Part shown: positions 1 through 64,000 of the stretch, in pieces
Layout: every line of letters begins with the position of its first letter
Numbering within the stretch: the first letter of the stretch is position 1
DNA from: an uncultured Candidatus Saccharibacteria bacterium
GTDB lineage: Bacteria; Patescibacteriota; Minisyncoccia; Minisyncoccales; GWA2-38-27
Length of the DNA stretch: 64,000 nucleotides
Reading direction: 5' to 3'
Assembly: GCA_964609075.1 (NCBI GenBank)
Contig: CAZSQP010000002.1
Coordinates: 8,235-72,234, forward strand
Program-made: the position numbers and the translations under genes
The notes under the pieces: generated by a model
Database searches by the model: none
The model's input: only the letters and a program-made list of their open reading frames with translations
What the model was told of the DNA's origin: nothing

Positions 1-70
1 AATCGTTCGAAGAAAAGGGCGTGTTTATGTTATCTGTAAAAATTCTAAACACAAGCAAAGACAAGGATAA
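1..70 (+). CDS. rpmJ: 50S ribosomal protein L36, 3' end (5' part outside window)
   Basis: Frame 2 reads IVRRKGRVYVICKNSKHKQRQG*, the L36 C-terminus. It lies directly upstream of rpsM, as in the conserved operon. Confidence 0.8.
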   Translation, partial: IVRRKGRVYVICKNSKHKQRQG

Positions 71-72
71 TT

Positions 73-462
73 ATGCCAAGAATCGCAGGGGTTGATATAC
101 CTGAAAAAAAGAATATAGAAGTAGCCTTAACCTATATCTATGGAATAGGACCTTCTTTAAGCAAGAAAGTTTTATCAAAAGCCAAAATAGATTCACAAAA
201 GAAGACTTCTGAATTGAAAGCAGATGAGGTTAACAAGTTAAAGGATGTTATAGAAAAAAACTTTAAGATAGAGGGGGATTTAAGAAGAGAAAAAACAGTT
301 AATATTAAGAGATTAAAAGATATTAATTCCTGGCGGGGCGTTCGTCACAAAAAAGGTCTTCCTGTTAGAGGACAGAAAACTAGAACCAACACTAGAACAG
401 TAAGAGGTAATGTTAGAAGGACAATGGGTTCTGGAAGAAAAGCTGCTCCTACTCCTAAATAA
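73..462 (+). CDS. rpsM: 30S ribosomal protein S13
   Basis: 129-aa ORF starting [10 protein letters not shown] with [20 protein letters not shown], a uS13 signature. Operon context agrees. Confidence 0.97.
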
Positions 463-467
463 TAACT

Positions 468-917
468 ATGGGAAAGAAAAGAGTTGTTCAAAAAACAAAA
501 GAAGAGCTTCTAAAAGAAAAAGAAGAAGTAGAGGCTGGAGTCAAAAAGAACATTAAAATTAAAAAGCTTTCTTCAAAAGAAGGCCGTGTTTACATTTCCT
601 CTTCATACAACAACACGGTTATTACCCTGACTGATTCTTCTGGGAATGTTCTAACCTGGTCTAGTGCAGGCTCTATAGGATTTAAAGGAACCAAAAAAGC
701 TACTCCTTTTGCAGCTTCTAAGGTAGCAGAATCTATAGCTTTTTCTGCAGGAAAAATAGGCGTAGACGAGGTTGAGGTTTTTGTAAAAGGAATAGGTTCT
801 GGCCGTGATTCTGCTATCAGATCTTTAGCCAGCAAGGGATTGGAAATAATATCTATAAAGGACGTTACTCCTATTCCACATAACGGATGCCGTCCTAAAA
901 AAGCTAGGAGAGTGTAA
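468..917 (+). CDS. rpsK: 30S ribosomal protein S11
   Basis: [12 protein letters not shown] and [13 protein letters not shown] motifs typical of uS11. Follows rpsM. Confidence 0.97.
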
Positions 918-919
918 TT

Positions 920-1549
920 ATGGCAGAAAATAAATGTAAAATTTGTCGTAGAGTAGGAACAAAACTGTTTTTAAAAGGAGATAGGTGTTTTTCACAAAAG
1001 TGCGCTTTAGTAAGGAGATCTTATCCTCCCGGACAAAAACCTAAAAGAAGAAGAAGGAATGTTTCAGAGTATGCTAAAGAACTTCAAGAAAAGCAGAAGC
1101 TTAAAAGGTGGTATCATTTAAGAGAGAAACAGTTTAGAAACTACATTCAGCAGGCTTTTAAAAAGAGGGGACAGGTAGAAGATACTGGAGCTTTTCTTAT
1201 TAAAAAACTGGAAAGCCGTCTGGATAATGTTGTTTTTAGGATTGGTTTTACTCCTTCTAGAATACAAGCAAGGCAGCTTGTTTCTCATGGGCATTTTCTG
1301 GTAAACGGTAGGAAAACAGATACTCCTTCTTTCGAAGTTAAAAAAGGAGATGTGATTAGTTTAAGTTCTAGATCGCAAAAGAAAGAGGTTTTTAAAAATC
1401 TTTCTACTATTTTAAAAAAGAAAACGTCTCCTTCTTGGTTGAAGGTGTCATCTTCTAAAATGGAAGGAGAGGTTATAGGAGAACCTTCATTAGATGAAGT
1501 AGCTCCTCCAGCTGAATTATCAGCTATCTTCGAGTTCTATTCAAGATAA
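920..1549 (+). CDS. rpsD: 30S ribosomal protein S4
   Basis: Cys-rich N-terminus (CKICRR..C..C) and an S4 RNA-binding domain (RLDNVVFRIGF..ARQLVSHGHFLVNG). Confidence 0.97.
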   Translation: MAENKCKICRRVGTKLFLKGDRCFSQKCALVRRSYPPGQKPKRRRRNVSEYAKELQEKQKLKRWYHLREKQFRNYIQQAFKKRGQVEDTGAFLIKKLESRLDNVVFRIGFTPSRIQARQLVSHGHFLVNGRKTDTPSFEVKKGDVISLSSRSQKKEVFKNLSTILKKKTSPSWLKVSSSKMEGEVIGEPSLDEVAPPAELSAIFEFYSR

Positions 1550-1567
1550 TAATTTAAATTTAAAAAT

Positions 1568-2491
1568 ATGGAGTTTTTACCCAAAAAACCAAAAGTTTCA
1601 GAAGAAAAAGACAACAAAGCTGTTTTTGAAATAGAAGCTCTTTATCCCGGATACGGGGTTACTATTGGGAATAGCTTAAGAAGAGTTCTCCTTTCTTCTT
1701 TAAAAGGGTCTACTGTGACAGAGGTTAAAATAAAGGGAGCTCAGCATGAGTATTCCACTTTATCAGGCGTTTTGGAGGATGTTCTCACTATTCTGATGAA
1801 TATTAAAGGAATGAGATTCAAGGTTTATGAACCAGAAGCTCAGACAGCTACTTTGAAAGTAAAAGGAGCAAAAGAAGTTAAGGGTTCGGATTTTGATCTT
1901 CCTAGTCAAGTAGAACTTATTAATAAAGATTGTCATGTAGCTACCTTAACAGACAAGAAATCTTCATTAGAAATGGAAATAAAGATAGAACAGGGTATAG
2001 GATATCAGACAGTAGAACAGAGGAAGGAAAAAGGAAAGACAGAAACAGGAGTTCTTCCTTTAGACGCTCTTTTTAGTCCAGTAAGGAAAGTAAGCTTTAA
2101 TGTTGAGAATATGAGGGTGGGGGAGAGAACAGACTTTGATAGATTGAATTTAGAGATAGAAACAGACGGTATAGTTACTCCTCAGGAGGCTTTTCAGAGG
2201 GCCTGTCAGATTTTGGTAAGCCACTTTTCTCTTCTAAAAGAACCTTTTGAAGAAGCTCCCAAGGAAACCAAGAAAAGGACTAAAAAAGAAGAGGATATTA
2301 CTAAAAAGAAAATAGAGGAGCTTAATCTTTCTACCAGGACAATCAATGCTTTGGAAGATAACAATATAAAGACAGTAGGAGGGCTTTTAAGAAAGTCAGA
2401 AGATACCTTAGAGGAAATGGAAGGTCTGGGGGATAAAGCTGTAAAAGAAATTAAAAAAGTTTTAAAGAAGCTGGATTTGGAGTTAAAATGA
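1568..2491 (+). CDS. rpoA: DNA-directed RNA polymerase alpha subunit
   Basis: N-terminal domain motif GVTIGNSLRRVLLSSL and C-terminal alpha-CTD LNLSTRTINALEDNNIKTVGGLL. Position after rpsD. Confidence 0.95.
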   Translation: MEFLPKKPKVSEEKDNKAVFEIEALYPGYGVTIGNSLRRVLLSSLKGSTVTEVKIKGAQHEYSTLSGVLEDVLTILMNIKGMRFKVYEPEAQTATLKVKGAKEVKGSDFDLPSQVELINKDCHVATLTDKKSSLEMEIKIEQGIGYQTVEQRKEKGKTETGVLPLDALFSPVRKVSFNVENMRVGERTDFDRLNLEIETDGIVTPQEAFQRACQILVSHFSLLKEPFEEAPKETKKRTKKEEDITKKKIEELNLSTRTINALEDNNIKTVGGLLRKSEDTLEEMEGLGDKAVKEIKKVLKKLDLELK

Positions 2492-2835
2492 AAAAGCTTA
2501 AGAAAGGGAGAAAACTTTCAAGAAAAAGAGACCAAAGGAATGCCTTAAAAAGATCTCTTCTCAGATCTCTTTTTCTTAATGGAAAGATCAAGACCACAGA
2601 GGCGAAAGCAAAAGAGATAAGACCTTTAGCTGAAAAGATGATAACCAAAGCCAAAAAATCAGATTTAAATTCTAGGAGATATCTAAAAAAGTATTTTTCA
2701 AAAGATTTAGTTTCAAAAATAATCAAAGAAATAGCTCCAAAATATAAAGACAGAAAGGGGGGATATACCAGGATATTGAAACTGGGCCCTAGAAAATCAG
2801 ATGGAGCTAAAATGGCTTTTATTGAATTAGTATGA
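2488..2835 (+). CDS. rplQ: 50S ribosomal protein L17
   Basis: GGYTRILKLGPRKSDGAKMAFIELV C-terminus. ATGA overlap with rpoA. Confidence 0.93.
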   Translation: MKKLKKGRKLSRKRDQRNALKRSLLRSLFLNGKIKTTEAKAKEIRPLAEKMITKAKKSDLNSRRYLKKYFSKDLVSKIIKEIAPKYKDRKGGYTRILKLGPRKSDGAKMAFIELV

Positions 2836-3170
2836 AAAAGAAAATCCATACAATAGACGCTCAAGGAAGAATATTGGGAAAGCTGGCTGTAGAGATAGCG
2901 AATCTTTTAAGAGGCAAAGGAAAGGAGGATTTTGTTCCGTATAAAGATATGGGAGATTCTGTTATTGTTAAAAATTCAGACAAGATAAAGCTTACAGGAA
3001 AAAAGCTTCAGCAAAAAAAATACTACAGTCATTCGGGGTATTTAGGGGGATTGAAAGAGAAGCCCTTAAGCAAGATAGAGCTTGGAGAAGCTTTAAAGAG
3101 AGCTGTATTCGGCATGATGCCCAAAAACAAATTAAGAGAAGAACAAATTAAGAGGTTAAAAATAGAGTAA
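2832..3170 (+). CDS. rplM: 50S ribosomal protein L13
   Basis: IDAQGRILGKLA..LLRGK and HSGYLGGLKE motifs of uL13. Followed by rpsI, as is usual. Confidence 0.92.
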   Translation: MKKKIHTIDAQGRILGKLAVEIANLLRGKGKEDFVPYKDMGDSVIVKNSDKIKLTGKKLQQKKYYSHSGYLGGLKEKPLSKIELGEALKRAVFGMMPKNKLREEQIKRLKIE

Positions 3171-3171
3171 A

Positions 3172-3582
3172 ATGGCAGAAAAAAAGAAAAGCTCAAAGAA
3201 ATATATTGAAGCTATAGGAAGAAGGAAGACTTCTGTAGCTAGAGTTCGTCTTTTTAAGAAAAAAGGAAAGATAACTATAAACGAAAAGGATTTTGATAAG
3301 TACTTTCCTACTTTTGAAATGCAGCAAATAGTTACTTCTCCTCTAAAAAAATTAAAAGTATCTGATGATTTTAGCTTTACAGTAAAAGTAAAAGGAGGAG
3401 GAATTCATTCTCAGGCTGAAGCTGTAAAACATGGTATTTCAAGAGCTTTGGTTCAATTTGATCCGGAATTAAGAAAGAAATTGAAGAAAGGAGAATTTTT
3501 GACTAGGGATGCCAGAATGAGAGAGAGAAAGAAATTCGGATTAAAAAGAGCTCGAAGAGCTCCTCAGTGGAAAAAAAGATAA
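3172..3582 (+). CDS. rpsI: 30S ribosomal protein S9
   Basis: GRRKTSVARVRL near the N-terminus and the basic tail RKKFGLKRARRAPQWKKR. Confidence 0.95.
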   Translation: MAEKKKSSKKYIEAIGRRKTSVARVRLFKKKGKITINEKDFDKYFPTFEMQQIVTSPLKKLKVSDDFSFTVKVKGGGIHSQAEAVKHGISRALVQFDPELRKKLKKGEFLTRDARMRERKKFGLKRARRAPQWKKR

Positions 3583-3594
3583 AGATATATATTT

Positions 3595-3625
3595 GGCGGA
3601 GAGGGTTGCTCTCCGCCTTTTTGTT
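3595..3625 (+). terminator. Rho-independent terminator after rpsI
   Basis: Perfect 9-bp stem ggcggagag / ctctccgcc with a 5-nt loop, followed by ttttt. Confidence 0.8.
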
Positions 3626-3659
3626 TGCTTTAAAACTTTTTAGGAGTTAAACTAGACTA

Positions 3660-4346
3660 ATGCTTAAAGAAATTATAGATAAGTTTTATTTAGATAAAGA
3701 AAAGAGTAGATCTCAGACAAGCTTTTATGTTTCTCAAGCGGGAAAGTGCCCTCGCCAGATTTTCTTTAAATTTAAAAATGCTCCCAAGAAGGATCTCGAA
3801 GCTAATATCTTAAGATTGTTTGATCATGGAGATCATATGCACCAGCTAATAATGAAGCCTCTTTTGAGTACTAGAGATATTCATGTAGTAGCTTCTGAAG
3901 TAGATATTCCTCCTCAGGAGCTTGTGAGAGGAAGAGCCGATGCTATAGTTTCTGATGGAAAAGACCTTTATGTTTTGGATATTAAAAGCATGAATAGTAT
4001 GATGTTTCAAAAAATGACAGAACCTAAAAAAGACAACGTTGATCAACTTCAGTTTTATCTTCATTATTTTAGGATACCAAAAGGTATTCTTCTTTATGTG
4101 GATAAAGATAAACTTCAATTAAAAGAATTCGTTGTAGATTATGATAAGAAAAAAACAGAAAAAATGATAGTGGGATTAAAAAAACTGAAAGGACAGATAG
4201 AGTCTGATGTAGTTCCAGCTAGAATACCTGAGTATCCTGCTAAATGGCCCTGTGGATATTGTGAATACAGAGAGATATGCGATTTAGGAGAAGAAGGAGA
4301 AATGAAATGGAAAGATTTGAAGTCCAAAATTCAGTCTAAAGAATAG
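3660..4346 (+). CDS. PD-(D/E)XK nuclease of the Cas4/RecB-exonuclease type with a 4-Cys cluster
   Basis: One N-terminal Cys (SQAGKCPRQ) plus C-terminal CGYCEYREIC (CxxCx5C). Contains GRADAIV..LYVLDIKS (D..D-x-K) and QLQFYLHY (QxxxY). No cas genes or CRISPR nearby. Confidence 0.72.
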   Translation: MLKEIIDKFYLDKEKSRSQTSFYVSQAGKCPRQIFFKFKNAPKKDLEANILRLFDHGDHMHQLIMKPLLSTRDIHVVASEVDIPPQELVRGRADAIVSDGKDLYVLDIKSMNSMMFQKMTEPKKDNVDQLQFYLHYFRIPKGILLYVDKDKLQLKEFVVDYDKKKTEKMIVGLKKLKGQIESDVVPARIPEYPAKWPCGYCEYREICDLGEEGEMKWKDLKSKIQSKE

Positions 4347-4371
4347 GACTTAGAGAACTAATTGTACTTTT

Positions 4372-5709
4372 TTAAGGTATTAGTTTTTCTGAATAATAGA
4401 AATTATTTTCTGAGAGAAGGTAAATGTTATTGTTTTTCCAAAGTATATCAGGATTATTAAATTGAGCTAGAGAAACAATATTTATTTTATCTCTGTCATC
4501 TGTTTCAGTTACTTTTATATCTTTATCTGTACTAAAGATTAAATAATGGTTTGTGTACCAGAAAACATTATTTATCTTTTCTGAAAGGCGGGTAATAAAT
4601 ACCTTATCTCCTGATTTTTTCTTTGGATATTCGTCGGTGTCTTCTAGAAAATAGATCCAGAGTTCTCCGTTATTGAAATAAGCAAGTTTATTTTTATCTG
4701 GAGAGAGTTTAAATTCTTTAGCTTTATCCGATATTTTTTCAAAAGAGCCTTCTTTTAAAAGGTAAAGGCTATCTTTTTCTTTTAGAAAGAAATAGGGCGA
4801 AGAATAATTTAGAGTATATTCGGTCTCTTTTTTAATAGGGAAAGCTTTTTGGTTAAGCTTTCTTTCGTTTTGAAAGGATAAATCGTTTTCAAAAAGGAAT
4901 CCTTCAGAATCAAGATAAAAAGCCTTATTATCTTCTATTTCAAAAGAAATAATGTTTTCTAATAAGGGATTTATTTCTTTTTTAGAAATGTCAGCTTTCT
5001 TTAACTCTTTTTCTTTGAGAAAGAAGATTATATCTTCAGATACTGGAAGGACCTTCTCTGGGCTTGGTAGAAAGCTTAAGGTGGTTATAACAAGAGGGTT
5101 CCTTTCTAAAAGATAGTATTTAAAACTTTCTTTTTCAAAAAGCTTTATTAAAAGATTATCAGAGAGAAATAATACATCAACTATTTGAGAAAGGTTTTTG
5201 GAAAAGTCATCTTGGTCTGCCAGATGGCTTTTTACTTTGTTTCCAGGGTTATATAGCTTTAAACTCCACTTTTCTCCGTTCTCTTCTAAAACTATCTCTT
5301 TATCTTTGTAGTAAAAAGATTTTGTATTCTGAGATATTTTTTCAAAATTTGGGTTTTTTGGAATTAAAACAATATTTTTAGCTTCTGTTACCTCGCCTCT
5401 TTTTATCTCCAGTGTTTTTTTCCAACTGTGATAGTCTTCCTTCTTAATCTCAACCTGGTATTTTTTTGGTAAAAGATTTTCTATGACTACAGAGCCAAAA
5501 AAGAAATCTGTCTTGTCTTTTGATTCTTGGTTAATAAAGACTTCTGCAGAATTAGGTCTTGTCTTGAAAAAGAAAATACCTGGTCTTGTTATTTCTCTTT
5601 CTTGCCAGTCAAATCTCCATCCTAAAGAGTAAGAGATAGCTAAAGGAGCTACAATTAAAAAAAGTATAGTTAAAACAATTATTAGAGTAATTCTCTTTCT
5701 TTTTGCCAT
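4372..5709 (-). CDS. Membrane-anchored PEGA-domain protein, function unknown
   Basis: N-terminal TM helix (ITLIIVLTILFLIVAPLAI) followed by a PEGA-like segment (SAEVFINQ..YQVEIKKEDYHSWKKTLEIKRGEVTE). The rest has no recognisable motif. Confidence 0.6.
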   Translation of the reverse strand: MAKRKRITLIIVLTILFLIVAPLAISYSLGWRFDWQEREITRPGIFFFKTRPNSAEVFINQESKDKTDFFFGSVVIENLLPKKYQVEIKKEDYHSWKKTLEIKRGEVTEAKNIVLIPKNPNFEKISQNTKSFYYKDKEIVLEENGEKWSLKLYNPGNKVKSHLADQDDFSKNLSQIVDVLFLSDNLLIKLFEKESFKYYLLERNPLVITTLSFLPSPEKVLPVSEDIIFFLKEKELKKADISKKEINPLLENIISFEIEDNKAFYLDSEGFLFENDLSFQNERKLNQKAFPIKKETEYTLNYSSPYFFLKEKDSLYLLKEGSFEKISDKAKEFKLSPDKNKLAYFNNGELWIYFLEDTDEYPKKKSGDKVFITRLSEKINNVFWYTNHYLIFSTDKDIKVTETDDRDKINIVSLAQFNNPDILWKNNNIYLLSENNFYYSEKLIP

Positions 5710-5901
5710 ATTATAATTTTATCAGAAAATAAAGATTTTTTAAATAATGGTTTTTGTTATAATAATAGTAGAGTATTTTAAAAATAATAAAGGGAGGAGA
5801 AGGCTTTAATTGATTAGTTTAGAGAAAGCCCAGGTAGGATTCTAGGCTCTTTTTCATGCTTGCCAATCTTAATAATTTAGACTAATATAGAATATAATTG
5901 T

Positions 5902-7200
5902 ATGAGTGGTAAATTTGTAATAAAAGGTAAAAAAAAGCTTGAAGGAGAGGTAGAGATAAGAGGAGCTAAGAATGTAGCTTTTCCCATACTTGCTGCTACT
6001 CTTTTAACTGATGAGACTTGTGAAATTGATAATATCCCCTTAATAGAGGATGTTTTTAAGATGATAGAGATTTTGAAAGGCATGGGTTCTGAAGTATCAT
6101 GGCAGGGCAAGAGAAAGATAAGAATTAAAAATTCTTCTCTTAATCTTTCTCGTCTTCCCAAGGAAATAGTAAGATTCTTAAGAGGCTCTATTTTAATAAC
6201 AGGTCCTCTTCTAGCTAGATTCGGAAAAATAGAGATTCCTCCTCCTGGGGGTTGTCTTATAGGTTCGCGTCCCATAGACACTCATCTCGATGCCTTTTCT
6301 CAAATGGGAGTTAAGCATTCTACCAAAGATAATTCTTTTGTTTTTGAAAAAGATTCTGGTTTCAAATCCAGCTACAATACGCTTTTAAAGTTTGATAAAA
6401 GAAAACCTATCGAAGTTGTTTTAAGAGAGTTTAGTGTTACAGCCACAGAAAACGTTCTCTTATTTGCCAGCAGCAATCTCAGGAAAACAGCTTTAAAGAC
6501 AGCAGACCAAGATTACCAGATACAAGAGCTAATAAATGTTTTAAGGCAAATGGGAGCTGAAATAGAGGATAAAGGATGTCATAGTTTTGAGATAAAAGGT
6601 AAAAAGAAACTAAAAGGTTTTAAATGTAAAATAATATCAGATCCAATTGAAACAGGAACTTTTATAGCAGCTATTTTGGCTACCAAGGGACATGCTGTTA
6701 TTAAAAAGGCAGAGCTTTCTTTTTTAGATCTCTTCTTAAAAAGACTTTCTGACTTTGGGGCTAAACTTGAGATAAAAGATAGAGAGACTATAGAAGTATT
6801 TCCCTCGGATCTGAAAATAGACAAGATTCAGAGTTTGCCTTATCCTGGTATTCACTCTGATTTACAGCCAGAGATTGGAGTTTTAGCTACTCAGACGCCT
6901 GGTCCGACTTTAATTCATGACCCCTTGTATGAGGGCAGATTGAAATATTTGGAAGATTTAAATAAAATGGGAGCTGACATTATATTCTGTGATCCTCATA
7001 GGGGAATAGTGTACGGTCCTACCAAGCTTTACGGAAGAGAAATACCAAGTTCTGATTTAAGAGCGGGAGCTGCTCTCATAATAGCTGGCCTAATAGCTGA
7101 AGGGAAGACGGTAATCAACAACATCTATCAGATAGACAGAGGTTATGAAAAGATAGAAGAAAGGTTAAAAAAATTAGGAGCTGATATTAAAAGAATATGA
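5902..7200 (+). CDS. murA: UDP-N-acetylglucosamine 1-carboxyvinyltransferase
   Basis: VEIRGAKNVAFPILAATLL, PGGCLIGSRPIDTHL (active-site Cys loop) and RGYEKIEERLKKLGA. Full-length MurA architecture. Confidence 0.93.
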   Translation: MSGKFVIKGKKKLEGEVEIRGAKNVAFPILAATLLTDETCEIDNIPLIEDVFKMIEILKGMGSEVSWQGKRKIRIKNSSLNLSRLPKEIVRFLRGSILITGPLLARFGKIEIPPPGGCLIGSRPIDTHLDAFSQMGVKHSTKDNSFVFEKDSGFKSSYNTLLKFDKRKPIEVVLREFSVTATENVLLFASSNLRKTALKTADQDYQIQELINVLRQMGAEIEDKGCHSFEIKGKKKLKGFKCKIISDPIETGTFIAAILATKGHAVIKKAELSFLDLFLKRLSDFGAKLEIKDRETIEVFPSDLKIDKIQSLPYPGIHSDLQPEIGVLATQTPGPTLIHDPLYEGRLKYLEDLNKMGADIIFCDPHRGIVYGPTKLYGREIPSSDLRAGAALIIAGLIAEGKTVINNIYQIDRGYEKIEERLKKLGADIKRI

Positions 7201-8204
7201 TTATTAGAAAAATAGGTATAGATCTTGGCACCTGTAATTCAATTGTTTTTATCTCCAAAAAAGGAGCTGTTTTAAACGAGCCCTCTGTGGTGGCAGTAGC
7301 CCTATCAGAGAATAAGGTCTTAGCTGTAGGAAAAGAAGCAAAGGAGATGACAGGAAGGACACCAGACACTATCAGAGTTTACAGGCCTCTGAAAGATGGA
7401 GTTATAGCAGATTACAGGGTAACAGAAGCTATCATTCGTCATTTTGTCAGAAAGGTACCAGGAACTGTCAGATTTTTAAAACCAGAGCTTTTAGTGGGAG
7501 TTCCTGCTGGCATTACTTCAACTGAGAAAAGGGCTGTTGTTGAAGCAGGTACGGCAGCTGGAGCCAAAGGAGTTTATCTTGCCAAAGAGCCTGTTCTGGC
7601 AGCTATAGGGGCTGGTATACCTATAAACTCTTGCTCTGGACACATGATAATTGATATTGGAGGAGGAACTTCTGAAGTAGCTGTTATTTCTCTTGGAGGA
7701 GTGGTTACTTGGAATTCTTTGAGGGTAGGAGGAGATAAGATGGATGTTGCTATTACAAACTATATCAAAGAAAAACATAACCTAGCCGTAGGAGAACAAA
7801 CAGCAGAGGAAATCAAAATAAAAATAGGGACAGCTGTTCCTGAGAAAAAACCCCAGGAAATGGAGATAAGAGGAAGGCATTTGGTTTCCGGCCTGCCTCA
7901 GAATATTAAAATATCCTCTAATGAAATATGTGAGGCTATATCAGAAAATCTTAATGAAATCGTGCAAGTAGTAAAAAAAGTTTTGAGAGAAACTCCTCCG
8001 GAACTTTCAGCTGATATCATGGATAAGGGAATGATTGTTTCAGGAGGAGGAGCTTTGATTAAGAATATAGACGAGTTGATAGCTAAGTCAACCGGTGTTC
8101 CTTGTTTTATAGCAGAAGATCCTCTTTTATGCGTAGCTAAAGGAACGGGGGTAGTTTTAGAGAATCTGGATGCCTATAAAAAGAGTATAATGTCTAAAAA
8201 ATGA
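7197..8204 (+). CDS. mreB: Actin-like rod-shape protein MreB (paralogue 1)
   Basis: IGIDLGTCNS, PSVVA, IIDIGGGTSEVAVISLGG and SGGGALIKNIDELI. Confidence 0.9.
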   Translation: MIIRKIGIDLGTCNSIVFISKKGAVLNEPSVVAVALSENKVLAVGKEAKEMTGRTPDTIRVYRPLKDGVIADYRVTEAIIRHFVRKVPGTVRFLKPELLVGVPAGITSTEKRAVVEAGTAAGAKGVYLAKEPVLAAIGAGIPINSCSGHMIIDIGGGTSEVAVISLGGVVTWNSLRVGGDKMDVAITNYIKEKHNLAVGEQTAEEIKIKIGTAVPEKKPQEMEIRGRHLVSGLPQNIKISSNEICEAISENLNEIVQVVKKVLRETPPELSADIMDKGMIVSGGGALIKNIDELIAKSTGVPCFIAEDPLLCVAKGTGVVLENLDAYKKSIMSKK

Positions 8205-9046
8205 TTATAGGCCATGAGAAACAATGGCAGTTCCTAAAAAAAGCATCAGAGATGAAAAAGCTTCCTCATGCCCTTCTTTTTTCAGGACAAGAGAAGATAG
8301 GTAAAAAAACTTTAGCTTTGGAGCTTGGAAATTATCTGTGCGGTTCTTCTGTAGAAAAGCATCCTGACTTAATTCTAATAGAGCCCGAGAAGGAAAAAAT
8401 CCAGATTTTCCAGATAAGAGACCTTATTTCCCGTTTGTCTTTTAAACCTTATTCTGCTTCTTTAAAGATAGGGATAATAGATAAAGCTCATACCATGACC
8501 TTTGAAGCTCAGAGTTCTTTTTTAAAGCTTTTAGAGGAGCCTAAAGGAGATACTCTCCTAATCTTGATTACAGAATATCCAGAGACCCTTTTATCTACAA
8601 TTACTTCAAGGGTTCAAATTATGAGATTTTCTCCTGTTAAAAAAGAGCTGATTGAAAAGTACCTTCTTAAAAAAGGAATTTCGAAAAAGAAAGCAGAAAA
8701 GCTAACCTCTATTTCTCTAGGAAGACCGGGAAGAGTTATTGATTTTCTTTCAGATCCTCAGAAATTGGAAGAAAGAGAAAAAATAATAGATGATCTTTTT
8801 AAACTTAAGAATTCTTTTCTTTCTGAACGTTTTAAATATGCTAAAGAACTGAGTAAAGAAAGAAGAAAAGCAGAGGAGGTTTTTTCTTTATGGTTGGAAC
8901 ACTTAAGAAAAATTTTAATCACGAAAGAAAATTCTTTTGAGAACCTGTCATCTTTTATTAAAGAACTTCAAACAATTCGCTTTTTGCTTTATACTACTAA
9001 TATAAGTTGTAAGTTAGCTATTGAAAATCTTTTAATTCATCTTTAA
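8201..9046 (+). CDS. holB: DNA polymerase III delta-prime subunit
   Basis: KLPHALLFSGQEKIGKKTLA (degenerate P-loop), FLKLLEEP and TITSRVQ (SRC-like) motifs of clamp-loader delta-prime. Confidence 0.75.
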   Translation: MIIGHEKQWQFLKKASEMKKLPHALLFSGQEKIGKKTLALELGNYLCGSSVEKHPDLILIEPEKEKIQIFQIRDLISRLSFKPYSASLKIGIIDKAHTMTFEAQSSFLKLLEEPKGDTLLILITEYPETLLSTITSRVQIMRFSPVKKELIEKYLLKKGISKKKAEKLTSISLGRPGRVIDFLSDPQKLEEREKIIDDLFKLKNSFLSERFKYAKELSKERRKAEEVFSLWLEHLRKILITKENSFENLSSFIKELQTIRFLLYTTNISCKLAIENLLIHL

Positions 9047-9049
9047 TTT

Positions 9050-9604
9050 ATGTATCGAGACGTAGATAAAATAAAACCGGAGTTAGAAAAAGTTACTAAT
9101 CATTTAAAAGAAGAGCTTAGAAAGATAAGAACAGGCAGAGCTAATCCCTCTTTAGTTGAAGACGTGGTGATCGATTGTTTCGGTCAAAAGTTTCCTTTAA
9201 AACAGCTTGCTGCCATATCTACTCCCAACCCAAAACAGATTGTGATTCAACCCTGGGACGAGTCTTACTTAGAGCCGATTGAGAAGAGTTTGGCCAAAGA
9301 GGATCTTGGAGCTTCTCCTGTTGTAGATAAAGATTTGATAAGAATAGATCTCCCCTCTATGAATCAAGAGTATAGGGATAAGTTGGTAAATCTTCTTTCA
9401 GAAAAACAGGAGGAGGCAAGAAAGACAATAAGGAGGTGGAGAGAAGAAGCTTGGCATGATATTCAAAAGAAAGAGGAGGCGGGGGAGATAAGAGAAGATG
9501 ATAAGTTTAAAGCAAAAGACGAACTTCAAAAACTTATAGACGATTATAATAACAAAGTTAAAGAGTTGGTTGAAAATAAAAAGAAATCTATACAGGAGAT
9601 ATGA
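9050..9604 (+). CDS. frr: Ribosome recycling factor
   Basis: LRKIRTGRANPSLVEDV and IQPWD motifs. 184 aa. Confidence 0.93.
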   Translation: MYRDVDKIKPELEKVTNHLKEELRKIRTGRANPSLVEDVVIDCFGQKFPLKQLAAISTPNPKQIVIQPWDESYLEPIEKSLAKEDLGASPVVDKDLIRIDLPSMNQEYRDKLVNLLSEKQEEARKTIRRWREEAWHDIQKKEEAGEIREDDKFKAKDELQKLIDDYNNKVKELVENKKKSIQEI

Positions 9605-10677
9605 TTACAGTAATAATAGCTATTGTTTCTTTAATACTTCTTATCTTTTTTCATGAGTTGGGTCACTTTCTCTTAGCAAAAAAGTTTGGAGTAAAAGTAG
9701 AAGAGTTTGGTTTCGGCTATCCTCCTAGAATATGGGGAAAGAAAATAGGGGAGACTCTTTATTCCTTAAATCTTTTGCCTTTTGGTGGTTTTGTTAAGAT
9801 ATATGGACAGGAAAAGAGAATCGAGGAGCCGAGAAGCTTTACAGTTAAACCCTATTGGCAGAAAGCCCTGATAATTGCAGGAGGAGTTATCTCTTTTTGG
9901 ATTATAGCAGCTATTCTATTAAGTATTGTTATGGCTTTAGGTTCTCCTACTATTATTGATGATTCGGCTGAGGGAGTAGTAGATCCAAAAGTTCAGATTA
10001 TAGGGGTGGCAGAGAACTCTCCTGCTCAGGAAGCAGGACTTGAAACAGGAGATATTATAAGGGGTTCTGAGATAAATGGATTTTTGACAATAGACAAAGT
10101 GAAGGAGGTAAAAGATCTTGTTAAAAACTATAAAGGAGAAGAAGTTACTCTAGAAATACAGAGAGGGGGAAATAATTTCGAAGTTTCTTTAACTCCCAGA
10201 GTTTCTCCTCCGGAAGAAGAGGGTGCTATGGGAATAGCTTTAGTAAGAACGGGTTTAGATTCCTATCCCTGGTATGAATCTATTTGGAGAGGGGTTTTGG
10301 CCACAGGAAGTCTGACCTGGAGAATAATAGAGGGATGGGGCATTCTTCTTGTAAATCTTTTTCGGGGAGAAGGAGTACCTACTGGTATGGAGGTAACAGG
10401 TATTGTTGGTATATTCCAGCTTTTCTCTCGAGTAGGAGGCTTGGGAGTAAGTTATTTTCTCAATTTTGTAGCAGTGCTTACAGTTCATTTAGCTATAATT
10501 AATATCCTTCCTATACCGGCTCTAGACGGTGGATGGCTTTTGTTTCTGACTATTGAGAAGATAAGAAAGAAGCCCTTGAATGCTAAGGTTGTAGAGAAGA
10601 TAAGCGGTATATTCTTTATCCTTCTTATCCTTCTAATGGTGTTTATAACAATAAGAGATATAATAAGGATATTTTAA
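9601..10677 (+). CDS. rseP: Site-2 (M50) membrane zinc metalloprotease, RseP-like, with PDZ domain
   Basis: HELGHF zinc motif in the first TM region, a PDZ-like segment (SPAQEAGLETGDII) and C-terminal NILPIPALDGG. Confidence 0.87.
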   Translation: MITVIIAIVSLILLIFFHELGHFLLAKKFGVKVEEFGFGYPPRIWGKKIGETLYSLNLLPFGGFVKIYGQEKRIEEPRSFTVKPYWQKALIIAGGVISFWIIAAILLSIVMALGSPTIIDDSAEGVVDPKVQIIGVAENSPAQEAGLETGDIIRGSEINGFLTIDKVKEVKDLVKNYKGEEVTLEIQRGGNNFEVSLTPRVSPPEEEGAMGIALVRTGLDSYPWYESIWRGVLATGSLTWRIIEGWGILLVNLFRGEGVPTGMEVTGIVGIFQLFSRVGGLGVSYFLNFVAVLTVHLAIINILPIPALDGGWLLFLTIEKIRKKPLNAKVVEKISGIFFILLILLMVFITIRDIIRIF

Positions 10678-10678
10678 G

Positions 10679-12103
10679 ATGGAGAAAAAAGATTTGGTTA
10701 AAAAGACAGAGGATTTCTCTCAGTGGTACACAGACGTGATTATAAAATCTGAACTGGCAGATTACGCGCCCGTAAAAGGATGTCAGGTGATTAGGCCTTA
10801 TGGTTTTTCTCTTTGGGAAAATATTAAGGGAGTTTTGGATGAAATGATTAAAGAGGTTGGAGTCAAAAATGCCTATTTTCCTCTTTTCATACCAGAAAAG
10901 TTTCTTAAAAAGGAGAAAGAGCATATAGAGGGGTTTTCTCCAGAACTTGCTGTTGTCACTATCGGAGGAGGAAAAGAACTCAAAGAGAAGCTTGTTGTTA
11001 GGCCTACTTCTGAAACTATTATCTACAGCATGTTTTCTGACTGGATTAACTCTTGGAGAGATCTTCCTCTCTTGATAAACCAGTGGTCTAATGTTGTTCG
11101 CTGGGAAATGAGATCTAGATTATTTTTAAGAACAACAGAGTTCTTGTGGCAAGAGGGTCATACAGTTCATTCTACCCATAAAGAAGCTACGGATATGGCA
11201 GAAGAAATAATGAGAAGATATATTAAGCTTTATCAAGATTATTTTGCCATTGCAGGTTATACAGGCATAAAGTCAGACGCTGAAAAGTTCCCTGGAGCTT
11301 TAACTACTTATACCTATGAGATGCTTATGCCGGACGGAAAGGCTCTTCAGGGTTGCACGTCTCATGATCTAGGGCAGAACTTTGCTAAGGCTTTTGATAT
11401 TAAGTTTTCAGACAAAGAAGGAAAAGAAAAGTCTCCCTGGCAAACTTCTTGGGGTCTTTCTACTAGAAGCATAGGGGCTTTAATCATGTCTCATGGAGAT
11501 GATTCTGGACTTATTCTTCCTCCCAGACTAGCTCCTATTCAAATCGTTATAGTTCCTGTTTTGAAAAAAGGAAAGATAGATAAAAAGTTGTCTCAAAAAA
11601 TAGATAGGATAAAAAAGGATTTGAAAAATTTTAGGGTAGAAGTGGATTTAAGAGAAAATTATAGCTTAGGATGGAAATATAATGACTGGGAAGTAAAAGG
11701 AGTTCCTTTAAGAATTGATATTGGAGAAAAAGAGTTAAAAGAAGGAAAAGCCCTTTTGGTCAGAAGGGACAGTGGAGAGAAAAAATCAGTATCTTTCAAT
11801 TCTCTTTCTTCTCAAATAGAAAAGACGCTGGGTTCTATTCAAGAGGAGTTATTTAAAAAGAGTAAAAAGCACTTAAAAGAGAATACCAAAGAAGTTTCTG
11901 AGTATAAGGAATTTAAAGAGGTGATTAAAAAAGAGAAGGGATTTGTCAAAGCTTTCTGGTGCGGAAATCCTGAATGCGAGAAAAAGATTAAAAGAGAGAC
12001 AAAAGCTACTACTCGTCTTCTCTTTTCCGATTCTTCTAAAGGAAAGTGTATTTTCTGCGGTAAAAAAACTTCTCAAAAATGGCTATTTGCCCAAGCATAT
12101 TAA
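10679..12103 (+). CDS. proS: Prolyl-tRNA synthetase, archaeal/eukaryote-like type
   Basis: FSQWYTDVI start, class-II motifs (RPTSET, FLRTTEFLWQEGH) and a C-terminal Cys-rich domain (CGNPECE..CIFCGKK). No bacterial INS editing domain. Confidence 0.93.
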   Translation: MEKKDLVKKTEDFSQWYTDVIIKSELADYAPVKGCQVIRPYGFSLWENIKGVLDEMIKEVGVKNAYFPLFIPEKFLKKEKEHIEGFSPELAVVTIGGGKELKEKLVVRPTSETIIYSMFSDWINSWRDLPLLINQWSNVVRWEMRSRLFLRTTEFLWQEGHTVHSTHKEATDMAEEIMRRYIKLYQDYFAIAGYTGIKSDAEKFPGALTTYTYEMLMPDGKALQGCTSHDLGQNFAKAFDIKFSDKEGKEKSPWQTSWGLSTRSIGALIMSHGDDSGLILPPRLAPIQIVIVPVLKKGKIDKKLSQKIDRIKKDLKNFRVEVDLRENYSLGWKYNDWEVKGVPLRIDIGEKELKEGKALLVRRDSGEKKSVSFNSLSSQIEKTLGSIQEELFKKSKKHLKENTKEVSEYKEFKEVIKKEKGFVKAFWCGNPECEKKIKRETKATTRLLFSDSSKGKCIFCGKKTSQKWLFAQAY

Positions 12104-12106
12104 ATT

Positions 12107-13159
12107 ATGATAAACAGAGTTTTAAGTAAATTTTCGCATGATATAGCTATTGATCTAGGAACAGCGACCTCTTTAGTTTACGTAAAAGGGAGGGGTATTG
12201 TTATCAATGAACCCTCTGTTGTAGCTATAAACCAGAAGACGGGACAGGTTTTAGCTATAGGAACAGAAGCTCAGAGAATGGTAGGAAGAACTCCGGGATA
12301 TATTACAGCTACTCGTCCTTTAGTGGATGGAGTAGTTTCTGATTTTGAAGTTACAGAAGAGATGCTCAAGTACTTTATAGAAAAAGTCCACAAAAGAAAA
12401 TTTATTATAGGCCCTAGGCCCAGAGTAATAATAGGTATACCTTACGGCGTAACAGAAGTTGAAAAGAAAGCTGTCTGCGATGCTGCTAAAAATGCAGGGG
12501 CAAGGCAGGTTTTCTTGATAGAAGAGCCTATGGCCGCTGCCATAGGGGCTAGATTAGACGTTCAGGAGCCTGGAGGCAACTTTATAGTGGATATCGGGGG
12601 AGGAACTACTGAAGTAGCTGTTCTCTCTCTAGGAGGGGTTGTTTTGGCTAAATCCTTAAAGATAGCAGGAGATAAGTTTAATCAGGATATTGTAAGGTAC
12701 GCTCAAGAAGAGTATAAGCTTTTAATAGGAGAAAGGGGGGCTGAGAAGGCTAAAATAAATATAGGGTCTGCTATGCCTTTGGAAGAAAGTTCAGAGATGC
12801 CTTTAAGAGGAAGGAATTTAATAACCGGTTTACCAGAGGAAATAATAGTTTCAGATAAGGATATAAGGAAGGCTATGGAAAAATCTGTAAGGCAGATAGT
12901 TACCTCTGTAAAAGATACTATTGAAGAAACACCTCCAGAGCTTGTAGCAGATATTATGAATAAGGGAATATATCTGGCTGGAGGAGGAAGCCTTTTAAAG
13001 AAGCTTGATGTTTTAATACAGCAAGAGGTTAAAATACCAACCAGGCTTGTTGAGGATTCCATGACTGCTGTAGTTAGGGGAGCAGGCCTTGTTTTAGAAA
13101 ACTTAGACGAACTTCATGAGGTTTTAACAGAAACAGACCAAATGGAGGTCCCAAAATGA
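12107..13159 (+). CDS. mreB: Actin-like rod-shape protein MreB (paralogue 2)
   Basis: IAIDLGTATSLVYV, EPSVVA, VDIGGGTTEVAVLSLGG and AGGGSLLKKLD. Closer to canonical MreB than paralogue 1. Confidence 0.92.
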   Translation: MINRVLSKFSHDIAIDLGTATSLVYVKGRGIVINEPSVVAINQKTGQVLAIGTEAQRMVGRTPGYITATRPLVDGVVSDFEVTEEMLKYFIEKVHKRKFIIGPRPRVIIGIPYGVTEVEKKAVCDAAKNAGARQVFLIEEPMAAAIGARLDVQEPGGNFIVDIGGGTTEVAVLSLGGVVLAKSLKIAGDKFNQDIVRYAQEEYKLLIGERGAEKAKINIGSAMPLEESSEMPLRGRNLITGLPEEIIVSDKDIRKAMEKSVRQIVTSVKDTIEETPPELVADIMNKGIYLAGGGSLLKKLDVLIQQEVKIPTRLVEDSMTAVVRGAGLVLENLDELHEVLTETDQMEVPK

Positions 13160-13455
13160 TAGATAAAAAGGAAGTAAAACGTATAGCAGATCTTGCCAGG
13201 CTGGGATTAGAGGAGAAGGAATTAGGAAAGTTTCAGAAAGATCTTTCTTCTATTTTAGATTATTTTAATGCTTTAGATGAGCTCAAAACAGATGTAGATC
13301 CTACCTTTCATCCTGTGGAAGGATTTTTTAAAAAGAAACTTCAGATTATGAGGGAGGACAAGGCGGATCCAGAGGAGGTTGAAAGAGTTGAGAAGACAAA
13401 GGAACTGTTCCCTGATTCTTCAAAAGGATATCTTAAAGTTAAAAATATATTTTAA
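13156..13455 (+). CDS. gatC: Asp/Glu-tRNA amidotransferase subunit C
   Basis: VKRIADLARLGLEEKE...ILDYFNALDEL, typical GatC. 99 aa. Confidence 0.85.
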   Translation: MIDKKEVKRIADLARLGLEEKELGKFQKDLSSILDYFNALDELKTDVDPTFHPVEGFFKKKLQIMREDKADPEEVERVEKTKELFPDSSKGYLKVKNIF

Positions 13456-13457
13456 AA

Positions 13458-14162
13458 ATGAGAAAATCTTTTACATTAATAGAACTTTTAGTAGTAATAG
13501 CTATTATAGGGTTGTTGTCCAGTATTGTTTTGGTAGCTATCAAAGGGGCCAAAGAAAGAGCTGAACTGGGGAGAGCGAAACAGTTCAGCAGCAATATCAA
13601 GAATGCCCTGGGTGCTTATCCTTTAGGAGAGTGGAGCTTTGACGGAGATTTTAAAGATTCAAGCGGTGTCGGACCTAATTTTAATTGTACCTGTTGTAGT
13701 TTTTCTGACGAAGGAGTGTTTGGAGGCGCTGTAGATCTGGGTGATAATGGGGATTGTGAAATGCTAAGTGGTGTAGTTAAAGTTCCTGATAATGGAAATG
13801 TTACAATAGAGCTTTGGATAAAGCTGACGGAAAGTTGTTCTATTACTCCGATTGTCTATTGGGACGGTATTTTAGAATGGAGTTATAATGGTGGAAATAT
13901 GGGGGTAACAATGCATATAATGGACAATGGTACTCCAACTGGGTGTTCTCCCATTAATTCAGAGTTCTCTTTCAAATTGGACAAATGGACTCATCTTGCT
14001 CTAACTTATAACGGAAGCGAAACAAAATTATTTGTCAATGGAGAACTTGAAGAGTCCAGTAGTAGTTGCTCCGGAAAGTTGAGACCTGGGGAAAACACTC
14101 TTCGCGTAGGGCAGGGTTTGAAAGGTTTAATTGACGGATTAAGAATTTACGGAGATTCTTAA
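13458..14162 (+). CDS. Type IV pilin-like (prepilin N-terminal motif) protein with LamG/concanavalin-like domain
   Basis: N-terminus MRKS-FTLIELLVVIAIIGLL (class III signal/methylation motif, Ser at -1). LamG-like strands ELWIKL and WTHLALTYNGSETKLFVNGEL. Confidence 0.8.
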   Translation: MRKSFTLIELLVVIAIIGLLSSIVLVAIKGAKERAELGRAKQFSSNIKNALGAYPLGEWSFDGDFKDSSGVGPNFNCTCCSFSDEGVFGGAVDLGDNGDCEMLSGVVKVPDNGNVTIELWIKLTESCSITPIVYWDGILEWSYNGGNMGVTMHIMDNGTPTGCSPINSEFSFKLDKWTHLALTYNGSETKLFVNGELEESSSSCSGKLRPGENTLRVGQGLKGLIDGLRIYGDS

Positions 14163-14207
14163 TTTTGCGCGAGTAAAAATCTTTATATAAAGGGGAGAAA
14201 GTAATTT

Positions 14208-15617
14208 ATGAATCATAGAGGGCTTACTATCTACGAAATCCACAAGGGACTAATTAATAAAAAGTTTTCTGCAAGAGAGCTTGCTTTGTCTTTTTCAAGT
14301 AGAATCAAGAAAAAAGATAAAGATATATCAGCTTTTATTACAACAACAGAAGACCTAGCTTTATCTCAGGCTAAAAAAGTGGATGAGTTGATTTCTTCTG
14401 GAAAAGAGGTTCCTCTTTTAGCTGGTGTTCCCATGGCAGTAAAAGACAATATTTTGGTTGAAGGGGTTAAAGCTACAGCAGGTTCTAAGATTCTAGAGAA
14501 CTATATTTCTCCCTATAATGCTACAGTTATGGATAAACTGCTTAGTCTAGGGGCTGTTGTTCTGGGAAAGACAAATATGGATGAATTCGGTATGGGAGCT
14601 TCTACTGAAAACTCTGCCTTTTTTCCTACTAAGAATCCCCATGATTTAGAAATGGTTCCAGGAGGCAGTTCCGGAGGCTCTGCTGCGGCTGTAGCTTCAG
14701 GTATGGCGGTTTATGCTCTAGGATCTGATACAGGGGGGTCTGTAAGGCAACCTGCTTCTTTTTGCGGGGTAACGGGTTTAAGACCTACTTACGGAGCTGT
14801 TTCTAGATATGGCTTGATAGCTTTTGCTTCCTCTTTGGACCAAATAGGTCCTATTGCCAAGACAGCAGAAGATGCAGCTCTTGTTTTTAAAGAATTAACC
14901 GGAAAGGATAAGATGGATTCTACTAGTATTGATTTTTCTTGGAAGAAGGATGTTAAAGTTGATATTAAAAAGATTAGGATTGGAGTTCCTAAAGAATACT
15001 TTGTTAAGGGAATGGATGGAGAAGTAGAGAAAGTAGTAAAAGAAGCTGTTAAAAGATACGAGAAGATGGGAGCTGAGATAAAAGAGATAAGTCTGCCTCA
15101 TACTAAGTATGCTGTTCCTACTTATTATTTAATTAATACTTCTGAAGCTTCATCTAACTTAGCAAGGTATGATGGCATGAGATACGGTCTTTCAGAAAAG
15201 GAAGATAGCTTGCTTGATGTCTATAAAAAGAGTAAAGAGAAAGGTTTTGGCTCTGAGGTTAAAAGAAGGATTATGCTTGGAGCCTATGCTTTGTCTGCTG
15301 GCTATTATGACGCTTTCTATTTAAAGTCAGAAAAAGTGAGGACTTTGATTATAGAGGATTTTAATAAAGCTTTTGAAGAAGTAGACGTTGTTTTATCTCC
15401 CACATCTCCTACTCTTCCTTTTAAAATAGGGGAGAAGATTACAGACCCTGTTTCTATGTATTTATGCGATGTTTTTACAGCTCCTGCAGCCTTAGTGGGT
15501 CTTCCAGCAGTTTCTGTGCCGGGTGGTTTTGCAGGCAAGCTTCCCGTGGGCTTTCAATTGATAGGCCAACCCTTTGAAGATTATAAAATTCTAAAAATAG
15601 GAGAGTTTTTTCAATGA
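14208..15617 (+). CDS. gatA: Asp/Glu-tRNA amidotransferase subunit A
   Basis: Amidase signature GGSSGGSAAAVA..GSDTGGSVRQPASFCG. 469 aa. Confidence 0.95.
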   Translation: MNHRGLTIYEIHKGLINKKFSARELALSFSSRIKKKDKDISAFITTTEDLALSQAKKVDELISSGKEVPLLAGVPMAVKDNILVEGVKATAGSKILENYISPYNATVMDKLLSLGAVVLGKTNMDEFGMGASTENSAFFPTKNPHDLEMVPGGSSGGSAAAVASGMAVYALGSDTGGSVRQPASFCGVTGLRPTYGAVSRYGLIAFASSLDQIGPIAKTAEDAALVFKELTGKDKMDSTSIDFSWKKDVKVDIKKIRIGVPKEYFVKGMDGEVEKVVKEAVKRYEKMGAEIKEISLPHTKYAVPTYYLINTSEASSNLARYDGMRYGLSEKEDSLLDVYKKSKEKGFGSEVKRRIMLGAYALSAGYYDAFYLKSEKVRTLIIEDFNKAFEEVDVVLSPTSPTLPFKIGEKITDPVSMYLCDVFTAPAALVGLPAVSVPGGFAGKLPVGFQLIGQPFEDYKILKIGEFFQ

Positions 15618-16123
15618 ATTCTTTTTGGCAATTTATTTTAAACCCGGAGAATTATACTTTTTATAAGGTAATCAGATTTATCTTTATAGCTGTAGGCCTT
15701 TATCTCTTCGCCTGGATTTTATTCCTTTTACTAAAAAACAGCTGGCTTAGGTATAGGTATTTTGAAGACTATACAGAAGCCCTGTCTTATAAGCCTTTTG
15801 AGAGGAAGGAAATAGGGAAAAGATGGGATAATGTTTTAAAACATTTAGATTCTGGAAAAGAATCTGAGTTTAAAATGGCTTTAATTGATGCAGATAATAT
15901 TCTCTGGGAGGTTTTTCAAAAGATGGGGTATAAAGAGGAAACAATAGGAGATATTCTAGAGAATATAGAAGAAGGGGTTGTTCCCAAGTTGGATGAGATA
16001 AAAGAAGCTCACAGAATTAGAAACAAAGTAGTTCATGATCCAGATTACAGCTTAGACAGGGAAGAAGCAGAGAAGACCTTAAAAGTTTACGAGGAGACTT
16101 TAAGAAATCTGGAAGCTATTTAA
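15614..16123 (+). CDS. Membrane-anchored protein with C-terminal DUF4145/HEPN-like Rx4H motif, function unknown
   Basis: One TM helix (FIFIAVGLYLFAWILFLLL). The C-terminal helical domain contains AHRIRNKVVHD (R-x4-H). ATGA overlap with gatA. Confidence 0.5.
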   Translation: MNSFWQFILNPENYTFYKVIRFIFIAVGLYLFAWILFLLLKNSWLRYRYFEDYTEALSYKPFERKEIGKRWDNVLKHLDSGKESEFKMALIDADNILWEVFQKMGYKEETIGDILENIEEGVVPKLDEIKEAHRIRNKVVHDPDYSLDREEAEKTLKVYEETLRNLEAI

Positions 16124-16145
16124 TTAAAAATTCTCTTGAAATAAA

Positions 16146-16174
16146 GAAAATCCCGGAAGGGATTTCTTTTATTT
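16146..16174. terminator. Hairpin terminator after the 15614-16123 gene; also the left copy of a short direct repeat
   Basis: gaaaatccc-ggaa-gggatttc stem-loop followed by ttttattt. The 3' part (gggatttcttttatttgcg, 16159-16177) recurs at 24261-24278. Confidence 0.65.
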
Positions 16175-16183
16175 GCGAGTTTA

Positions 16184-16393
16184 TACAACGAAGTTAGAAT
16201 CTTTTTTATTGAAAATCTTTGACGATATTTTGTCCGCCGCCACAGGCAGCAGGCAGGAATAAAACTGAAAAATCGGCTCGGGTGCAAAAAATTTACTTTA
16301 GGGTGTGCGGAAAAAGAAAATTTTTTGCAGTCTTATTAGTTAAGCAAAAAAAATTGGGGCGAGACTGCAAAAATTAAAAATTGAAAATTAGAG
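16184..16393 (+). repeat. Left arm of a ~210-bp imperfect inverted repeat bracketing the biosynthetic island
   Basis: Hand alignment to the reverse complement of 23934-24141. Outer 16 nt match 15/16 (tacaacgaagttagaa), a central block matches 21/25 (tgaaaaatcggctcgggtgcaaaaa) and the inner 30 nt match 29/30 (actgcaaaaattaaaaattgaaaattagag). The stretch between these blocks has diverged. Confidence 0.85.
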
Positions 16394-16403
16394 ATGAAAT
16401 GGC

Positions 16404-16432
16404 TTGCGTTTTTTATAGGTATATGGTATAAG
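16404..16432 (+). promoter_or_regulatory. Candidate promoter for the island operon
   Basis: ttgcgt, a 17-nt spacer, then tgg-tataag (extended -10 style), about 40 nt upstream of the first island gene. Confidence 0.35.
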
Positions 16433-16472
16433 AAAATATAAATTTGCGTTTGGTGAGAAAACGAATAAAACA

Positions 16473-17543
16473 ATGGAAAAATGGCAAAATCAGTTAAAAA
16501 TGGGAATATCCTCAGTAGATAAATTAAGGGCTGCTTTTGAACGGGCTGGTATTAGAAAATCTGCTAATTTTTATCGGGAATTAGAAAAAGTTGTTAAATC
16601 GTATCCGATTTTTATTTCTCCCCACATTTTGAAACAATGTTTAAAATCAAAATCAATATATAAACAATTTATACCAGATAAAAAAGAATTAATTAATTTG
16701 AGAGGAGATAGTGATCCACTTAATGAAGACGACATAAAAGCAACAGATAAGTTGATCCATATGTATGCGGATAGGGTTTTGCTTCTAGTAACCGATATGT
16801 GTTTCAGCTCTTGCCGTTTTTGTACAAGAAAACGCATCAAGAAGTCTTGCGAGAGGATAACTTTAAAGCAGCTGGATGACGCCTGCAAATATATTGCTGA
16901 AAATAAGCAGATAAAAGATGTAATAATTTCAGGTGGCGATCCATTAACAATAGAAGATTCGGGTTTAAAAACAATTCTCGAAAGAATAAAAAAGATAAAA
17001 AGCGTAGAAGTTGTAAGAATAGGGACGAGAGCACCAGTTTCATGTCCCGAGAGAATTACCGATAATTTGGTTAAGTTGCTTAAAAAATTTAGTCCTTTGT
17101 ATATTAATATCCATTTAAACCATCCAGATGAATTTAGCCCGGCGACTGTTAGAGCTTTAAGGAAATTATCTATCGGCGGGATTATATTAGGTAGTCAATC
17201 AGTATTGCTGAAAGGAATTAACGATAGTAGTAAAACCATCAGAAAATTATTATATAAATGCTTGCAGAACGGTGTCAGGCCGTATTATCTTTATCAGTGC
17301 GACGAGGTTTTTGGAACAGAACATTTTTGGACAGATTATCAAAAAATGTTCGAGATAGCTCAAGATCTTATTGGTAATGTAAGTGGATTGGCAATACCTA
17401 ATTTTGTATTTGATTGCAAAGGTGGTTGTGGCAAAGTAAGAGTAATTCCGGAATTTTATAAACACAAAAACGAAAAAAGCATAACTTTTAAAACATTTAA
17501 GAATAAATTATATATCTATAGAAATTTGAATAATAAAAGATAG
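16473..17543 (+). CDS. KamA/EpmB-family radical-SAM amino acid 2,3-aminomutase (lysine 2,3-aminomutase-like)
   Basis: CFSSCRFCTRK (CxxxCxxC), VIISGGDPL, VRIGTRAPV, NIHLNHPDE, SQSVLLKGIND, RPYYLYQCD and GTEHF. This is the KamA family motif set. It is a short form (356 aa), so substrate specificity cannot be assigned. Confidence 0.88.
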   Translation: MEKWQNQLKMGISSVDKLRAAFERAGIRKSANFYRELEKVVKSYPIFISPHILKQCLKSKSIYKQFIPDKKELINLRGDSDPLNEDDIKATDKLIHMYADRVLLLVTDMCFSSCRFCTRKRIKKSCERITLKQLDDACKYIAENKQIKDVIISGGDPLTIEDSGLKTILERIKKIKSVEVVRIGTRAPVSCPERITDNLVKLLKKFSPLYINIHLNHPDEFSPATVRALRKLSIGGIILGSQSVLLKGINDSSKTIRKLLYKCLQNGVRPYYLYQCDEVFGTEHFWTDYQKMFEIAQDLIGNVSGLAIPNFVFDCKGGCGKVRVIPEFYKHKNEKSITFKTFKNKLYIYRNLNNKR

Positions 17544-17550
17544 GTTATCT

Positions 17551-18522
17551 ATGATTTATTCAAAAATATTAGACAAACTAGGCGATACTCCGATGGTTAA
17601 GATTGAACCGAAGGGTTTGGATAATATTAATTTATATGTAAAGTTGGAAGGATATAATCCTATGGGAAGTGTAAAAGATAGGGCGGCACTGTATATGCTT
17701 AAAAAAGGTATGGATTTGGGAGAAATCAATAGAGACACGGTTGTAATAGAATCGTCTTCCGGAAATCTCGGTATTGCGCTTTCTGCATATTGCAAGGATT
17801 TTGGGTTAAAATTTTATTGTGTTGTTGATCCACATATATCTTCGATTAATGAATATATTATAAAAACATTAAGTACCAAAATGATAAAAGTTACCGAACC
17901 AGATAAAAATGGAGGATATTTATTGAATAGGATAAGAAAGGTTCAAGAACTATTAAAAAAAATTCCGAATTCTTACTGGATAAATCAATATAGAAATCCT
18001 TATAATCCTGAGGCTTATAAAGAAACGTTAGGAAAAGAAATATGTGAAGAATTAAATAATATTGATTATATTTTTCTTGGAGTAAGTTCTGGAGGAACTA
18101 TTACTGGTTTGTCACAAAAAATTAAAAAGGTATTTCCCAAAGCAAAGGTTGTAGCGGTTGACATTATAGGTTCTGTAATATTCGGAGATGCTCCTAAAAA
18201 AAGATATATACCAGGGATAGGATCCAGTATCATACCCACCGTTTTAAAAGATGCAAAAATAGATGAAGTTGTAACTGTCAACGAGGTTTCTACAATAAAA
18301 ATGTGCCACGAATTGCTGAAAAATCATAATTTATTTGTTGGGGGCTCTTCTGGATCAGTATTCTCCGCTGTCAAAAGATATTTCAAGAATAAAAAACTTA
18401 AGAAAAGACCCACTGTCGTAGTTGTGTTTGCTGATAAGGGGGACAGGTATATTGACACGGTATATAATAAAAGCTGGTGTGACAGTTTTTTGCAGAAGTA
18501 TTCTGGAATAGAACAAATATAA
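17551..18522 (+). CDS. SbnA-like PLP-dependent enzyme (2,3-diaminopropionate biosynthesis, cysteine-synthase fold)
   Basis: GDTPMVKI, LEGYNPMGSVKDRAA (PLP Lys), SSGNLG, GGYLLNRI, WINQYRNPYNP and GVSSGGTITG. Directly followed by an SbnB-like gene. Confidence 0.82.
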   Translation: MIYSKILDKLGDTPMVKIEPKGLDNINLYVKLEGYNPMGSVKDRAALYMLKKGMDLGEINRDTVVIESSSGNLGIALSAYCKDFGLKFYCVVDPHISSINEYIIKTLSTKMIKVTEPDKNGGYLLNRIRKVQELLKKIPNSYWINQYRNPYNPEAYKETLGKEICEELNNIDYIFLGVSSGGTITGLSQKIKKVFPKAKVVAVDIIGSVIFGDAPKKRYIPGIGSSIIPTVLKDAKIDEVVTVNEVSTIKMCHELLKNHNLFVGGSSGSVFSAVKRYFKNKKLKKRPTVVVVFADKGDRYIDTVYNKSWCDSFLQKYSGIEQI

Positions 18523-18525
18523 CCA

Positions 18526-19494
18526 ATGATTTATTTAAACGAGGAAAATTTAAAAAAGATTGGAATTGATTGGAACGAAACCATTGCTACAATAGAGGAT
18601 GCAGTGAGGTGTTTGGATAAAAAAGATTTTTCTCAACCTATTAAACCATATTTAAGGTATAAAAATTTAGAGAACAGGATTATTGCCATGCCGGCGTATA
18701 TCGGCGGGAAATTCAACACGGCCGGAATAAAGTGGATTGCCAGCTTTCCCGGAAATATTGCAAAAGGCTTGCCAAGAGCTCATAGTGTGGTTGTATTAAA
18801 CAAAGCAGAAACCGGAGAACCTATGGCTATAATAAATACTTCGTTCTTAAGTATAATAAGAACAACTTCGGTAAGCGGGCTGATAATTAAATATTATAAC
18901 GAGATCAGAAAAGCAAAAGAGTTTAATTTAGGAATAATAGGATTCGGTCCCATCGGTCAGTATCATTTTAAAATGGCCATGGATTTATTTGGGAATAAAA
19001 TAAAAAAAATTTTCTTGTATGATATAAGATCGATTAATAAAAATAATATAGATAAAAAGTATATAAGCAAAGTTGAGATAAGCGACAAATGGGAAGAGGC
19101 TTACCTTAATTCTGATATAGTTATTACTTGTACAGTATCAAAGGAAAGATATATCGATAAAAAACCTAAAGAAGGATCTCTTCAGCTCAACGTTTCTTTG
19201 AGAGATTATAAAATAGAGACTTTCGAATATTTTAAGAACGCGATTATCGTTGACGATTGGGATGAGATTTGCAGGGAAAACACAGATATAGAACTTATGC
19301 ATAAAGAAAAAGGTTTAAAAAAAGATAATGTAAGAGATATCGCAGATGTTGTGTGTAGAAATTATTTTGAAAAATTAGAGGAAAAAGAAACAATAATGTT
19401 TAACCCTATGGGCATGGGAGTGTTTGATATAGCAATAGCCAAGTATTATTGCGGTAAATCCGAAGAGAAGGGAATCGGGAAGAATATTAAATAA
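18526..19494 (+). CDS. SbnB-like NAD-dependent dehydrogenase (ornithine cyclodeaminase/mu-crystallin fold)
   Basis: GIKWIASFPGN, LSIIRTTSVSG and the Rossmann motif GIIGFGPIGQ. Paired with the SbnA-like gene across a 3-nt gap. Confidence 0.8.
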   Translation: MIYLNEENLKKIGIDWNETIATIEDAVRCLDKKDFSQPIKPYLRYKNLENRIIAMPAYIGGKFNTAGIKWIASFPGNIAKGLPRAHSVVVLNKAETGEPMAIINTSFLSIIRTTSVSGLIIKYYNEIRKAKEFNLGIIGFGPIGQYHFKMAMDLFGNKIKKIFLYDIRSINKNNIDKKYISKVEISDKWEEAYLNSDIVITCTVSKERYIDKKPKEGSLQLNVSLRDYKIETFEYFKNAIIVDDWDEICRENTDIELMHKEKGLKKDNVRDIADVVCRNYFEKLEEKETIMFNPMGMGVFDIAIAKYYCGKSEEKGIGKNIK

Positions 19495-19569
19495 TTTTAA
19501 AATCTACCCAGTAGATTGTTCATTTAAAAATCGTTTAAACCGAAAACTCAGTCAGAAGGAGACATAGCC

Positions 19570-20583
19570 ATGAAAAAGATACTTGTGCTGTACAATCTGG
19601 CAGAACATTTGGATAAGGGAGTTCCAACTGATTTAGTTTGTGAACAGGAAATAACAATTATAGTACCACTGGTTGTAAAGATCCTTTCTAAAAGGGGCTA
19701 CGCAGTTGAGGCCCTAAAGGCAGATTTGAACTTGTGGGAAGAATTGAAAAGGAGACGAGGCAAAGTTGACATGGTGCTCAATCTTGCAGAAGCCTTTGGT
19801 GGTGGAAACGCAAACGAGCCATTGGTTCCTGCTATGCTTGAGGGATTGGGGATGCCGTTCACTGGGGCTTCATTGAGCAACATGACTTTCACTCTTGATA
19901 AAGAGAAGACAAAACTGGTCTTGGTTTCGTATGGCGTTCCTGTTGCTCCACATGTTCTTTTCAGGACTGGCAAAGAGCAACTGAACGACTTGGGTTTTCC
20001 TTTGATAGTCAAGCCCGTGAGGGAAGAGGCCAGTATCGGCATTTACCAGGATTGTGTCGTGGGCAACGAAGCTGACTTACGCAAGAAGGTTCTGTATTCT
20101 TTGGAGAAATATCGACAGCCGATAATGGCAGAGAGGTTTATCCAGGGGAGAGAGATCTCGGTCGGCGTGATTGGCAATCCTTCTAATCTGCATGTTTTTC
20201 CTCCGTTGGAATTCCTTTTCGAAGAAGCAGGGTCTGAACAGGAAAAAATCAGGTCTTATAAATACAAATGGGGAGGAAAGAAAGAACAGATGGTTCGCGC
20301 AGAACTGTCTAATAAAGTGATTGGGCAGCTGGGCGAATACAGTAAGATCTGTTTTGAGGCGACTGATTGCCGCGACTACGCAAGGATGGACTATCGGCTG
20401 GACCCGGAGAACAGGATTTATCTTCTTGAGGTTAACTATAATCCGGGTATCGGGCCGAATGATCATGGTTTAAATAATACGCTGACGATGATGGCGAGCT
20501 TTGAAGGATATTCCTTCGGAGATTTAATCGAAAGGATTCTTATCACAGCGATGGATCGATGCGGATTAATCGTCAGTGGGTAA
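19570..20583 (+). CDS. ATP-grasp ligase, D-Ala-D-Ala-ligase-like family
   Basis: Ddl-like layout: GMPFTGAS, DKEKTKLVL..GVPVAPH, PLIVKPVREEASIGI, AERFIQGREISVGV, ARMDYRL and LLEVNYNPG. The gene is visibly richer in G+C than its neighbours. Confidence 0.8.
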   Translation: MKKILVLYNLAEHLDKGVPTDLVCEQEITIIVPLVVKILSKRGYAVEALKADLNLWEELKRRRGKVDMVLNLAEAFGGGNANEPLVPAMLEGLGMPFTGASLSNMTFTLDKEKTKLVLVSYGVPVAPHVLFRTGKEQLNDLGFPLIVKPVREEASIGIYQDCVVGNEADLRKKVLYSLEKYRQPIMAERFIQGREISVGVIGNPSNLHVFPPLEFLFEEAGSEQEKIRSYKYKWGGKKEQMVRAELSNKVIGQLGEYSKICFEATDCRDYARMDYRLDPENRIYLLEVNYNPGIGPNDHGLNNTLTMMASFEGYSFGDLIERILITAMDRCGLIVSG

Positions 20584-20595
20584 CGTTTAGCATCT

Positions 20596-20629
20596 GGGGG
20601 CGTTTGGGTAGTGCGCCCCCTTATTTTTT
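20596..20629 (+). terminator. Rho-independent terminator after the Ddl-like gene (inside the island)
   Basis: gggggcg / cgccccc stem with an 11-nt loop, followed by ttatttttt. Confidence 0.7.
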
Positions 20630-20644
20630 GATATTATAAATCAT

Positions 20645-21991
20645 ATGAATTACAAAATTATAATTATAGCCAATATTGCAGAAGTATTTGAAGATGCTTT
20701 GAGTAAAGTTACGCCTAGACAGGAAAAAATTAGAAAAATTCAAATAGAGCATAATCTATGCGACAGAACATTATTGTGGGAAGGCGATGATAAAATTATC
20801 ATAACTCCGTTTCCGATATCCTCTCTGCTTTTTAAAAATAATGTAACGGCATTAGGTTTTAGAAATTGTTTAAACTTATCTCCGAAAAAGGTTAATATTG
20901 GTCTGTCTGAAGCGATAATGAATGATAAATTACTATTGAAAAAAATATCTGATATAATTAAAGATAAGCCGGGTATAAGAATTTCGCCGTATGCTGTTAC
21001 GCCAGCTTTTATAAATTTTATAGAATTTTTAAAAAGAAAAAACCTTAATTTTAAGGTAGAAGAAAGACCATATAAAAATTCAGACTGGACAGTTAAATTT
21101 TTAGATTCAAAGATAGGATCGAGATTAGAGATAGGTAAGATAAAGAATGAAGACATTAATATTCCAAAGAGCATCGTTTGTAGGAGTAAAAATGAAGCGA
21201 TATCTGTTGCAAGATGGTTTTATAACCAGAATATTTCCTGTGTGGTTAAAGCAAATTTCAGCGAAGGTGGCTGGGGGACATTGATGATAAAAAACAAGGA
21301 CAACAAATCTTGGAATGAAACATTATCGAAAATAAACAAAGAATTTAATAATGACTGTATTTGGGACGATGGATTAATCATAGTTGAAGAATACATTAAA
21401 GCGAAAAGGGGTATATCCAGCGGGTGTCCGTCGTCTGAGTTGTTTTTATCGGAAAGAGGTCCGAAAATTACTTATGTGTGCGACCAAATTGTAGCTGAAG
21501 CAGGAAATTTTTTGGGAATTACTCTGGGGAAAGGAGCTCTGGATAAAAATATTGAAAATAAAATAAATAGAGCGTCGATTCTTGTTGGAAGGAGATTTTG
21601 GGAGCTGGGATATAGGGGGTTTTTTGATATAGATTTCGTATTATCTAAAAAGAATAGAACCCTGTATATTATCGAGACTAACATGCGTCGAACGGGTGGA
21701 ACTCATATTTTTGATGTGGCAAAGTCCATTTTCGGAAACGATTGGAAAAACAAAGCATTTATATTGTCACAAGACTCCTTTTGTTACGGTAAAAAATTAC
21801 TATCCGAAAGAGCTATTTTAGAGAAAATAAAAGATATTTTATTTCCCATAGATAACAAAAAAAGAGGCGTTATAATATCTATAATAAACAAATGGAAGCC
21901 TACGATTGGCTTTATTATTATAGAAGAGTCATCAGAAAAAGCTTTGGAAATTTATTCAAAGATGAAAAATTTATTAAACGTTAAAAATTAA
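20645..21991 (+). CDS. Second ATP-grasp family ligase (larger, divergent)
   Basis: ISCVVKANFSEGGWG, IIVEEYI, FFDIDFVL and IIETNMRRTGGTH (ExN-type Mg/ATP site) fit an ATP-grasp C-domain. The N-terminal ~170 aa has no assignment. Confidence 0.62.
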   Translation: MNYKIIIIANIAEVFEDALSKVTPRQEKIRKIQIEHNLCDRTLLWEGDDKIIITPFPISSLLFKNNVTALGFRNCLNLSPKKVNIGLSEAIMNDKLLLKKISDIIKDKPGIRISPYAVTPAFINFIEFLKRKNLNFKVEERPYKNSDWTVKFLDSKIGSRLEIGKIKNEDINIPKSIVCRSKNEAISVARWFYNQNISCVVKANFSEGGWGTLMIKNKDNKSWNETLSKINKEFNNDCIWDDGLIIVEEYIKAKRGISSGCPSSELFLSERGPKITYVCDQIVAEAGNFLGITLGKGALDKNIENKINRASILVGRRFWELGYRGFFDIDFVLSKKNRTLYIIETNMRRTGGTHIFDVAKSIFGNDWKNKAFILSQDSFCYGKKLLSERAILEKIKDILFPIDNKKRGVIISIINKWKPTIGFIIIEESSEKALEIYSKMKNLLNVKN

Positions 21992-22002
21992 TAACCAAGA
22001 AC

Positions 22003-22509
22003 ATGAATAAAATAATGTTAAAAATAAAGCCATTTCAAGAAAAATTGAATTGTAGCTATTGTGGACCAGCAACTTTGAAGATTTTGCTAAATTATTACGG
22101 AATAGAAAAATCAGAAAGAGAATTGGCTAATATGTCGGGGTGGGACAAGGATCTGGGAATAGATGATAAAGGAATTAGACGAGCAGCAGAATCACTCGGT
22201 TTTAAAGTAGAAATAAAAAATAATAGTAGCTATAAAGATATTCAGAAATGGCTAGATAAAGGCATTCCAGTTATTGTTAACTGGTTCACGCGAGGTAGAA
22301 ACGATTATCCAGAGTCAGAAACAGCTGACGGCCATTATTCAGTTGTAGCAGGCTTAGATAATAGATTTATTTATCTCCAAGATCCTGAGATAGGAAAAAT
22401 GAGAAAAATTAAAAGATATGATTTTATGAGAGTGTGGTTCGATTTTAAAGGCGATTATATAAGGCCAAACGAGTTAATTATAAGACAGATTATTGTGATA
22501 CATAAATAA
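22003..22509 (+). CDS. Stand-alone C39-like papain-fold cysteine peptidase
   Basis: FQEKLNCSYCGPATLKILLNYYG (Q...CG nucleophile context), DGHYSVVAG (His) and YLQDPE (Asp), matching the C39 catalytic order. No ABC transporter is attached. Confidence 0.62.
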   Translation: MNKIMLKIKPFQEKLNCSYCGPATLKILLNYYGIEKSERELANMSGWDKDLGIDDKGIRRAAESLGFKVEIKNNSSYKDIQKWLDKGIPVIVNWFTRGRNDYPESETADGHYSVVAGLDNRFIYLQDPEIGKMRKIKRYDFMRVWFDFKGDYIRPNELIIRQIIVIHK

Positions 22510-22510
22510 T

Positions 22511-23884
22511 ATGTTTGAAGATTATCATTTTTCTGAAGACGCAAAGATAATTACTAAGAAAATACCTGGAGAGAAATCTTTGGAGCTTTTAACTGAACAA
22601 GAGAAATTAGAAAGCAAAAATCGATCATATCCTCGAGATATACCAATTACTTTTGAGTCCGCGAAGGGTGCGACCGTTAAGGACGTCGACGGGAATATTT
22701 TTATAGACTTCCTCTCCGGTTGCGGTGTTTTGAATTTAGGCCACAATAATCCAGAAATTTTAAAAGACATAAAAGAACTGCCCGATGCCGTAATGCATGC
22801 ATTGGATTTTCCTACAAAGATAAAAATTGATTTCATGAAAGAGCTTCTTTCATCGCTGCCTAAAAAACTACAAGGCAAATATAAAATTAGTTTTGGAGGT
22901 CCAACAGGATCGGATGCAGTAGAAGCCGCAATCAAATTAGCAAGAATAAATACTGGCAGGCATACTATCCTTTCCTTTCAAGGAAGTTATCATGGCATGA
23001 CGATGGGCGCTTTGAGCGTTACAAGCAGTCTCCGTCACCGGGAGGAAGTTAACCCACTTATTCCCGGGGTACATTTTATGCCTTATTGCAGTTGTTATAG
23101 GTGTCCAATGGATATGGATCAAAAAAAATGCAATTTCGAATGCGTTCATTTTTTGAAGAATGCTTTAGAAAATCCTTATTCTGGTATAGACAAACCAGCG
23201 GCGATAATCATTGAACCAATTCAGGGAGAAGGCGGGGTATATATACCAAGAGATGGTTGGTTAAAAAAAGTTGTCGATCTTGCAAGAAAAAATGGAGTGG
23301 TTGTTATATTTGATGAAGTTCAAGCCGGATTCTATAGAACTGGTAAGCTTTTTTCTTTTGAACATACTAATACAGTCCCCGATATTATAACAATGTCTAA
23401 GGGCATTGGAGGAATTGGATTACCCTTGTCTTTAATACTTTTAAGAAAAGAGTTGGATATATGGGGGCCGGGAACCCACGTAGGAACATTTAGGGGAAAT
23501 CAGCTTGGAATGGCAGCTGGCTTGTCTGCAATAAGATTTGTTAAAAGAACGAATATCGAAGATTATGTTTCTAAGACGGAAAAAATATTCCTGAAAGAAT
23601 TAAATAATATACAGAAAAAATCAAAGTTCATTGGAGATATAAGGGGTAAGGGAATGATGTTTGGTATAGAATATGTAAAAGACAAAAATACTAAAAAACC
23701 ATTTTCTGAATTAACAAAAAAGGTAAGGAAACTTTGTTACGAAAACGGCTTATTGGTTGAGATTGGAGGGTATTATGATAACGTCGTAAGACTTTTGCCG
23801 CCGCTAATAATAAGTGAAAAAATTGCGAAAAACGGATTAAGCATATTTAGAAAGGCAAACATTTCAGCAAAAATAAAGTCTTAA
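22511..23884 (+). CDS. Class-III aminotransferase, diaminobutyrate-2-oxoglutarate transaminase (EctB/Dat) type
   Basis: SYPRDIPITFESAKGATVKDVDGN..LNLGHNNPE, FGGPTGSDAVE, IFDEVQAGFYRTG and TMSKGIGG (Schiff-base Lys). Confidence 0.83.
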   Translation: MFEDYHFSEDAKIITKKIPGEKSLELLTEQEKLESKNRSYPRDIPITFESAKGATVKDVDGNIFIDFLSGCGVLNLGHNNPEILKDIKELPDAVMHALDFPTKIKIDFMKELLSSLPKKLQGKYKISFGGPTGSDAVEAAIKLARINTGRHTILSFQGSYHGMTMGALSVTSSLRHREEVNPLIPGVHFMPYCSCYRCPMDMDQKKCNFECVHFLKNALENPYSGIDKPAAIIIEPIQGEGGVYIPRDGWLKKVVDLARKNGVVVIFDEVQAGFYRTGKLFSFEHTNTVPDIITMSKGIGGIGLPLSLILLRKELDIWGPGTHVGTFRGNQLGMAAGLSAIRFVKRTNIEDYVSKTEKIFLKELNNIQKKSKFIGDIRGKGMMFGIEYVKDKNTKKPFSELTKKVRKLCYENGLLVEIGGYYDNVVRLLPPLIISEKIAKNGLSIFRKANISAKIKS

Positions 23885-23933
23885 AATAAATTACACGCCT
23901 AAAACCTAAGTAAAATCGGGTTTTTAGCTTCAA

Positions 23934-24141
23934 CTCTAATTTTCAATATTTAATTTTTGCAGTTTTGCCTTAATTTTTTCTGGTTAACCAGTAAGACTAA
24001 AAAAATTTCTTTTTGCTCACACTTAAAAGAATTTTTGCGTCCGAACCGATTTTTCGATTTTGCTTTTGCCCCACCCTACTGAAGCAAAGCGGAGCAATTT
24101 TGTCAGGAGTTTTAAATAAAATAGGTTCTGACTTCGTTGTA
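23934..24141 (-). repeat. Right arm of the ~210-bp imperfect inverted repeat bracketing the island
   Basis: Its reverse complement aligns to 16184-16393 (see left arm). It contains a perfect 12-bp palindrome ctggttaaccag (23981-23992) that is absent from the left arm. Confidence 0.85.
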
Positions 24142-24149
24142 AAGACGTA

Positions 24150-24167
24150 GAGACGACCGGACTCGAA
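24150..24167 (-). other. Orphan copy of the tRNA-Asp 3' end (T-loop to acceptor), att-site-like remnant
   Basis: gacgaccggactcgaa (24152-24167) is identical over 16 nt to 24281-24296 inside tRNA-Asp, in the same orientation. The flanks do not fold into a tRNA. Confidence 0.7.
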
Positions 24168-24248
24168 GGAGCTGTCCGAAGGTATTCCCTCCCTTTGGTC
24201 GGAATTCGGGAAGTCCGATTCTCGCCAGATCGCTTACCCGAAACAAAA

Positions 24249-24276
24249 AAGACCCCAAGGGGGTTTTCTTTATTTG
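24249..24276. terminator. Bidirectional hairpin terminator downstream of the minus-strand tRNA operon; right copy of the short direct repeat
   Basis: aagacccc-aag-ggggtttt stem-loop flanked by A-run and T-run. gggttttctttatttgcg (24261-24278) resembles 16159-16177. Confidence 0.6.
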
Positions 24277-24350
24277 CGGGGACGACCGGACTCGAACCGG
24301 CAACCTCATCCGTGACAAGGATGTGATCTAGCCAATTGATCTACGTCCCC
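24277..24350 (-). tRNA. tRNA-Asp (GTC)
   Basis: Hand-folded cloverleaf: acceptor GGGGACG/CGTCCCC, anticodon arm CATCC-TTGTCAC-GGATG, T-arm GCCGG-TTCGAGT-CCGGT. 74 nt, CCA not encoded. Confidence 0.92.
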
Positions 24351-24354
24351 CCTT

Positions 24355-24430
24355 TGGTGCCGGTGGTGGGATTCGAACCCAACGACCTGAGGCTTATGAG
24401 TCCTCCGCTCTGCCACTGAGCTACACCGGC
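24355..24430 (-). tRNA. tRNA-Met (CAT), elongator-like, CCA encoded
   Basis: Acceptor GCCGGTG/CACCGGC, anticodon loop CTCATAA, T-loop TTCGAAT, 3' ACCA. One mismatch each in the anticodon stem and T stem in my fold. A lysidine-dependent Ile2 identity cannot be excluded. Confidence 0.8.
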
Positions 24431-24460
24431 CCTTTTTTGTAATTTGTACTATTCTTAATG

Positions 24461-24531
24461 TTGCGGGGACAGGAGTTGCACCTGTGTCTCGAGGTTATGG
24501 GCCTCGCGAGATACTACTTCTCCACCCCGCA
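24461..24531 (-). tRNA. Initiator-like tRNA (CAT) with non-canonical loops
   Basis: The 5' part TGCGGGGTGGAGAAG resembles bacterial tRNA-fMet (CGCGGGGTGGAGCAG). Anticodon arm CGAGG-CCCATAA-CCTCG, T-arm ACAGG-TGCAACT-CCTGT, acceptor TGCGGGG/CCCCGCA. Confidence 0.7.
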
Positions 24532-24572
24532 GGGATATATTAACTTATTTTTTTTATAAAATCAACCCTCTG

Positions 24573-24601
24573 TTGACATAGATAATATCTATTAGTAGGA
24601 T
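24573..24601 (+). promoter_or_regulatory. Candidate sigma70-type promoter upstream of the pyrD-like operon
   Basis: TTGACA (24573-24578), a 17-nt spacer, then taggat followed by aaaat. Lies between the divergent tRNA operon and the 24638 gene. Confidence 0.4.
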
Positions 24602-24637
24602 AAAATATCTTTGGTTCATTGAAAAAAGGAGAAGAAA

Positions 24638-25537
24638 ATGATAGAGCTGTCAAACAAGCATAGATTTGAGTATATGGTAGCTTCTGGAGCCCTAGCCTTT
24701 GATGGAGAAGGATGGTTCTGGGAAAAGCCTTTAAAATGGCTGGGATTGCTGGATCCTACTCTTTTCACTGTTGTTATTAAAACATTGACCTTCAAGCCGA
24801 GAGAAGGAAATCTTAGGTGGTACAATCCTTTCAGGTGTATTCGTCTAATCAGAAAAGGATTGAGAGTGGAAGGCACGCTTAATTCGGTGGGTCTTACTAA
24901 TAAAGGCTACCTTTGGTGGTGCCATGAAGTAGGTCCTAATGTGTCAAAGAAAATGTCCCTAGTAGGTTCTATTTTCTGTGAAGATCCGGAAGAAGTTCTC
25001 GAAATGTGTTTAGCTTTAAATCCTTTTGACTTTGTCGCTATAGAGCTCAATGCTTCATGTCCCAATACAGAGAGTGGGGTTTTAGAGAATACAGAAAAAA
25101 TTGTAGATTGCTGTAAAAAAGCAAAAGATTATTCAAGGTTTCCTTTAATTCTCAAGCTTTCTGTGATTCATGACGTAGAAAGGATCATTCCTGAAGTTGA
25201 GGGTATAATAGAAGCTGTTTCCATAAACAGTGTTCCTTGGAACATTGTTTATCCTCATAAAAAGAGTCCTTTGGCTCATTTGGGTGGCGGAGGAGTATCT
25301 GGAAAAGTGGCTTCTCCTTACACCTGGGACTTTGTAGAAATGTTGGCTTATAAGTTTTCTGTCCCGGTGATAGGTCCCAGCGTTTGGGACTTTAAGGATA
25401 TTCAAGGATTAAGGGACTTGGGAGCTGAGGCTATAAGCTTTGGTTCAGTCTTTCTCCCTTATCCTTGGCGTCCTACACTTTTTGTGCGTCGGGATATAAG
25501 AAGGCTCGCAAGAACAGAGAAAGGGGAAAGGATATGA
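24638..25537 (+). CDS. pyrD: Dihydroorotate dehydrogenase family protein (class-1-like)
   Basis: SVGLTNKG, ELNASCPN (class-1 catalytic Cys motif), GGGGVSGK and a TIM-barrel-like pattern. RBS aaaggag upstream. Confidence 0.78.
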   Translation: MIELSNKHRFEYMVASGALAFDGEGWFWEKPLKWLGLLDPTLFTVVIKTLTFKPREGNLRWYNPFRCIRLIRKGLRVEGTLNSVGLTNKGYLWWCHEVGPNVSKKMSLVGSIFCEDPEEVLEMCLALNPFDFVAIELNASCPNTESGVLENTEKIVDCCKKAKDYSRFPLILKLSVIHDVERIIPEVEGIIEAVSINSVPWNIVYPHKKSPLAHLGGGGVSGKVASPYTWDFVEMLAYKFSVPVIGPSVWDFKDIQGLRDLGAEAISFGSVFLPYPWRPTLFVRRDIRRLARTEKGERI

Positions 25538-26301
25538 GAACTGGCAACCTAAAACCCGAAGAAAGGATTATTGTTGCTCTAGATGTAGACACTATTAAGA
25601 AAGCCTTTTTGTTGGTTCATCAGTTAAATGGTCAAGTTGGGTATTTCAAGATTGGCCTTCAGTTCATTTACTCTATGATAGCTTCTTTGATCTCTCCGGT
25701 CTCCATTAACGAGGCTGTTTATAATCTTAGTGAACTAAGAAAGCTTTTTACTGCTCTTTCTGATCAAGATTTTTGGGATACCAAACTAGCTGATATTCCA
25801 AACACCATAGAGGGTGCCTCGCTTGCTCTTTCTGGGATGGGAGTGAAGATGTTCAATATCCACGCTTCTATGGGGAAAGAAGCTATTAGAAGAGCTGTAG
25901 AAAGCAAGGGTCATTCTCAAGTCTTTGGAGTTACGGTTTTAACGTCTCTTGACAAAGATGAATGTAAGTCTATTTTCGGAGGGAATCCTGGTTCGAAGGT
26001 TCTTCAATTCTCCGATACGCTTCTTGACGAAGGAGTAGACGGAATTATCTGTTCGCCCCAGGAAGCTCAATTGCTTAGAAGCAGAGAAAGATACGACGGT
26101 CTTGTTACTGCTACTCCGGGTGTGCGTCCCGAATGGGCTCAGAAAGGGGATCAAAAGAGAATTATGACTCCTGCAGAAGCTATCAGAGCAGGAGCTGACC
26201 TTCTTGTTATAGGTCGTCCTATTCGTGAACCGCCAAAGGAGATCGGCAGTCCGGCAGATGCTGCCAGAATGATTGCCGAAGAAATCGCCTCAGTATGCTG
26301 A
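25534..26301 (+). CDS. pyrF: Orotidine 5'-phosphate decarboxylase
   Basis: IIVALDVD, GYFKIGLQF, DTKLADIPNT and LVIGRPI. Start chosen at the ATGA overlap with the pyrD-like stop (MRTGNLKPEE); the ORF-track start at 25465 is an upstream extension. Confidence 0.85.
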   Translation: MRTGNLKPEERIIVALDVDTIKKAFLLVHQLNGQVGYFKIGLQFIYSMIASLISPVSINEAVYNLSELRKLFTALSDQDFWDTKLADIPNTIEGASLALSGMGVKMFNIHASMGKEAIRRAVESKGHSQVFGVTVLTSLDKDECKSIFGGNPGSKVLQFSDTLLDEGVDGIICSPQEAQLLRSRERYDGLVTATPGVRPEWAQKGDQKRIMTPAEAIRAGADLLVIGRPIREPPKEIGSPADAARMIAEEIASVC

Positions 26302-26314
26302 AAGGAGGAAGAAA

Positions 26315-27025
26315 ATGCGACAGGGGCTTGCTGATAAGATCATAGCTTTTAGCTTTGATCCTTTGAGGATTTCAGATGATCCTTTTACCCAAGATGAAGT
26401 TCTTAAGATTTTCAGAGAATATGGAGCAGTATGGCTTCATGACGGGGATCCGGAAAAGCCTCATGCTGAGCTTACTTCGGGTAAGCACAGCAATGGTTAT
26501 TTCAATTGTCCTAGTGTTCTGTGTGATACTAAAATCAGTACTCTTTTTGCTCATCAGCTTCTTTATATGCTTGGAGGAAAGGTAACAAGAGGCGTTGAAT
26601 GGGTAATAGGTTCACCCTACGCTGCAATTACTTTTTCTCACGAGGTAGCAAGAATTCTGGGAGCAAAGCATGGATTTCCGAGAAAAGCTGCTGGTAAGAA
26701 GATGGTCTGGAAAGACTGGCAAATTCCAAAAGGTTCTAAAGTCCTTCAAATAGAAGAACTTATAACCACCCTCGGAACAACGATGAATGTCCGAGAGTCA
26801 ATATTCGAGGGTAACGAAGAAGAGGTCGTTTTCCAACCTACCATAGGCGCCATTGTTCACCGACCGCCAGAACTTCCTGTTTGCTATGAAGATGAGATTC
26901 GTGTCGTCTCTCTTATTGAAACCCCGGTTTGGGCGGTAGATCCTGAGGAGTGTCCTCTTTGTGCTAAAGGATCTGAAGCTCTAAGGCCCAGAGGGAAGGG
27001 CAACTGGGAAAAATTGACAGCCTAA
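26315..27025 (+). CDS. Phosphoribosyltransferase, orotate-PRTase-like (atypical)
   Basis: ELTSGKHSNGYFN (PyrE-like substrate loop) and VLQIEELITTLGTT (PRPP-binding motif). Start at the ATG after RBS aggagg. The C-terminal CPLC is unusual. Confidence 0.6.
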   Translation: MRQGLADKIIAFSFDPLRISDDPFTQDEVLKIFREYGAVWLHDGDPEKPHAELTSGKHSNGYFNCPSVLCDTKISTLFAHQLLYMLGGKVTRGVEWVIGSPYAAITFSHEVARILGAKHGFPRKAAGKKMVWKDWQIPKGSKVLQIEELITTLGTTMNVRESIFEGNEEEVVFQPTIGAIVHRPPELPVCYEDEIRVVSLIETPVWAVDPEECPLCAKGSEALRPRGKGNWEKLTA

Positions 27026-27033
27026 AAAGTATC

Positions 27034-27065
27034 AGCCACCGACTTTAAAACGGTGGCTTTTTATT
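27034..27065 (+). terminator. Rho-independent terminator after the PRTase-like gene
   Basis: agccaccg / cggtggct 8-bp stem followed by ttttatt. Confidence 0.75.
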
Positions 27066-27126
27066 ACAAGTTATCCCCAAATATATAGTTGATTTTAAGC
27101 TTTTTTTAAGGTAAAATAGGTATAAT

Positions 27127-28122
27127 ATGGAGTTAAGTAATATCGAGAAAAAAGCGTTAGAAAAGATAGAAAAAGCCTCTGATTTAAAGGGGCTTAATGA
27201 GGTATATAAGGAATATTTAGGAAAGAAAGGGGAGCTGGCCAAAGTCTTCCGTTCTTTAAAAGACTCTTCTGATAAAAAGAAGGTTGGCAAGAAAGCAAAT
27301 AAAGTAAAGAAATTTCTAGAGAAAAAGATTGAATCAAAAAAGAGGCTACTTTTATCAAGAAAAAAAGAAAAGAAGAAATTAGATGTTAGCATTCCAGGCC
27401 AAAAGCCTCCAACAGGTCATTTACATCCTTTAACCTTAGTCAAAAGAAAGATAGAAGAGATATTCCAGAGTATGGGCTTTAGTGTCATAGAGGGTCCTGA
27501 AGCTGAAACAGAATTTTATAATTTTGATGCTTTAAATATTCCTAAAGATCATCCGGCTCGTGACGCCTGGGACACTTTTTATTTAAAAAACGGAAAAGTT
27601 TTAAGGACTCATACTTCTCCTGTTCAGATAAGGTATATGGAAAAGAACTATCCTCCCTTGAGAATTATAGTGCCGGGGAGAATATATAGACACGAAGCTA
27701 CAGACGCCTCCCATGATTTTCAGTTTTATCAGGTTGAAGGTTTAATGGTAGGAAAAGATGTTTCAGCAGCTAACTTCAGAGCTATTATTAAGGAATTTTT
27801 AAGTAGATTTTTTGAGAAGGAAGTGAAAGTTCGTTTAAGACCAAGCTTCTTTCCTTTTACAGAGCCTTCTTTTGAGGTTGATATAAGCTGTTTGGTCTGT
27901 GAGGGAAAAGGATGCAGTGTTTGTTCCCAGACAGGATGGGTAGAGCTTTTGGGAGCCGGCATGGTTCACCCAAATGTTTTGAAGGCTTCTGGCATTAATC
28001 CTGAAAACTGGCAAGGTTTTGCTTTTGGCATAGGCATGGATAGGCTGGCTATGATGAAATACAAGATTGATGATGTAAGGTTGTTTAGAAGTTCCGATTT
28101 AAGATTTATAGGGCAATTTTAA
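27127..28122 (+). CDS. pheS: Phenylalanyl-tRNA synthetase alpha subunit
   Basis: HPLTLV, DHPARD, LRTHTSPVQIR, FRAIIKEF, FFPFTEPS and GFAFGIGMDRLAM. Confidence 0.95.
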   Translation: MELSNIEKKALEKIEKASDLKGLNEVYKEYLGKKGELAKVFRSLKDSSDKKKVGKKANKVKKFLEKKIESKKRLLLSRKKEKKKLDVSIPGQKPPTGHLHPLTLVKRKIEEIFQSMGFSVIEGPEAETEFYNFDALNIPKDHPARDAWDTFYLKNGKVLRTHTSPVQIRYMEKNYPPLRIIVPGRIYRHEATDASHDFQFYQVEGLMVGKDVSAANFRAIIKEFLSRFFEKEVKVRLRPSFFPFTEPSFEVDISCLVCEGKGCSVCSQTGWVELLGAGMVHPNVLKASGINPENWQGFAFGIGMDRLAMMKYKIDDVRLFRSSDLRFIGQF

Positions 28123-28124
28123 TT

Positions 28125-30116
28125 ATGAATTTCTCATATAACTGGCTACAATCTTTTTTTAAAAGCAACCTACCTAAACCAGAAAAGTTGGCAGATCTTT
28201 TAACTATGCATAGTTTTGAAGTGGAAGGAATTGAAAAGAGGGGAAAGGATTTTCTTTTAGATATTGATGTTCTGCCAAATAGGTCTTCTGACTGTCTTTC
28301 TCACTTGGGGATAGCCAGAGAAATATCTGCTCTCTTGGGAAAGAAGATGAAGGTTCTAAAGGATAATAATAGAGATAAGAAAGACAGTTCTCTTTTAAAG
28401 GTTCAAGTTGAAAGTGAAAAGGATTGTCCAAGGTATACAGCAAAGATAATAGAGAGTGTTAAGGTGGGTTCTTCTCCTAAATGGGTTAAAGAAAGAATTG
28501 AATCTTGCGGTATCCAGTCTATAAATAATATTGTAGATATTGCCAATTACGTTATGCTCGAAATAGGACAGCCCCTTCACGCCTTTGACTACGATAAGGT
28601 CTCAGGAGGTATTTTTGTCAGGCGGGCTAAAAAAGAAGAGGAGATTGTTAGTCTGGATGATAATAAGTATAAATTAGACAGTGAAGTTCTTGTTATTTCA
28701 GATAAAGAAAGTCCTTTAGCTATAGCTGGTATTAAGGGAGGAAAGAAAGCTGAAATAGAGAAAGATACTAAGACTATAATTTTAGAATCCGCTAACTTTC
28801 AATATTCTTTAATAAGAAAAACTTCTCGGGAGCTTAGTTTAAAAACTGACGCCTCTTGGAGATTTGAAAATGAGATTGATCCTAATCTTACAGAAAAAGC
28901 TATTAATAGAGCAGCTTATCTTATACAAAAAGAAGCAGGAGGCAAAGACATATCAGGAAATATAGATTACTATCCGAATAAAAGAAAGCCCAAGACCATA
29001 GAGCTAAATAATAAATATTTAAGGAATCTTTTAGGCGTTGATATTAAAGACAAAGAGATAAAAGATATTCTAGAAAGATTGGGTTTTGAGGTTTTAAAGA
29101 ATAAGGTTAAAATTCCCACTTTCCGTCTTGATCTTTCAATAGAAGAGGATTTAATAGAAGAGGTTGGAAGAGTATACGGTTTTGAAAATATTCCTTCTCA
29201 GTTTCCCTTAACTTCCTTATCTCCTCCTGAAAAGAATTTTCCTGTTTTCTGGGAGAACTTTGTTAAAGATGTCTTAAAAGAAAATTTTTCTGAAGTCTAC
29301 AATTACTCTTTTATTTCTAAAGAACAAGCAGAAGATTTTGGGTACAAAAAAGGATTAGCAGAAATTAAGAATCCTTTAAGTCTAGATCAGAAGTATTTAA
29401 GGCCAAGTTTGATTCCCAACCTTTTAAAGGTAATAAAGGAGAATTCTAATAATTTTGATAAGATAAATATTTTTGAACTGGGGAAGGTGTTTTGGAAGAA
29501 TAAAGAAGAAAGAATCCTTTCTGTTTTCTCTGACAACGATGATTTTTACAGATTGAAAGGTGTCGTTGACAATCTTTTAGAGAAAATGGGAATAAGTGAA
29601 ATCTGGTATGATGACTTTAAGCAGACTCCCGAAGAGAGTAAGAAGAATTTTTGGGAAAAGGGGAGATCAGCCGAGATAAAAGTAGATTCTGAAGAAATAG
29701 GGTTTTTAGGAGAAATTTCTTCCAGTATTTTAGAAAAAATGAAGATAGAGAGGAAAGTAACAGCTTTTGAAATTAATTTCGAAAAGCTTCAAAAAATAGC
29801 TTCAGAGGAGCAGGAATACCAGCCCATATCTCGTTATCCTTCAGCTGTAAGAGATATTGCTGTCTTAGTACCTAGAGAAACGAAGGTGGAGGAGATTATG
29901 AATTTAATTAACAGTACCGTCGGTTCTTTAATTAGAGACATTGACCTTTTTGATATTTACGAAGGAGAGGGGATGCCAGAGGGCAAGAAGAATCTTGCTT
30001 TTCATATTATATATCAATCAGAAGAGAGAACCTTAGATAATAAAGAGATAAACGAATTACAAGATAAAATTGTCAAGACTTTAGATTCTGAAGTCGGATG
30101 GCAAGTTAGAAAATAA
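28125..30116 (+). CDS. pheT: Phenylalanyl-tRNA synthetase beta subunit (short form, no N-terminal tRNA-binding domain)
   Basis: MNFSYNWL start, B3/4 domain (NNIVDIANYVMLEIGQPLHAFD), B5 domain and a C-terminal FDX-ACB-like domain (SRYPSAVRDIAV). Confidence 0.93.
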   Translation: MNFSYNWLQSFFKSNLPKPEKLADLLTMHSFEVEGIEKRGKDFLLDIDVLPNRSSDCLSHLGIAREISALLGKKMKVLKDNNRDKKDSSLLKVQVESEKDCPRYTAKIIESVKVGSSPKWVKERIESCGIQSINNIVDIANYVMLEIGQPLHAFDYDKVSGGIFVRRAKKEEEIVSLDDNKYKLDSEVLVISDKESPLAIAGIKGGKKAEIEKDTKTIILESANFQYSLIRKTSRELSLKTDASWRFENEIDPNLTEKAINRAAYLIQKEAGGKDISGNIDYYPNKRKPKTIELNNKYLRNLLGVDIKDKEIKDILERLGFEVLKNKVKIPTFRLDLSIEEDLIEEVGRVYGFENIPSQFPLTSLSPPEKNFPVFWENFVKDVLKENFSEVYNYSFISKEQAEDFGYKKGLAEIKNPLSLDQKYLRPSLIPNLLKVIKENSNNFDKINIFELGKVFWKNKEERILSVFSDNDDFYRLKGVVDNLLEKMGISEIWYDDFKQTPEESKKNFWEKGRSAEIKVDSEEIGFLGEISSSILEKMKIERKVTAFEINFEKLQKIASEEQEYQPISRYPSAVRDIAVLVPRETKVEEIMNLINSTVGSLIRDIDLFDIYEGEGMPEGKKNLAFHIIYQSEERTLDNKEINELQDKIVKTLDSEVGWQVRK

Positions 30117-30118
30117 AT

Positions 30119-33100
30119 ATGGTTAAAAAGAAGAAAACAACTAAGAAGAAAACAGACTACGGGGCAGGGGATATATATGTTTTAGAAGGTCTTGATCCTG
30201 TAAGGAAAAGGCCTGCTATGTATATAGGGTCAACAGGGTCTGACGGGCTTCATCATTTAATCTGGGAAACCGCTGATAATTCTCTAAGTTTCAATACTCC
30301 AGTTTTTGTAAAAGAAAGAGGTAGAACAAAGATAAAAAAGATAGGGGAGTTAATTGATAAAGCTTTTGAAAATAATACTTATTTTGTTGAAAAGGCTAAA
30401 AAGGGTGAAGCTGAAATTTTAAGAAAAAATATTGATATTCAAACTCTTTCTTTTGATCCCAAAACCTTAAAACTTAAATTTAGACCGGCCTTTTCTTTAA
30501 TTAGACATAAAGTAAATAGCCCACTCTATCGTTTAACTCTTCAGAACAATCGTAGGATTGAAATTACTCCTTATCATTCTCTTTTTAGTTTGAAAGAAGG
30601 AGAGGTGGTTCCAATAAAAGGGAAGGAAATCAAGAAAGGGACTCCGATTGTGGTTCCTAAAAAATGGCCGGAAGTAAAAGATAAGGATTATAAGATAGAC
30701 CTAATAGAAGAACTTCTAAATTTATCCAAGGAAAAAACAGAAAATATAAATCTTCATAATATTAAAAACCTGTTAACTCTTGATGCAAGAAAGGAGTTGG
30801 CTCCTGTCCTTAGAGAAAAAGCTAATAAAACTTCTAGTCAGCATTATACCAATCTTTTTTATGATTATGGAAGGTATGATTATCTGCCGTTTAATTTTTT
30901 AAGAATACTTGGTAGAGAAAGTATTGAGAAAGCTAAAAAGTCTTGCTTAATTAGTAGTAGGGGAAATAAAAGAGTTAGCTTAAAGCCTTTTCTTAAGGTT
31001 AACAAGGAATTAGTCGAATTGCTCGGTCTTTTTGCAGCTGAGGGATGTTTGGTTAAAAATGAAGGTGTTTTTAACAGAGTATCCTTTGGTTTAGGGTCTC
31101 ACGAAAAAAGGCTAATAGCTTATCTTTGTCAGATTATAGAGAAGAGTTTAGGAATTAGCTTAACTCCGCATTATGTGCACGAGACAGCTAGAACAGTTAC
31201 CATAGATTCATATTTAATAGCCCTTATCTTTAAGGAGATATTTAAGGCGGGAAAAAGTAGTGCTTATAAGAGAATTCCAGGGTTTATCTTTGACCTTAAT
31301 AGAAACTTAAGAGAAAGATATTTAATTAGCTATCTGGCAGGAGATGGTTATCCAAATAAAACCTTCATAAATTGCCTAGTAAGAAACATTCTTCTTTCAG
31401 ATAAGGAAAGAAGAAAATTTGCTATGACAAGCAAAAGCAGATACCTGATAACCGATTTTTCCTATCTTCTTTCTACTCTTGGAAAGACCTACTCTTTTGG
31501 CAAGAGAAAAGGCAAAAAGAGGAGTATTGGATTGAATTATAAAGGAAATAAAAGGATTCAAGAGATAAAGAAGGGTTCTTTCTTTTATTCTCTTGATTTT
31601 TATTGGAATAATCATTCTTCCTACATTAATTATATCCCGGCAGACCAAATTATTTCATATATAAATTACAAAAGACCCTATTCTTTTAGCGTCAATTTGA
31701 GAGGAGGAATTTCTTGCGAAAAAGCTTTAGGGCTTTTAGAAAAAGAGAGGATAGGACTCAAAGGAAACGCATTTAAATTTTTGAATTCGGATTTGGGTAT
31801 ACTGAAAGTAAAAAAAATAGAAAAAATAAGATATAACCACTCTTGGGTTTATGATATTTCAGTTCCCAACGGCGAGAATTTTGTAGCTGGTTTTTCCCCT
31901 ATTTTAGCTCATAATTCACTAGATGAAGCGTTAGCAGGTTACGCTAAAAATATCAAAATTGCTCTTTTGCCAGATAACAGAGTTAGAACGGAAGACGATG
32001 GAAGAGGAATTCCTGTGGATAGACATTCAAAAACTAAAAAGTCAGCTCTGGAAACTGTTATGACTACTTTGCATGCTGGAGGAAAGTTTGGAGGAAAAGC
32101 TTATCAGGTTGCAGGAGGTCTTCATGGAGTAGGTGTTTCTGTTGTTTGCGCTCTTTCCAATTTTTTAAGGGCTGAAGTCTGTAGAGAAGGTAAAAAGTAT
32201 TCTCAGGAGTATGCTAAAGGAAAAGCCAAAACAAAGCTTAAAAAAGAGGGATCTTGTAAAGGCACAGGAACTACTGTTACTTTTGAACCGGATCCCGAGA
32301 TATTCAGTGAAACAAATTTCAGCTCTAAGAGAATTTTAAGTCATCTTCGCCAACAGGCCTATTTAACAAGCGGAGTGAGGATAACATTCGAAGACAAAAG
32401 GGAGAAAAAAGATAAAAGCTATACCTTCTATTTTGAAGGAGGAATAGCCTCATATATTAAATATTTAACTCATGGAGTAAAACCTCTTCACAGTAATATT
32501 TTTTATGCTTCAGGGGAAAAAGAGGATATACTAGTAGAGGCATCTTTCAGGTACACAGAAGAGTACGAGACTTATGAGGAAAGCTTTGCCAATAATATTT
32601 TTACACCAGAAGGAGGAACGCATTTAACAGGTTTTCGCTCAGCTTTAACCAGGGGACTGAATGATTATGCCAGAAAGAACGATCTTCTTAAAGAATCAGA
32701 CGAAAATCTCTCAGGCCAGGATGTAAGAGAAGGTTTAACAGGTGTTGTCTCTGTCAAGATAAGAGAGCCTCAGTTTGAAGGACAGACAAAGGCTAAACTT
32801 GGGAATATTGAGGCAAAATCTGCTGTAGATCAAGTAGTTTCAGAAGCTCTAACAGACTTTTTTGAGAGAAACCCTAGAGATGCTAAAACTATAATTGAAA
32901 AATGTATTCTATCTTCTAGGGCAAGAAAAGCGGCAAAGAATGCTAAAGAGACAGTTTTAAGGAAAGGAGCTTTAGAGGGTTTAGCTTTACCTGGTAAGTT
33001 GGCTGATTGTACTTCTAAAAAACCAGAAGAGTCAGAATTATTCGTTGTTGAGGGAGATAGTGCCGGCGGTTGTTTTTCTGGAGAAACTAAAGTAGCTCTT

Positions 33101-34996
33101 TTGGATGGAAGGAATGTTTCTTTCAAGCAGTTAGTAAAAGAAAACCACAAAGGTAAGAAAAATTATTGTTACACTATTAAAGAAAATGGTATTGTAGGAA
33201 CGGGTCTCATAGAACATCCAAGAAAAACAAAGATTAATACAGATGTTATTAAGGTAGTTTTAGATAATGGAGAAGAAATTACCTGTACTCCCGACCATAA
33301 ATTTATGCTGAGAGACAAAAGTTATAAAAAAGCAGAGGATTTGACTGTTGAAGATTCTTTAATGCCTTTGTATAAGAAATACTCTAAAAAAGGAGGAAGA
33401 ATAACGATAGAGGGATATGAGATGGTTTTTGATGCCAAGAGAGAGAAATGGATTTTTACTCATCTCTTAGCTGATGAATACAATCTAAAGAATAATGTTT
33501 ATAAGAAGTCTGACGGTTATGATAAGCATCATATTGATTTTAATAAGCTCAATAACAATCCTGATAATATAGTTAGGATGAAAAAGGATGATCATTGGGC
33601 TTATCACAGAAAGATGCTTCAATACGGGCTACATAGTGAGAAGAGTAAAGAGAAATCCAGAAAGGTACGTGCGACGAAAGAATATAGAGAAAAAATCAGA
33701 AAAATTATGACTACTCCCAAGATGAGAAAAATGCTAAGCGAGAGAGCAAAAAGGCAGTGGGAAGATGAGGAGTATAAAAAATATATGGTTAAGAAGTTTA
33801 AAGAGTTCTATCACAGCAATCCAGATTATAGAAAGAAAAATAATGAGTTGTTATACAGAAGTCAGAAAGAATATTGGGCAAACGAGGAAAACAGGAAGGG
33901 GCAGTCAAATAGAGTAAAGAAATTTTTTGAAAATCATCCCCAGGTTAAAGAAAACCTTTCTTTGAAAGTGAAAAAAGAATGGCAAAGTGAAGAGCTTTTA
34001 GAATGGAGAAGAGAAAAAACTAAGAAACAGTGGACGTCAGAGTTTAGGGCGAAGAGGAAGAAAGCATATGATAGGACCTATCTGGATAGATCTCTTGCAG
34101 TTATGAACAATATCTACAAGGTTAATGGGGAGTTGGATAGAGAATTATACAAGAAAGAAAGAATAGAAAGAAAAGATAAATGTGTTTTAAAATATGAGAC
34201 AATATGCAATAGATTTTTTAACAACAACGAGAAGAAAATGAAAGAAGTGGTTTCCAATTACAATCATAAGATTAAAAAAGTGGTAAGGAAAAGAAAGAAA
34301 ATGGATGTTTATGATTTGGAAGTTAAAGACACTCACAATTTTGCTTTAGCTTCAGGTGTTTTTGTGCATAACAGCTGCAAGAGTGCCAGAGACAGAAGAT
34401 TCCAAGCTATCTTACCGTTAAGAGGTAAGATTTTGAATGTAGAGAAAGCAAGGATAGACAGAATATTATCTTCAAAAGAGATTAAAGCCTTGATTATAGC
34501 TCTGGGTACTGCCATAGGGGAGGAGTTTGATATTGAAAGAGCAAGATATCACAGGATCATTCTTACTTTGGATGCTGATGTTGATGGAGCTCATATTAGA
34601 ACCCTACTTTTAACATTGTTTTACAGATACTTTAAGCCTATTATTGAAAAGGGCTATTTATATATCGCCCAGCCTCCTCTTTACAAGATTCAGGCAGGAA
34701 AGAAAAAAGAATACGCCTATACCGAAGAAGGCAAAAAGAAGCTCATAGAAAAGCTTAAAAAAGAAAGCAAGAACATTAAGTTTTCTATTCAAAGATACAA
34801 AGGGCTGGGAGAGATGAACCCTTCTCAACTTTGGGAAACAACTATGAATCCTGAGAATAGAATTCTGCTTCAGGTCACCATTGAAGACGCTAAAGCAGCT
34901 GATAAGATATTCGATACCTTAATGGGAGGAGAAGTGGCTCCTAGAAAAAAGTTTATTCAGACCTACGCTAAGAAAGTAGAGAATCTGGATATTTAG
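30119..34996 (+). CDS. gyrB: DNA gyrase subunit B, interrupted by two in-frame inteins (1625-aa precursor, 646-aa spliced product)
   Basis: Extein parts: GLDPVRKRPAMYIGST, HHLIWETADN|SLDEALAGY, HAGGKFGG, EGDSAGG|SCKSARDRRFQAILPLRGKILNVEKA, PLYKI and YKGLGEMNP. Confidence 0.95.
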   Translation: MVKKKKTTKKKTDYGAGDIYVLEGLDPVRKRPAMYIGSTGSDGLHHLIWETADNSLSFNTPVFVKERGRTKIKKIGELIDKAFENNTYFVEKAKKGEAEILRKNIDIQTLSFDPKTLKLKFRPAFSLIRHKVNSPLYRLTLQNNRRIEITPYHSLFSLKEGEVVPIKGKEIKKGTPIVVPKKWPEVKDKDYKIDLIEELLNLSKEKTENINLHNIKNLLTLDARKELAPVLREKANKTSSQHYTNLFYDYGRYDYLPFNFLRILGRESIEKAKKSCLISSRGNKRVSLKPFLKVNKELVELLGLFAAEGCLVKNEGVFNRVSFGLGSHEKRLIAYLCQIIEKSLGISLTPHYVHETARTVTIDSYLIALIFKEIFKAGKSSAYKRIPGFIFDLNRNLRERYLISYLAGDGYPNKTFINCLVRNILLSDKERRKFAMTSKSRYLITDFSYLLSTLGKTYSFGKRKGKKRSIGLNYKGNKRIQEIKKGSFFYSLDFYWNNHSSYINYIPADQIISYINYKRPYSFSVNLRGGISCEKALGLLEKERIGLKGNAFKFLNSDLGILKVKKIEKIRYNHSWVYDISVPNGENFVAGFSPILAHNSLDEALAGYAKNIKIALLPDNRVRTEDDGRGIPVDRHSKTKKSALETVMTTLHAGGKFGGKAYQVAGGLHGVGVSVVCALSNFLRAEVCREGKKYSQEYAKGKAKTKLKKEGSCKGTGTTVTFEPDPEIFSETNFSSKRILSHLRQQAYLTSGVRITFEDKREKKDKSYTFYFEGGIASYIKYLTHGVKPLHSNIFYASGEKEDILVEASFRYTEEYETYEESFANNIFTPEGGTHLTGFRSALTRGLNDYARKNDLLKESDENLSGQDVREGLTGVVSVKIREPQFEGQTKAKLGNIEAKSAVDQVVSEALTDFFERNPRDAKTIIEKCILSSRARKAAKNAKETVLRKGALEGLALPGKLADCTSKKPEESELFVVEGDSAGGCFSGETKVALLDGRNVSFKQLVKENHKGKKNYCYTIKENGIVGTGLIEHPRKTKINTDVIKVVLDNGEEITCTPDHKFMLRDKSYKKAEDLTVEDSLMPLYKKYSKKGGRITIEGYEMVFDAKREKWIFTHLLADEYNLKNNVYKKSDGYDKHHIDFNKLNNNPDNIVRMKKDDHWAYHRKMLQYGLHSEKSKEKSRKVRATKEYREKIRKIMTTPKMRKMLSERAKRQWEDEEYKKYMVKKFKEFYHSNPDYRKKNNELLYRSQKEYWANEENRKGQSNRVKKFFENHPQVKENLSLKVKKEWQSEELLEWRREKTKKQWTSEFRAKRKKAYDRTYLDRSLAVMNNIYKVNGELDRELYKKERIERKDKCVLKYETICNRFFNNNEKKMKEVVSNYNHKIKKVVRKRKKMDVYDLEVKDTHNFALASGVFVHNSCKSARDRRFQAILPLRGKILNVEKARIDRILSSKEIKALIIALGTAIGEEFDIERARYHRIILTLDADVDGAHIRTLLLTLFYRYFKPIIEKGYLYIAQPPLYKIQAGKKKEYAYTEEGKKKLIEKLKKESKNIKFSIQRYKGLGEMNPSQLWETTMNPENRILLQVTIEDAKAADKIFDTLMGGEVAPRKKFIQTYAKKVENLDI
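30281..31915 (+). mobile_element. Intein 1 in gyrB (545 aa) with LAGLIDADG homing-endonuclease domain
   Basis: Inserted within the conserved DNS-(I/L)DEA ATPase motif. Starts SLSFNT (Ser1), has block B TPYH, LAGLIDADG motifs LLGLFAAEGC and ISYLAGDGY, and ends VAGFSPILAHN with +1 Ser. Confidence 0.88.
33071..34372 (+). mobile_element. Intein 2 in gyrB (434 aa) with HNH endonuclease domain
   Basis: Inserted in the Toprim motif EGDSAGG^S. Starts CFSGETKVALLDG, has block B TPDH, an HNH-like DKHHIDFNKLNNNPDNIV..DHWAYH, and ends THNFALASGVFVHN with +1 Ser. From memory, the splicing blocks resemble the cyanobacterial GyrB intein at this site. Confidence 0.9.
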
Positions 34997-35061
34997 TTGA
35001 CTTTTCTTCCACCTTCAGTTAATATCTAACTGAGGGGCCGGAAAAGGCCTTTTTAAAAACC

Positions 35062-35256
35062 ATGAAAAATATTTTTAAGAAAATAATTCCTTTTTTAAAG
35101 GAAGTCAAGCTAGAAGTCAAGAAAGTAAACTGGCCTAGCAGAGAAGAGACCATAAAATATACTTTAGTTGTTATAGGTTCTTCTTTAGTTGTAGCTGCCT
35201 TTTTAGGAGGACTTGACTTTATCTTTGCAAGGATTTTACAAAGTTTTGTGATATAA
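35062..35256 (+). CDS. secE: Preprotein translocase subunit SecE
   Basis: 64 aa with EVKKVNWPSREE followed by a single TM helix. Immediately upstream of nusG. Confidence 0.82.
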   Translation: MKNIFKKIIPFLKEVKLEVKKVNWPSREETIKYTLVVIGSSLVVAAFLGGLDFIFARILQSFVI

Positions 35257-35801
35257 TGCCAAAACAAAAATTACCCCAAAAAAGAAACTGGTATGTAATT
35301 CACACTTATTCTGGATATGAGGACGCTGTAACCAAAAACTTAAAGCAAAGAGTAGAATCTTTAGGTATGGAGGACAAGATATTCGATGTTATAGTTCCTA
35401 AAGAGAAAAAAATAAAAATAAAAAACGGCAAAAGGAAGGTGGTTGAAGAAAAAATATATCCAGGTTATGTCCTTGTTGAAATGATAGTTACAGATGATTC
35501 TTGGTATGTGGTTAGGAATACGCCCAATGTAACAGGTTTTGTGGGCGTAGGGACTACTCCTGTGCCAATATCAAAAAAAGAGATAGATAGCCTTAAGAAG
35601 AGAATGGGAGTAGAAGAACCCCAGCACAAGATTGAATTTAAAGTAGGGGACTCTGTTAAGATTACAGACGGACCCTTTAAGGATTTTGACGGCAAGGTTT
35701 CTGAAATTGACGAGGAAAAAGGCAAAGTAAAAGTTTTAGTTAACATGTTTGGAAGGGATACTCCTGTTGAACTGGATTCTTTACAAATTAAAAAACTTTA
35801 A
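35256..35801 (+). CDS. nusG: Transcription termination/antitermination factor NusG
   Basis: [18 protein letters not shown] and a KOW motif ([18 protein letters not shown]). Confidence 0.95.
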
Positions 35802-35803
35802 TT

Positions 35804-36226
35804 ATGGCAAAGAAAGTAAAATCTGTAGTAAAACTTCAAATAGAAGCTGGCAAAGCTACCCCAGCTCCTCCTGTAGGACCTGCTTTAGCGCCTCACGGAA
35901 TTAACATTTCAGAGTTTTGTCAGAAATTTAATGATGCTACCAAAGAGCAATCAGGTTTTGTAATTCCTGTTGAGATTACAGTATATGAAGACAGAAGCTA
36001 TGATTTTGAATTAAAGCAGCCTCCTGCTTCAGAGCTTTTAAAGAAGGCTTTAAATCTTGAAAAGGGATCTGGTGTTCCCAACAAAGAGAAGGTGGCTAAG
36101 ATCTCTAGGTCTCAACTTGAAGAGATTGCTAAAAGGAAGATGCCTGATCTTAACACTAATGATTTGGATCAAGCAATTAAAATAATCGAGGGAACAGCTA
36201 AAAACATGGGTATTACTATAAAGTAA
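35804..36226 (+). CDS. rplK: 50S ribosomal protein L11
   Basis: [28 protein letters not shown]. 140 aa. Confidence 0.96.
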
Positions 36227-36239
36227 TACCTTTTTAATT

Positions 36240-36734
36240 ATGGAAAAAGAAAAACACATACGCCCTAATTGGGATCAATATTTTCTAAATTTGTTAGAAC
36301 CTCTTAGTCAAAGAGCAACTTGCGATAGGGGTCGCAATTCAGCTGTTATTGTAAGTCCGGGTAATACTATTTTAGCTACAGGCTATACGGGAGCTCCTCC
36401 CGGCCAGCCTCATTGTGATGATGTCGGGCACATGATGAAGACAGTAATTGATGAGCAGGGAAATAAGTCTCAGCATTGTGTAAGAACTTTACATGCTGAA
36501 GAAAACGCCATCTTGCAATGTGCGAAGGATGGAATAAAGCTTGAAGGGGCTACTATCTATACTAAATTGGTTCCTTGCTACAACTGTGCTATGAGAATAG
36601 TAAGGGTGGGCATAAAGAGAGTAGTGGCTAAAAAGAGATATCATGCAGATAAAATGTCCCTGGACCTATTTAAAAGCGCTGGTATAGAACTGGTTGTTAT
36701 GGATAATACAATTGAAAAATATGATAGGCAATGA
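36240..36734 (+). CDS. dCMP deaminase (cytidine/deoxycytidylate deaminase family)
   Basis: Zinc motifs HAEENAI and PCYNCA, and WDQYFL at the N-terminus (ComEB/dCMP deaminase type). Confidence 0.87.
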   Translation: MEKEKHIRPNWDQYFLNLLEPLSQRATCDRGRNSAVIVSPGNTILATGYTGAPPGQPHCDDVGHMMKTVIDEQGNKSQHCVRTLHAEENAILQCAKDGIKLEGATIYTKLVPCYNCAMRIVRVGIKRVVAKKRYHADKMSLDLFKSAGIELVVMDNTIEKYDRQ

Positions 36735-37360
36735 ACAAGAATCCGCACTCAGGCAAATTTATAGTTTTTGAAGGATTAGATGGTTCCGGTCATACTACTC
36801 AGCTAAATCTTGTACACGATTTTTTATCTAAAAAAAGAATAAATGTTTTAGTTTCAAAAGAACCTACTACTTATACTAAAGCTGGAAAAAAGATAAAAAA
36901 AGTTTTAAATAAAGAAATAGAAATTGATTCTGCAGAACTTCAAGATCTTTTTATTGAAGATAGAAGAGAGAATATGGAAAAAGTAATTGTCCCTGCCTTA
37001 AAAGAAGAAAAATACGTGCTTTTAGATAGGTATTTCTTTTCTACTTTAGCTTATGGAGCAGCTGAGGGACTGAGTTTAGAGAAATTAATTGAAAAAAACA
37101 GTCAGTTTTTAATTCCTGATCTCGCTTTAATTTTTAATGTTTCAGCTAAAACCTGTATTAAAAGGATAGAGAAAAGGGGAACAGAAAAGACCCTATTTGA
37201 AAAAGAGAAACAGTTATCAAAAGTAATGGATTATTACAAGAGATTTCCTTCTTTGTTCGACAATATATTCCTTGTTGACGGAGAAGGATCTATTGAAGAG
37301 GTTTTTGAAAAAGTAAAAAAGGTCGTTCTTTCACAAGTCCTAAACGGAGAGGAGAAGTAA
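36731..37360 (+). CDS. tmk: Thymidylate kinase
   Basis: FIVFEGLDGSGHTTQ P-loop, DRYFFSTLAYG and a LID-like region. Confidence 0.88.
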   Translation: MNKNPHSGKFIVFEGLDGSGHTTQLNLVHDFLSKKRINVLVSKEPTTYTKAGKKIKKVLNKEIEIDSAELQDLFIEDRRENMEKVIVPALKEEKYVLLDRYFFSTLAYGAAEGLSLEKLIEKNSQFLIPDLALIFNVSAKTCIKRIEKRGTEKTLFEKEKQLSKVMDYYKRFPSLFDNIFLVDGEGSIEEVFEKVKKVVLSQVLNGEEK

Positions 37361-37361
37361 A

Positions 37362-38051
37362 ATGGCAGAAGTATTGAAAAATCAGGGGTCTCATAAGATA
37401 TTGTCTATTATGACAGGAGCTGAAGGGGAGAATCCTCTTCAGTTGATTGAAGTGGCAGGAAGGACAGCTTACCAAAGCAGAGACAAGATTACAGACGAAT
37501 CGGCTGTCAAGTTTGTTGAGATGCTTAGAAAGAGAGGCCACGAGTCTGTTATAGAGCATTCTTGTATGACAGTTGAGTTTGATGATGTCTGTCGTGGATT
37601 CACTCATGAGTTAGTTCGCCACAGACTAGCCGGTTACACTCAAGAATCCACGAGATATGTTGACGAAAGCAAGTTTAGAGTTGTTGTTCCTCCAGATAAA
37701 GATCCTGATCAAAAGCTAGTCAGCCTCCATCTTCCAGGTGGCGGAACTGTGATGTGTTCTTTTAGAGATTGGGTTCAAATGAACGAGGAAATGTATAGAG
37801 GTCTTAGAGAAAAAGGATGGGTTCCCCAAGACGCAAGGCAGGTTCTTCCTATCGGCATTAAAGCTCAGATTGTCATTACAGCCAACTTCAGGGAGTGGCG
37901 CCATATTTTCAGTTTGAGATGTGGTTCGGCAGCCCACTGGGAGATAAGAAGGGTAATGGTTAATCTTTTAAGAGACGCTCAAAAAAGGATTCCTGTAATA
38001 TTTGACGATTTTGAGATTTCAGAAGACGGTCAGAGCGCTAAAAAGGTGTGA
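37362..38051 (+). CDS. thyX: Flavin-dependent thymidylate synthase ThyX
   Basis: ThyX motif RHRLAGYTQESTRY (RHRxxSxxxxS-like) plus SVIEHS and NFREWRHIFSLR. Visibly richer in G+C than the flanking genes. Confidence 0.9.
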   Translation: MAEVLKNQGSHKILSIMTGAEGENPLQLIEVAGRTAYQSRDKITDESAVKFVEMLRKRGHESVIEHSCMTVEFDDVCRGFTHELVRHRLAGYTQESTRYVDESKFRVVVPPDKDPDQKLVSLHLPGGGTVMCSFRDWVQMNEEMYRGLREKGWVPQDARQVLPIGIKAQIVITANFREWRHIFSLRCGSAAHWEIRRVMVNLLRDAQKRIPVIFDDFEISEDGQSAKKV

Positions 38052-38109
38052 GAGAGACGATTCAAAGAGCTCTTGGTTAAAACCAGGAGCTTTTATTTTT
38101 AACTCTTTT

Positions 38110-38118
38110 TGCTATAAT
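38110..38118 (+). promoter_or_regulatory. Extended -10 promoter (tgcTATAAT) positioned for a leaderless gatB mRNA
   Basis: TATAAT at 38113-38118 preceded by tg-n. The gatB ATG starts 7 nt after the hexamer and no Shine-Dalgarno is present. Confidence 0.45.
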
Positions 38119-38124
38119 AATTTA

Positions 38125-39582
38125 ATGAAATACACTACAGTCATAGGATTAGAGGTACATATAGAGTTGAATACCAACTCTAAGATGTTTTGTTCCTGTA
38201 AGAATGACTCTGAAGAAAAGAAACCTAATGTTAATATTTGTCCTGTTTGTACAGCTCAGCCAGGTAGCTTGCCCGTAATAAACAAGGAAGCCGTCAGAAA
38301 AGTTATTAAGACAGGATATGCTTTAAACTGTAGTATAGCCTCAGTCTCCAAGTTTGACAGAAAGAACTACTTTTACCCGGATCTTCCCAAAGGATACCAA
38401 ATCTCCCAATATGATATACCCTTATGCAAAGGAGGGTTTTTAGAGGTAGACGGAAGAAAAATAGATATTACCAGAATACATTTGGAAGAAGATACAGGAA
38501 GATTAGTTCATTCTGGAGGAGATTCTTTAGTTGATTTTAACAGAGCAGGAGTTCCTTTAATGGAGCTTGTTACAGAGCCTGATTTAACTTCAGCTGAAGA
38601 AACCAGAAAATTTGCAGAAGAACTTCGCTTAATAGCTAGATACCTTGATATATCCTCAGCTGACATGGAAAAGGGTCAGATGAGAGTTGAAGCTAATATT
38701 TCTTTAAAGTCTGGTAAGAAACAAGGGACTAAAGTTGAGATAAAGAATTTAAACTCTTTTAAGGTTGTAGAAAAGGCTATTGTTTATGAAGAAGAGAGAC
38801 AAAAAAAGTTGTTGGATTCTGGAAAGGAAGTTGTACAGGAGACTAGAGGCTGGGATGATAATAGGGGAGTTACCGTTTCTCAGAGAATTAAAGAAGAAGC
38901 TCATGACTACAGATATTTTCCGGAGCCGGATCTTCCGACTTTAGAGTTTTCAGAAGAATTTTTGAACAAAGTAAAAGCTGAAATACCGGAGCTTCCTAGC
39001 CAGAAGAGAGAAAGATTTAAAAAAGAGTATGGCTTAAATGAGAAAACTGTTGAGATTTTTGTTTTTAATAAGGATTTAGGGGAGTATTTTGAACAAGTAG
39101 TTTCTGAGGTTAAAAACTGGATTAAAGCTATAGAAAGAGATGTTTCTAAAAAAGAAACAGAAAAGTTAATTCAGCTTGCTACAAACTATATTCTCACAGA
39201 CTTACAGGGTTCATTGAAAGGAAAGTCTGTAGAGGATGAAGATTTTCTTATTACCCCCGAGAACTTTGCAGAGTTTATAGTCTTAATATTTGAAGGAAAG
39301 ATATCCAGCAAGATAGCAAAAAAAGTATTGAAAGAGATGTTTTCTACAGGAGCGGATCCTTCTCATATTATAGAAGATAAAGGATTGTCTCAGATTGAAG
39401 ATACAGAGGAGGTAGAAAAAATTGTAAAAGATGTCGTTTCTAGTAATGAGAAAGCTGTGGAAGACTATAAAAAAGGAAAAGAAAACGCCCTTCAGTTTCT
39501 TACAGGGCAAGTAATGGCAGCCACCAAGGGAAGAGCTAAGCCGGATGAGGTTCAGAGTATTTTAAAGAATTTATTAAAATAA
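38125..39582 (+). CDS. gatB: Asp/Glu-tRNA amidotransferase subunit B
   Basis: MKYTTVIGLEVHIELNT, CPVCTAQPGSLPV, KNYFYPDLPKGYQISQ, HLEEDTG and a C-terminal YqeY-like domain. The ORF-track start at 38002 is an upstream extension overlapping thyX. Confidence 0.93.
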   Translation: MKYTTVIGLEVHIELNTNSKMFCSCKNDSEEKKPNVNICPVCTAQPGSLPVINKEAVRKVIKTGYALNCSIASVSKFDRKNYFYPDLPKGYQISQYDIPLCKGGFLEVDGRKIDITRIHLEEDTGRLVHSGGDSLVDFNRAGVPLMELVTEPDLTSAEETRKFAEELRLIARYLDISSADMEKGQMRVEANISLKSGKKQGTKVEIKNLNSFKVVEKAIVYEEERQKKLLDSGKEVVQETRGWDDNRGVTVSQRIKEEAHDYRYFPEPDLPTLEFSEEFLNKVKAEIPELPSQKRERFKKEYGLNEKTVEIFVFNKDLGEYFEQVVSEVKNWIKAIERDVSKKETEKLIQLATNYILTDLQGSLKGKSVEDEDFLITPENFAEFIVLIFEGKISSKIAKKVLKEMFSTGADPSHIIEDKGLSQIEDTEEVEKIVKDVVSSNEKAVEDYKKGKENALQFLTGQVMAATKGRAKPDEVQSILKNLLK

Positions 39583-39590
39583 TAAAAGAA

Positions 39591-39619
39591 AGCCACGTTA
39601 AATTTCAACGTGGCTTTTA
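39591..39619. terminator. Bidirectional hairpin terminator after gatB
   Basis: agccacgtt / aacgtggct 9-bp stem with an A-run upstream and a T-run downstream. Confidence 0.75.
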
Positions 39620-39646
39620 TGACAGAAGTTTTTTAGCTCCTGTCAT

Positions 39647-39844
39647 TTAATAAGAAAGGGGAGCGGTCAGATCATACCCCAAGAGAGTCAGAATCCCAAC
39701 AGGGAGGTAGATAGCAGTCAGGAGGAGAGATCCTGCTGACGTGCTGTCAATTCCTCTTGACTCTTTAATAATGAAGACTGCACCAAGGAGGTGAGCGGAC
39801 CCCATTACCGTAAAGATGATTCCTACAATACTCACGATACTCAT
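39647..39844 (-). CDS. Small two-TM membrane protein, hypothetical
   Basis: 65-aa ORF with two hydrophobic helices and an upstream RBS (aaaaggagaa on the minus strand). No homology recognised. Confidence 0.4.
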   Translation of the reverse strand: MSIVSIVGIIFTVMGSAHLLGAVFIIKESRGIDSTSAGSLLLTAIYLPVGILTLLGYDLTAPLSY

Positions 39845-39906
39845 GACTTTCTCCTTTTATGGTGTGCTATTGACTATTTATATTCTATCATATTTTATAT
39901 TATATG

Positions 39907-40794
39907 TCAATAGTTGAGGAAACTCTTTATTACTCTTTCAGCTTCTTTTTGGTTCTTTATCCAATGAATTCTTTTGTCTTTTTTAAACCAAGTCATCTGT
40001 CTTTTGGCAAAATGCTCTATTTCTTTTTGTAGTTTTTCTATCATTTCCTCTTTTGATATTTTATCTTGGAGATACTGGGCAATATATCTGTATTCTAAAC
40101 CGAAGCCTTCCAGTCTTTTCCAAGAGACTCCTAATTCTCTTAATTTTTTTATTTCAGCTATCATTCCTTTCTTTAGCCTTTTTTTTAATCTTTTTTCTAT
40201 TCTTTTTTTTAACTCTTCTTTTGGTTTTTTAATTCCTAAAATTAAAAAGTTAAAATCTGGTTTTTTCTTTTTAAGCAGGGGAACGGGCTTTTTTGTTTTT
40301 AATATTATCTCTATGGCTCTGATAATCCTCCTTTTATTATTTTTATCTATATTTTTAGCTCTTCTGGGATCTAATTCTTTTAATTGTTTGTAAAGCTCTT
40401 CTTTTGTTTTCTTTTGGAGTTTCTTTCTTAATTCCCAATCAGGCTTTACCTTTGGTATTGATATATTGTCTATTACAGCATAAATGTAAAAAGCTGTTCC
40501 TCCTACTAAAAAAGGAACTTTTCCTCTTTTTTGAATATTTTTTATAGCTTTGAGAGCTTTCTTTTTATACTGAGCTACTGTAAATTTTCTTTTAGGAGAA
40601 GCTATGTTTAAGAGATAGTGGGGGATACCTTCCATTTCTTTTTTAGTTATTTTTCCTGTCCCAATATCCATTCCTTTGTAAACCTGTCTTGAGTCAGCTG
40701 AAACTACTTCTCCTTTGAACTTTTTAGCTAATTTTATAGAGAGGTCTGTTTTTCCTGTAGCTGTGGGGCCTAATATTACGATTAGTTTTTTCAT
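39907..40794 (-). CDS. miaA: tRNA dimethylallyltransferase
   Basis: VILGPTATGKTDLSI P-loop, DSRQVYKGMDIGTGK and GGTAFY. Confidence 0.92.
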   Translation of the reverse strand: MKKLIVILGPTATGKTDLSIKLAKKFKGEVVSADSRQVYKGMDIGTGKITKKEMEGIPHYLLNIASPKRKFTVAQYKKKALKAIKNIQKRGKVPFLVGGTAFYIYAVIDNISIPKVKPDWELRKKLQKKTKEELYKQLKELDPRRAKNIDKNNKRRIIRAIEIILKTKKPVPLLKKKKPDFNFLILGIKKPKEELKKRIEKRLKKRLKKGMIAEIKKLRELGVSWKRLEGFGLEYRYIAQYLQDKISKEEMIEKLQKEIEHFAKRQMTWFKKDKRIHWIKNQKEAERVIKSFLNY

Positions 40795-42032
40795 ATTAAT
40801 TCTCCTTTTAAACCCCAGGGAAGAGCATCTTTTATTTTAACCTTTACAAACTTTCCCAAAAGATCTTTATCAGAAGATACTTTTACTGTTTTATATCTCC
40901 TTGTTTTTCCTATCCAGTCATTCTTTATCTTTCTGTCTATTAAAGCTTTAACTTCTTTTCCTATATATTCTTTATTCTTTTTTAAGGCTGTCTTTTTGAG
41001 AATATTTGTTAAAAACTTTTCTCTTCTATCCTTTTCTTTCTGGGGAACGTTGTCTTCCATTTTAAAAGCTGCTGTCTGGGGTCTTGGAGAATACTTGGCA
41101 ATGTAAACCATATCGTACTCTACTTCCTTTAAGAGTTTTACTGTATTATTAAACTGCTCTTTTGTTTCTCCGGGAAAGCCTACGATAATATCTGTAGAGA
41201 GAGTAATATCTGGTATTTCTTTTCTTATCTTTCGTATTATTTCTTTGTATTTTTCTATGGTGTAAGGGCGATTCATTTTTTTTAGTATTTCATTATCTCC
41301 TGACTGAGCCGGAAGATTAAGGTATTCTGTAACCTTTTCTAATTCTTTGATGGCTTTTACTATATCACTTGAGAAGTCTTTAGGGTTTGAAGAAGTAAAT
41401 CTTATCCAAAAATCACCTGTTATCTTATTTACTTTTTTTAAAAGTTCTGAGAAAGGTATTTTGCTGTATGAGTTAACATTTTGCCCTAAAAGCCATATTT
41501 CTTTATATCCTTTTTCTGCCAGCTCTCTTATTTCAGAGAGTATATCTTTAACAGGTCTTGATACTTCTCTGCCTCTTGTATGGGGAACTACGCAAAAAGA
41601 ACAAAAATTATTACATCCTGTCATTATGGGGATATTAGCTGAGAATTGGTTATCATAGCAGGGCTTTATATCAAGATAATTAGATACTTTAATTAAATCT
41701 TTTCCAGAGACTATCTTTTTTCCTTCTATGATTTCAGGCCATTTTGGCAAACTCATTATGTCTAAGACAAAATCAAAATTTTTAGAAAGCTTTCTTTTGT
41801 CTTTTTCTAGAATACATCCTGTAAGAAGAGATTGTTTATTTTTTAGTTTTGGTACTAATCCATAAACTCTGTCTACAGCAGATTGTCTGACAGAACACAT
41901 ATTTACTATTATCAAATCCGCTTCCTTGATTGTTTGAACGGGCTTGTGTCCTGCCCCTTGAAGGACAGATGAGATTCTTTCAGAGTCTGATCTGTTCATT
42001 TGGCAGCCGAATGTTTTAATCCAGTATTTCAT
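40791..42032 (-). CDS. miaB: tRNA-i6A37 methylthiotransferase (radical SAM, MiaB family)
   Basis: MKYWIKTFGCQMN (UPF0004 domain), CNNFCSFC radical-SAM cluster and a TRAM-like C-terminus. Start moved to the internal Met matching the family N-terminus. Confidence 0.9.
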   Translation of the reverse strand: MKYWIKTFGCQMNRSDSERISSVLQGAGHKPVQTIKEADLIIVNMCSVRQSAVDRVYGLVPKLKNKQSLLTGCILEKDKRKLSKNFDFVLDIMSLPKWPEIIEGKKIVSGKDLIKVSNYLDIKPCYDNQFSANIPIMTGCNNFCSFCVVPHTRGREVSRPVKDILSEIRELAEKGYKEIWLLGQNVNSYSKIPFSELLKKVNKITGDFWIRFTSSNPKDFSSDIVKAIKELEKVTEYLNLPAQSGDNEILKKMNRPYTIEKYKEIIRKIRKEIPDITLSTDIIVGFPGETKEQFNNTVKLLKEVEYDMVYIAKYSPRPQTAAFKMEDNVPQKEKDRREKFLTNILKKTALKKNKEYIGKEVKALIDRKIKNDWIGKTRRYKTVKVSSDKDLLGKFVKVKIKDALPWGLKGELI

Positions 42033-42086
42033 AAAGGTTATTTTACAATAAAAAAACAGCCCCTTCAAGGACTGCTTTTTTAGATA

Positions 42087-43130
42087 TTATTTTGTTTTTT
42101 TCTTGCACTCCCCTTGATAATCTACTTCTACTCCTGCACTTTCGGCATAACAACTATTAGAGTATGTCTTACCATTTTTTCCGCATACAGGGTCCCATAA
42201 GGCTATACAATTATCTTTTGATGATTCTTTTTCAGTGGGAAGATTATTAAATAATCTGTTTTTTATTTTCTGAAGATTATTTTTTATCTTCTCTGGAACT
42301 CCTTCTTCTATCTTTTCTATTATTTCCATTTGTTTTTCTTTATTTCCTGGGATCCGCTCGATATATTCTTGGAGCTTTTCTTTTTCTTGGTCCGAAGCGT
42401 TTTCTAGTCCTTCCTTTATATTTTCTATTAGTTCACCTTGTTTTTCTTGAAATCTTTCTTTTACATTTTCCGGTAATTTCTCTTTTATCCTTTCCATTAT
42501 CTCCAGATTTTTAAGTTCTTCGAAATTATTTTCTCTTTGATTATTAAGAGCGTTTAAGATCATCTCTGGAATATTTTCTTCTTCTTCGATTTTTAACATT
42601 ACATTTTTGAATTTCTCTAAGTGATCCTCTCTAGCTTCCTTTATTTTCTGGGTGGCTTTTTCTGGAGTTTGTCCCTCCAGCTTTTCCAGTAGTTTTTGAT
42701 GAAGTAATTGGTGCTGAGTATATTTATTCAAAAAACTTTTTACCTTATCTTTTTCCTTTATTTTTTCTGCTGCTTGTTCAACTTCTTCTATTTTTTGTTT
42801 GTATTTTTTAGCCGTTTCTTCTATGATTTCTTCTCCCTTTCTTCCTTCTATTAATCCCTTTAGTTCAAGAAGTTTTTCGTTAGCATATTTATTTTCTAAC
42901 TCCAGCTTTTTGGTGTGATTAAAAGTAAAGGAGGAGCGGATCTTTCGACCCCATTCTTTTAGGAAGTAGAAAGGACTATCAGGAAGGATATTAGGTTCTT
43001 CTATATCCAGATCTTCAGCTGTAACTTCAGTATCCTGAATAACTTCATATAATTTTTCTTCTTCAGCTAAGACCGGAGAGCTTACTAAAAGAGTTGATAA
43101 TATTATGAGAGGTATTATTTTAGAGGTCAT
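42087..43130 (-). CDS. Secreted coiled-coil protein with C-terminal Kazal-type domain
   Basis: Signal peptide (IIPLIILSTLLVSSPVLA), a long Glu/Lys-rich helical region, and C-terminal CIALWDPVCGKNGKTYSNSCYAESAGVEVDYQGEC (Kazal Cys pattern with PVCG..TY.N.C). Confidence 0.62.
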   Translation of the reverse strand: MTSKIIPLIILSTLLVSSPVLAEEEKLYEVIQDTEVTAEDLDIEEPNILPDSPFYFLKEWGRKIRSSFTFNHTKKLELENKYANEKLLELKGLIEGRKGEEIIEETAKKYKQKIEEVEQAAEKIKEKDKVKSFLNKYTQHQLLHQKLLEKLEGQTPEKATQKIKEAREDHLEKFKNVMLKIEEEENIPEMILNALNNQRENNFEELKNLEIMERIKEKLPENVKERFQEKQGELIENIKEGLENASDQEKEKLQEYIERIPGNKEKQMEIIEKIEEGVPEKIKNNLQKIKNRLFNNLPTEKESSKDNCIALWDPVCGKNGKTYSNSCYAESAGVEVDYQGECKKKTK

Positions 43131-43134
43131 ATTT

Positions 43135-44757
43135 TTAATGTATTTTTTCTTTTCTTTCTTTTAAAAAGTATCTCCATTGTTCGATGAACTCAATGAAGAT
43201 AGTGAAAGGCATATCTATTAAAGCTGAGAAGAAAGCGGCTATTACGTTATACCTTTTCCATCTGGCTGTAAGCCACTTTCCAAGTTGGACAATAGGAACA
43301 GCAAAAGGGTCAAAGAAGAAGCGAATGATGCTTTCTTTTTCTTCTATTACTTGAAGTTCTTTTGCTCTTTGTCTTATCTTAGCTCCAGCAAAGGCTATTA
43401 AGGAGAGAAAGATTATGAAGATGATATAAGATAGGGGAGGGAAGTTAACTTGATAAAGCCCCCAGATTATGAGTCCTACTACTATAATAAAGCCTAGGGT
43501 GTAAAGGAAACGGATTATGAAATTGATAACAAAGCTTCTTTTGGGAAGGGGTTTTATTTCATAAAACTCTTTCTCTTTTTTGGGATAAACTATTTTCATT
43601 ATCTCTATTATCACCTGGTTGAGATTTTCTCTTTTCGGGGGTTTGATGGTCATTACCAATAGGAACATTAAAAAGGTAGGACCTATAATATCTACTCCTA
43701 TAGCCCAAAAATTAAAGCTTCCTGTTAACAGTTTAGTGGCAGGAATTTCTACGGCTAAAAGAGAAATAATATTAGTCAGGAAAATAGAGAGAGTGGAATA
43801 GGTAGCAGCTCTACCCAGCCTTGATTTTAGAGTTTTAACTCTTTTATTATAAGCTTTTCTGATAGAGCCTTCTAATTTCTCTGGATTTTTTATCTTCTCT
43901 CCTTCTTGAGGTTCTTCTGATAATACGTCTCCTAACAGGAGATAAGGGGTATCATATTTTTCTGTTATCTTGTAAAACTTATCAGAAAGTGGATGATTCA
44001 GCTGGTTTTCGATATCTGCCCAGATAGAGTAAATGTTTTTTGAGATTTCATTTAGTTTTTCTGAGGAAAGATTTTTCCATTCAGGATATTTGTATTTTAT
44101 TAGATGATAACTTATAACTGGGGTATCAAGCTTGAAAAGAGCTCTCTGGACTGCGATGTAGGTCTGAATGTTTTTCTCTTTTTCTGCCACTTCTCTTTTT
44201 AAGACTTTATTACTTACTTTGATTTGATCTTTAATAGATTGAAACATAAAGTCTATTAAAGCTCTTTCTTTAGATGGAGGAGTGAGTATTTCTTCTATTT
44301 CACAAGCGGCAATGGAACAAAGCCAGTTGTATAATTGAAGCTTGGATTTTTCCTTTCCGTTTTTCTTAGAACTGTTGTTTATAATATGAATGTACTTATT
44401 TATAGTTTCTTGAACGTAAGGTATTTTTTGTTCTTCTATCCTGTCATTTGGGAAATGGCCCCCTCTTATTAATTCTAAAACTAAAGGCCTGGCTATTTTC
44501 TGGTCGGAAACATTTCCATTAGTAATATCGACTTCAGAAAAGAATCTTCTTTTTAAAATTCTCTCAATAGCCCTTTTTCTTAAGAGATGTTCTTCTTTCC
44601 AATCTATTATTCCTCTTAATTTTTCATAGAAGGCTGCTACTTTTGAAGCGATTTCGTCTACATGAATAGTAGCAGCTCCCTCTTTGGGCTTTTGGGATTG
44701 CTGCCATCTTTGGTATCTTTGGATCAGCTCTTTTGTTTTAGGAGATAATTCTGTCAT
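43135..44757 (-). CDS. Large hypothetical protein with C-terminal multi-pass membrane domain
   Basis: 540-aa ORF with a soluble N-terminal half and at least 4 predicted TM helices in the C-terminal half. No motif recognised. Confidence 0.5.
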   Translation of the reverse strand: MTELSPKTKELIQRYQRWQQSQKPKEGAATIHVDEIASKVAAFYEKLRGIIDWKEEHLLRKRAIERILKRRFFSEVDITNGNVSDQKIARPLVLELIRGGHFPNDRIEEQKIPYVQETINKYIHIINNSSKKNGKEKSKLQLYNWLCSIAACEIEEILTPPSKERALIDFMFQSIKDQIKVSNKVLKREVAEKEKNIQTYIAVQRALFKLDTPVISYHLIKYKYPEWKNLSSEKLNEISKNIYSIWADIENQLNHPLSDKFYKITEKYDTPYLLLGDVLSEEPQEGEKIKNPEKLEGSIRKAYNKRVKTLKSRLGRAATYSTLSIFLTNIISLLAVEIPATKLLTGSFNFWAIGVDIIGPTFLMFLLVMTIKPPKRENLNQVIIEIMKIVYPKKEKEFYEIKPLPKRSFVINFIIRFLYTLGFIIVVGLIIWGLYQVNFPPLSYIIFIIFLSLIAFAGAKIRQRAKELQVIEEKESIIRFFFDPFAVPIVQLGKWLTARWKRYNVIAAFFSALIDMPFTIFIEFIEQWRYFLKERKEKIH

Positions 44758-46469
44758 TAATTTTTCTTTTCTATCTCTTCTTTTATGTCTTTGATAAATT
44801 TATCTTTTTTGATAAGACCTATATCTCCTTTTCCTCTTTTTCTTATTCTAACAGAGTTCTTTTTTATTTCTTCATCTCCCACAACCAGAAGATAAGGAAT
44901 TTTTTGAATCTCTCCTTCCCTTATTTTTTTAGAAACAGTTTCTCTTTCTATTTTAGCTTCAGTTCTTATCCCTTCTTCTTTTAATTTTTCTTTTATCTCT
45001 TCAGCGTATTTTCTATGATCAGCTCCCACTGGTATTACTTGAACCTGAATAGGGGAGAGCCACAAGGGTAGAGCTCCAGCATAATGTTCTAATAAAACCC
45101 CCGTAAATCTTTCTATACTTCCTAATAGAGCTCTATGTATCATAAAGGGCTCTTTTTTATTGCCTTTTCTGTCGATATAGTTCATATCAAATCTTTCAGG
45201 TAAATTAAAGTCAAACTGGATAGTGGTGCACTGCCACTCTCTATTTAAAGAGTCTTTTATTTTAATATCTATTTTAGGACCGTAAAATACGCCTCCTCCG
45301 GGATCTATTTTGTAGTCTAGTCTTTGTTCTTCTAAAACCTTTTTTAGGGTATCTGTGGCTTTCTTCCAGTTTTTCAACTTGCCTGCGTATTTTTCAGGTC
45401 TGGTTGAAAGGTAAATATTGTATTCTTTAAAGCCGAAACCCTTAAGAATTTTCAGTCCATATTTTACCAGTTTTTCTACCTCTTTTTTAATTTGGTCCGG
45501 AGTGCAGATAACATGGGCATCATCTTGAGTAAAACCTCTAACCCTTGTTAATCCGTGCAGGGTTCCTGACCTTTCATATCTGTAAACAGTTCCTAGTTCT
45601 GCGTAATAAAGGGGAAGATCTTTATAGCTTCTAATCTTAGAATTATAGACTTTAACATGAAAAGGGCAATTCATCGGCTTTAAGAGATATTTTTCTTTAT
45701 CTATTTGAATAGGGGAATAAAGGTTTTCTCTGTAAAAGTTCCAGTGACCTGATTTTTTCCATAGGTCTAATTTTCCTATGTGAGGAGTGTAAAGCCATTT
45801 GTACCCCTGTTTTACCAATTCTTTTTTTAGATAATTTTCCATTTCATTTCTTAAGATAGCTCCCTTGGGAAGCCAAATGGGAAGTCCTGCTCCTACTTCT
45901 TCGTCAATTAGAAATATTTCCAGTTTCTGGCCAAGTTTTCTGTGGTCTCTCTTTTCAGCTTCTTCTATATTTTTTAAGTATTTCTTGAGTTGGTTTTTAT
46001 CTTTGAAAGCTACTCCGTAGATACGAGTCAGCATTTTATTATTTTCATCTCCTTTCCAATAAGCTCCTGCTATTTTAGTAAGCTTAAATCCCCTAGGATC
46101 TATTTCTTTTGATGATTTTACATGAGGGCCTGAACAGAGATCTATAAAGCTTCCGCTCTTATATATTGTAATGTCTTTTATTTTTTCAAGAAGTTCTAGT
46201 TTGTAAGGTTCCTTTTTAAATATTTCTTTAGCTTTCTTTTTAGAAACCTTTTCTTTTTTAAAAGAGATACCTTCTTTTACTATTTCTTTCATTCTCTTTT
46301 CTATTTTTTTTAGATCTTCTTCTGATATACTCTTTTTAAAATCAAAATCATAGTAAAAACCATCCTCTATAGCAGGACCTGTTCCCAGTTTGGCTTCAGG
46401 ATACATCTCTTTTACAGCTTGAGCTAGAATATGAGCCAGAGAATGTCTTATTGTTTCTATTTTAGCCAT
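44757..46469 (-). CDS. thrS: Threonyl-tRNA synthetase (lacks N-terminal TGS domain)
   Basis: RHSLAHILAQAV (editing/second additional domain), class-II core (RVRGFTQDDAH, FYGPKID) and an anticodon-binding C-terminus. Confidence 0.93.
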   Translation of the reverse strand: MAKIETIRHSLAHILAQAVKEMYPEAKLGTGPAIEDGFYYDFDFKKSISEEDLKKIEKRMKEIVKEGISFKKEKVSKKKAKEIFKKEPYKLELLEKIKDITIYKSGSFIDLCSGPHVKSSKEIDPRGFKLTKIAGAYWKGDENNKMLTRIYGVAFKDKNQLKKYLKNIEEAEKRDHRKLGQKLEIFLIDEEVGAGLPIWLPKGAILRNEMENYLKKELVKQGYKWLYTPHIGKLDLWKKSGHWNFYRENLYSPIQIDKEKYLLKPMNCPFHVKVYNSKIRSYKDLPLYYAELGTVYRYERSGTLHGLTRVRGFTQDDAHVICTPDQIKKEVEKLVKYGLKILKGFGFKEYNIYLSTRPEKYAGKLKNWKKATDTLKKVLEEQRLDYKIDPGGGVFYGPKIDIKIKDSLNREWQCTTIQFDFNLPERFDMNYIDRKGNKKEPFMIHRALLGSIERFTGVLLEHYAGALPLWLSPIQVQVIPVGADHRKYAEEIKEKLKEEGIRTEAKIERETVSKKIREGEIQKIPYLLVVGDEEIKKNSVRIRKRGKGDIGLIKKDKFIKDIKEEIEKKN

Positions 46470-46485
46470 ATCTTATTTTATCATA

Positions 46486-49400
46486 TTAAGCTTCATTTAT
46501 TAACTCTTCTGCATTTTCTGCTACTAGCTTTGTATCTCCTTTTCTATTATCTATTCTACCTGAAATTAAAACTATTTTATTGTCTTGAAAAACAGTAGGG
46601 GTTTTTTGGATCAGGCTGGGGAAGACAACAACCTCTATTTTTCCGGTTAAATCCTCTACTTTTATAAAAAGCATTGGATTTCCGTTTTTGGTAAGGATTT
46701 TTTTAATGTCAGATATTACGCCTCCTATCCTTATTTTTCTGTTTACTAGTTCAGAAGATATTTTAGAGATAGAAAAAGCTTTTTTTCTAAGAATATTCTT
46801 GTAGTCTTCTAGGGGATGGGAAGTGATATAAAGTCCTAAAAGTTCTTTTTCCCAATTTAGCTTTTCTTCATTTTTAGCAGGCTCTGACCTTTCTAATTTA
46901 ATGTTTGAATTGAAGTGTTGTCCCTCAAAAAGTCCCTTTTGTCCGTTCTCTTTGTTCCTCTGGTTTTCTCTAGAGGCCTCTAATAACCTCTCCATATTTT
47001 TCAAAAGTTCATTTCTTTCTCCCAACTTGTCAAAAGCTCCTACTTTTATCAAGCTTTCCAGAGATCTTTTGTTGAGATCTTTAGAATTTACTCTCTCCAC
47101 GAAGTCGCTTATAGATTTAAACTGACCGTTTTCTTTCTTTTCTTTGACAATAGCATCTATTACATTTTCTCCCACATTCTTTATAGCCCAAAGTCCGAAT
47201 CTTATCTTGTTTTCTTCTGGGACTACAGTAAAGTTTTTCAGACTTTCATTTATATCAGGAGGAAGAACTTCAATGTTCATTCTTTTACATTCTTCAATAA
47301 GATAAGCTATCTTTTCTACATCATTTCTTTCAGAGGTCAAAAGAGAAGCCATAAACTCTACAGGATAGTGGGCTTTAAGGTAAGCTGTCTGGTAGGCAAT
47401 GGTGGCGTAAGCTGTAGAATGAGACTTGTTGAAGCCGTACCTTGCAAAAGGCAATATCCATTGCCAGAGCTTTCTAGCCACTTTTTTATCTACTCCGTTG
47501 TTTATAGCTCCTTGGATAAATTTCTTCTCTTGGCTGTGGAGAAGGCTTTTTATCTTTTTTCCTACAGCTTTCCTTAATATGTCAGCTTCAGCTAAAGAGA
47601 ATCCTGCTATTTCTCTGGCCATCTGCATTAGTTGCTCTTGAAATATCATAATGCCGTAGGTGTTTTTGAGAATGGGCTCTAGTTTGGGATGAATATATTC
47701 TACCTTTTCTTTTCCGTGCTTTCTTTTGATATAGCTTGGGATAAGCTCCATAGGGCCTGGCCTATAAAGAGCTATCATCGTTACTAGATCTTCGAATTCT
47801 GTTGGCTTCAGTTCTTTAAGGTTTTTTGTCATTCCTCCGCTCTCAAGTTGGAAAACTCCTGCAGTTTTTCCTTCCTGCAAAAGCTTGTATGTTTTTTCAT
47901 CGTCTACGGGTATATTTTCTATGTCTACCTTTTTTCCTTCTCTGACAACATATATTCTGGCTAAAGTATCTTCTATAATAGTTAAATTTTTTAATCCTAA
48001 AAAGTCCATTTTCAATAATCCCAAATCCTCTATGGCATGCATTTCATACTGGGTTACTATTGTCTGGTCGTTTTGGGTAGGATATTGAAGAGGAACTTCT
48101 TTTACTAAGGGTTCTTCTGAAATTACTACTCCGCAGGCATGGGTAGAAGCGTGTCTTACAACTCCCTCTAGTTTTTGAGCTAAGTCAATAAGCCTTTTAG
48201 CCTCTTCTTCTGTTTTGTATTTTCTTTTAAAGTCAGAAACTTTTTCCAGGGTGTCTTTAAGAGTAAAACCGAAAGGTACCATTTTAGCTAACTGGTCGCA
48301 GTAGTCATATGTGTATCCCAAAGCTCTTCCTACGTCCCTTATAACAGCTCTCGAAGCCATGGTTCCAAAAGTAATTATCTGGGCTACTCTATCTCTACCG
48401 TATTTTTGGGCTACATACTCTATAACCTCGTCTCTTCTTCTATCTGCAAAGTCCAAGTCAATATCTGGCATAGAGACACGTTCAGGATTGAGGAATCTCT
48501 CAAAAAGAAGATCGTGTTTTAAAGGATCGATATTGGTAATATTTAAAAGGTAAGAAACCAAAGAACCGCCAGCAGATCCACGGCCCGGTCCCACCACAAT
48601 CCTGTTGTCTTTTGCCCAATTTACAAAATCCTGAACAATCAGAAAGTAAGAAGAAAAACCCATTTCTTTTATGACAGAGAGCTCGTATTTTAGTCTTTCC
48701 TCTATTTCTTTTGTTAATCTTCGGTATCTTTTTTTAAGTCCTTGATAACAGAGATCTTTTAAATATTGGTTAGGGCTTTTGCCGTTTGGAACTTCAAAAT
48801 AGGGGAGTTTTGTTTTGCCTAGTTCGAATTCAAAGTTGCAGGCATCAGCTATTTTCTGAGTATTTTCTATAGCTTCTGGGGTATCTTTAAAAGTCTTAAT
48901 CATATCTTCAGGTTTCCTCAAAGAAAAATCGTCAGACTGTAAAGTAGCTCTTTCAGGATCATTTCTATCAGCTCCTGTGTTGATAAGCATCAGTATGTCT
49001 TGAGCTTCTGCGTCCTCTGGTTTTAAGTAATGGCTGTCATTGGTAGCTACCAAAGGAATGTTATGTTTTCTGGATATTTCTTTTAATTTATCGTTTATAG
49101 TTTTCTGCTCTGGTATATTAGGATGGTCTTGAAGTTCTAGATAGAAGTTTCCTTTACCGAACATCTTATAATATTTTAAAGCTAATTTTTCTGCTTCCTT
49201 TTCTTTTTTAGAAAGTATTAGTCTCGGTATTCTTCCCTGAATACAAGCTGTCATACAGATTAAGCCCTCAGAATGTTTTTCCAGTAAATCGTCGTCTATT
49301 CTTGGTTTGTAATAAAAGCCTTCAAGATGAGCTTTTGTTACCAGTTCTACTAGATTCTCGTATCCTTTTTTGTTTTTGGCTAAAAGCAATAGATGGTATC

Positions 49401-49653
49401 TCTTATCATCCACATTTGGTCTTTTCTGGTGCATTCCCTCAAAAGCTGTGTACATTTCGCATCCGATAATAGGCTTTATCCCTCTTTCTTTTGCTTTTTT
49501 GAAAAATTCTACAGCTCCGTATAATACTCCATGATCTGTTAAAGCCACGGAATCCATTCCTAGTTCTTTTACATAATCTAAAAGCTGGTCTATTTTAGGA
49601 AGACCGTCTAAGAGAGAGTAGTGGCTGTGGACGTGTAAATGAGTGAATTTCAT
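46486..49653 (-). CDS. dnaE: DNA polymerase III alpha subunit
   Basis: PHP domain FTHLHVHSHYSLLDG, palm/fingers motifs (PDIDLDF, GLLKMDFLGL, GFNKSHS) and an OB-fold C-terminus. 1055 aa. Confidence 0.95.
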   Translation of the reverse strand: MKFTHLHVHSHYSLLDGLPKIDQLLDYVKELGMDSVALTDHGVLYGAVEFFKKAKERGIKPIIGCEMYTAFEGMHQKRPNVDDKRYHLLLLAKNKKGYENLVELVTKAHLEGFYYKPRIDDDLLEKHSEGLICMTACIQGRIPRLILSKKEKEAEKLALKYYKMFGKGNFYLELQDHPNIPEQKTINDKLKEISRKHNIPLVATNDSHYLKPEDAEAQDILMLINTGADRNDPERATLQSDDFSLRKPEDMIKTFKDTPEAIENTQKIADACNFEFELGKTKLPYFEVPNGKSPNQYLKDLCYQGLKKRYRRLTKEIEERLKYELSVIKEMGFSSYFLIVQDFVNWAKDNRIVVGPGRGSAGGSLVSYLLNITNIDPLKHDLLFERFLNPERVSMPDIDLDFADRRRDEVIEYVAQKYGRDRVAQIITFGTMASRAVIRDVGRALGYTYDYCDQLAKMVPFGFTLKDTLEKVSDFKRKYKTEEEAKRLIDLAQKLEGVVRHASTHACGVVISEEPLVKEVPLQYPTQNDQTIVTQYEMHAIEDLGLLKMDFLGLKNLTIIEDTLARIYVVREGKKVDIENIPVDDEKTYKLLQEGKTAGVFQLESGGMTKNLKELKPTEFEDLVTMIALYRPGPMELIPSYIKRKHGKEKVEYIHPKLEPILKNTYGIMIFQEQLMQMAREIAGFSLAEADILRKAVGKKIKSLLHSQEKKFIQGAINNGVDKKVARKLWQWILPFARYGFNKSHSTAYATIAYQTAYLKAHYPVEFMASLLTSERNDVEKIAYLIEECKRMNIEVLPPDINESLKNFTVVPEENKIRFGLWAIKNVGENVIDAIVKEKKENGQFKSISDFVERVNSKDLNKRSLESLIKVGAFDKLGERNELLKNMERLLEASRENQRNKENGQKGLFEGQHFNSNIKLERSEPAKNEEKLNWEKELLGLYITSHPLEDYKNILRKKAFSISKISSELVNRKIRIGGVISDIKKILTKNGNPMLFIKVEDLTGKIEVVVFPSLIQKTPTVFQDNKIVLISGRIDNRKGDTKLVAENAEELINEA

Positions 49654-49701
49654 AAAAGCTATTGTTTTATTCTACTCTTTGATTTTCTTTTTATCAAGTG
49701 G

Positions 49702-49728
49702 TTGACAGATGAATATTTTTATTATAAT
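49702..49728 (+). promoter_or_regulatory. Candidate promoter for the small membrane ORF at 49779
   Basis: TTGACA (49702-49707), a 15-nt spacer, then TATAAT (49723-49728). The spacer is shorter than optimal. Confidence 0.35.
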
Positions 49729-49778
49729 CTATTCTTAGGTTCGTTGAAAACAAGGAACAAAGGAAAAAGGAGGAAGCT

Positions 49779-49979
49779 ATGTTCTTTCTTTTCTTGGCAA
49801 TTGGTATTATTCTTCTTGCCTCTTCCATTGCCCTTGAGAGACTGGCTGTTAGTTTCTCTTATACCTATGAAAATCCGCCCGTTGATTATTTCACAAAGTG
49901 CGACGTCTTTCTGATGATTTCTTTTTTTCTACTCATCGTTTCTGTTTTCTTTTTCATTCTTAGCGGAACCTTTTGGTAA
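49779..49979 (+). CDS. Small two-TM membrane protein, hypothetical
   Basis: 66-aa ORF with a strong RBS (aaaggagg, 6 nt upstream), two hydrophobic helices, and a downstream hairpin terminator (agcccattc..gaatgggtt + T-run). Confidence 0.5.
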   Translation: MFFLFLAIGIILLASSIALERLAVSFSYTYENPPVDYFTKCDVFLMISFFLLIVSVFFFILSGTFW

Positions 49980-50036
49980 AGATCTCTAAAGCCCATTCTT
50001 TCTGGAATGGGTTCTTTTTTATGTTAAAATGTATTA

Positions 50037-50636
50037 ATGAAATATCCTAGTTTTAGAGAAGAGAATAAATTGAAGAAAAAAGGATTTAAAAGTATTGTCG
50101 GAATTGATGAGGCAGGAAGAGGCCCTTTGGCATCTTCTGTGGTTGCAGCTGCCGTAATTGTAGAAGACGGAGTTTCTTTTTCTAAATTAAAGAATTCAAA
50201 AGATTTAAGCTTTTCTTTAAGAGAGGAAATATTTAAGGAAGCTAAAAGAGATCCTAGGATAAAGTGGGGGATAGGAAGAGTTTCAGAAAGGGTAATAGAC
50301 AGGATTAATATTTTAGAGGCTACTAGATTAGCCATGAAGAGAGCTGTTGTTAATTTAAAGAAGAATGCTGATTTTTTAATTATTGACGGGAATATAGAGA
50401 TTGATTTAGATATTCCTCAGAAGAGCGTTATTAAAGGAGATGAAAAAGTGTTTTCTTGCGCCTTAGCTTCTGTTGTAGCTAAGGTGACTAGAGACAGAGC
50501 TATGATAAGATATCATAAAAAATATCCACTTTATGGCTTCAATAGACATAAGGGGTATGGTACAAAGCTTCATAAAAAGATGATAAAAAAGCACGGTTTA
50601 TGCAAGATACACAGGAAATCTTTTAAAAACAGTTGA
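50037..50636 (+). CDS. rnhB: Ribonuclease HII
   Basis: GIDEAGRGPLASSVVAAAV, IIDGN, SVVAKVTRD and HRKSF. Confidence 0.9.
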   Translation: MKYPSFREENKLKKKGFKSIVGIDEAGRGPLASSVVAAAVIVEDGVSFSKLKNSKDLSFSLREEIFKEAKRDPRIKWGIGRVSERVIDRINILEATRLAMKRAVVNLKKNADFLIIDGNIEIDLDIPQKSVIKGDEKVFSCALASVVAKVTRDRAMIRYHKKYPLYGFNRHKGYGTKLHKKMIKKHGLCKIHRKSFKNS

Positions 50637-50670
50637 AATTTTTTAATACTTTTGTTATGATTAAAAAGTT

Positions 50671-50949
50671 ATGGCAGTACCAAAACAAAGAAAAACTAAA
50701 TCAAGGAGAGATCAGAGAAGGATGCATATCTATTTAAAGCATCCTGCTTTAACCGTATGTCCTAAATGTGGGAAGAAAATGAGGCCCCACACTGTTTGTT
50801 CTAACTGCGGATACTATAAAAAGAATCAGGTGATAGATGTTACAAAGAAATTGAGTAAGAAAGAGAAGAAGCAGAAAGAAAAGGAGATAGAAGAAAAAGA
50901 AGAGAAAAAAGAAAAACCTTTAACAATGGAAGGATTATCTAAGAAATAA
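50671..50949 (+). CDS. rpmF: 50S ribosomal protein L32 with Lys/Glu-rich C-terminal extension
   Basis: [17 protein letters not shown] and CPKCG..CSNCG zinc ribbon, then ~35 extra KE-rich residues. Confidence 0.87.
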
Positions 50950-50950
50950 T

Positions 50951-51376
50951 ATGGCATCACGTCATCTTTCAAGAAGTATAGCTATGCAGAGTCTCTACGA
51001 GTGGGACTTTTATGGGAAAAAAGAAGGAGCTCTGGATGATATTGTCAAAAGGAATCTTAAGGAATTTGGGCCCGGACTAGAAAGCGAAGATTTTGTCTGG
51101 CAGATAGTAAATGGAGTTATATCTCATCTAAAAGATATAGATAAGGTGATTGAAAAAGCAGCTCCAGAATGGCCTTTAGATCAGATTACTATTGTAGATA
51201 GGAATGTATTAAGGATAGGTCTCTTTGAATTATTATACGAAGACAAAGAAGAAGTTCCTCCAAAGGTGGCTATAAATGAAGCTATAGAGTTGGCCAAGAG
51301 TTTTGGAGGAGAAAACTCAGGCAAGTTTATAAATGGAGTTCTAGGAACAGTTTACAAGGAAATTAAAGAAGAATGA
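50951..51376 (+). CDS. nusB: Transcription antitermination factor NusB
   Basis: [37 protein letters not shown] and FINGVL. Confidence 0.88.
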
Positions 51377-52062
51377 AAGATTTTTCAAAATTAGAAAAAA
51401 ATCTTAAAGTAAAGTTTGAGAATAAAGACCTTCTTATTCAGGCTTTTGTCCACAGATCCTATTTAAATGAGAATCCAGAGTTTAAGCTTTATCACAATGA
51501 GAGGCTGGAGTTTCTGGGAGATGCTGTAATAGAACAGGCGGTAACCAATTATCTTTTTAAAAAATATCCTAAAGAGCAAGAGGGAAGATTGACTAGCTGG
51601 AGAGCTGCTTTAGTAAACTCTAAGATGTTAGCTAAAATAGCAGAGGGGGTTGGATTTAACGACTTTCTCCTTCTTTCTCAAGGAGAATCTAAAGAGAAGG
51701 GTAAGTCAAGACAATATATTCTAGCTAACACCTTCGAGGCTTTTATGGGAAGTTTGTACCTAGATCAGGGAATGAAACCCTGTGAGAAGTTTTTAAAAAA
51801 ACACTTAATAAAAGAACTTCCTCATATTATAGAGGAGGGCTTATCCAAAGGAGGAAAGTCTCTTTTCCAAGAAAAGGCTCAGGAAAAAACAGGAATTACC
51901 CCTTACTATAAGATATTAAAAGAATGGGGACCTGATCACAAAAAGAATTTTGAAGTAGGTGTTTATCTTAAAAACAAAATGATAGCTAAAGGTCAAGGAA
52001 CTTCGAAACAAGAGGCAGAAGAGAAAGCTGCCCAGAATGCAATAAAAACAAAAGGTTGGTAA
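51373..52062 (+). CDS. rnc: Ribonuclease III
   Basis: [11 protein letters not shown] catalytic signature and a C-terminal dsRBD ([24 protein letters not shown]). Confidence 0.93.
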
Positions 52063-52080
52063 AATTAAATTAAGAAAAAT

Positions 52081-52722
52081 ATGTTAGTAATTAGATTCTT
52101 TAGAGTAGGTAAAAAGAAACAACCATCTTTTAAGATAGTTGTTACAGATAAAAAGAATCCTCCTCAAGGAGGGAGATTTGTTGATGAGATAGGTTCTTGG
52201 AATCCTATAGCCAAAGATAAAAGATTAGATAAAGAGAAGATTGAAAAATGGATTTCTCAGGGAGCTAAACCTTCTCCTGCAGTTTACAACTTGTTTGTTG
52301 ACGAAGGTATTTTGACAGGAGCTAAACTTCCTGTTCATAAAACAAAGAAGAAAAAGAAAGAAGCTCCCAAAGAAGAAAAGTCTGCAGAAGGATCCGAAGA
52401 GGTAAAAGAAACTAAGGCCGAAGAGAATAAAGAGGAGGTTCCCAAAGAAGAAATAAAAGAGGAAAAGCAGGAAGAAACAAAGGAAGAAAAGAAAGAAGAG
52501 ACTAAAGAAAAACCCAAAGAAGAAGTAAAAGAGAAACCTAAAGAAGAAGTAAAAGAGGAAAAGCCAGAAGAAGTCTCTAAAGAAGACAAGCCAAAGAAAG
52601 ATAGTTCAGAAGAGGGCCAAAAAGAAGAAACTCCTCAAGAAGAGAAAAGAGAGGAATCTGAAGAAAAGAAAGGAGAAAAGCCAGATACAGATTCTGAAAA
52701 GAAGGCAGAGAAAAACTCTTAA
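52081..52722 (+). CDS. rpsP: 30S ribosomal protein S16 with ~125-aa Lys/Glu-rich C-terminal extension
   Basis: MLVIRFFRVGKKKQPSFKIVV..IGSWNP..WISQGAKPS core, then a low-complexity KE-rich tail. Confidence 0.9.
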   Translation: MLVIRFFRVGKKKQPSFKIVVTDKKNPPQGGRFVDEIGSWNPIAKDKRLDKEKIEKWISQGAKPSPAVYNLFVDEGILTGAKLPVHKTKKKKKEAPKEEKSAEGSEEVKETKAEENKEEVPKEEIKEEKQEETKEEKKEETKEKPKEEVKEKPKEEVKEEKPEEVSKEDKPKKDSSEEGQKEETPQEEKREESEEKKGEKPDTDSEKKAEKNS

Positions 52723-52744
52723 GAAAAATAAATCTATTATTTTT

Positions 52745-52773
52745 AGGTGTCAATGTTGTTGACACCTTTTTTC
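52745..52773 (+). terminator. Rho-independent terminator after rpsP
   Basis: aggtgtcaa / ttgacacct 9-bp stem, a 5-nt loop, then tttttt. Confidence 0.8.
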
Positions 52774-52802
52774 TTGACATATCATTTTAAATAGAATATA
52801 AT
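52774..52802 (+). promoter_or_regulatory. Consensus sigma70-type promoter upstream of the KH-domain gene/trmD
   Basis: TTGACA (52774-52779), an exact 17-nt spacer, then TATAAT (52797-52802). Both hexamers are perfect. Confidence 0.7.
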
Positions 52803-52896
52803 AGGAATAGTACCTTATCATGGATTCTCTGAAGGATAGAGGATCTAGAAGGGAAAGGTCGATATATTTAAAAGATAAGATAGAATTAAAGATTTC

Positions 52897-53226
52897 ATGG
52901 CTAAGGAAGAAACTGATAAGGAGTTTCTTGAGTATGTTGTTAAGACCTTAGTTGACCATCCTGATGATGTTAAAATCGACAGGAAAGTCGATGAGATGGG
53001 TGTTTTACTTAATCTTAAGGTAAACCCCGAAGACATGGGTCAGATTATCGGTCGTCAAGGTTCTACTGCTCGAGCTATCAGAACTCTGGTTAGAATTATT
53101 GGACTTAAGAATCACGCTAGAGTCAATCTGAAGATCGAAGAGCCAGAAGGCGGTAAGAGAGCTCCTGCTCAAGAAAAAAAAGAATCTTCTGATTCTTCTG
53201 AAGGTTTAGAAGATTTGAAGATTTAA
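52897..53226 (+). CDS. KH-domain RNA-binding protein (YlqC/UPF0109-like)
   Basis: LVDHPDDVKI.., DMGQIIGRQGSTARAIRTL (GxxG KH loop). Conserved position between rpsP and trmD. Confidence 0.82.
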   Translation: MAKEETDKEFLEYVVKTLVDHPDDVKIDRKVDEMGVLLNLKVNPEDMGQIIGRQGSTARAIRTLVRIIGLKNHARVNLKIEEPEGGKRAPAQEKKESSDSSEGLEDLKI

Positions 53227-53293
53227 CTAGTTTAGCATTTACTTAGAAAACAGGCGGTGCTACCATTAAGGTAGCATCGTTTGTTTTGAAGAT

Positions 53294-53959
53294 ATGAAGT
53301 TTGATATACTTACAATTTTTCCTAATGTTTTTAAGCCCTATTTTAAAGAGAGCTTGATTTTTAAAGCTCAAGAAAAAGGCTTGATTGATATTGATATTCA
53401 CGACTTAAGAAACTGGACGGAAGATAGACATAAATCGGTAGACGATCGTCCTTTTGGAGGGGGATTGGGTATGGTTATGAAAGTAGGTCCTATAGATATA
53501 GCTATAAAAAGCTTGAAAAAGAAAAAGAAGAGAAAAGTGGTTCTTCTTTCTCCAAGAGGAGAAAAGTTCAATCAGAAGACGGCCACTCAGTTTTCTAAAT
53601 TAGATCAAATCATTTTAATATGTGGGAGATATGAGGGAGTAGATGAGAGAGTTGCTAAGAATATAGCTGATATGAAGCTTTCTATAGGAGATTATGTTTT
53701 AATGGGAGGAGAGCTTCCTGCTATGATTGTAGTTGAGACTGTCTCAAGGTTAATTCCTGGGGTGATAGGGAAGCCCGAACTTTTGGAAGAGAGAGTTACT
53801 AAATCCAAGGGCTTTATAGAGTATCCTCAGTATACAAGACCTGAAGTATATGAGCCTAAAAAAGGTACTAAATGGAAAGTTCCTAAAGTTCTAATGTCTG
53901 GGGATCATAAGAAAATAGAGGAATGGAAAAGGAAAAACAGAAAGATTATTGAAAAATAG
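53294..53959 (+). CDS. trmD: tRNA (guanine37-N1)-methyltransferase
   Basis: [45 protein letters not shown] and SGDHKKI. Confidence 0.93.
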
Positions 53960-53989
53960 CTTCTTTTCTGGTAAACTATTAAAGATATT

Positions 53990-54073
53990 GGGCAGGTGGC
54001 TGAGCAGACAAAGGCACTTGACTGTAAATCAAGCGGTCTCTGACCTACGGGGGTGCAAATCCCTCCCTGCCCA
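53990..54073 (+). tRNA. tRNA-Tyr (GTA), long variable arm
   Basis: Acceptor GGGCAGG/CCTGCCC, anticodon arm CTTGA-CTGTAAA-TCAAG, 16-nt variable arm, T-arm GGGGG-TGCAAAT-CCCTC. The T-loop is unusual. Confidence 0.85.
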
Positions 54074-54081
54074 CAGCTATC

Positions 54082-54153
54082 GCCCGGATAGTTCAGTGGT
54101 AGAACGCTTTCTTGGTAAGAAAGAGGCCGGGAGTTCAATTCTCCCTCCGGGCT
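54082..54153 (+). tRNA. tRNA-Thr (GGT)
   Basis: Acceptor GCCCGGA/TCCGGGC, anticodon arm CTTTC-TTGGTAA-GAAAG, T-arm GGGAG-TTCAATT-CTCCC. Confidence 0.9.
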
Positions 54154-54176
54154 CATATCAAATAATATTAAAGATT

Positions 54177-54341
54177 ATGGCAAAAAAGAAAAAATCATAC
54201 ATCAAGCTTCAATGTAAAGAGTGTGGAAGGATAAACTATTTTACAACCAAGCCTAAAACTATAACTGAGGAGAAGTTGGAATTGAAGAAGTTTTGCAACT
54301 GGTGTAAAAAGCATACTGTTCATAAAGAAAAGAAGAAATGA
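54177..54341 (+). CDS. rpmG: 50S ribosomal protein L33
   Basis: [26 protein letters not shown]...[14 protein letters not shown] (zinc-ribbon L33). The longer ORF-track frame (from 53949) runs through two tRNA genes and is rejected. Confidence 0.9.
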
Positions 54342-54538
54342 ATTTTGAGGAGTTTGAGAAAAAGATTTGGGAAAAAGGATACGGTATAGTGGCTATGAAT
54401 CATTATACAAAAGACGGTAAAAGGTTTACCTATTGTGTTGTTTTAAGTAGAGATAAAGATAAAGCTTTTCAGGCGGAAGGAGAGAACTCTGAAGAGGTTT
54501 TTGAGGAGATTTATAATAAAATCGGGGGTATAAGCTAA
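54338..54538 (+). CDS. Small hypothetical protein (66 aa); its 3' end overlaps tRNA-Trp
   Basis: ATGA overlap with the rpmG stop suggests translational coupling. No homology recognised. The last 16 nt lie inside tRNA-Trp. Confidence 0.35.
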
Positions 54539-54594
54539 TTGGAAAACTGTGGGTTTCCAAAACCCATCTTCTAGGTTCGAGTCCTAGTACCCCC
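54523..54594 (+). tRNA. tRNA-Trp (CCA)
   Basis: Acceptor GGGGGTA/TACCCCC, anticodon arm TGGGT-TTCCAAA-ACCCA, T-arm CTAGG-TTCGAGT-CCTAG. Confidence 0.9.
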
Positions 54595-54649
54595 GCATTA
54601 CGAGAAGTTTCTCTTGACAGGAATAAGTATTTATCTTAAAAAGGAATTA

Positions 54650-54888
54650 GTACCCTCAAAGGAGAGAAGAGAATAGGAGGAAGAGTGGAAGACATGCCAT
54701 GGTGATTTTGTCCCGGTGTCTTCGTTTGAGACTTGTTGGGGGACTCTTTTCCCTCGCTCTTAGGCTCCCAATCGGTCAACAGGCTTGTAAAGCTATGCTC
54801 TTCAGAGGTATTGTTGCCTCACTTCTATTCTTTTCTCTCCAATTAAGATTTCAAAGAGGGTCTTTCTTTTAAGACCCTCCTTTTTATT
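54650..54888 (+). ncRNA. Candidate structured small RNA (rod-like, 6S-RNA-like in size and shape)
   Basis: Non-coding interval with its own TTGACA-17-taaaaa promoter (54614-54642) and a strong terminator (gagggtctt/aagaccctc + T-run, 54856-54888). The 5' arm ggagagaagagaatag (54661-) pairs with the 3' arm ctattcttttctctcc (-54840), closing a ~180-nt imperfect rod. Confidence 0.5.
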
Positions 54889-54947
54889 GACAGAATATTT
54901 TTTAAGCTTAAACTTAATAATAGTTCTTTAGATAAAAGGAGAAGGAA

Positions 54948-55292
54948 ATGCCTCAAAAAGGGATGATAAAGTTTGGAGAAGTTTTAAAAAGCTTATTAGA
55001 AGCTAGAGGTTGGAGTCCTGAAGAATTTGCCTCCAAACTGAGTTTTAGTTCTAGACAAGATATTGCTGATTATATCTCCGGGAGTAAAATCCCTAGTGTT
55101 AATCAGCTTAGGGAAATGACAGTAGTTCTTAAGGTGACTTTTCATGTTCTTTCTTGGTGGCTTGAGAGAAAACCTCCAGAGGAACTCGAACCTGACTTAA
55201 GGGAATTATTGACTAATATTGATAAACTAATGAGTCGTCAGGTTGAGCTTTATGTTAAGATACTAGAAAGAAAGAGAGAAGAAGAAAAATAG
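54948..55292 (+). CDS. XRE-type helix-turn-helix protein with C-terminal coiled-coil
   Basis: GEVLKSLLEARGWSPEEFASKLSFSSRQDIADYISGSKIPSVNQL fits an HTH_XRE pattern. RBS aaaggagaagg upstream. Confidence 0.6.
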   Translation: MPQKGMIKFGEVLKSLLEARGWSPEEFASKLSFSSRQDIADYISGSKIPSVNQLREMTVVLKVTFHVLSWWLERKPPEELEPDLRELLTNIDKLMSRQVELYVKILERKREEEK

Positions 55293-55321
55293 AGCCCGTA
55301 CTTGAATACGGGCTTTTTATT
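55293..55321 (+). terminator. Rho-independent terminator after the HTH gene
   Basis: agcccgta / tacgggct stem followed by tttttatt. Confidence 0.75.
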
Positions 55322-55354
55322 GAAAAAAAGAGAAAATAAGGTATTATAAGGTAT

Positions 55355-55834
55355 ATGTCCGTATTAAAGATAAGAAAATTTAGAGACCCTATTTTAAGGA
55401 GAAAAGCTAAAAAGATAGATAGAATAGATCAGAAATTTGCTGACGACTTAGCAGAAACTATGCTTAAAAAAGACGGTATAGGACTAGCAGCTCCCCAGGT
55501 AGGAGTCTCAAAAAGAATCATAGCTATAGTTAATCCTCAAGAAGGGAAGCCTTTGGTTTTAATAAATCCTGAGATTATTAAAAAAAGTAAAGAAAAAGAA
55601 ATGGGAGAAGAAGGATGTTTAAGCTTTCCCGGCATATTTTTAAAGATAAATAGATCTAAGGGAATAGAGGCTAAAGCTTTAGATAGGAAAGGGGAAGAGA
55701 TAAGCTTTAAAGCTGAAGGATTGGCTGCTAGGGTAATACAGCATGAAGTAGACCATTTAGGCGGCATATTATTCTTTCACCGCTTATCTCCTTTTAAAAA
55801 GATTCTTTTTAAGATAAAACATCCTTTGTTATGA
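55355..55834 (+). CDS. def: Peptide deformylase
   Basis: GIGLAAPQVG, EGCLSFPG and QHEVDHLGG, the three PDF motifs. Confidence 0.94.
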   Translation: MSVLKIRKFRDPILRRKAKKIDRIDQKFADDLAETMLKKDGIGLAAPQVGVSKRIIAIVNPQEGKPLVLINPEIIKKSKEKEMGEEGCLSFPGIFLKINRSKGIEAKALDRKGEEISFKAEGLAARVIQHEVDHLGGILFFHRLSPFKKILFKIKHPLL

Positions 55835-56445
55835 GTTTGGTTGATAGTCTTATAAAAGAAGGATGGCTTAAAACAGATAAAGTAGTAGAGGCTTTTAAAA
55901 AGATAAAGAGAGAAGATTTTATGCCAGAGAATATGAAAAATCTGGCAGAAGTCAACGAAGCTCTTTCTATAGGAGAAGGACAGACTATTTCCCAGCCCTT
56001 AGTAGTAGCTTTCATGATAGAAAAGCTTGAGGTATCAGAAGGAGATAATGTTTTAGATATTGGATCTGGCTCTGGATGGACTACAGCTCTTTTATCTAAT
56101 ATTGTAGGAGAGAAAGGAAAAGTTATAGCTTTAGAGGTTGTTCCAAAATTAAAAGATTTTGGAGAGAAAAATGTTTCAAAATACAACTTTATCAAAAAAG
56201 GAATAGCTCAGTTTGTTCTAGCTGACGGAGCAGAAGGATTTAAAGATGAAGCTCCCTTTGATAGAATTTTAGTTTCGGCTGCAGTTCAAAATGAAATACC
56301 TCAGGTTTGGAAAGAGCAACTTAAAGAAGGGGGTGTGATTGTAACTCCTGTCAGAAACTCTATTTTGGTTTTAAAGAAAAAAGAAGGGGAGTTTAAAGAA
56401 GAGGAATATCCAGGTTTTTCTTTTGTTCCTCTAATTGAAAAATGA
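55831..56445 (+). CDS. pcm: Protein-L-isoaspartate O-methyltransferase
   Basis: GQTISQPLVVAFMIE, VLDIGSGSGWTTALL (SAM motif I) and DRILVSAA. Confidence 0.88.
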   Translation: MSLVDSLIKEGWLKTDKVVEAFKKIKREDFMPENMKNLAEVNEALSIGEGQTISQPLVVAFMIEKLEVSEGDNVLDIGSGSGWTTALLSNIVGEKGKVIALEVVPKLKDFGEKNVSKYNFIKKGIAQFVLADGAEGFKDEAPFDRILVSAAVQNEIPQVWKEQLKEGGVIVTPVRNSILVLKKKEGEFKEEEYPGFSFVPLIEK

Positions 56446-57467
56446 AACAGATAACAACCATCATTTCAATAATTATTTTATTTTCTATGGCTTTTTTGGC
56501 TACTGGAATTTATCTTCCTATTGATAAAGATTCTACAGAAGAAGTAGAGTTTTTTATTAAAAAAGGAGAGGGGGCAAAAGAAATATCTTTAAAATTAAAA
56601 GAACAGGGTTTAATAAGATGGAGCTCTCCTTTCCGTCTTTATGTTTTATTGAAGGGGATAAGCGGAGAGCTTAAGGCGGGGAGATATCTCCTTTTAAAAT
56701 CCAAGAATATTCCTAAGATAGCAGACAAGTTTTTTAGGGGTGATGTTATTAAAGAGAAAATTACTATTATTGAAGGATGGAACTTAAGGAATATAGGTTT
56801 TTATTTCGAGAACAAGGGAATGTTTATGGCAGAGGAGTTCTTTGAGAAAGCAGGCTTTCCAGCGGTAGATTATTATCAAGCTAGTGATTTACCAAGACCT
56901 TCATCTTTTAATTTAGGTTTTTGGAAAACAGATAGAGTGGGCTTTGAGGGCTTTCTTTTTCCCGATACCTATGAGATTTATCCTGATGCTTCTCTAAAAG
57001 AAATTATAGAGAAGATGATCGACAATTTTAATGAGAAGCTTTCTTTAGAACTCAGAGAAGAAATTGAAAGACAACAGAAAACTATTTTTGATATCGTGAC
57101 AATGGCTTCTTTAATAGAGAAAGAAGTTCGGACTTTAGAGGATAAAAAAATAGTATCTGGCATTCTTTGGAAGAGAATGGAAAACGATGTTCCTCTCCAG
57201 GTGGACGCTACCATAAGCTATGTTACAGGAAAAAAGAGTGTAAAGGTTTCTAGAGAGGAGACTAAGATAGATTCTCCTTTTAATACTTACAAATATAGAA
57301 GTCTTCCTTTGGGGCCCATTTGTAATCCGGGTTTAGAAAGTGTTAAAGCTGCTCTTTATCCTGAGGAAAGCGAGTTTTGGTACTATTTGTCTACTCCTGA
57401 AGGAGAAACCATATTTAGTAAAAGTTTATTAGAGCACAATAGGGCTAAGGCAAAATATCTGGATTAG
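56442..57467 (+). CDS. mltG: Endolytic murein transglycosylase MltG (YceG-like)
   Basis: N-terminal TM helix, ASLIEKE catalytic region, LQVDATISY and NTYKYRSLPLGPICNPG. Confidence 0.88.
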   Translation: MKQITTIISIIILFSMAFLATGIYLPIDKDSTEEVEFFIKKGEGAKEISLKLKEQGLIRWSSPFRLYVLLKGISGELKAGRYLLLKSKNIPKIADKFFRGDVIKEKITIIEGWNLRNIGFYFENKGMFMAEEFFEKAGFPAVDYYQASDLPRPSSFNLGFWKTDRVGFEGFLFPDTYEIYPDASLKEIIEKMIDNFNEKLSLELREEIERQQKTIFDIVTMASLIEKEVRTLEDKKIVSGILWKRMENDVPLQVDATISYVTGKKSVKVSREETKIDSPFNTYKYRSLPLGPICNPGLESVKAALYPEESEFWYYLSTPEGETIFSKSLLEHNRAKAKYLD

Positions 57468-57538
57468 GTTTTATTGTCTTTTATATCTTGTTATAATTAA
57501 ACAATGGTGGAAAATAAGAAAATAGCAAACAAATTAAA

Positions 57539-58150
57539 ATGAACCAGTCTTTTGATATTATAGCCAATCTCCCCGCTATTATTTTTGCTTTATTCTTCTT
57601 TGTTAGTTTTGTCTTATGTTTGTGGGGCGGTATCATTCTTTTAAGAAGAAGACCGGAAAAGATAGAGAAAGGAAGAAAGCTTTTAATGAGAGGCATTATT
57701 CTCTTTTTTATTGTAGTTTTGGTAACTTTAGTCTTCTATTTAGTCAATTATTTTTTACAGAGATGGTATCTTTCAAAAGCTATTACAGGAAGAGGAGAGT
57801 TTCCTGCTTCAGCTTCTGTAAATTTTCCTTCTCCTCCTGAGTTTATAAAAATAGAAGATCGTTATTTCAGAGGTCCTTATCCTATTTCCGAAATGTCTTT
57901 TATAGAAGATAATTGTATTTATGCTATTCTGTGTTCAAAAAATGAAGGATATGATAAAATATATATAGGAGAAGGAAGTAGGGTAAACCTTAAAGGTACT
58001 AGCATGAGATCCTGCTGGATTGAAAACTGCGATAATAATTTAGAAGTTGCTATCTTGTGGACACCCATTAAGACTTATACTCCTGCTGAAGCTAAAAATA
58101 TTAGAAGAGATATAGAAAAAAAGTTAAATCCTCCTTGTTTACAAAAATAA
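57539..58150 (+). CDS. Hypothetical membrane protein with Cys-containing extracytoplasmic domain
   Basis: 203-aa ORF with two TM helices followed by a ~120-aa domain. No motif recognised. Confidence 0.5.
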   Translation: MNQSFDIIANLPAIIFALFFFVSFVLCLWGGIILLRRRPEKIEKGRKLLMRGIILFFIVVLVTLVFYLVNYFLQRWYLSKAITGRGEFPASASVNFPSPPEFIKIEDRYFRGPYPISEMSFIEDNCIYAILCSKNEGYDKIYIGEGSRVNLKGTSMRSCWIENCDNNLEVAILWTPIKTYTPAEAKNIRRDIEKKLNPPCLQK

Positions 58151-58162
58151 AACAACATTAAA

Positions 58163-59320
58163 ATGAATACTTCTTTCTTAGACAAATTCACCATAGAAAG
58201 AAATCTTCTCTACATTATAATAGCTGCTGTTTTGATAGTTTTTGGCTTTATCTTTTATCTTTTTTATTCTCACTTTACAAAAGACATTGAAGTTATTTCT
58301 CCTGACGGAAGAGAAGAATGGCAGATAGGAGAGAGCTATAAAATTGAGTGGGAGTCCCAAGGTATAGATAGGGTAGGTATAGTTCTCTTTAAGGGGTCAG
58401 AACCCAAATGGATAGCTAAAAATGTTGTAGCAGAGAATGAAGAGTATAAGTGGAAAATACATGCTGGTCAAGACTATAGAGATGATTACTGGGTAGCTGT
58501 TTTTGAATATCCATGGCAGGAAGGGAATGTTATTGATTATTCAGACGGAGCTTTTGCTGTTGTCTTTCCTGAGTTTGCTACCTGTGATACAGTTTCTCTC
58601 CAGAGCGAATGGCCGTATATCCCCAGTGACTATCCTGGTTTTAGAAGAATCTTTATTACAGAAGAGAAGTATCAGGGCAATTTAGGAGGATTAACAGAAG
58701 CTGACAAAAAATGCCAGACCGAGGCTCAAAACCTAGGATATGATGGAGAGTGGATGGCTTTTATAGGAGGAGACAGCGACCAAGAAACAGCTCTCCAAAG
58801 AATTAGGGATACAGAAAGAGGTACGGAAGGTATCTTTGTAGAAGCTCAAGCAGAAGCTGTTCTCTTAAGAGGAGACACCTGCCATCGTCTTTTAGGTAAA
58901 AACTTTAGTGAGTTTTTAGAGAAGTTTTCAGCTGAGAAAGATTTGAATCAAGAGAGGTTAAGCGAGAACTTTTACCAGAAATTTGGTGAAGTTTGGTTGG
59001 GTAGGGTTACAGCTCAAAGTAAGAAGAACTGTGAAATAATATCTTCTGTTGCTTCAGACCCTTATACCAATCTATCTGAAAAATATTCTTTTACTACTAC
59101 TTGTCAAAGTTGGACTGAATCAGATAAATTTGTAGAGGGTTATCCTGTTCCCGCAGGAAGCTCTAAGCCTTCTTTTCCTACTTGTTATACACCCCAAGGG
59201 AAATCAACAGATGCTGTAGCATCAGGCGCTTTAGGGCTTGGTCAAACAGATAGTAAATTTACTCCTTTTCAAGGAAAATACTGTAGTTCTCAGCAGAGAC
59301 TAATATGTATTGAGAAGTAG
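58163..59320 (+). CDS. Hypothetical membrane-anchored, Cys-rich extracytoplasmic protein
   Basis: 385-aa ORF with an N-terminal TM anchor. The segment FITEEKYQGNLGGLTEADKKC resembles, from memory, the DUF1554-type motif. Low certainty. Confidence 0.5.
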   Translation: MNTSFLDKFTIERNLLYIIIAAVLIVFGFIFYLFYSHFTKDIEVISPDGREEWQIGESYKIEWESQGIDRVGIVLFKGSEPKWIAKNVVAENEEYKWKIHAGQDYRDDYWVAVFEYPWQEGNVIDYSDGAFAVVFPEFATCDTVSLQSEWPYIPSDYPGFRRIFITEEKYQGNLGGLTEADKKCQTEAQNLGYDGEWMAFIGGDSDQETALQRIRDTERGTEGIFVEAQAEAVLLRGDTCHRLLGKNFSEFLEKFSAEKDLNQERLSENFYQKFGEVWLGRVTAQSKKNCEIISSVASDPYTNLSEKYSFTTTCQSWTESDKFVEGYPVPAGSSKPSFPTCYTPQGKSTDAVASGALGLGQTDSKFTPFQGKYCSSQQRLICIEK

Positions 59321-59365
59321 GGGTTGACAAATTATTTTAAAAAAGTAAGATAGGAATATATAATT

Positions 59366-59440
59366 TAAGCCGCAGACAATGGGTATCTTTCTAGAGTAAA
59401 ACCCATCGAGGTAATATGTTTTTGTGCTGTCTGTGGTGAC
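59366..59440 (+). promoter_or_regulatory. Ribosomal protein L10 leader-like structure upstream of rplJ
   Basis: Outer stem gccgcagaca / tgtctgtggt (10 bp, two G-U pairs) encloses the inner hairpin atgggt..acccat. Sits between a TTGACA box (59324-59329) and the rplJ start. Confidence 0.5.
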
Positions 59441-59451
59441 AGCTATTTTTT

Positions 59452-59973
59452 ATGGCTAAAACAAAAAAAGAAAAACAAGAAATTTTAGAGGAGATAAAAA
59501 AAGATCTGGAAAATCAGCAGGCTTTGGTTTTTATTAACTATTCCGGCTTGAAAGCTGACGATATATTTGATCTTAGAGAAGAGCTTAAAGAAGCAGGATG
59601 TTCTCTTAAAGTAGTTAAAAAGACTTTGGCTAAAATGGCCTTCAAAGAGAAAGGATTAGAGATTAAAGACGAGAATTTGGAAGGACAGTTAGCTGTTATC
59701 TTTGGTTTTGAAGATCCTGTTATGCCAGCTAAAATACCCTATAATTTATCTAAAGAAAACGAAAACCTTGAGATATTGGGAGGATTCTTAGAGAAAGAGT
59801 ATAAAGGACCGGAAGAAATAATTACATTAGCCAGGATTCCTTCAAAAGATGAACTTTTGGCAAAGGTCGTGGGGAGCATATCAGCTCCAATTTCTAATTT
59901 TGTAAGAGTGTTGCAAGGCAATTCAAGGTCTTTGGTTTATGCTTTGACAGCTATTAAAAATTCTAAAAGCTAA
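59452..59973 (+). CDS. rplJ: 50S ribosomal protein L10
   Basis: [34 protein letters not shown]. Followed by rplL. Confidence 0.92.
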
Positions 59974-59977
59974 AATT

Positions 59978-60484
59978 ATGGCAGAAGAAAAAAAAGAAGA
60001 AACTCCTGAAAAGGAGGAGAAAAAAGAAGAGACCCCCAAAGAAGAAAAGAAAGAGGAAGCTCCTAAAGAAGAGGAAGAAGAGAAAGAAGAAGTAGAAGTC
60101 CCTGACAAGTTTAAAGACTTAGTAGAAAAGATTGAAGGATTAAGTGTTCTTGATCTAGCAGAACTGGTTGGGATTTTAGAGAAGAAGTTTGGTGTTTCAG
60201 CTTCAGCTCCTGTAGCTGTAGCTCCAGCTGGAGCTCAAGGCGGGGGAGAGGAAGCCGAAGAGAAATCAGAATTTAATGTGGTCCTCAGCTCTATAGGAGA
60301 AAAGAAGATAGAAGTTATTAAAGTGGTGAGAGATATTACCCAGAAAGGATTAAAAGACGCTAAGGATTTAGTTGATTCTGCAGCTTCAGAGCCTCAGACT
60401 ATAAAGGAGGGAGTTAAGAAAGAAGAGGCAGAAGAGATGAAAAAGAAGTTTGAAGAAGCGGGAGCTAAGGTAGAATTGAAGTAA
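59978..60484 (+). CDS. rplL: 50S ribosomal protein L7/L12 with ~40-aa Lys/Glu-rich N-terminal extension
   Basis: Canonical part [19 protein letters not shown]...[26 protein letters not shown]...EAGAKVELK. No alternative start codon is present near the canonical N-terminus. Confidence 0.92.
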
Positions 60485-60504
60485 ATCTTATTTAAAAAAC
60501 AAAG

Positions 60505-60528
60505 AGCGCTTTTAGGCGCTTTTTGTTT
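60505..60528 (+). terminator. Terminator after rplL
   Basis: agcgc / gcgct short stem followed by ttttgtttt. Confidence 0.55.
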
Positions 60529-60588
60529 TGACATAGTTTTTTGATTTATGGTAGAAAACAATAAGGTCTTTTAAAAAAGGAGAAGGGA

Positions 60589-60828
60589 ATGGATGGTGCG
60601 ACAAGAGATCTGTTCTGGAAAATGGTCGATATGTTTGGTTTCGGTCCTGCGGCTTATCACTTCCGGCAGAAGATTGTTTGTAACGGCTTTTTAGAAGGAA
60701 AGAATATTTCTTTGGAAGATCTTAGAGAGATTTGGTTTATTGCTATTTCAGCTGGGGAAGATCAACTAGTCCAGCAAATTTCCGAGGAAATGGAAAGAAG
60801 AGCAAGAATAAAATTGGAGAATAATTAA
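60589..60828 (+). CDS. Small hypothetical protein (79 aa)
   Basis: ORF with RBS aaaggagaaggg upstream and a terminator hairpin downstream (gccggtgg..ccatcggc + T-run). No homology recognised. Confidence 0.45.
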   Translation: MDGATRDLFWKMVDMFGFGPAAYHFRQKIVCNGFLEGKNISLEDLREIWFIAISAGEDQLVQQISEEMERRARIKLENN

Positions 60829-60853
60829 GCCGGTGGTCTTTCCATCGGCTTTT

Positions 60854-62623
60854 TTATATCTCCAATCTGTAGATAGCGTCTCCGTTTAGGATTAGAATAT
60901 TTTTGTTGTTCTCTGAAATTTCCAAGTCTTTTAGGTTGTCAAAACTCTTACTATAAAATTGCTTTACAATCTCTCCTTTTTTGTCTGTTACAATCACTCT
61001 TTTCTGGGAGGGTTCTAAAAAAGCAAGATAGGGAAAATCCTTTTTAGTTTTTATTTTTTTTATGTCTTTGGGATAAGGGAAAAAGTTAAACTCTATTTTT
61101 TCTTTAAATTCTCCTTGGTAAAAGCGAAGTAGAGAATTGTTTTCGTTTAAAATCCAGACGGAGCTGTCAATAGCCATAGATTTTGGACTAGAACAAGGTC
61201 CTTTGTCCTTCATCCATTCTGAAGAACTGCTCCAGCTTTCTTTTCCTGTTTTGCTGTATTTTATTATCTCGCAGGTTTTTTTGTCTAAAAAGTAAACATT
61301 AGAAAGGTAAGAATCAGAAATATCAAAGCTGAATTCGAAAGAAGGGGGGATAAGATTATCAGGAGAAGGTTCAAAAAAGATAGATAGATCTATTTCTATT
61401 GTTTCTGGATTTTCGATTTCCTGAAAATTATTTACCTCTTTGAGGTTTTCCTCTGTTCTTTCTTTTAAAGATTGAGCTTTCTCTGTTTTGAAGGAAGATA
61501 ACTCTTCTAAAGCTTCTTTTAAAAGAGGCTCTGCTTTATCTTTCTCTTTAAAGAGAAGGAAGTTTTCAGCTTCTGATACTTTTTTTTCTATTTTTCCTAT
61601 ATCTTCTCTTTCTATCTTTTTGCTTTTCTGAGCTCCCTTAAAAAGAAGAAATCCTATTATTAGAATTAAAACCAGGAATAGTATTAAAAGAATATTTCTT
61701 TCTATTTTAAAGACTCTTATTGACTTCTTAATAGCTGTTAGAGCTGAAGCTATATTTGAATAGAAGACGAACTTTTCTTTTTTCTTTTTCTTCTTGACTT
61801 TCTTTTTTTTCTTAAAAGAAGGTTTTAACTCTTTTATTTTAGAAAAATTCTTTTTTGTTTTTTTAAAGGGTTTTATAACGGGTTTGAATATATGAAAGAA
61901 GGATGTTTTTTTCTCTGGGGCGTAGACTTTCTTTCCAGAAAAATTCTTTTCTTCTTTTAAAAAGGCAGCAAAGCAGATACCAGAGATTTCAGATCCTTCT
62001 CCTTTGGTAAAAAGACGATTTGGGATCTGCTTTTTTATTTCTTTTGGATCATAATTTTCCAGTTCTGATATTTTGCTGATAACCTCTTTCGATTTTAAGA
62101 AGTCATAGACCTCTCTTGTTAAAACGAGAATAAGGTCGTTTTCTAATAGTTTTCCATGAACTGTATTGAAGAATATTTTTAAAGGATAAGGCTCCATTTC
62201 TCTTGATCCTAATTCTTGTGTAATATCTGTAACTTCTCCCTTTCTGACTAAAATAACCTTTATATCCCCAGTTTCTGTAAAGTTGAGCTTAAAGTTCTTT
62301 AAAGACAAAGCAGTAAAACTTAAGTTTCCCATCCATTTAACGTTGTCTTTTTTAACTTCTTCTGACAGAAAGTCATTAGCTTTTTTAAGAGCTTCATTTA
62401 GGGCTTTGTCAGGGGATTTGGAGGCTAGCTTGTAATAGTTCTTTTTTATCTCTTTAGCTAAACTGTTTAAAAGTTTGTAGCTTTTAGGAGTTGCATTCTT
62501 AATTTCTCCTACAAGATAAAGACTGCCCAATCTTTTTTCATATATGTTCTCTGGTTCAAAGATAAAAGAGTCAAAAGCCCTTTCTTCTTTTTTAGGATTA
62601 AAATGGAGTTCTAAAAGCTTCAT
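60854..62623 (-). CDS. Large hypothetical single-pass membrane protein
   Basis: 589-aa ORF with a central Lys-rich stretch (KKKKKVKKKKKKEK) followed by a TM helix (ILLILFLVLILIIGFLLF). No catalytic motif recognised. Confidence 0.5.
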   Translation of the reverse strand: MKLLELHFNPKKEERAFDSFIFEPENIYEKRLGSLYLVGEIKNATPKSYKLLNSLAKEIKKNYYKLASKSPDKALNEALKKANDFLSEEVKKDNVKWMGNLSFTALSLKNFKLNFTETGDIKVILVRKGEVTDITQELGSREMEPYPLKIFFNTVHGKLLENDLILVLTREVYDFLKSKEVISKISELENYDPKEIKKQIPNRLFTKGEGSEISGICFAAFLKEEKNFSGKKVYAPEKKTSFFHIFKPVIKPFKKTKKNFSKIKELKPSFKKKKKVKKKKKKEKFVFYSNIASALTAIKKSIRVFKIERNILLILFLVLILIIGFLLFKGAQKSKKIEREDIGKIEKKVSEAENFLLFKEKDKAEPLLKEALEELSSFKTEKAQSLKERTEENLKEVNNFQEIENPETIEIDLSIFFEPSPDNLIPPSFEFSFDISDSYLSNVYFLDKKTCEIIKYSKTGKESWSSSSEWMKDKGPCSSPKSMAIDSSVWILNENNSLLRFYQGEFKEKIEFNFFPYPKDIKKIKTKKDFPYLAFLEPSQKRVIVTDKKGEIVKQFYSKSFDNLKDLEISENNKNILILNGDAIYRLEI

Positions 62624-62676
62624 TACTATATTATATAGCTTTACTTAGATAATTCAAAATTATAGAATGTTCTATT

Positions 62677-62749
62677 GGGCGCATGGCTCAGGGGTTGGAG
62701 CGCTATCTTCACACGATAGAGGTCTCTGGTTCGAATCCAGATGCGCCCA
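62677..62749 (+). tRNA. tRNA-Val (CAC)
   Basis: Acceptor GGGCGCA/TGCGCCC, anticodon arm CTATC-TTCACAC-GATAG, T-arm TCTGG-TTCGAAT-CCAGA. Followed by the hairpin agcccac..gtgggct + T-run. Confidence 0.92.
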
Positions 62750-62784
62750 CAAAAAAAGCCCACCTGTTAGTGTGGGCTTTTTGG

Positions 62785-63387
62785 TTATTCCGAGGAAGGA
62801 ATATTGTATCTTTGGCAGTACCCCCCAAGACTCTTAATAGAGAGATAAAGGACAACTGCCAGCATTGCGTCGAGAACGTAAACAAGGTACTGAAAAAGGT
62901 CTAGCTGCAGGTACTTGTCTACAGCCAGAAAAGAGAACCAAAAGGTTATGACGATAAACTCTGCGAACATTTTTACCTTTCCTGACCGGCTGGCTCCTAC
63001 ATCCCAACCCTTAATTGTTCCTACAAAACCTGCTATAAACAGGAAAAGTTCAATCATCATGATTCCTATTATTAAGGCAAGAGTTATGGTTGTTGCGAAA
63101 AAGAAATTTTCTTTTGGCCAGTGATACCAGAGGAGCAGGGGAAAGATCGAGCATACTAGCATCTTGTCTCGGATTCTGTCTAAAAGCTTTCCTACATCAC
63201 TTATAATATTAAACCTTCTTGCGATTTTTCCGTCTAAGTAGTCAGTGGCTCCCGCTATTAGAAAAAGCAGGAAGGCAAGAAAAAGCCTTTCGGGAGCACA
63301 GACTAGTACAATAATTAACCAGAGTACGAGAAAAAAACCGAACCCTGTAACTATATTAGCTAGGTTTTTCCAGATCCAGTTTTTCAT
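62785..63387 (-). CDS. CDP-alcohol phosphatidyltransferase (PgsA-like)
   Basis: Signature DYLDGKIARRFNIISDVGKLLDRIRDK, matching D(x)2DG(x)2AR(x)8G(x)3D(x)3D. Multi-pass membrane protein. Confidence 0.85.
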   Translation of the reverse strand: MKNWIWKNLANIVTGFGFFLVLWLIIVLVCAPERLFLAFLLFLIAGATDYLDGKIARRFNIISDVGKLLDRIRDKMLVCSIFPLLLWYHWPKENFFFATTITLALIIGIMMIELFLFIAGFVGTIKGWDVGASRSGKVKMFAEFIVITFWFSFLAVDKYLQLDLFQYLVYVLDAMLAVVLYLSIKSLGGYCQRYNIPSSE

Positions 63388-63488
63388 CTCATTTCCTTTC
63401 TTTTAAGGGGCTATTCTTTTTCTAGAATATTAATTTCTAAAAGTCAAATCCTTTTATTTTATTTTTTAAAAAGTTATAATGTATAAAG

Positions 63489-63872
63489 ATGATATCTTTA
63501 CTCTATCAGTCTTTAGTTTGGTATTACTTTGATATGATTAAGGGCATTCTTTTAACCTGGCGTAATTTCCTTGTTTTTAATTTTAACTATTTTTCTCTTT
63601 TTGTGCTTTTAAGGACTCTTTTTTCTCCCTGGCACAGATACTATTATTCTTACGGAAAAGGATTCAGTTTTAAGAAATACCTGAATGTTTTTACCTTTAA
63701 TGCAATGTCTCGGGTTATAGGAGCTATTCTAAGAATTTTTATTATCGTTGTAGGTTTATTAGCTGAGGTATTTTTCTTTTTAGCAGGTATATTTGTTCTC
63801 TCTTTTTGGATTATTCTTCCTTTGATTCTGCTTTTTCTTTTAATTTTTGGTTTAAGATTAATTATATTCTAA
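63489..63872 (+). CDS. Hypothetical small membrane protein
   Basis: 127-aa ORF with 3 hydrophobic helices. No motif recognised. Confidence 0.4.
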   Translation: MISLLYQSLVWYYFDMIKGILLTWRNFLVFNFNYFSLFVLLRTLFSPWHRYYYSYGKGFSFKKYLNVFTFNAMSRVIGAILRIFIIVVGLLAEVFFFLAGIFVLSFWIILPLILLFLLIFGLRLIIF

Positions 63873-64000
63873 ATGTTCAATTTTAAGAAAGCTAAAATAT
63901 ATCAGGCCTTAAAATGGGAAAAGTTTCCTCTCTTTAGGTTCTCTGATTTTTTTAGGAGCGTTTTTTTCGGTCTTTTCCTAATATTCTTTATTGTCTTTCT

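Follow-up and report, generated by a model that had tools for sequence, protein, structure and literature searches.

The interval between tRNA-Trp and an HTH_3/XRE gene in the 64,000-nt stretch of DNA analysed here (the window) is best explained as a gene in its own right that encodes a structured non-coding RNA of an undescribed family, which we infer to act in trans (probability roughly 0.6). That the interval holds a real gene for a structured non-coding RNA at all is highly probable. That this RNA acts in trans, and is neither a 6S RNA nor a cis leader, is rather likely. The conserved promoter, the covarying fold and the lack of a conserved open reading frame (ORF) together indicate that the gene is real, non-coding and independently transcribed. 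Comparison with two relatives shows, at the level of sequence, that the gene is strand-specific and under selection for structure, that it has its own promoter and terminator and that it is not tied to the HTH gene. The family is new in that nothing in Rfam matches it, and the kind of RNA to which it belongs, the stand-alone bacterial small RNA (sRNA), is a familiar one.

The gene order around the candidate RNA is rnc, rpsP, KH, trmD, tRNA-Tyr, tRNA-Thr, rpmG, a 66-aa ORF, tRNA-Trp, the candidate RNA, HTH_3, def, pcm and mltG. tRNA-Trp (54524-54596) lies directly 5′ of the RNA interval, and the RNA promoter starts 18 nt past it. A search with TrmD returned relatives at 83–86% identity, two of which lie on long NCBI contigs (L172 and L173; TrmD 83–85%). 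Both loci are fully syntenic (rnc-rpsP-KH-trmD-tRNA-Tyr-tRNA-Thr-rpmG-tRNA-Trp-[RNA]-def-pcm-mltG). In each of them the RNA homolog sits between tRNA-Trp and def, with no HTH gene there.

The first-pass annotation had read a promoter ahead of the RNA, consisting of TTGACA, a 17-nt spacer and TAAAAA, and this promoter is present on the + strand at 54614-54642. The -35 hexamer TTGACA (54614-54619), as read in the sequence, is identical in the window, L172 and L173, with varying bases on its flanks. The -10 hexamer TAAAAA (54637-54642) follows 17 nt past the -35, and both the hexamer and the spacing are identical in the three genomes. Invariant hexamers held 17 nt apart by a diverged spacer are the pattern expected of a working promoter. 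The -10 hexamer does not end in the consensus T, and a consensus scan missed the promoter only because its rule demands that T as the sixth base.

Judging from the position of the -10, transcription would start at about 54649 (± 2) with a short 5′ leader, AGUACCCUCAAA (54649-54660, + strand). This leader is unpaired in the minimum-free-energy (MFE) fold and partly conserved (UAGU.C..U..AA). On the far side of the core, an unpaired and partly conserved 3′ linker (54841-54855, + strand) leads to the intrinsic terminator (54856-54886, + strand), for which a 9-bp stem and a T-run had been noted before and were found again. In the DNA, the terminator hairpin GAGGGTCTT/AAGACCCTC (54856-54879) has 9 pairs (5 of them G-C) around a 6-nt loop, with CTTTTTATTG as its tail; in the RNA, the 9-bp stem GAGGGUCUU/AAGACCCUC has a pair probability of 0.97. 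Terminators occur at the matching place in L172 and L173, and their stem sequences are different. The predicted transcript should be about 235 nt long (about 54649-54886), of which about 180 nt form the core. As tRNA-Trp is not followed by a terminator ahead of the RNA, read-through of the tRNA operon could supply some of the RNA.

The core folds strongly, with a marked preference for one strand. For the 181-nt core on the + strand, the MFE was -78.2 kcal/mol, compared with -53.5 ± 4.1 kcal/mol for 200 dinucleotide shuffles (z = -6.06), and none of the 200 shuffles was as stable. The reverse strand of the core reached only -52 kcal/mol (z = -2.40). The core was also the lowest-energy 181-nt window among the 2,840 compared (both strands, 64 kb), in raw and in composition-adjusted energy, with the small registration advantage that its exact frame had been added to the grid. 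Its GC content is 0.49, like that of the tRNA clusters, versus 0.35 for the whole window. G·U pairs make up 13 of the 78 pairs in the fold. The G·U content and the weak reverse-strand fold indicate that the structure belongs to the + strand RNA and not to a DNA duplex.

The architecture consists of a closing helix of 19 bp (P1) and 7 bp (P2), a side hairpin (C) and a four-way junction with three hairpins (A, B and D). The 5′ strand of P1 is the polypurine segment GGAGAGAAGAGAAUAGGAG (54661-54679), which pairs with the polypyrimidine 3′ strand CUUCUAUUCUUUUCUCUCC (54822-54840) with a probability of 1.00. P2 joins GAAGAGU (54680-54686) to GCUCUUC (54797-54803) with a probability of 0.99. The first reading had the ends of the transcript (GGAGAGAAGAGAATAG and CTATTCTTTTCTCTCC) pair over at least 16 bp. 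This pairing is real and is longer than proposed, with 19 bp including two G·U pairs, followed by the 7 bp of P2. The hairpin C, GAGGUA-UUGU-UGCCUC (54805-54820, + strand), protrudes from the 3′ strand between P2 and P1 and has a probability of 0.99.

Within the closing helix, hairpin A (54688-54723, + strand) has an 8-bp stem, GAAGACAU/GUGUCUUC, which had been proposed earlier as an inner hairpin, and its mean pair probability is 0.90. Inside it are a further GG/CC stem and a loop with the conserved bases GCCA...CCCG. Hairpin B (54724-54765, + strand) is central and of variable length, with a UCCCUC motif at its apex and a probability of 0.4–0.6. L172 and L173 each have a hairpin at this position, different in length and sequence, and in the basal stem a comparison by eye with L172 found one A-U to C-G change and one A-U to G-C change. 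The remaining junction strand (54766-54796, + strand) carries hairpin D, GGCUU-GUA-AAGCU (54782-54794), with a probability of 0.83. Counterparts of D occur at the same place with different sequences, GUGG-UUGU-CUAC in L172 and GCG-UAA-CGC in L173. Outside hairpin D, the junction strand is poorly conserved and is much shorter in L172, where the 3′ junction strand measures about 12 nt. The first-pass annotation had described the RNA as rod-like. This part of the description has to be given up, as the closing helix P1+P2 surrounds a four-way junction (A, B and D) and carries C on its 3′ strand.

When the sequences from the window, L172 and L173 were folded separately, they gave one common architecture. 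Covariation was then scored on a MAFFT alignment of the three sequences, made without structural fitting, with the pairs of P1, P2, A, C and the terminator taken from the window fold. In this 3-sequence alignment, 94.2% of the cells form standard pairs. Changes on both sides were found in 13 pairs, compared with 5.0 ± 1.7 in shuffles (0 of 500 reached the observed count), a control that ignores the relatedness of the sequences. With the partners slid by 1–3 columns, only 0–2 pairs were changed on both sides. By helix, both sides had changed in 3 pairs of P1, 2 pairs of P2 (in which 100% of cells pair), 4 pairs of hairpin A and 3 pairs of hairpin C; hairpin A itself also folds in L172 and L173. 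RNAalifold, run independently, found changes on both sides in 14 of 53 pairs. With only three homologs, all close kin, much of the sequence identity reflects shared ancestry. Covariation across three related sequences is therefore good evidence for the predicted fold and not proof of it.

These comparisons bear directly on what had been claimed from the letters of the window alone. The independent transcription unit is upheld by an invariant promoter around a diverged spacer, a terminator kept with different stems and covarying stems, and the structured non-coding RNA of about 180–240 nt by the comparative data from the relatives. Lack of conservation, a fold like that of shuffled sequence and a cis-regulatory Rfam match had been named as outcomes that would speak against the candidate. 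All three were looked for and none was found: the RNA is conserved in two relatives, where its stems covary.

The known range of the RNA is narrow. The three sequences were combined in a covariance model (R1), which gave + strand scores of 166–204 bits against 26 bits for the - strand. Scanned over 1.55 Mb of fetched loci, R1 found no member beyond these three. When genome and metagenome collections were searched with def as anchor, all the relatives that came back were distant, with def at most 60% identical. In two of them (L001 and L081, def 60%), the slot between tRNA-Trp and def holds a terminator only and no RNA. In two others (L002 and L004), it holds three efflux-type genes (macA/macB-like) and no RNA. 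In L174 (TrmD 76%), tRNA-Trp lies 12 nt ahead of def and the RNA is absent from the slot. Exact and degenerate DNA patterns of the RNA had no match in viral or metagenome contigs, blastn against phage and plasmid collections gave short chance matches only, and blastn against 171 fetched loci gave nothing. The RNA is missing at the slot in the more distant relatives, which implies that it is either young or has moved and diverged past detection. By sequence comparison, its range so far appears to be one genus-level clade of Patescibacteria/CPR, at this slot, among the loci compared.

Four other readings of the interval were weighed against a stand-alone RNA gene. The interval might be an mRNA for a small hydrophobic peptide, similar to a type I toxin, locked by long-range pairing of its 5′ and 3′ ends. 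The 5′-3′ fold-back of hok-type mRNAs resembles the end pairing seen here, and a 57-aa hydrophobic, arginine-rich ORF does exist at 54699-54872 on the + strand. The first-pass annotation had found no plausible ORF, which holds in essence: the interval does contain mechanical ORFs (57, 47 and 37 aa), but no ORF is common to the window, L172 and L173 in frame, start or sequence. The ATG of the 57-aa ORF is replaced by CAGGTG in L172 and by AAGGAG in L173. This ORF was not called as a gene, has no match in 15 billion proteins and has no properly spaced Shine-Dalgarno sequence, and PHROGs and PADLOC gave no matches. Its hydrophobic composition needs no special cause, since translation of a pyrimidine-rich strand alone suffices. 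The toxin mRNA can be regarded as effectively refuted, given the lack of ORF conservation. More serious is the proposal that this is the 6S or 6S-like RNA of the lineage, binding RNA polymerase holoenzyme as a mimic of an open promoter. Like 6S RNA (ssrS, RF00013 and related families), the RNA is a highly structured and presumably stable product of a stand-alone gene, with a core of about 180 nt (181), its own promoter and terminator and ends that pair in a long closing stem. The 64-kb window yielded no further 6S candidate. The hallmark of 6S RNA is a large central bubble of single strands that has G-C pairs on its flanks and lies between the closing stem and the terminal stem-loop (PMC4064990). 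A conserved bubble of this kind is absent here, and all three separate folds give a four-way junction of three covarying hairpins instead. Hairpin A fills the position of the 5′ bubble strand, where it is kept by four compensatory pairs, and the 3′ junction strand is down to about 12 nt in L172. The closing helix of 6S RNA is interrupted by bulges, whereas the one here is nearly perfect over 26 bp and has an extra hairpin on its 3′ strand. Against Rfam (4,227 families) at gathering and relaxed thresholds, no family was found for any of the three homologs, only tRNAs and noise, and the 6S models had no match at E≤10 for the copies in the window, L173 and L172. As 6S sequences diverge fast, a miss by the covariance models alone is not decisive. 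The slot is also empty of the RNA in relatives that are only slightly more distant, which leaves one genus-level clade as the known range, and the neighbours are tRNA-Trp and def with no linkage to ygfA. The earlier label of 6S-like does not stand on these grounds: no central bubble, no 6S match in Rfam and a range of one genus-level clade. A 6S RNA is thus unlikely, and a 6S-like function exerted in spite of the fold is about equally doubtful.

The position of the gene raises the remaining two. A cis leader, that is, a riboswitch-like attenuator controlling def-pcm-mltG through the terminator, with the arrangement split later by the HTH cassette, would fit the classic attenuator layout, in which an intrinsic terminator comes after a structured domain. 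The RNA and its terminator do lie immediately 5′ of def, on the same strand, in L172 and L173, and by eye ACCCUC (54652-54657) could pair with GAGGGU of the terminator. However, def has a conserved promoter of its own (TTGAAA, 16–17 nt, TATTAT/TATCAT), located past the RNA terminator in each of the three genomes. In the window, the RNA and def are kept apart by a 433-bp cassette that carries its own promoter and terminator, and the RNA has not decayed. The 3′ strand of P1 is fully paired, there is no conserved antiterminator alternative, ACCCUC is not kept in L172, and no cis-regulatory family in Rfam matches. The RNA is probably not a leader of def, and we consider the attenuator quite improbable. 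A leader of the HTH gene was rejected, as that gene is missing in L172 and L173 and is part of the 433-bp insertion in the window. The last reading is a DNA-level element with no RNA function, for example a MITE, a palindrome or the remains of an element once integrated at tRNA-Trp. It would account for the 19-nt terminal inverted repeats, for the tRNA gene next door in a slot that varies between genomes and for the 8-nt TAGTACCC, which repeats the 3′ end of tRNA-Trp. But the sequence is single-copy, both in the 64-kb window and across related loci totalling 1.55 Mb, and no target-site duplication or att-type repeat flanks it. A strand asymmetry based on G·U pairs would not matter to double-stranded DNA, the compensatory changes keep RNA-type pairing, and the promoter and terminator are conserved. 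We hold such an element to be very improbable, and an att-site remnant was dropped, with the 8-nt TAGTACCC as the sole repeat. Known RNA classes were also considered. SRP RNA and RNase P RNA, whose signatures had been noted as absent, gave no match by motif or covariance model, and tmRNA, 5S, Y RNA, retron ncRNA and T-box were likewise set aside for want of a motif or covariance model match, or with the partner gene absent.

For the stand-alone RNA gene, we propose that a sigma-70-type promoter starts a transcript of about 235 nt that ends at the intrinsic terminator. The RNA would then be stable and work in trans, as a regulator or by binding protein, with no open-promoter mimicry of the 6S type and no leader role for the downstream gene. 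The near-perfect 26-bp P1/P2 helix, conserved in sequence, may protect the ends or may serve as a processing site for RNase III, whose gene rnc lies at 51373-52062, 2.6 kb upstream of the RNA. As contact surfaces, the likely candidates would be the junction or the conserved C-rich segments, GUCCCGG of hairpin A and UCCCUC of hairpin B, with a protein or G-rich ribosome-binding sites as possible partners.

Two familiar kinds of RNA offer partial parallels. RNase III processing stems, as in the stems of rRNA precursors and the intervening sequences of 23S rRNA, are long near-perfect duplexes around a structured insert. The RNA described here similarly has duplex-forming flanks around a structured insert, a genome with rnc and an operon-like region with tRNA genes. 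It differs in lying outside rRNA and tRNA precursors and in having its own conserved promoter and terminator, and cleavage here is putative. RsaE/RoxS are trans-acting sRNAs with C-rich motifs in bacteria that are Hfq-independent. They share with the present RNA an independent gene, an intrinsic terminator and UCCC-type segments (GUCCCGG and UCCCUC here) that might pair with G-rich ribosome-binding sites. The present RNA is about twice as long, its C-rich segments are partly paired in hairpins, and RsaE/RoxS have no sequence or covariance model similarity to it.

A bolder proposal is that the RNA is a global, protein-sequestering RNA on a new scaffold. It might be a non-canonical binder of RNA polymerase, or a decoy for the ribosome (anti-Shine-Dalgarno) or for RNase III, in which the conserved helix of polypurine (GGAGAGA...AGGAGG) and polypyrimidine strands would be an active, sequence-specific module and not a mere clamp. 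We regard this as rather unlikely. If true, it would make the RNA a lineage-specific global regulator for ultra-small CPR bacteria.

In the literature on CPR/Patescibacteria, we found nothing on 6S or structured sRNAs and almost no described non-coding RNAs beyond the universal ones. A lineage-specific sRNA gene would offer a testable handle on RNA-based regulation in uncultivated bacteria with reduced genomes. The practical value is modest, with three members in one genus-level clade. The case also carries a caution, in that an RNA of about 180 nt with paired ends need not be 6S-like.

The HTH_3/XRE gene downstream (54948-55292) has its own promoter (TTGACA, 16 nt, TAAACT; 54887-54914) and its own terminator. 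The whole HTH cassette is a 433-bp insertion (54891-55323) specific to the window genome, and L172 and L173 are without it. An 11-bp direct repeat, CTTTTTATTGA, flanks the cassette at 54880-54890 and 55313-55323. In L172 and L173 the def promoter comes immediately after the RNA terminator, and its homolog in the window is the sequence past the HTH terminator. Among 5.8 billion proteins, the HTH protein had no homolog but itself, and the proteins near the RNA were all singletons in clustering at 90% identity. At four places in these loci, the T-run of a terminator is fused to the next -35 hexamer (TTTTTATTGAMA): 54880-54895 and 55313-55328 in the window, about 6565-6580 in L172 and about 5650-5665 in L173. 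This fusion means that the transcription units lie back to back with almost no spacer.

Compared with L001, L002, L004, L081 and L174, the region around tRNA-Trp and def (54597-55354 in the window) is an insertion hot spot in this group, which holds the RNA with the HTH cassette in the window and without it in L172 and L173. In L174, a ParE-type toxin-antitoxin pair and DUF5674 lie ahead of tRNA-Trp. Between rpmG and tRNA-Trp in the window, the 66-aa ORF (54338-54538, + strand) belongs to a small uncharacterised family with 30 homologs at 58–81% identity. It has no Pfam domain above threshold, and its homologs occur in unrelated neighbourhoods of metagenomic contigs.

Two other regions of the window were inspected. 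At 24130-24275 on the minus strand, a GC-rich stretch of about 110 nt lies downstream of a tRNA-Met/Met/Asp cluster and its terminator, and it has no match in Rfam. At its end stands ttcgagtccggtcgtctctacg, which repeats the 3′ end of tRNA-Asp almost exactly and in direct orientation, and from its sequence this looks like an att-type duplication or a tRNA-fragment remnant of an integrated element. At 39583-39906, a 324-nt gap between convergent genes was considered as a structured RNA and rejected; its structure was weak when the bidirectional terminator was left out (z = -2.75 and -1.81). The gap instead contains a gene for a small membrane protein on the minus strand, an ORF of about 65 aa (about 39647-39844) with the Shine-Dalgarno sequence AAGGAG 7 nt ahead of its AUG, and the product is predicted to be hydrophobic and membrane-like (MSIVSIVGIIFTVMG...).
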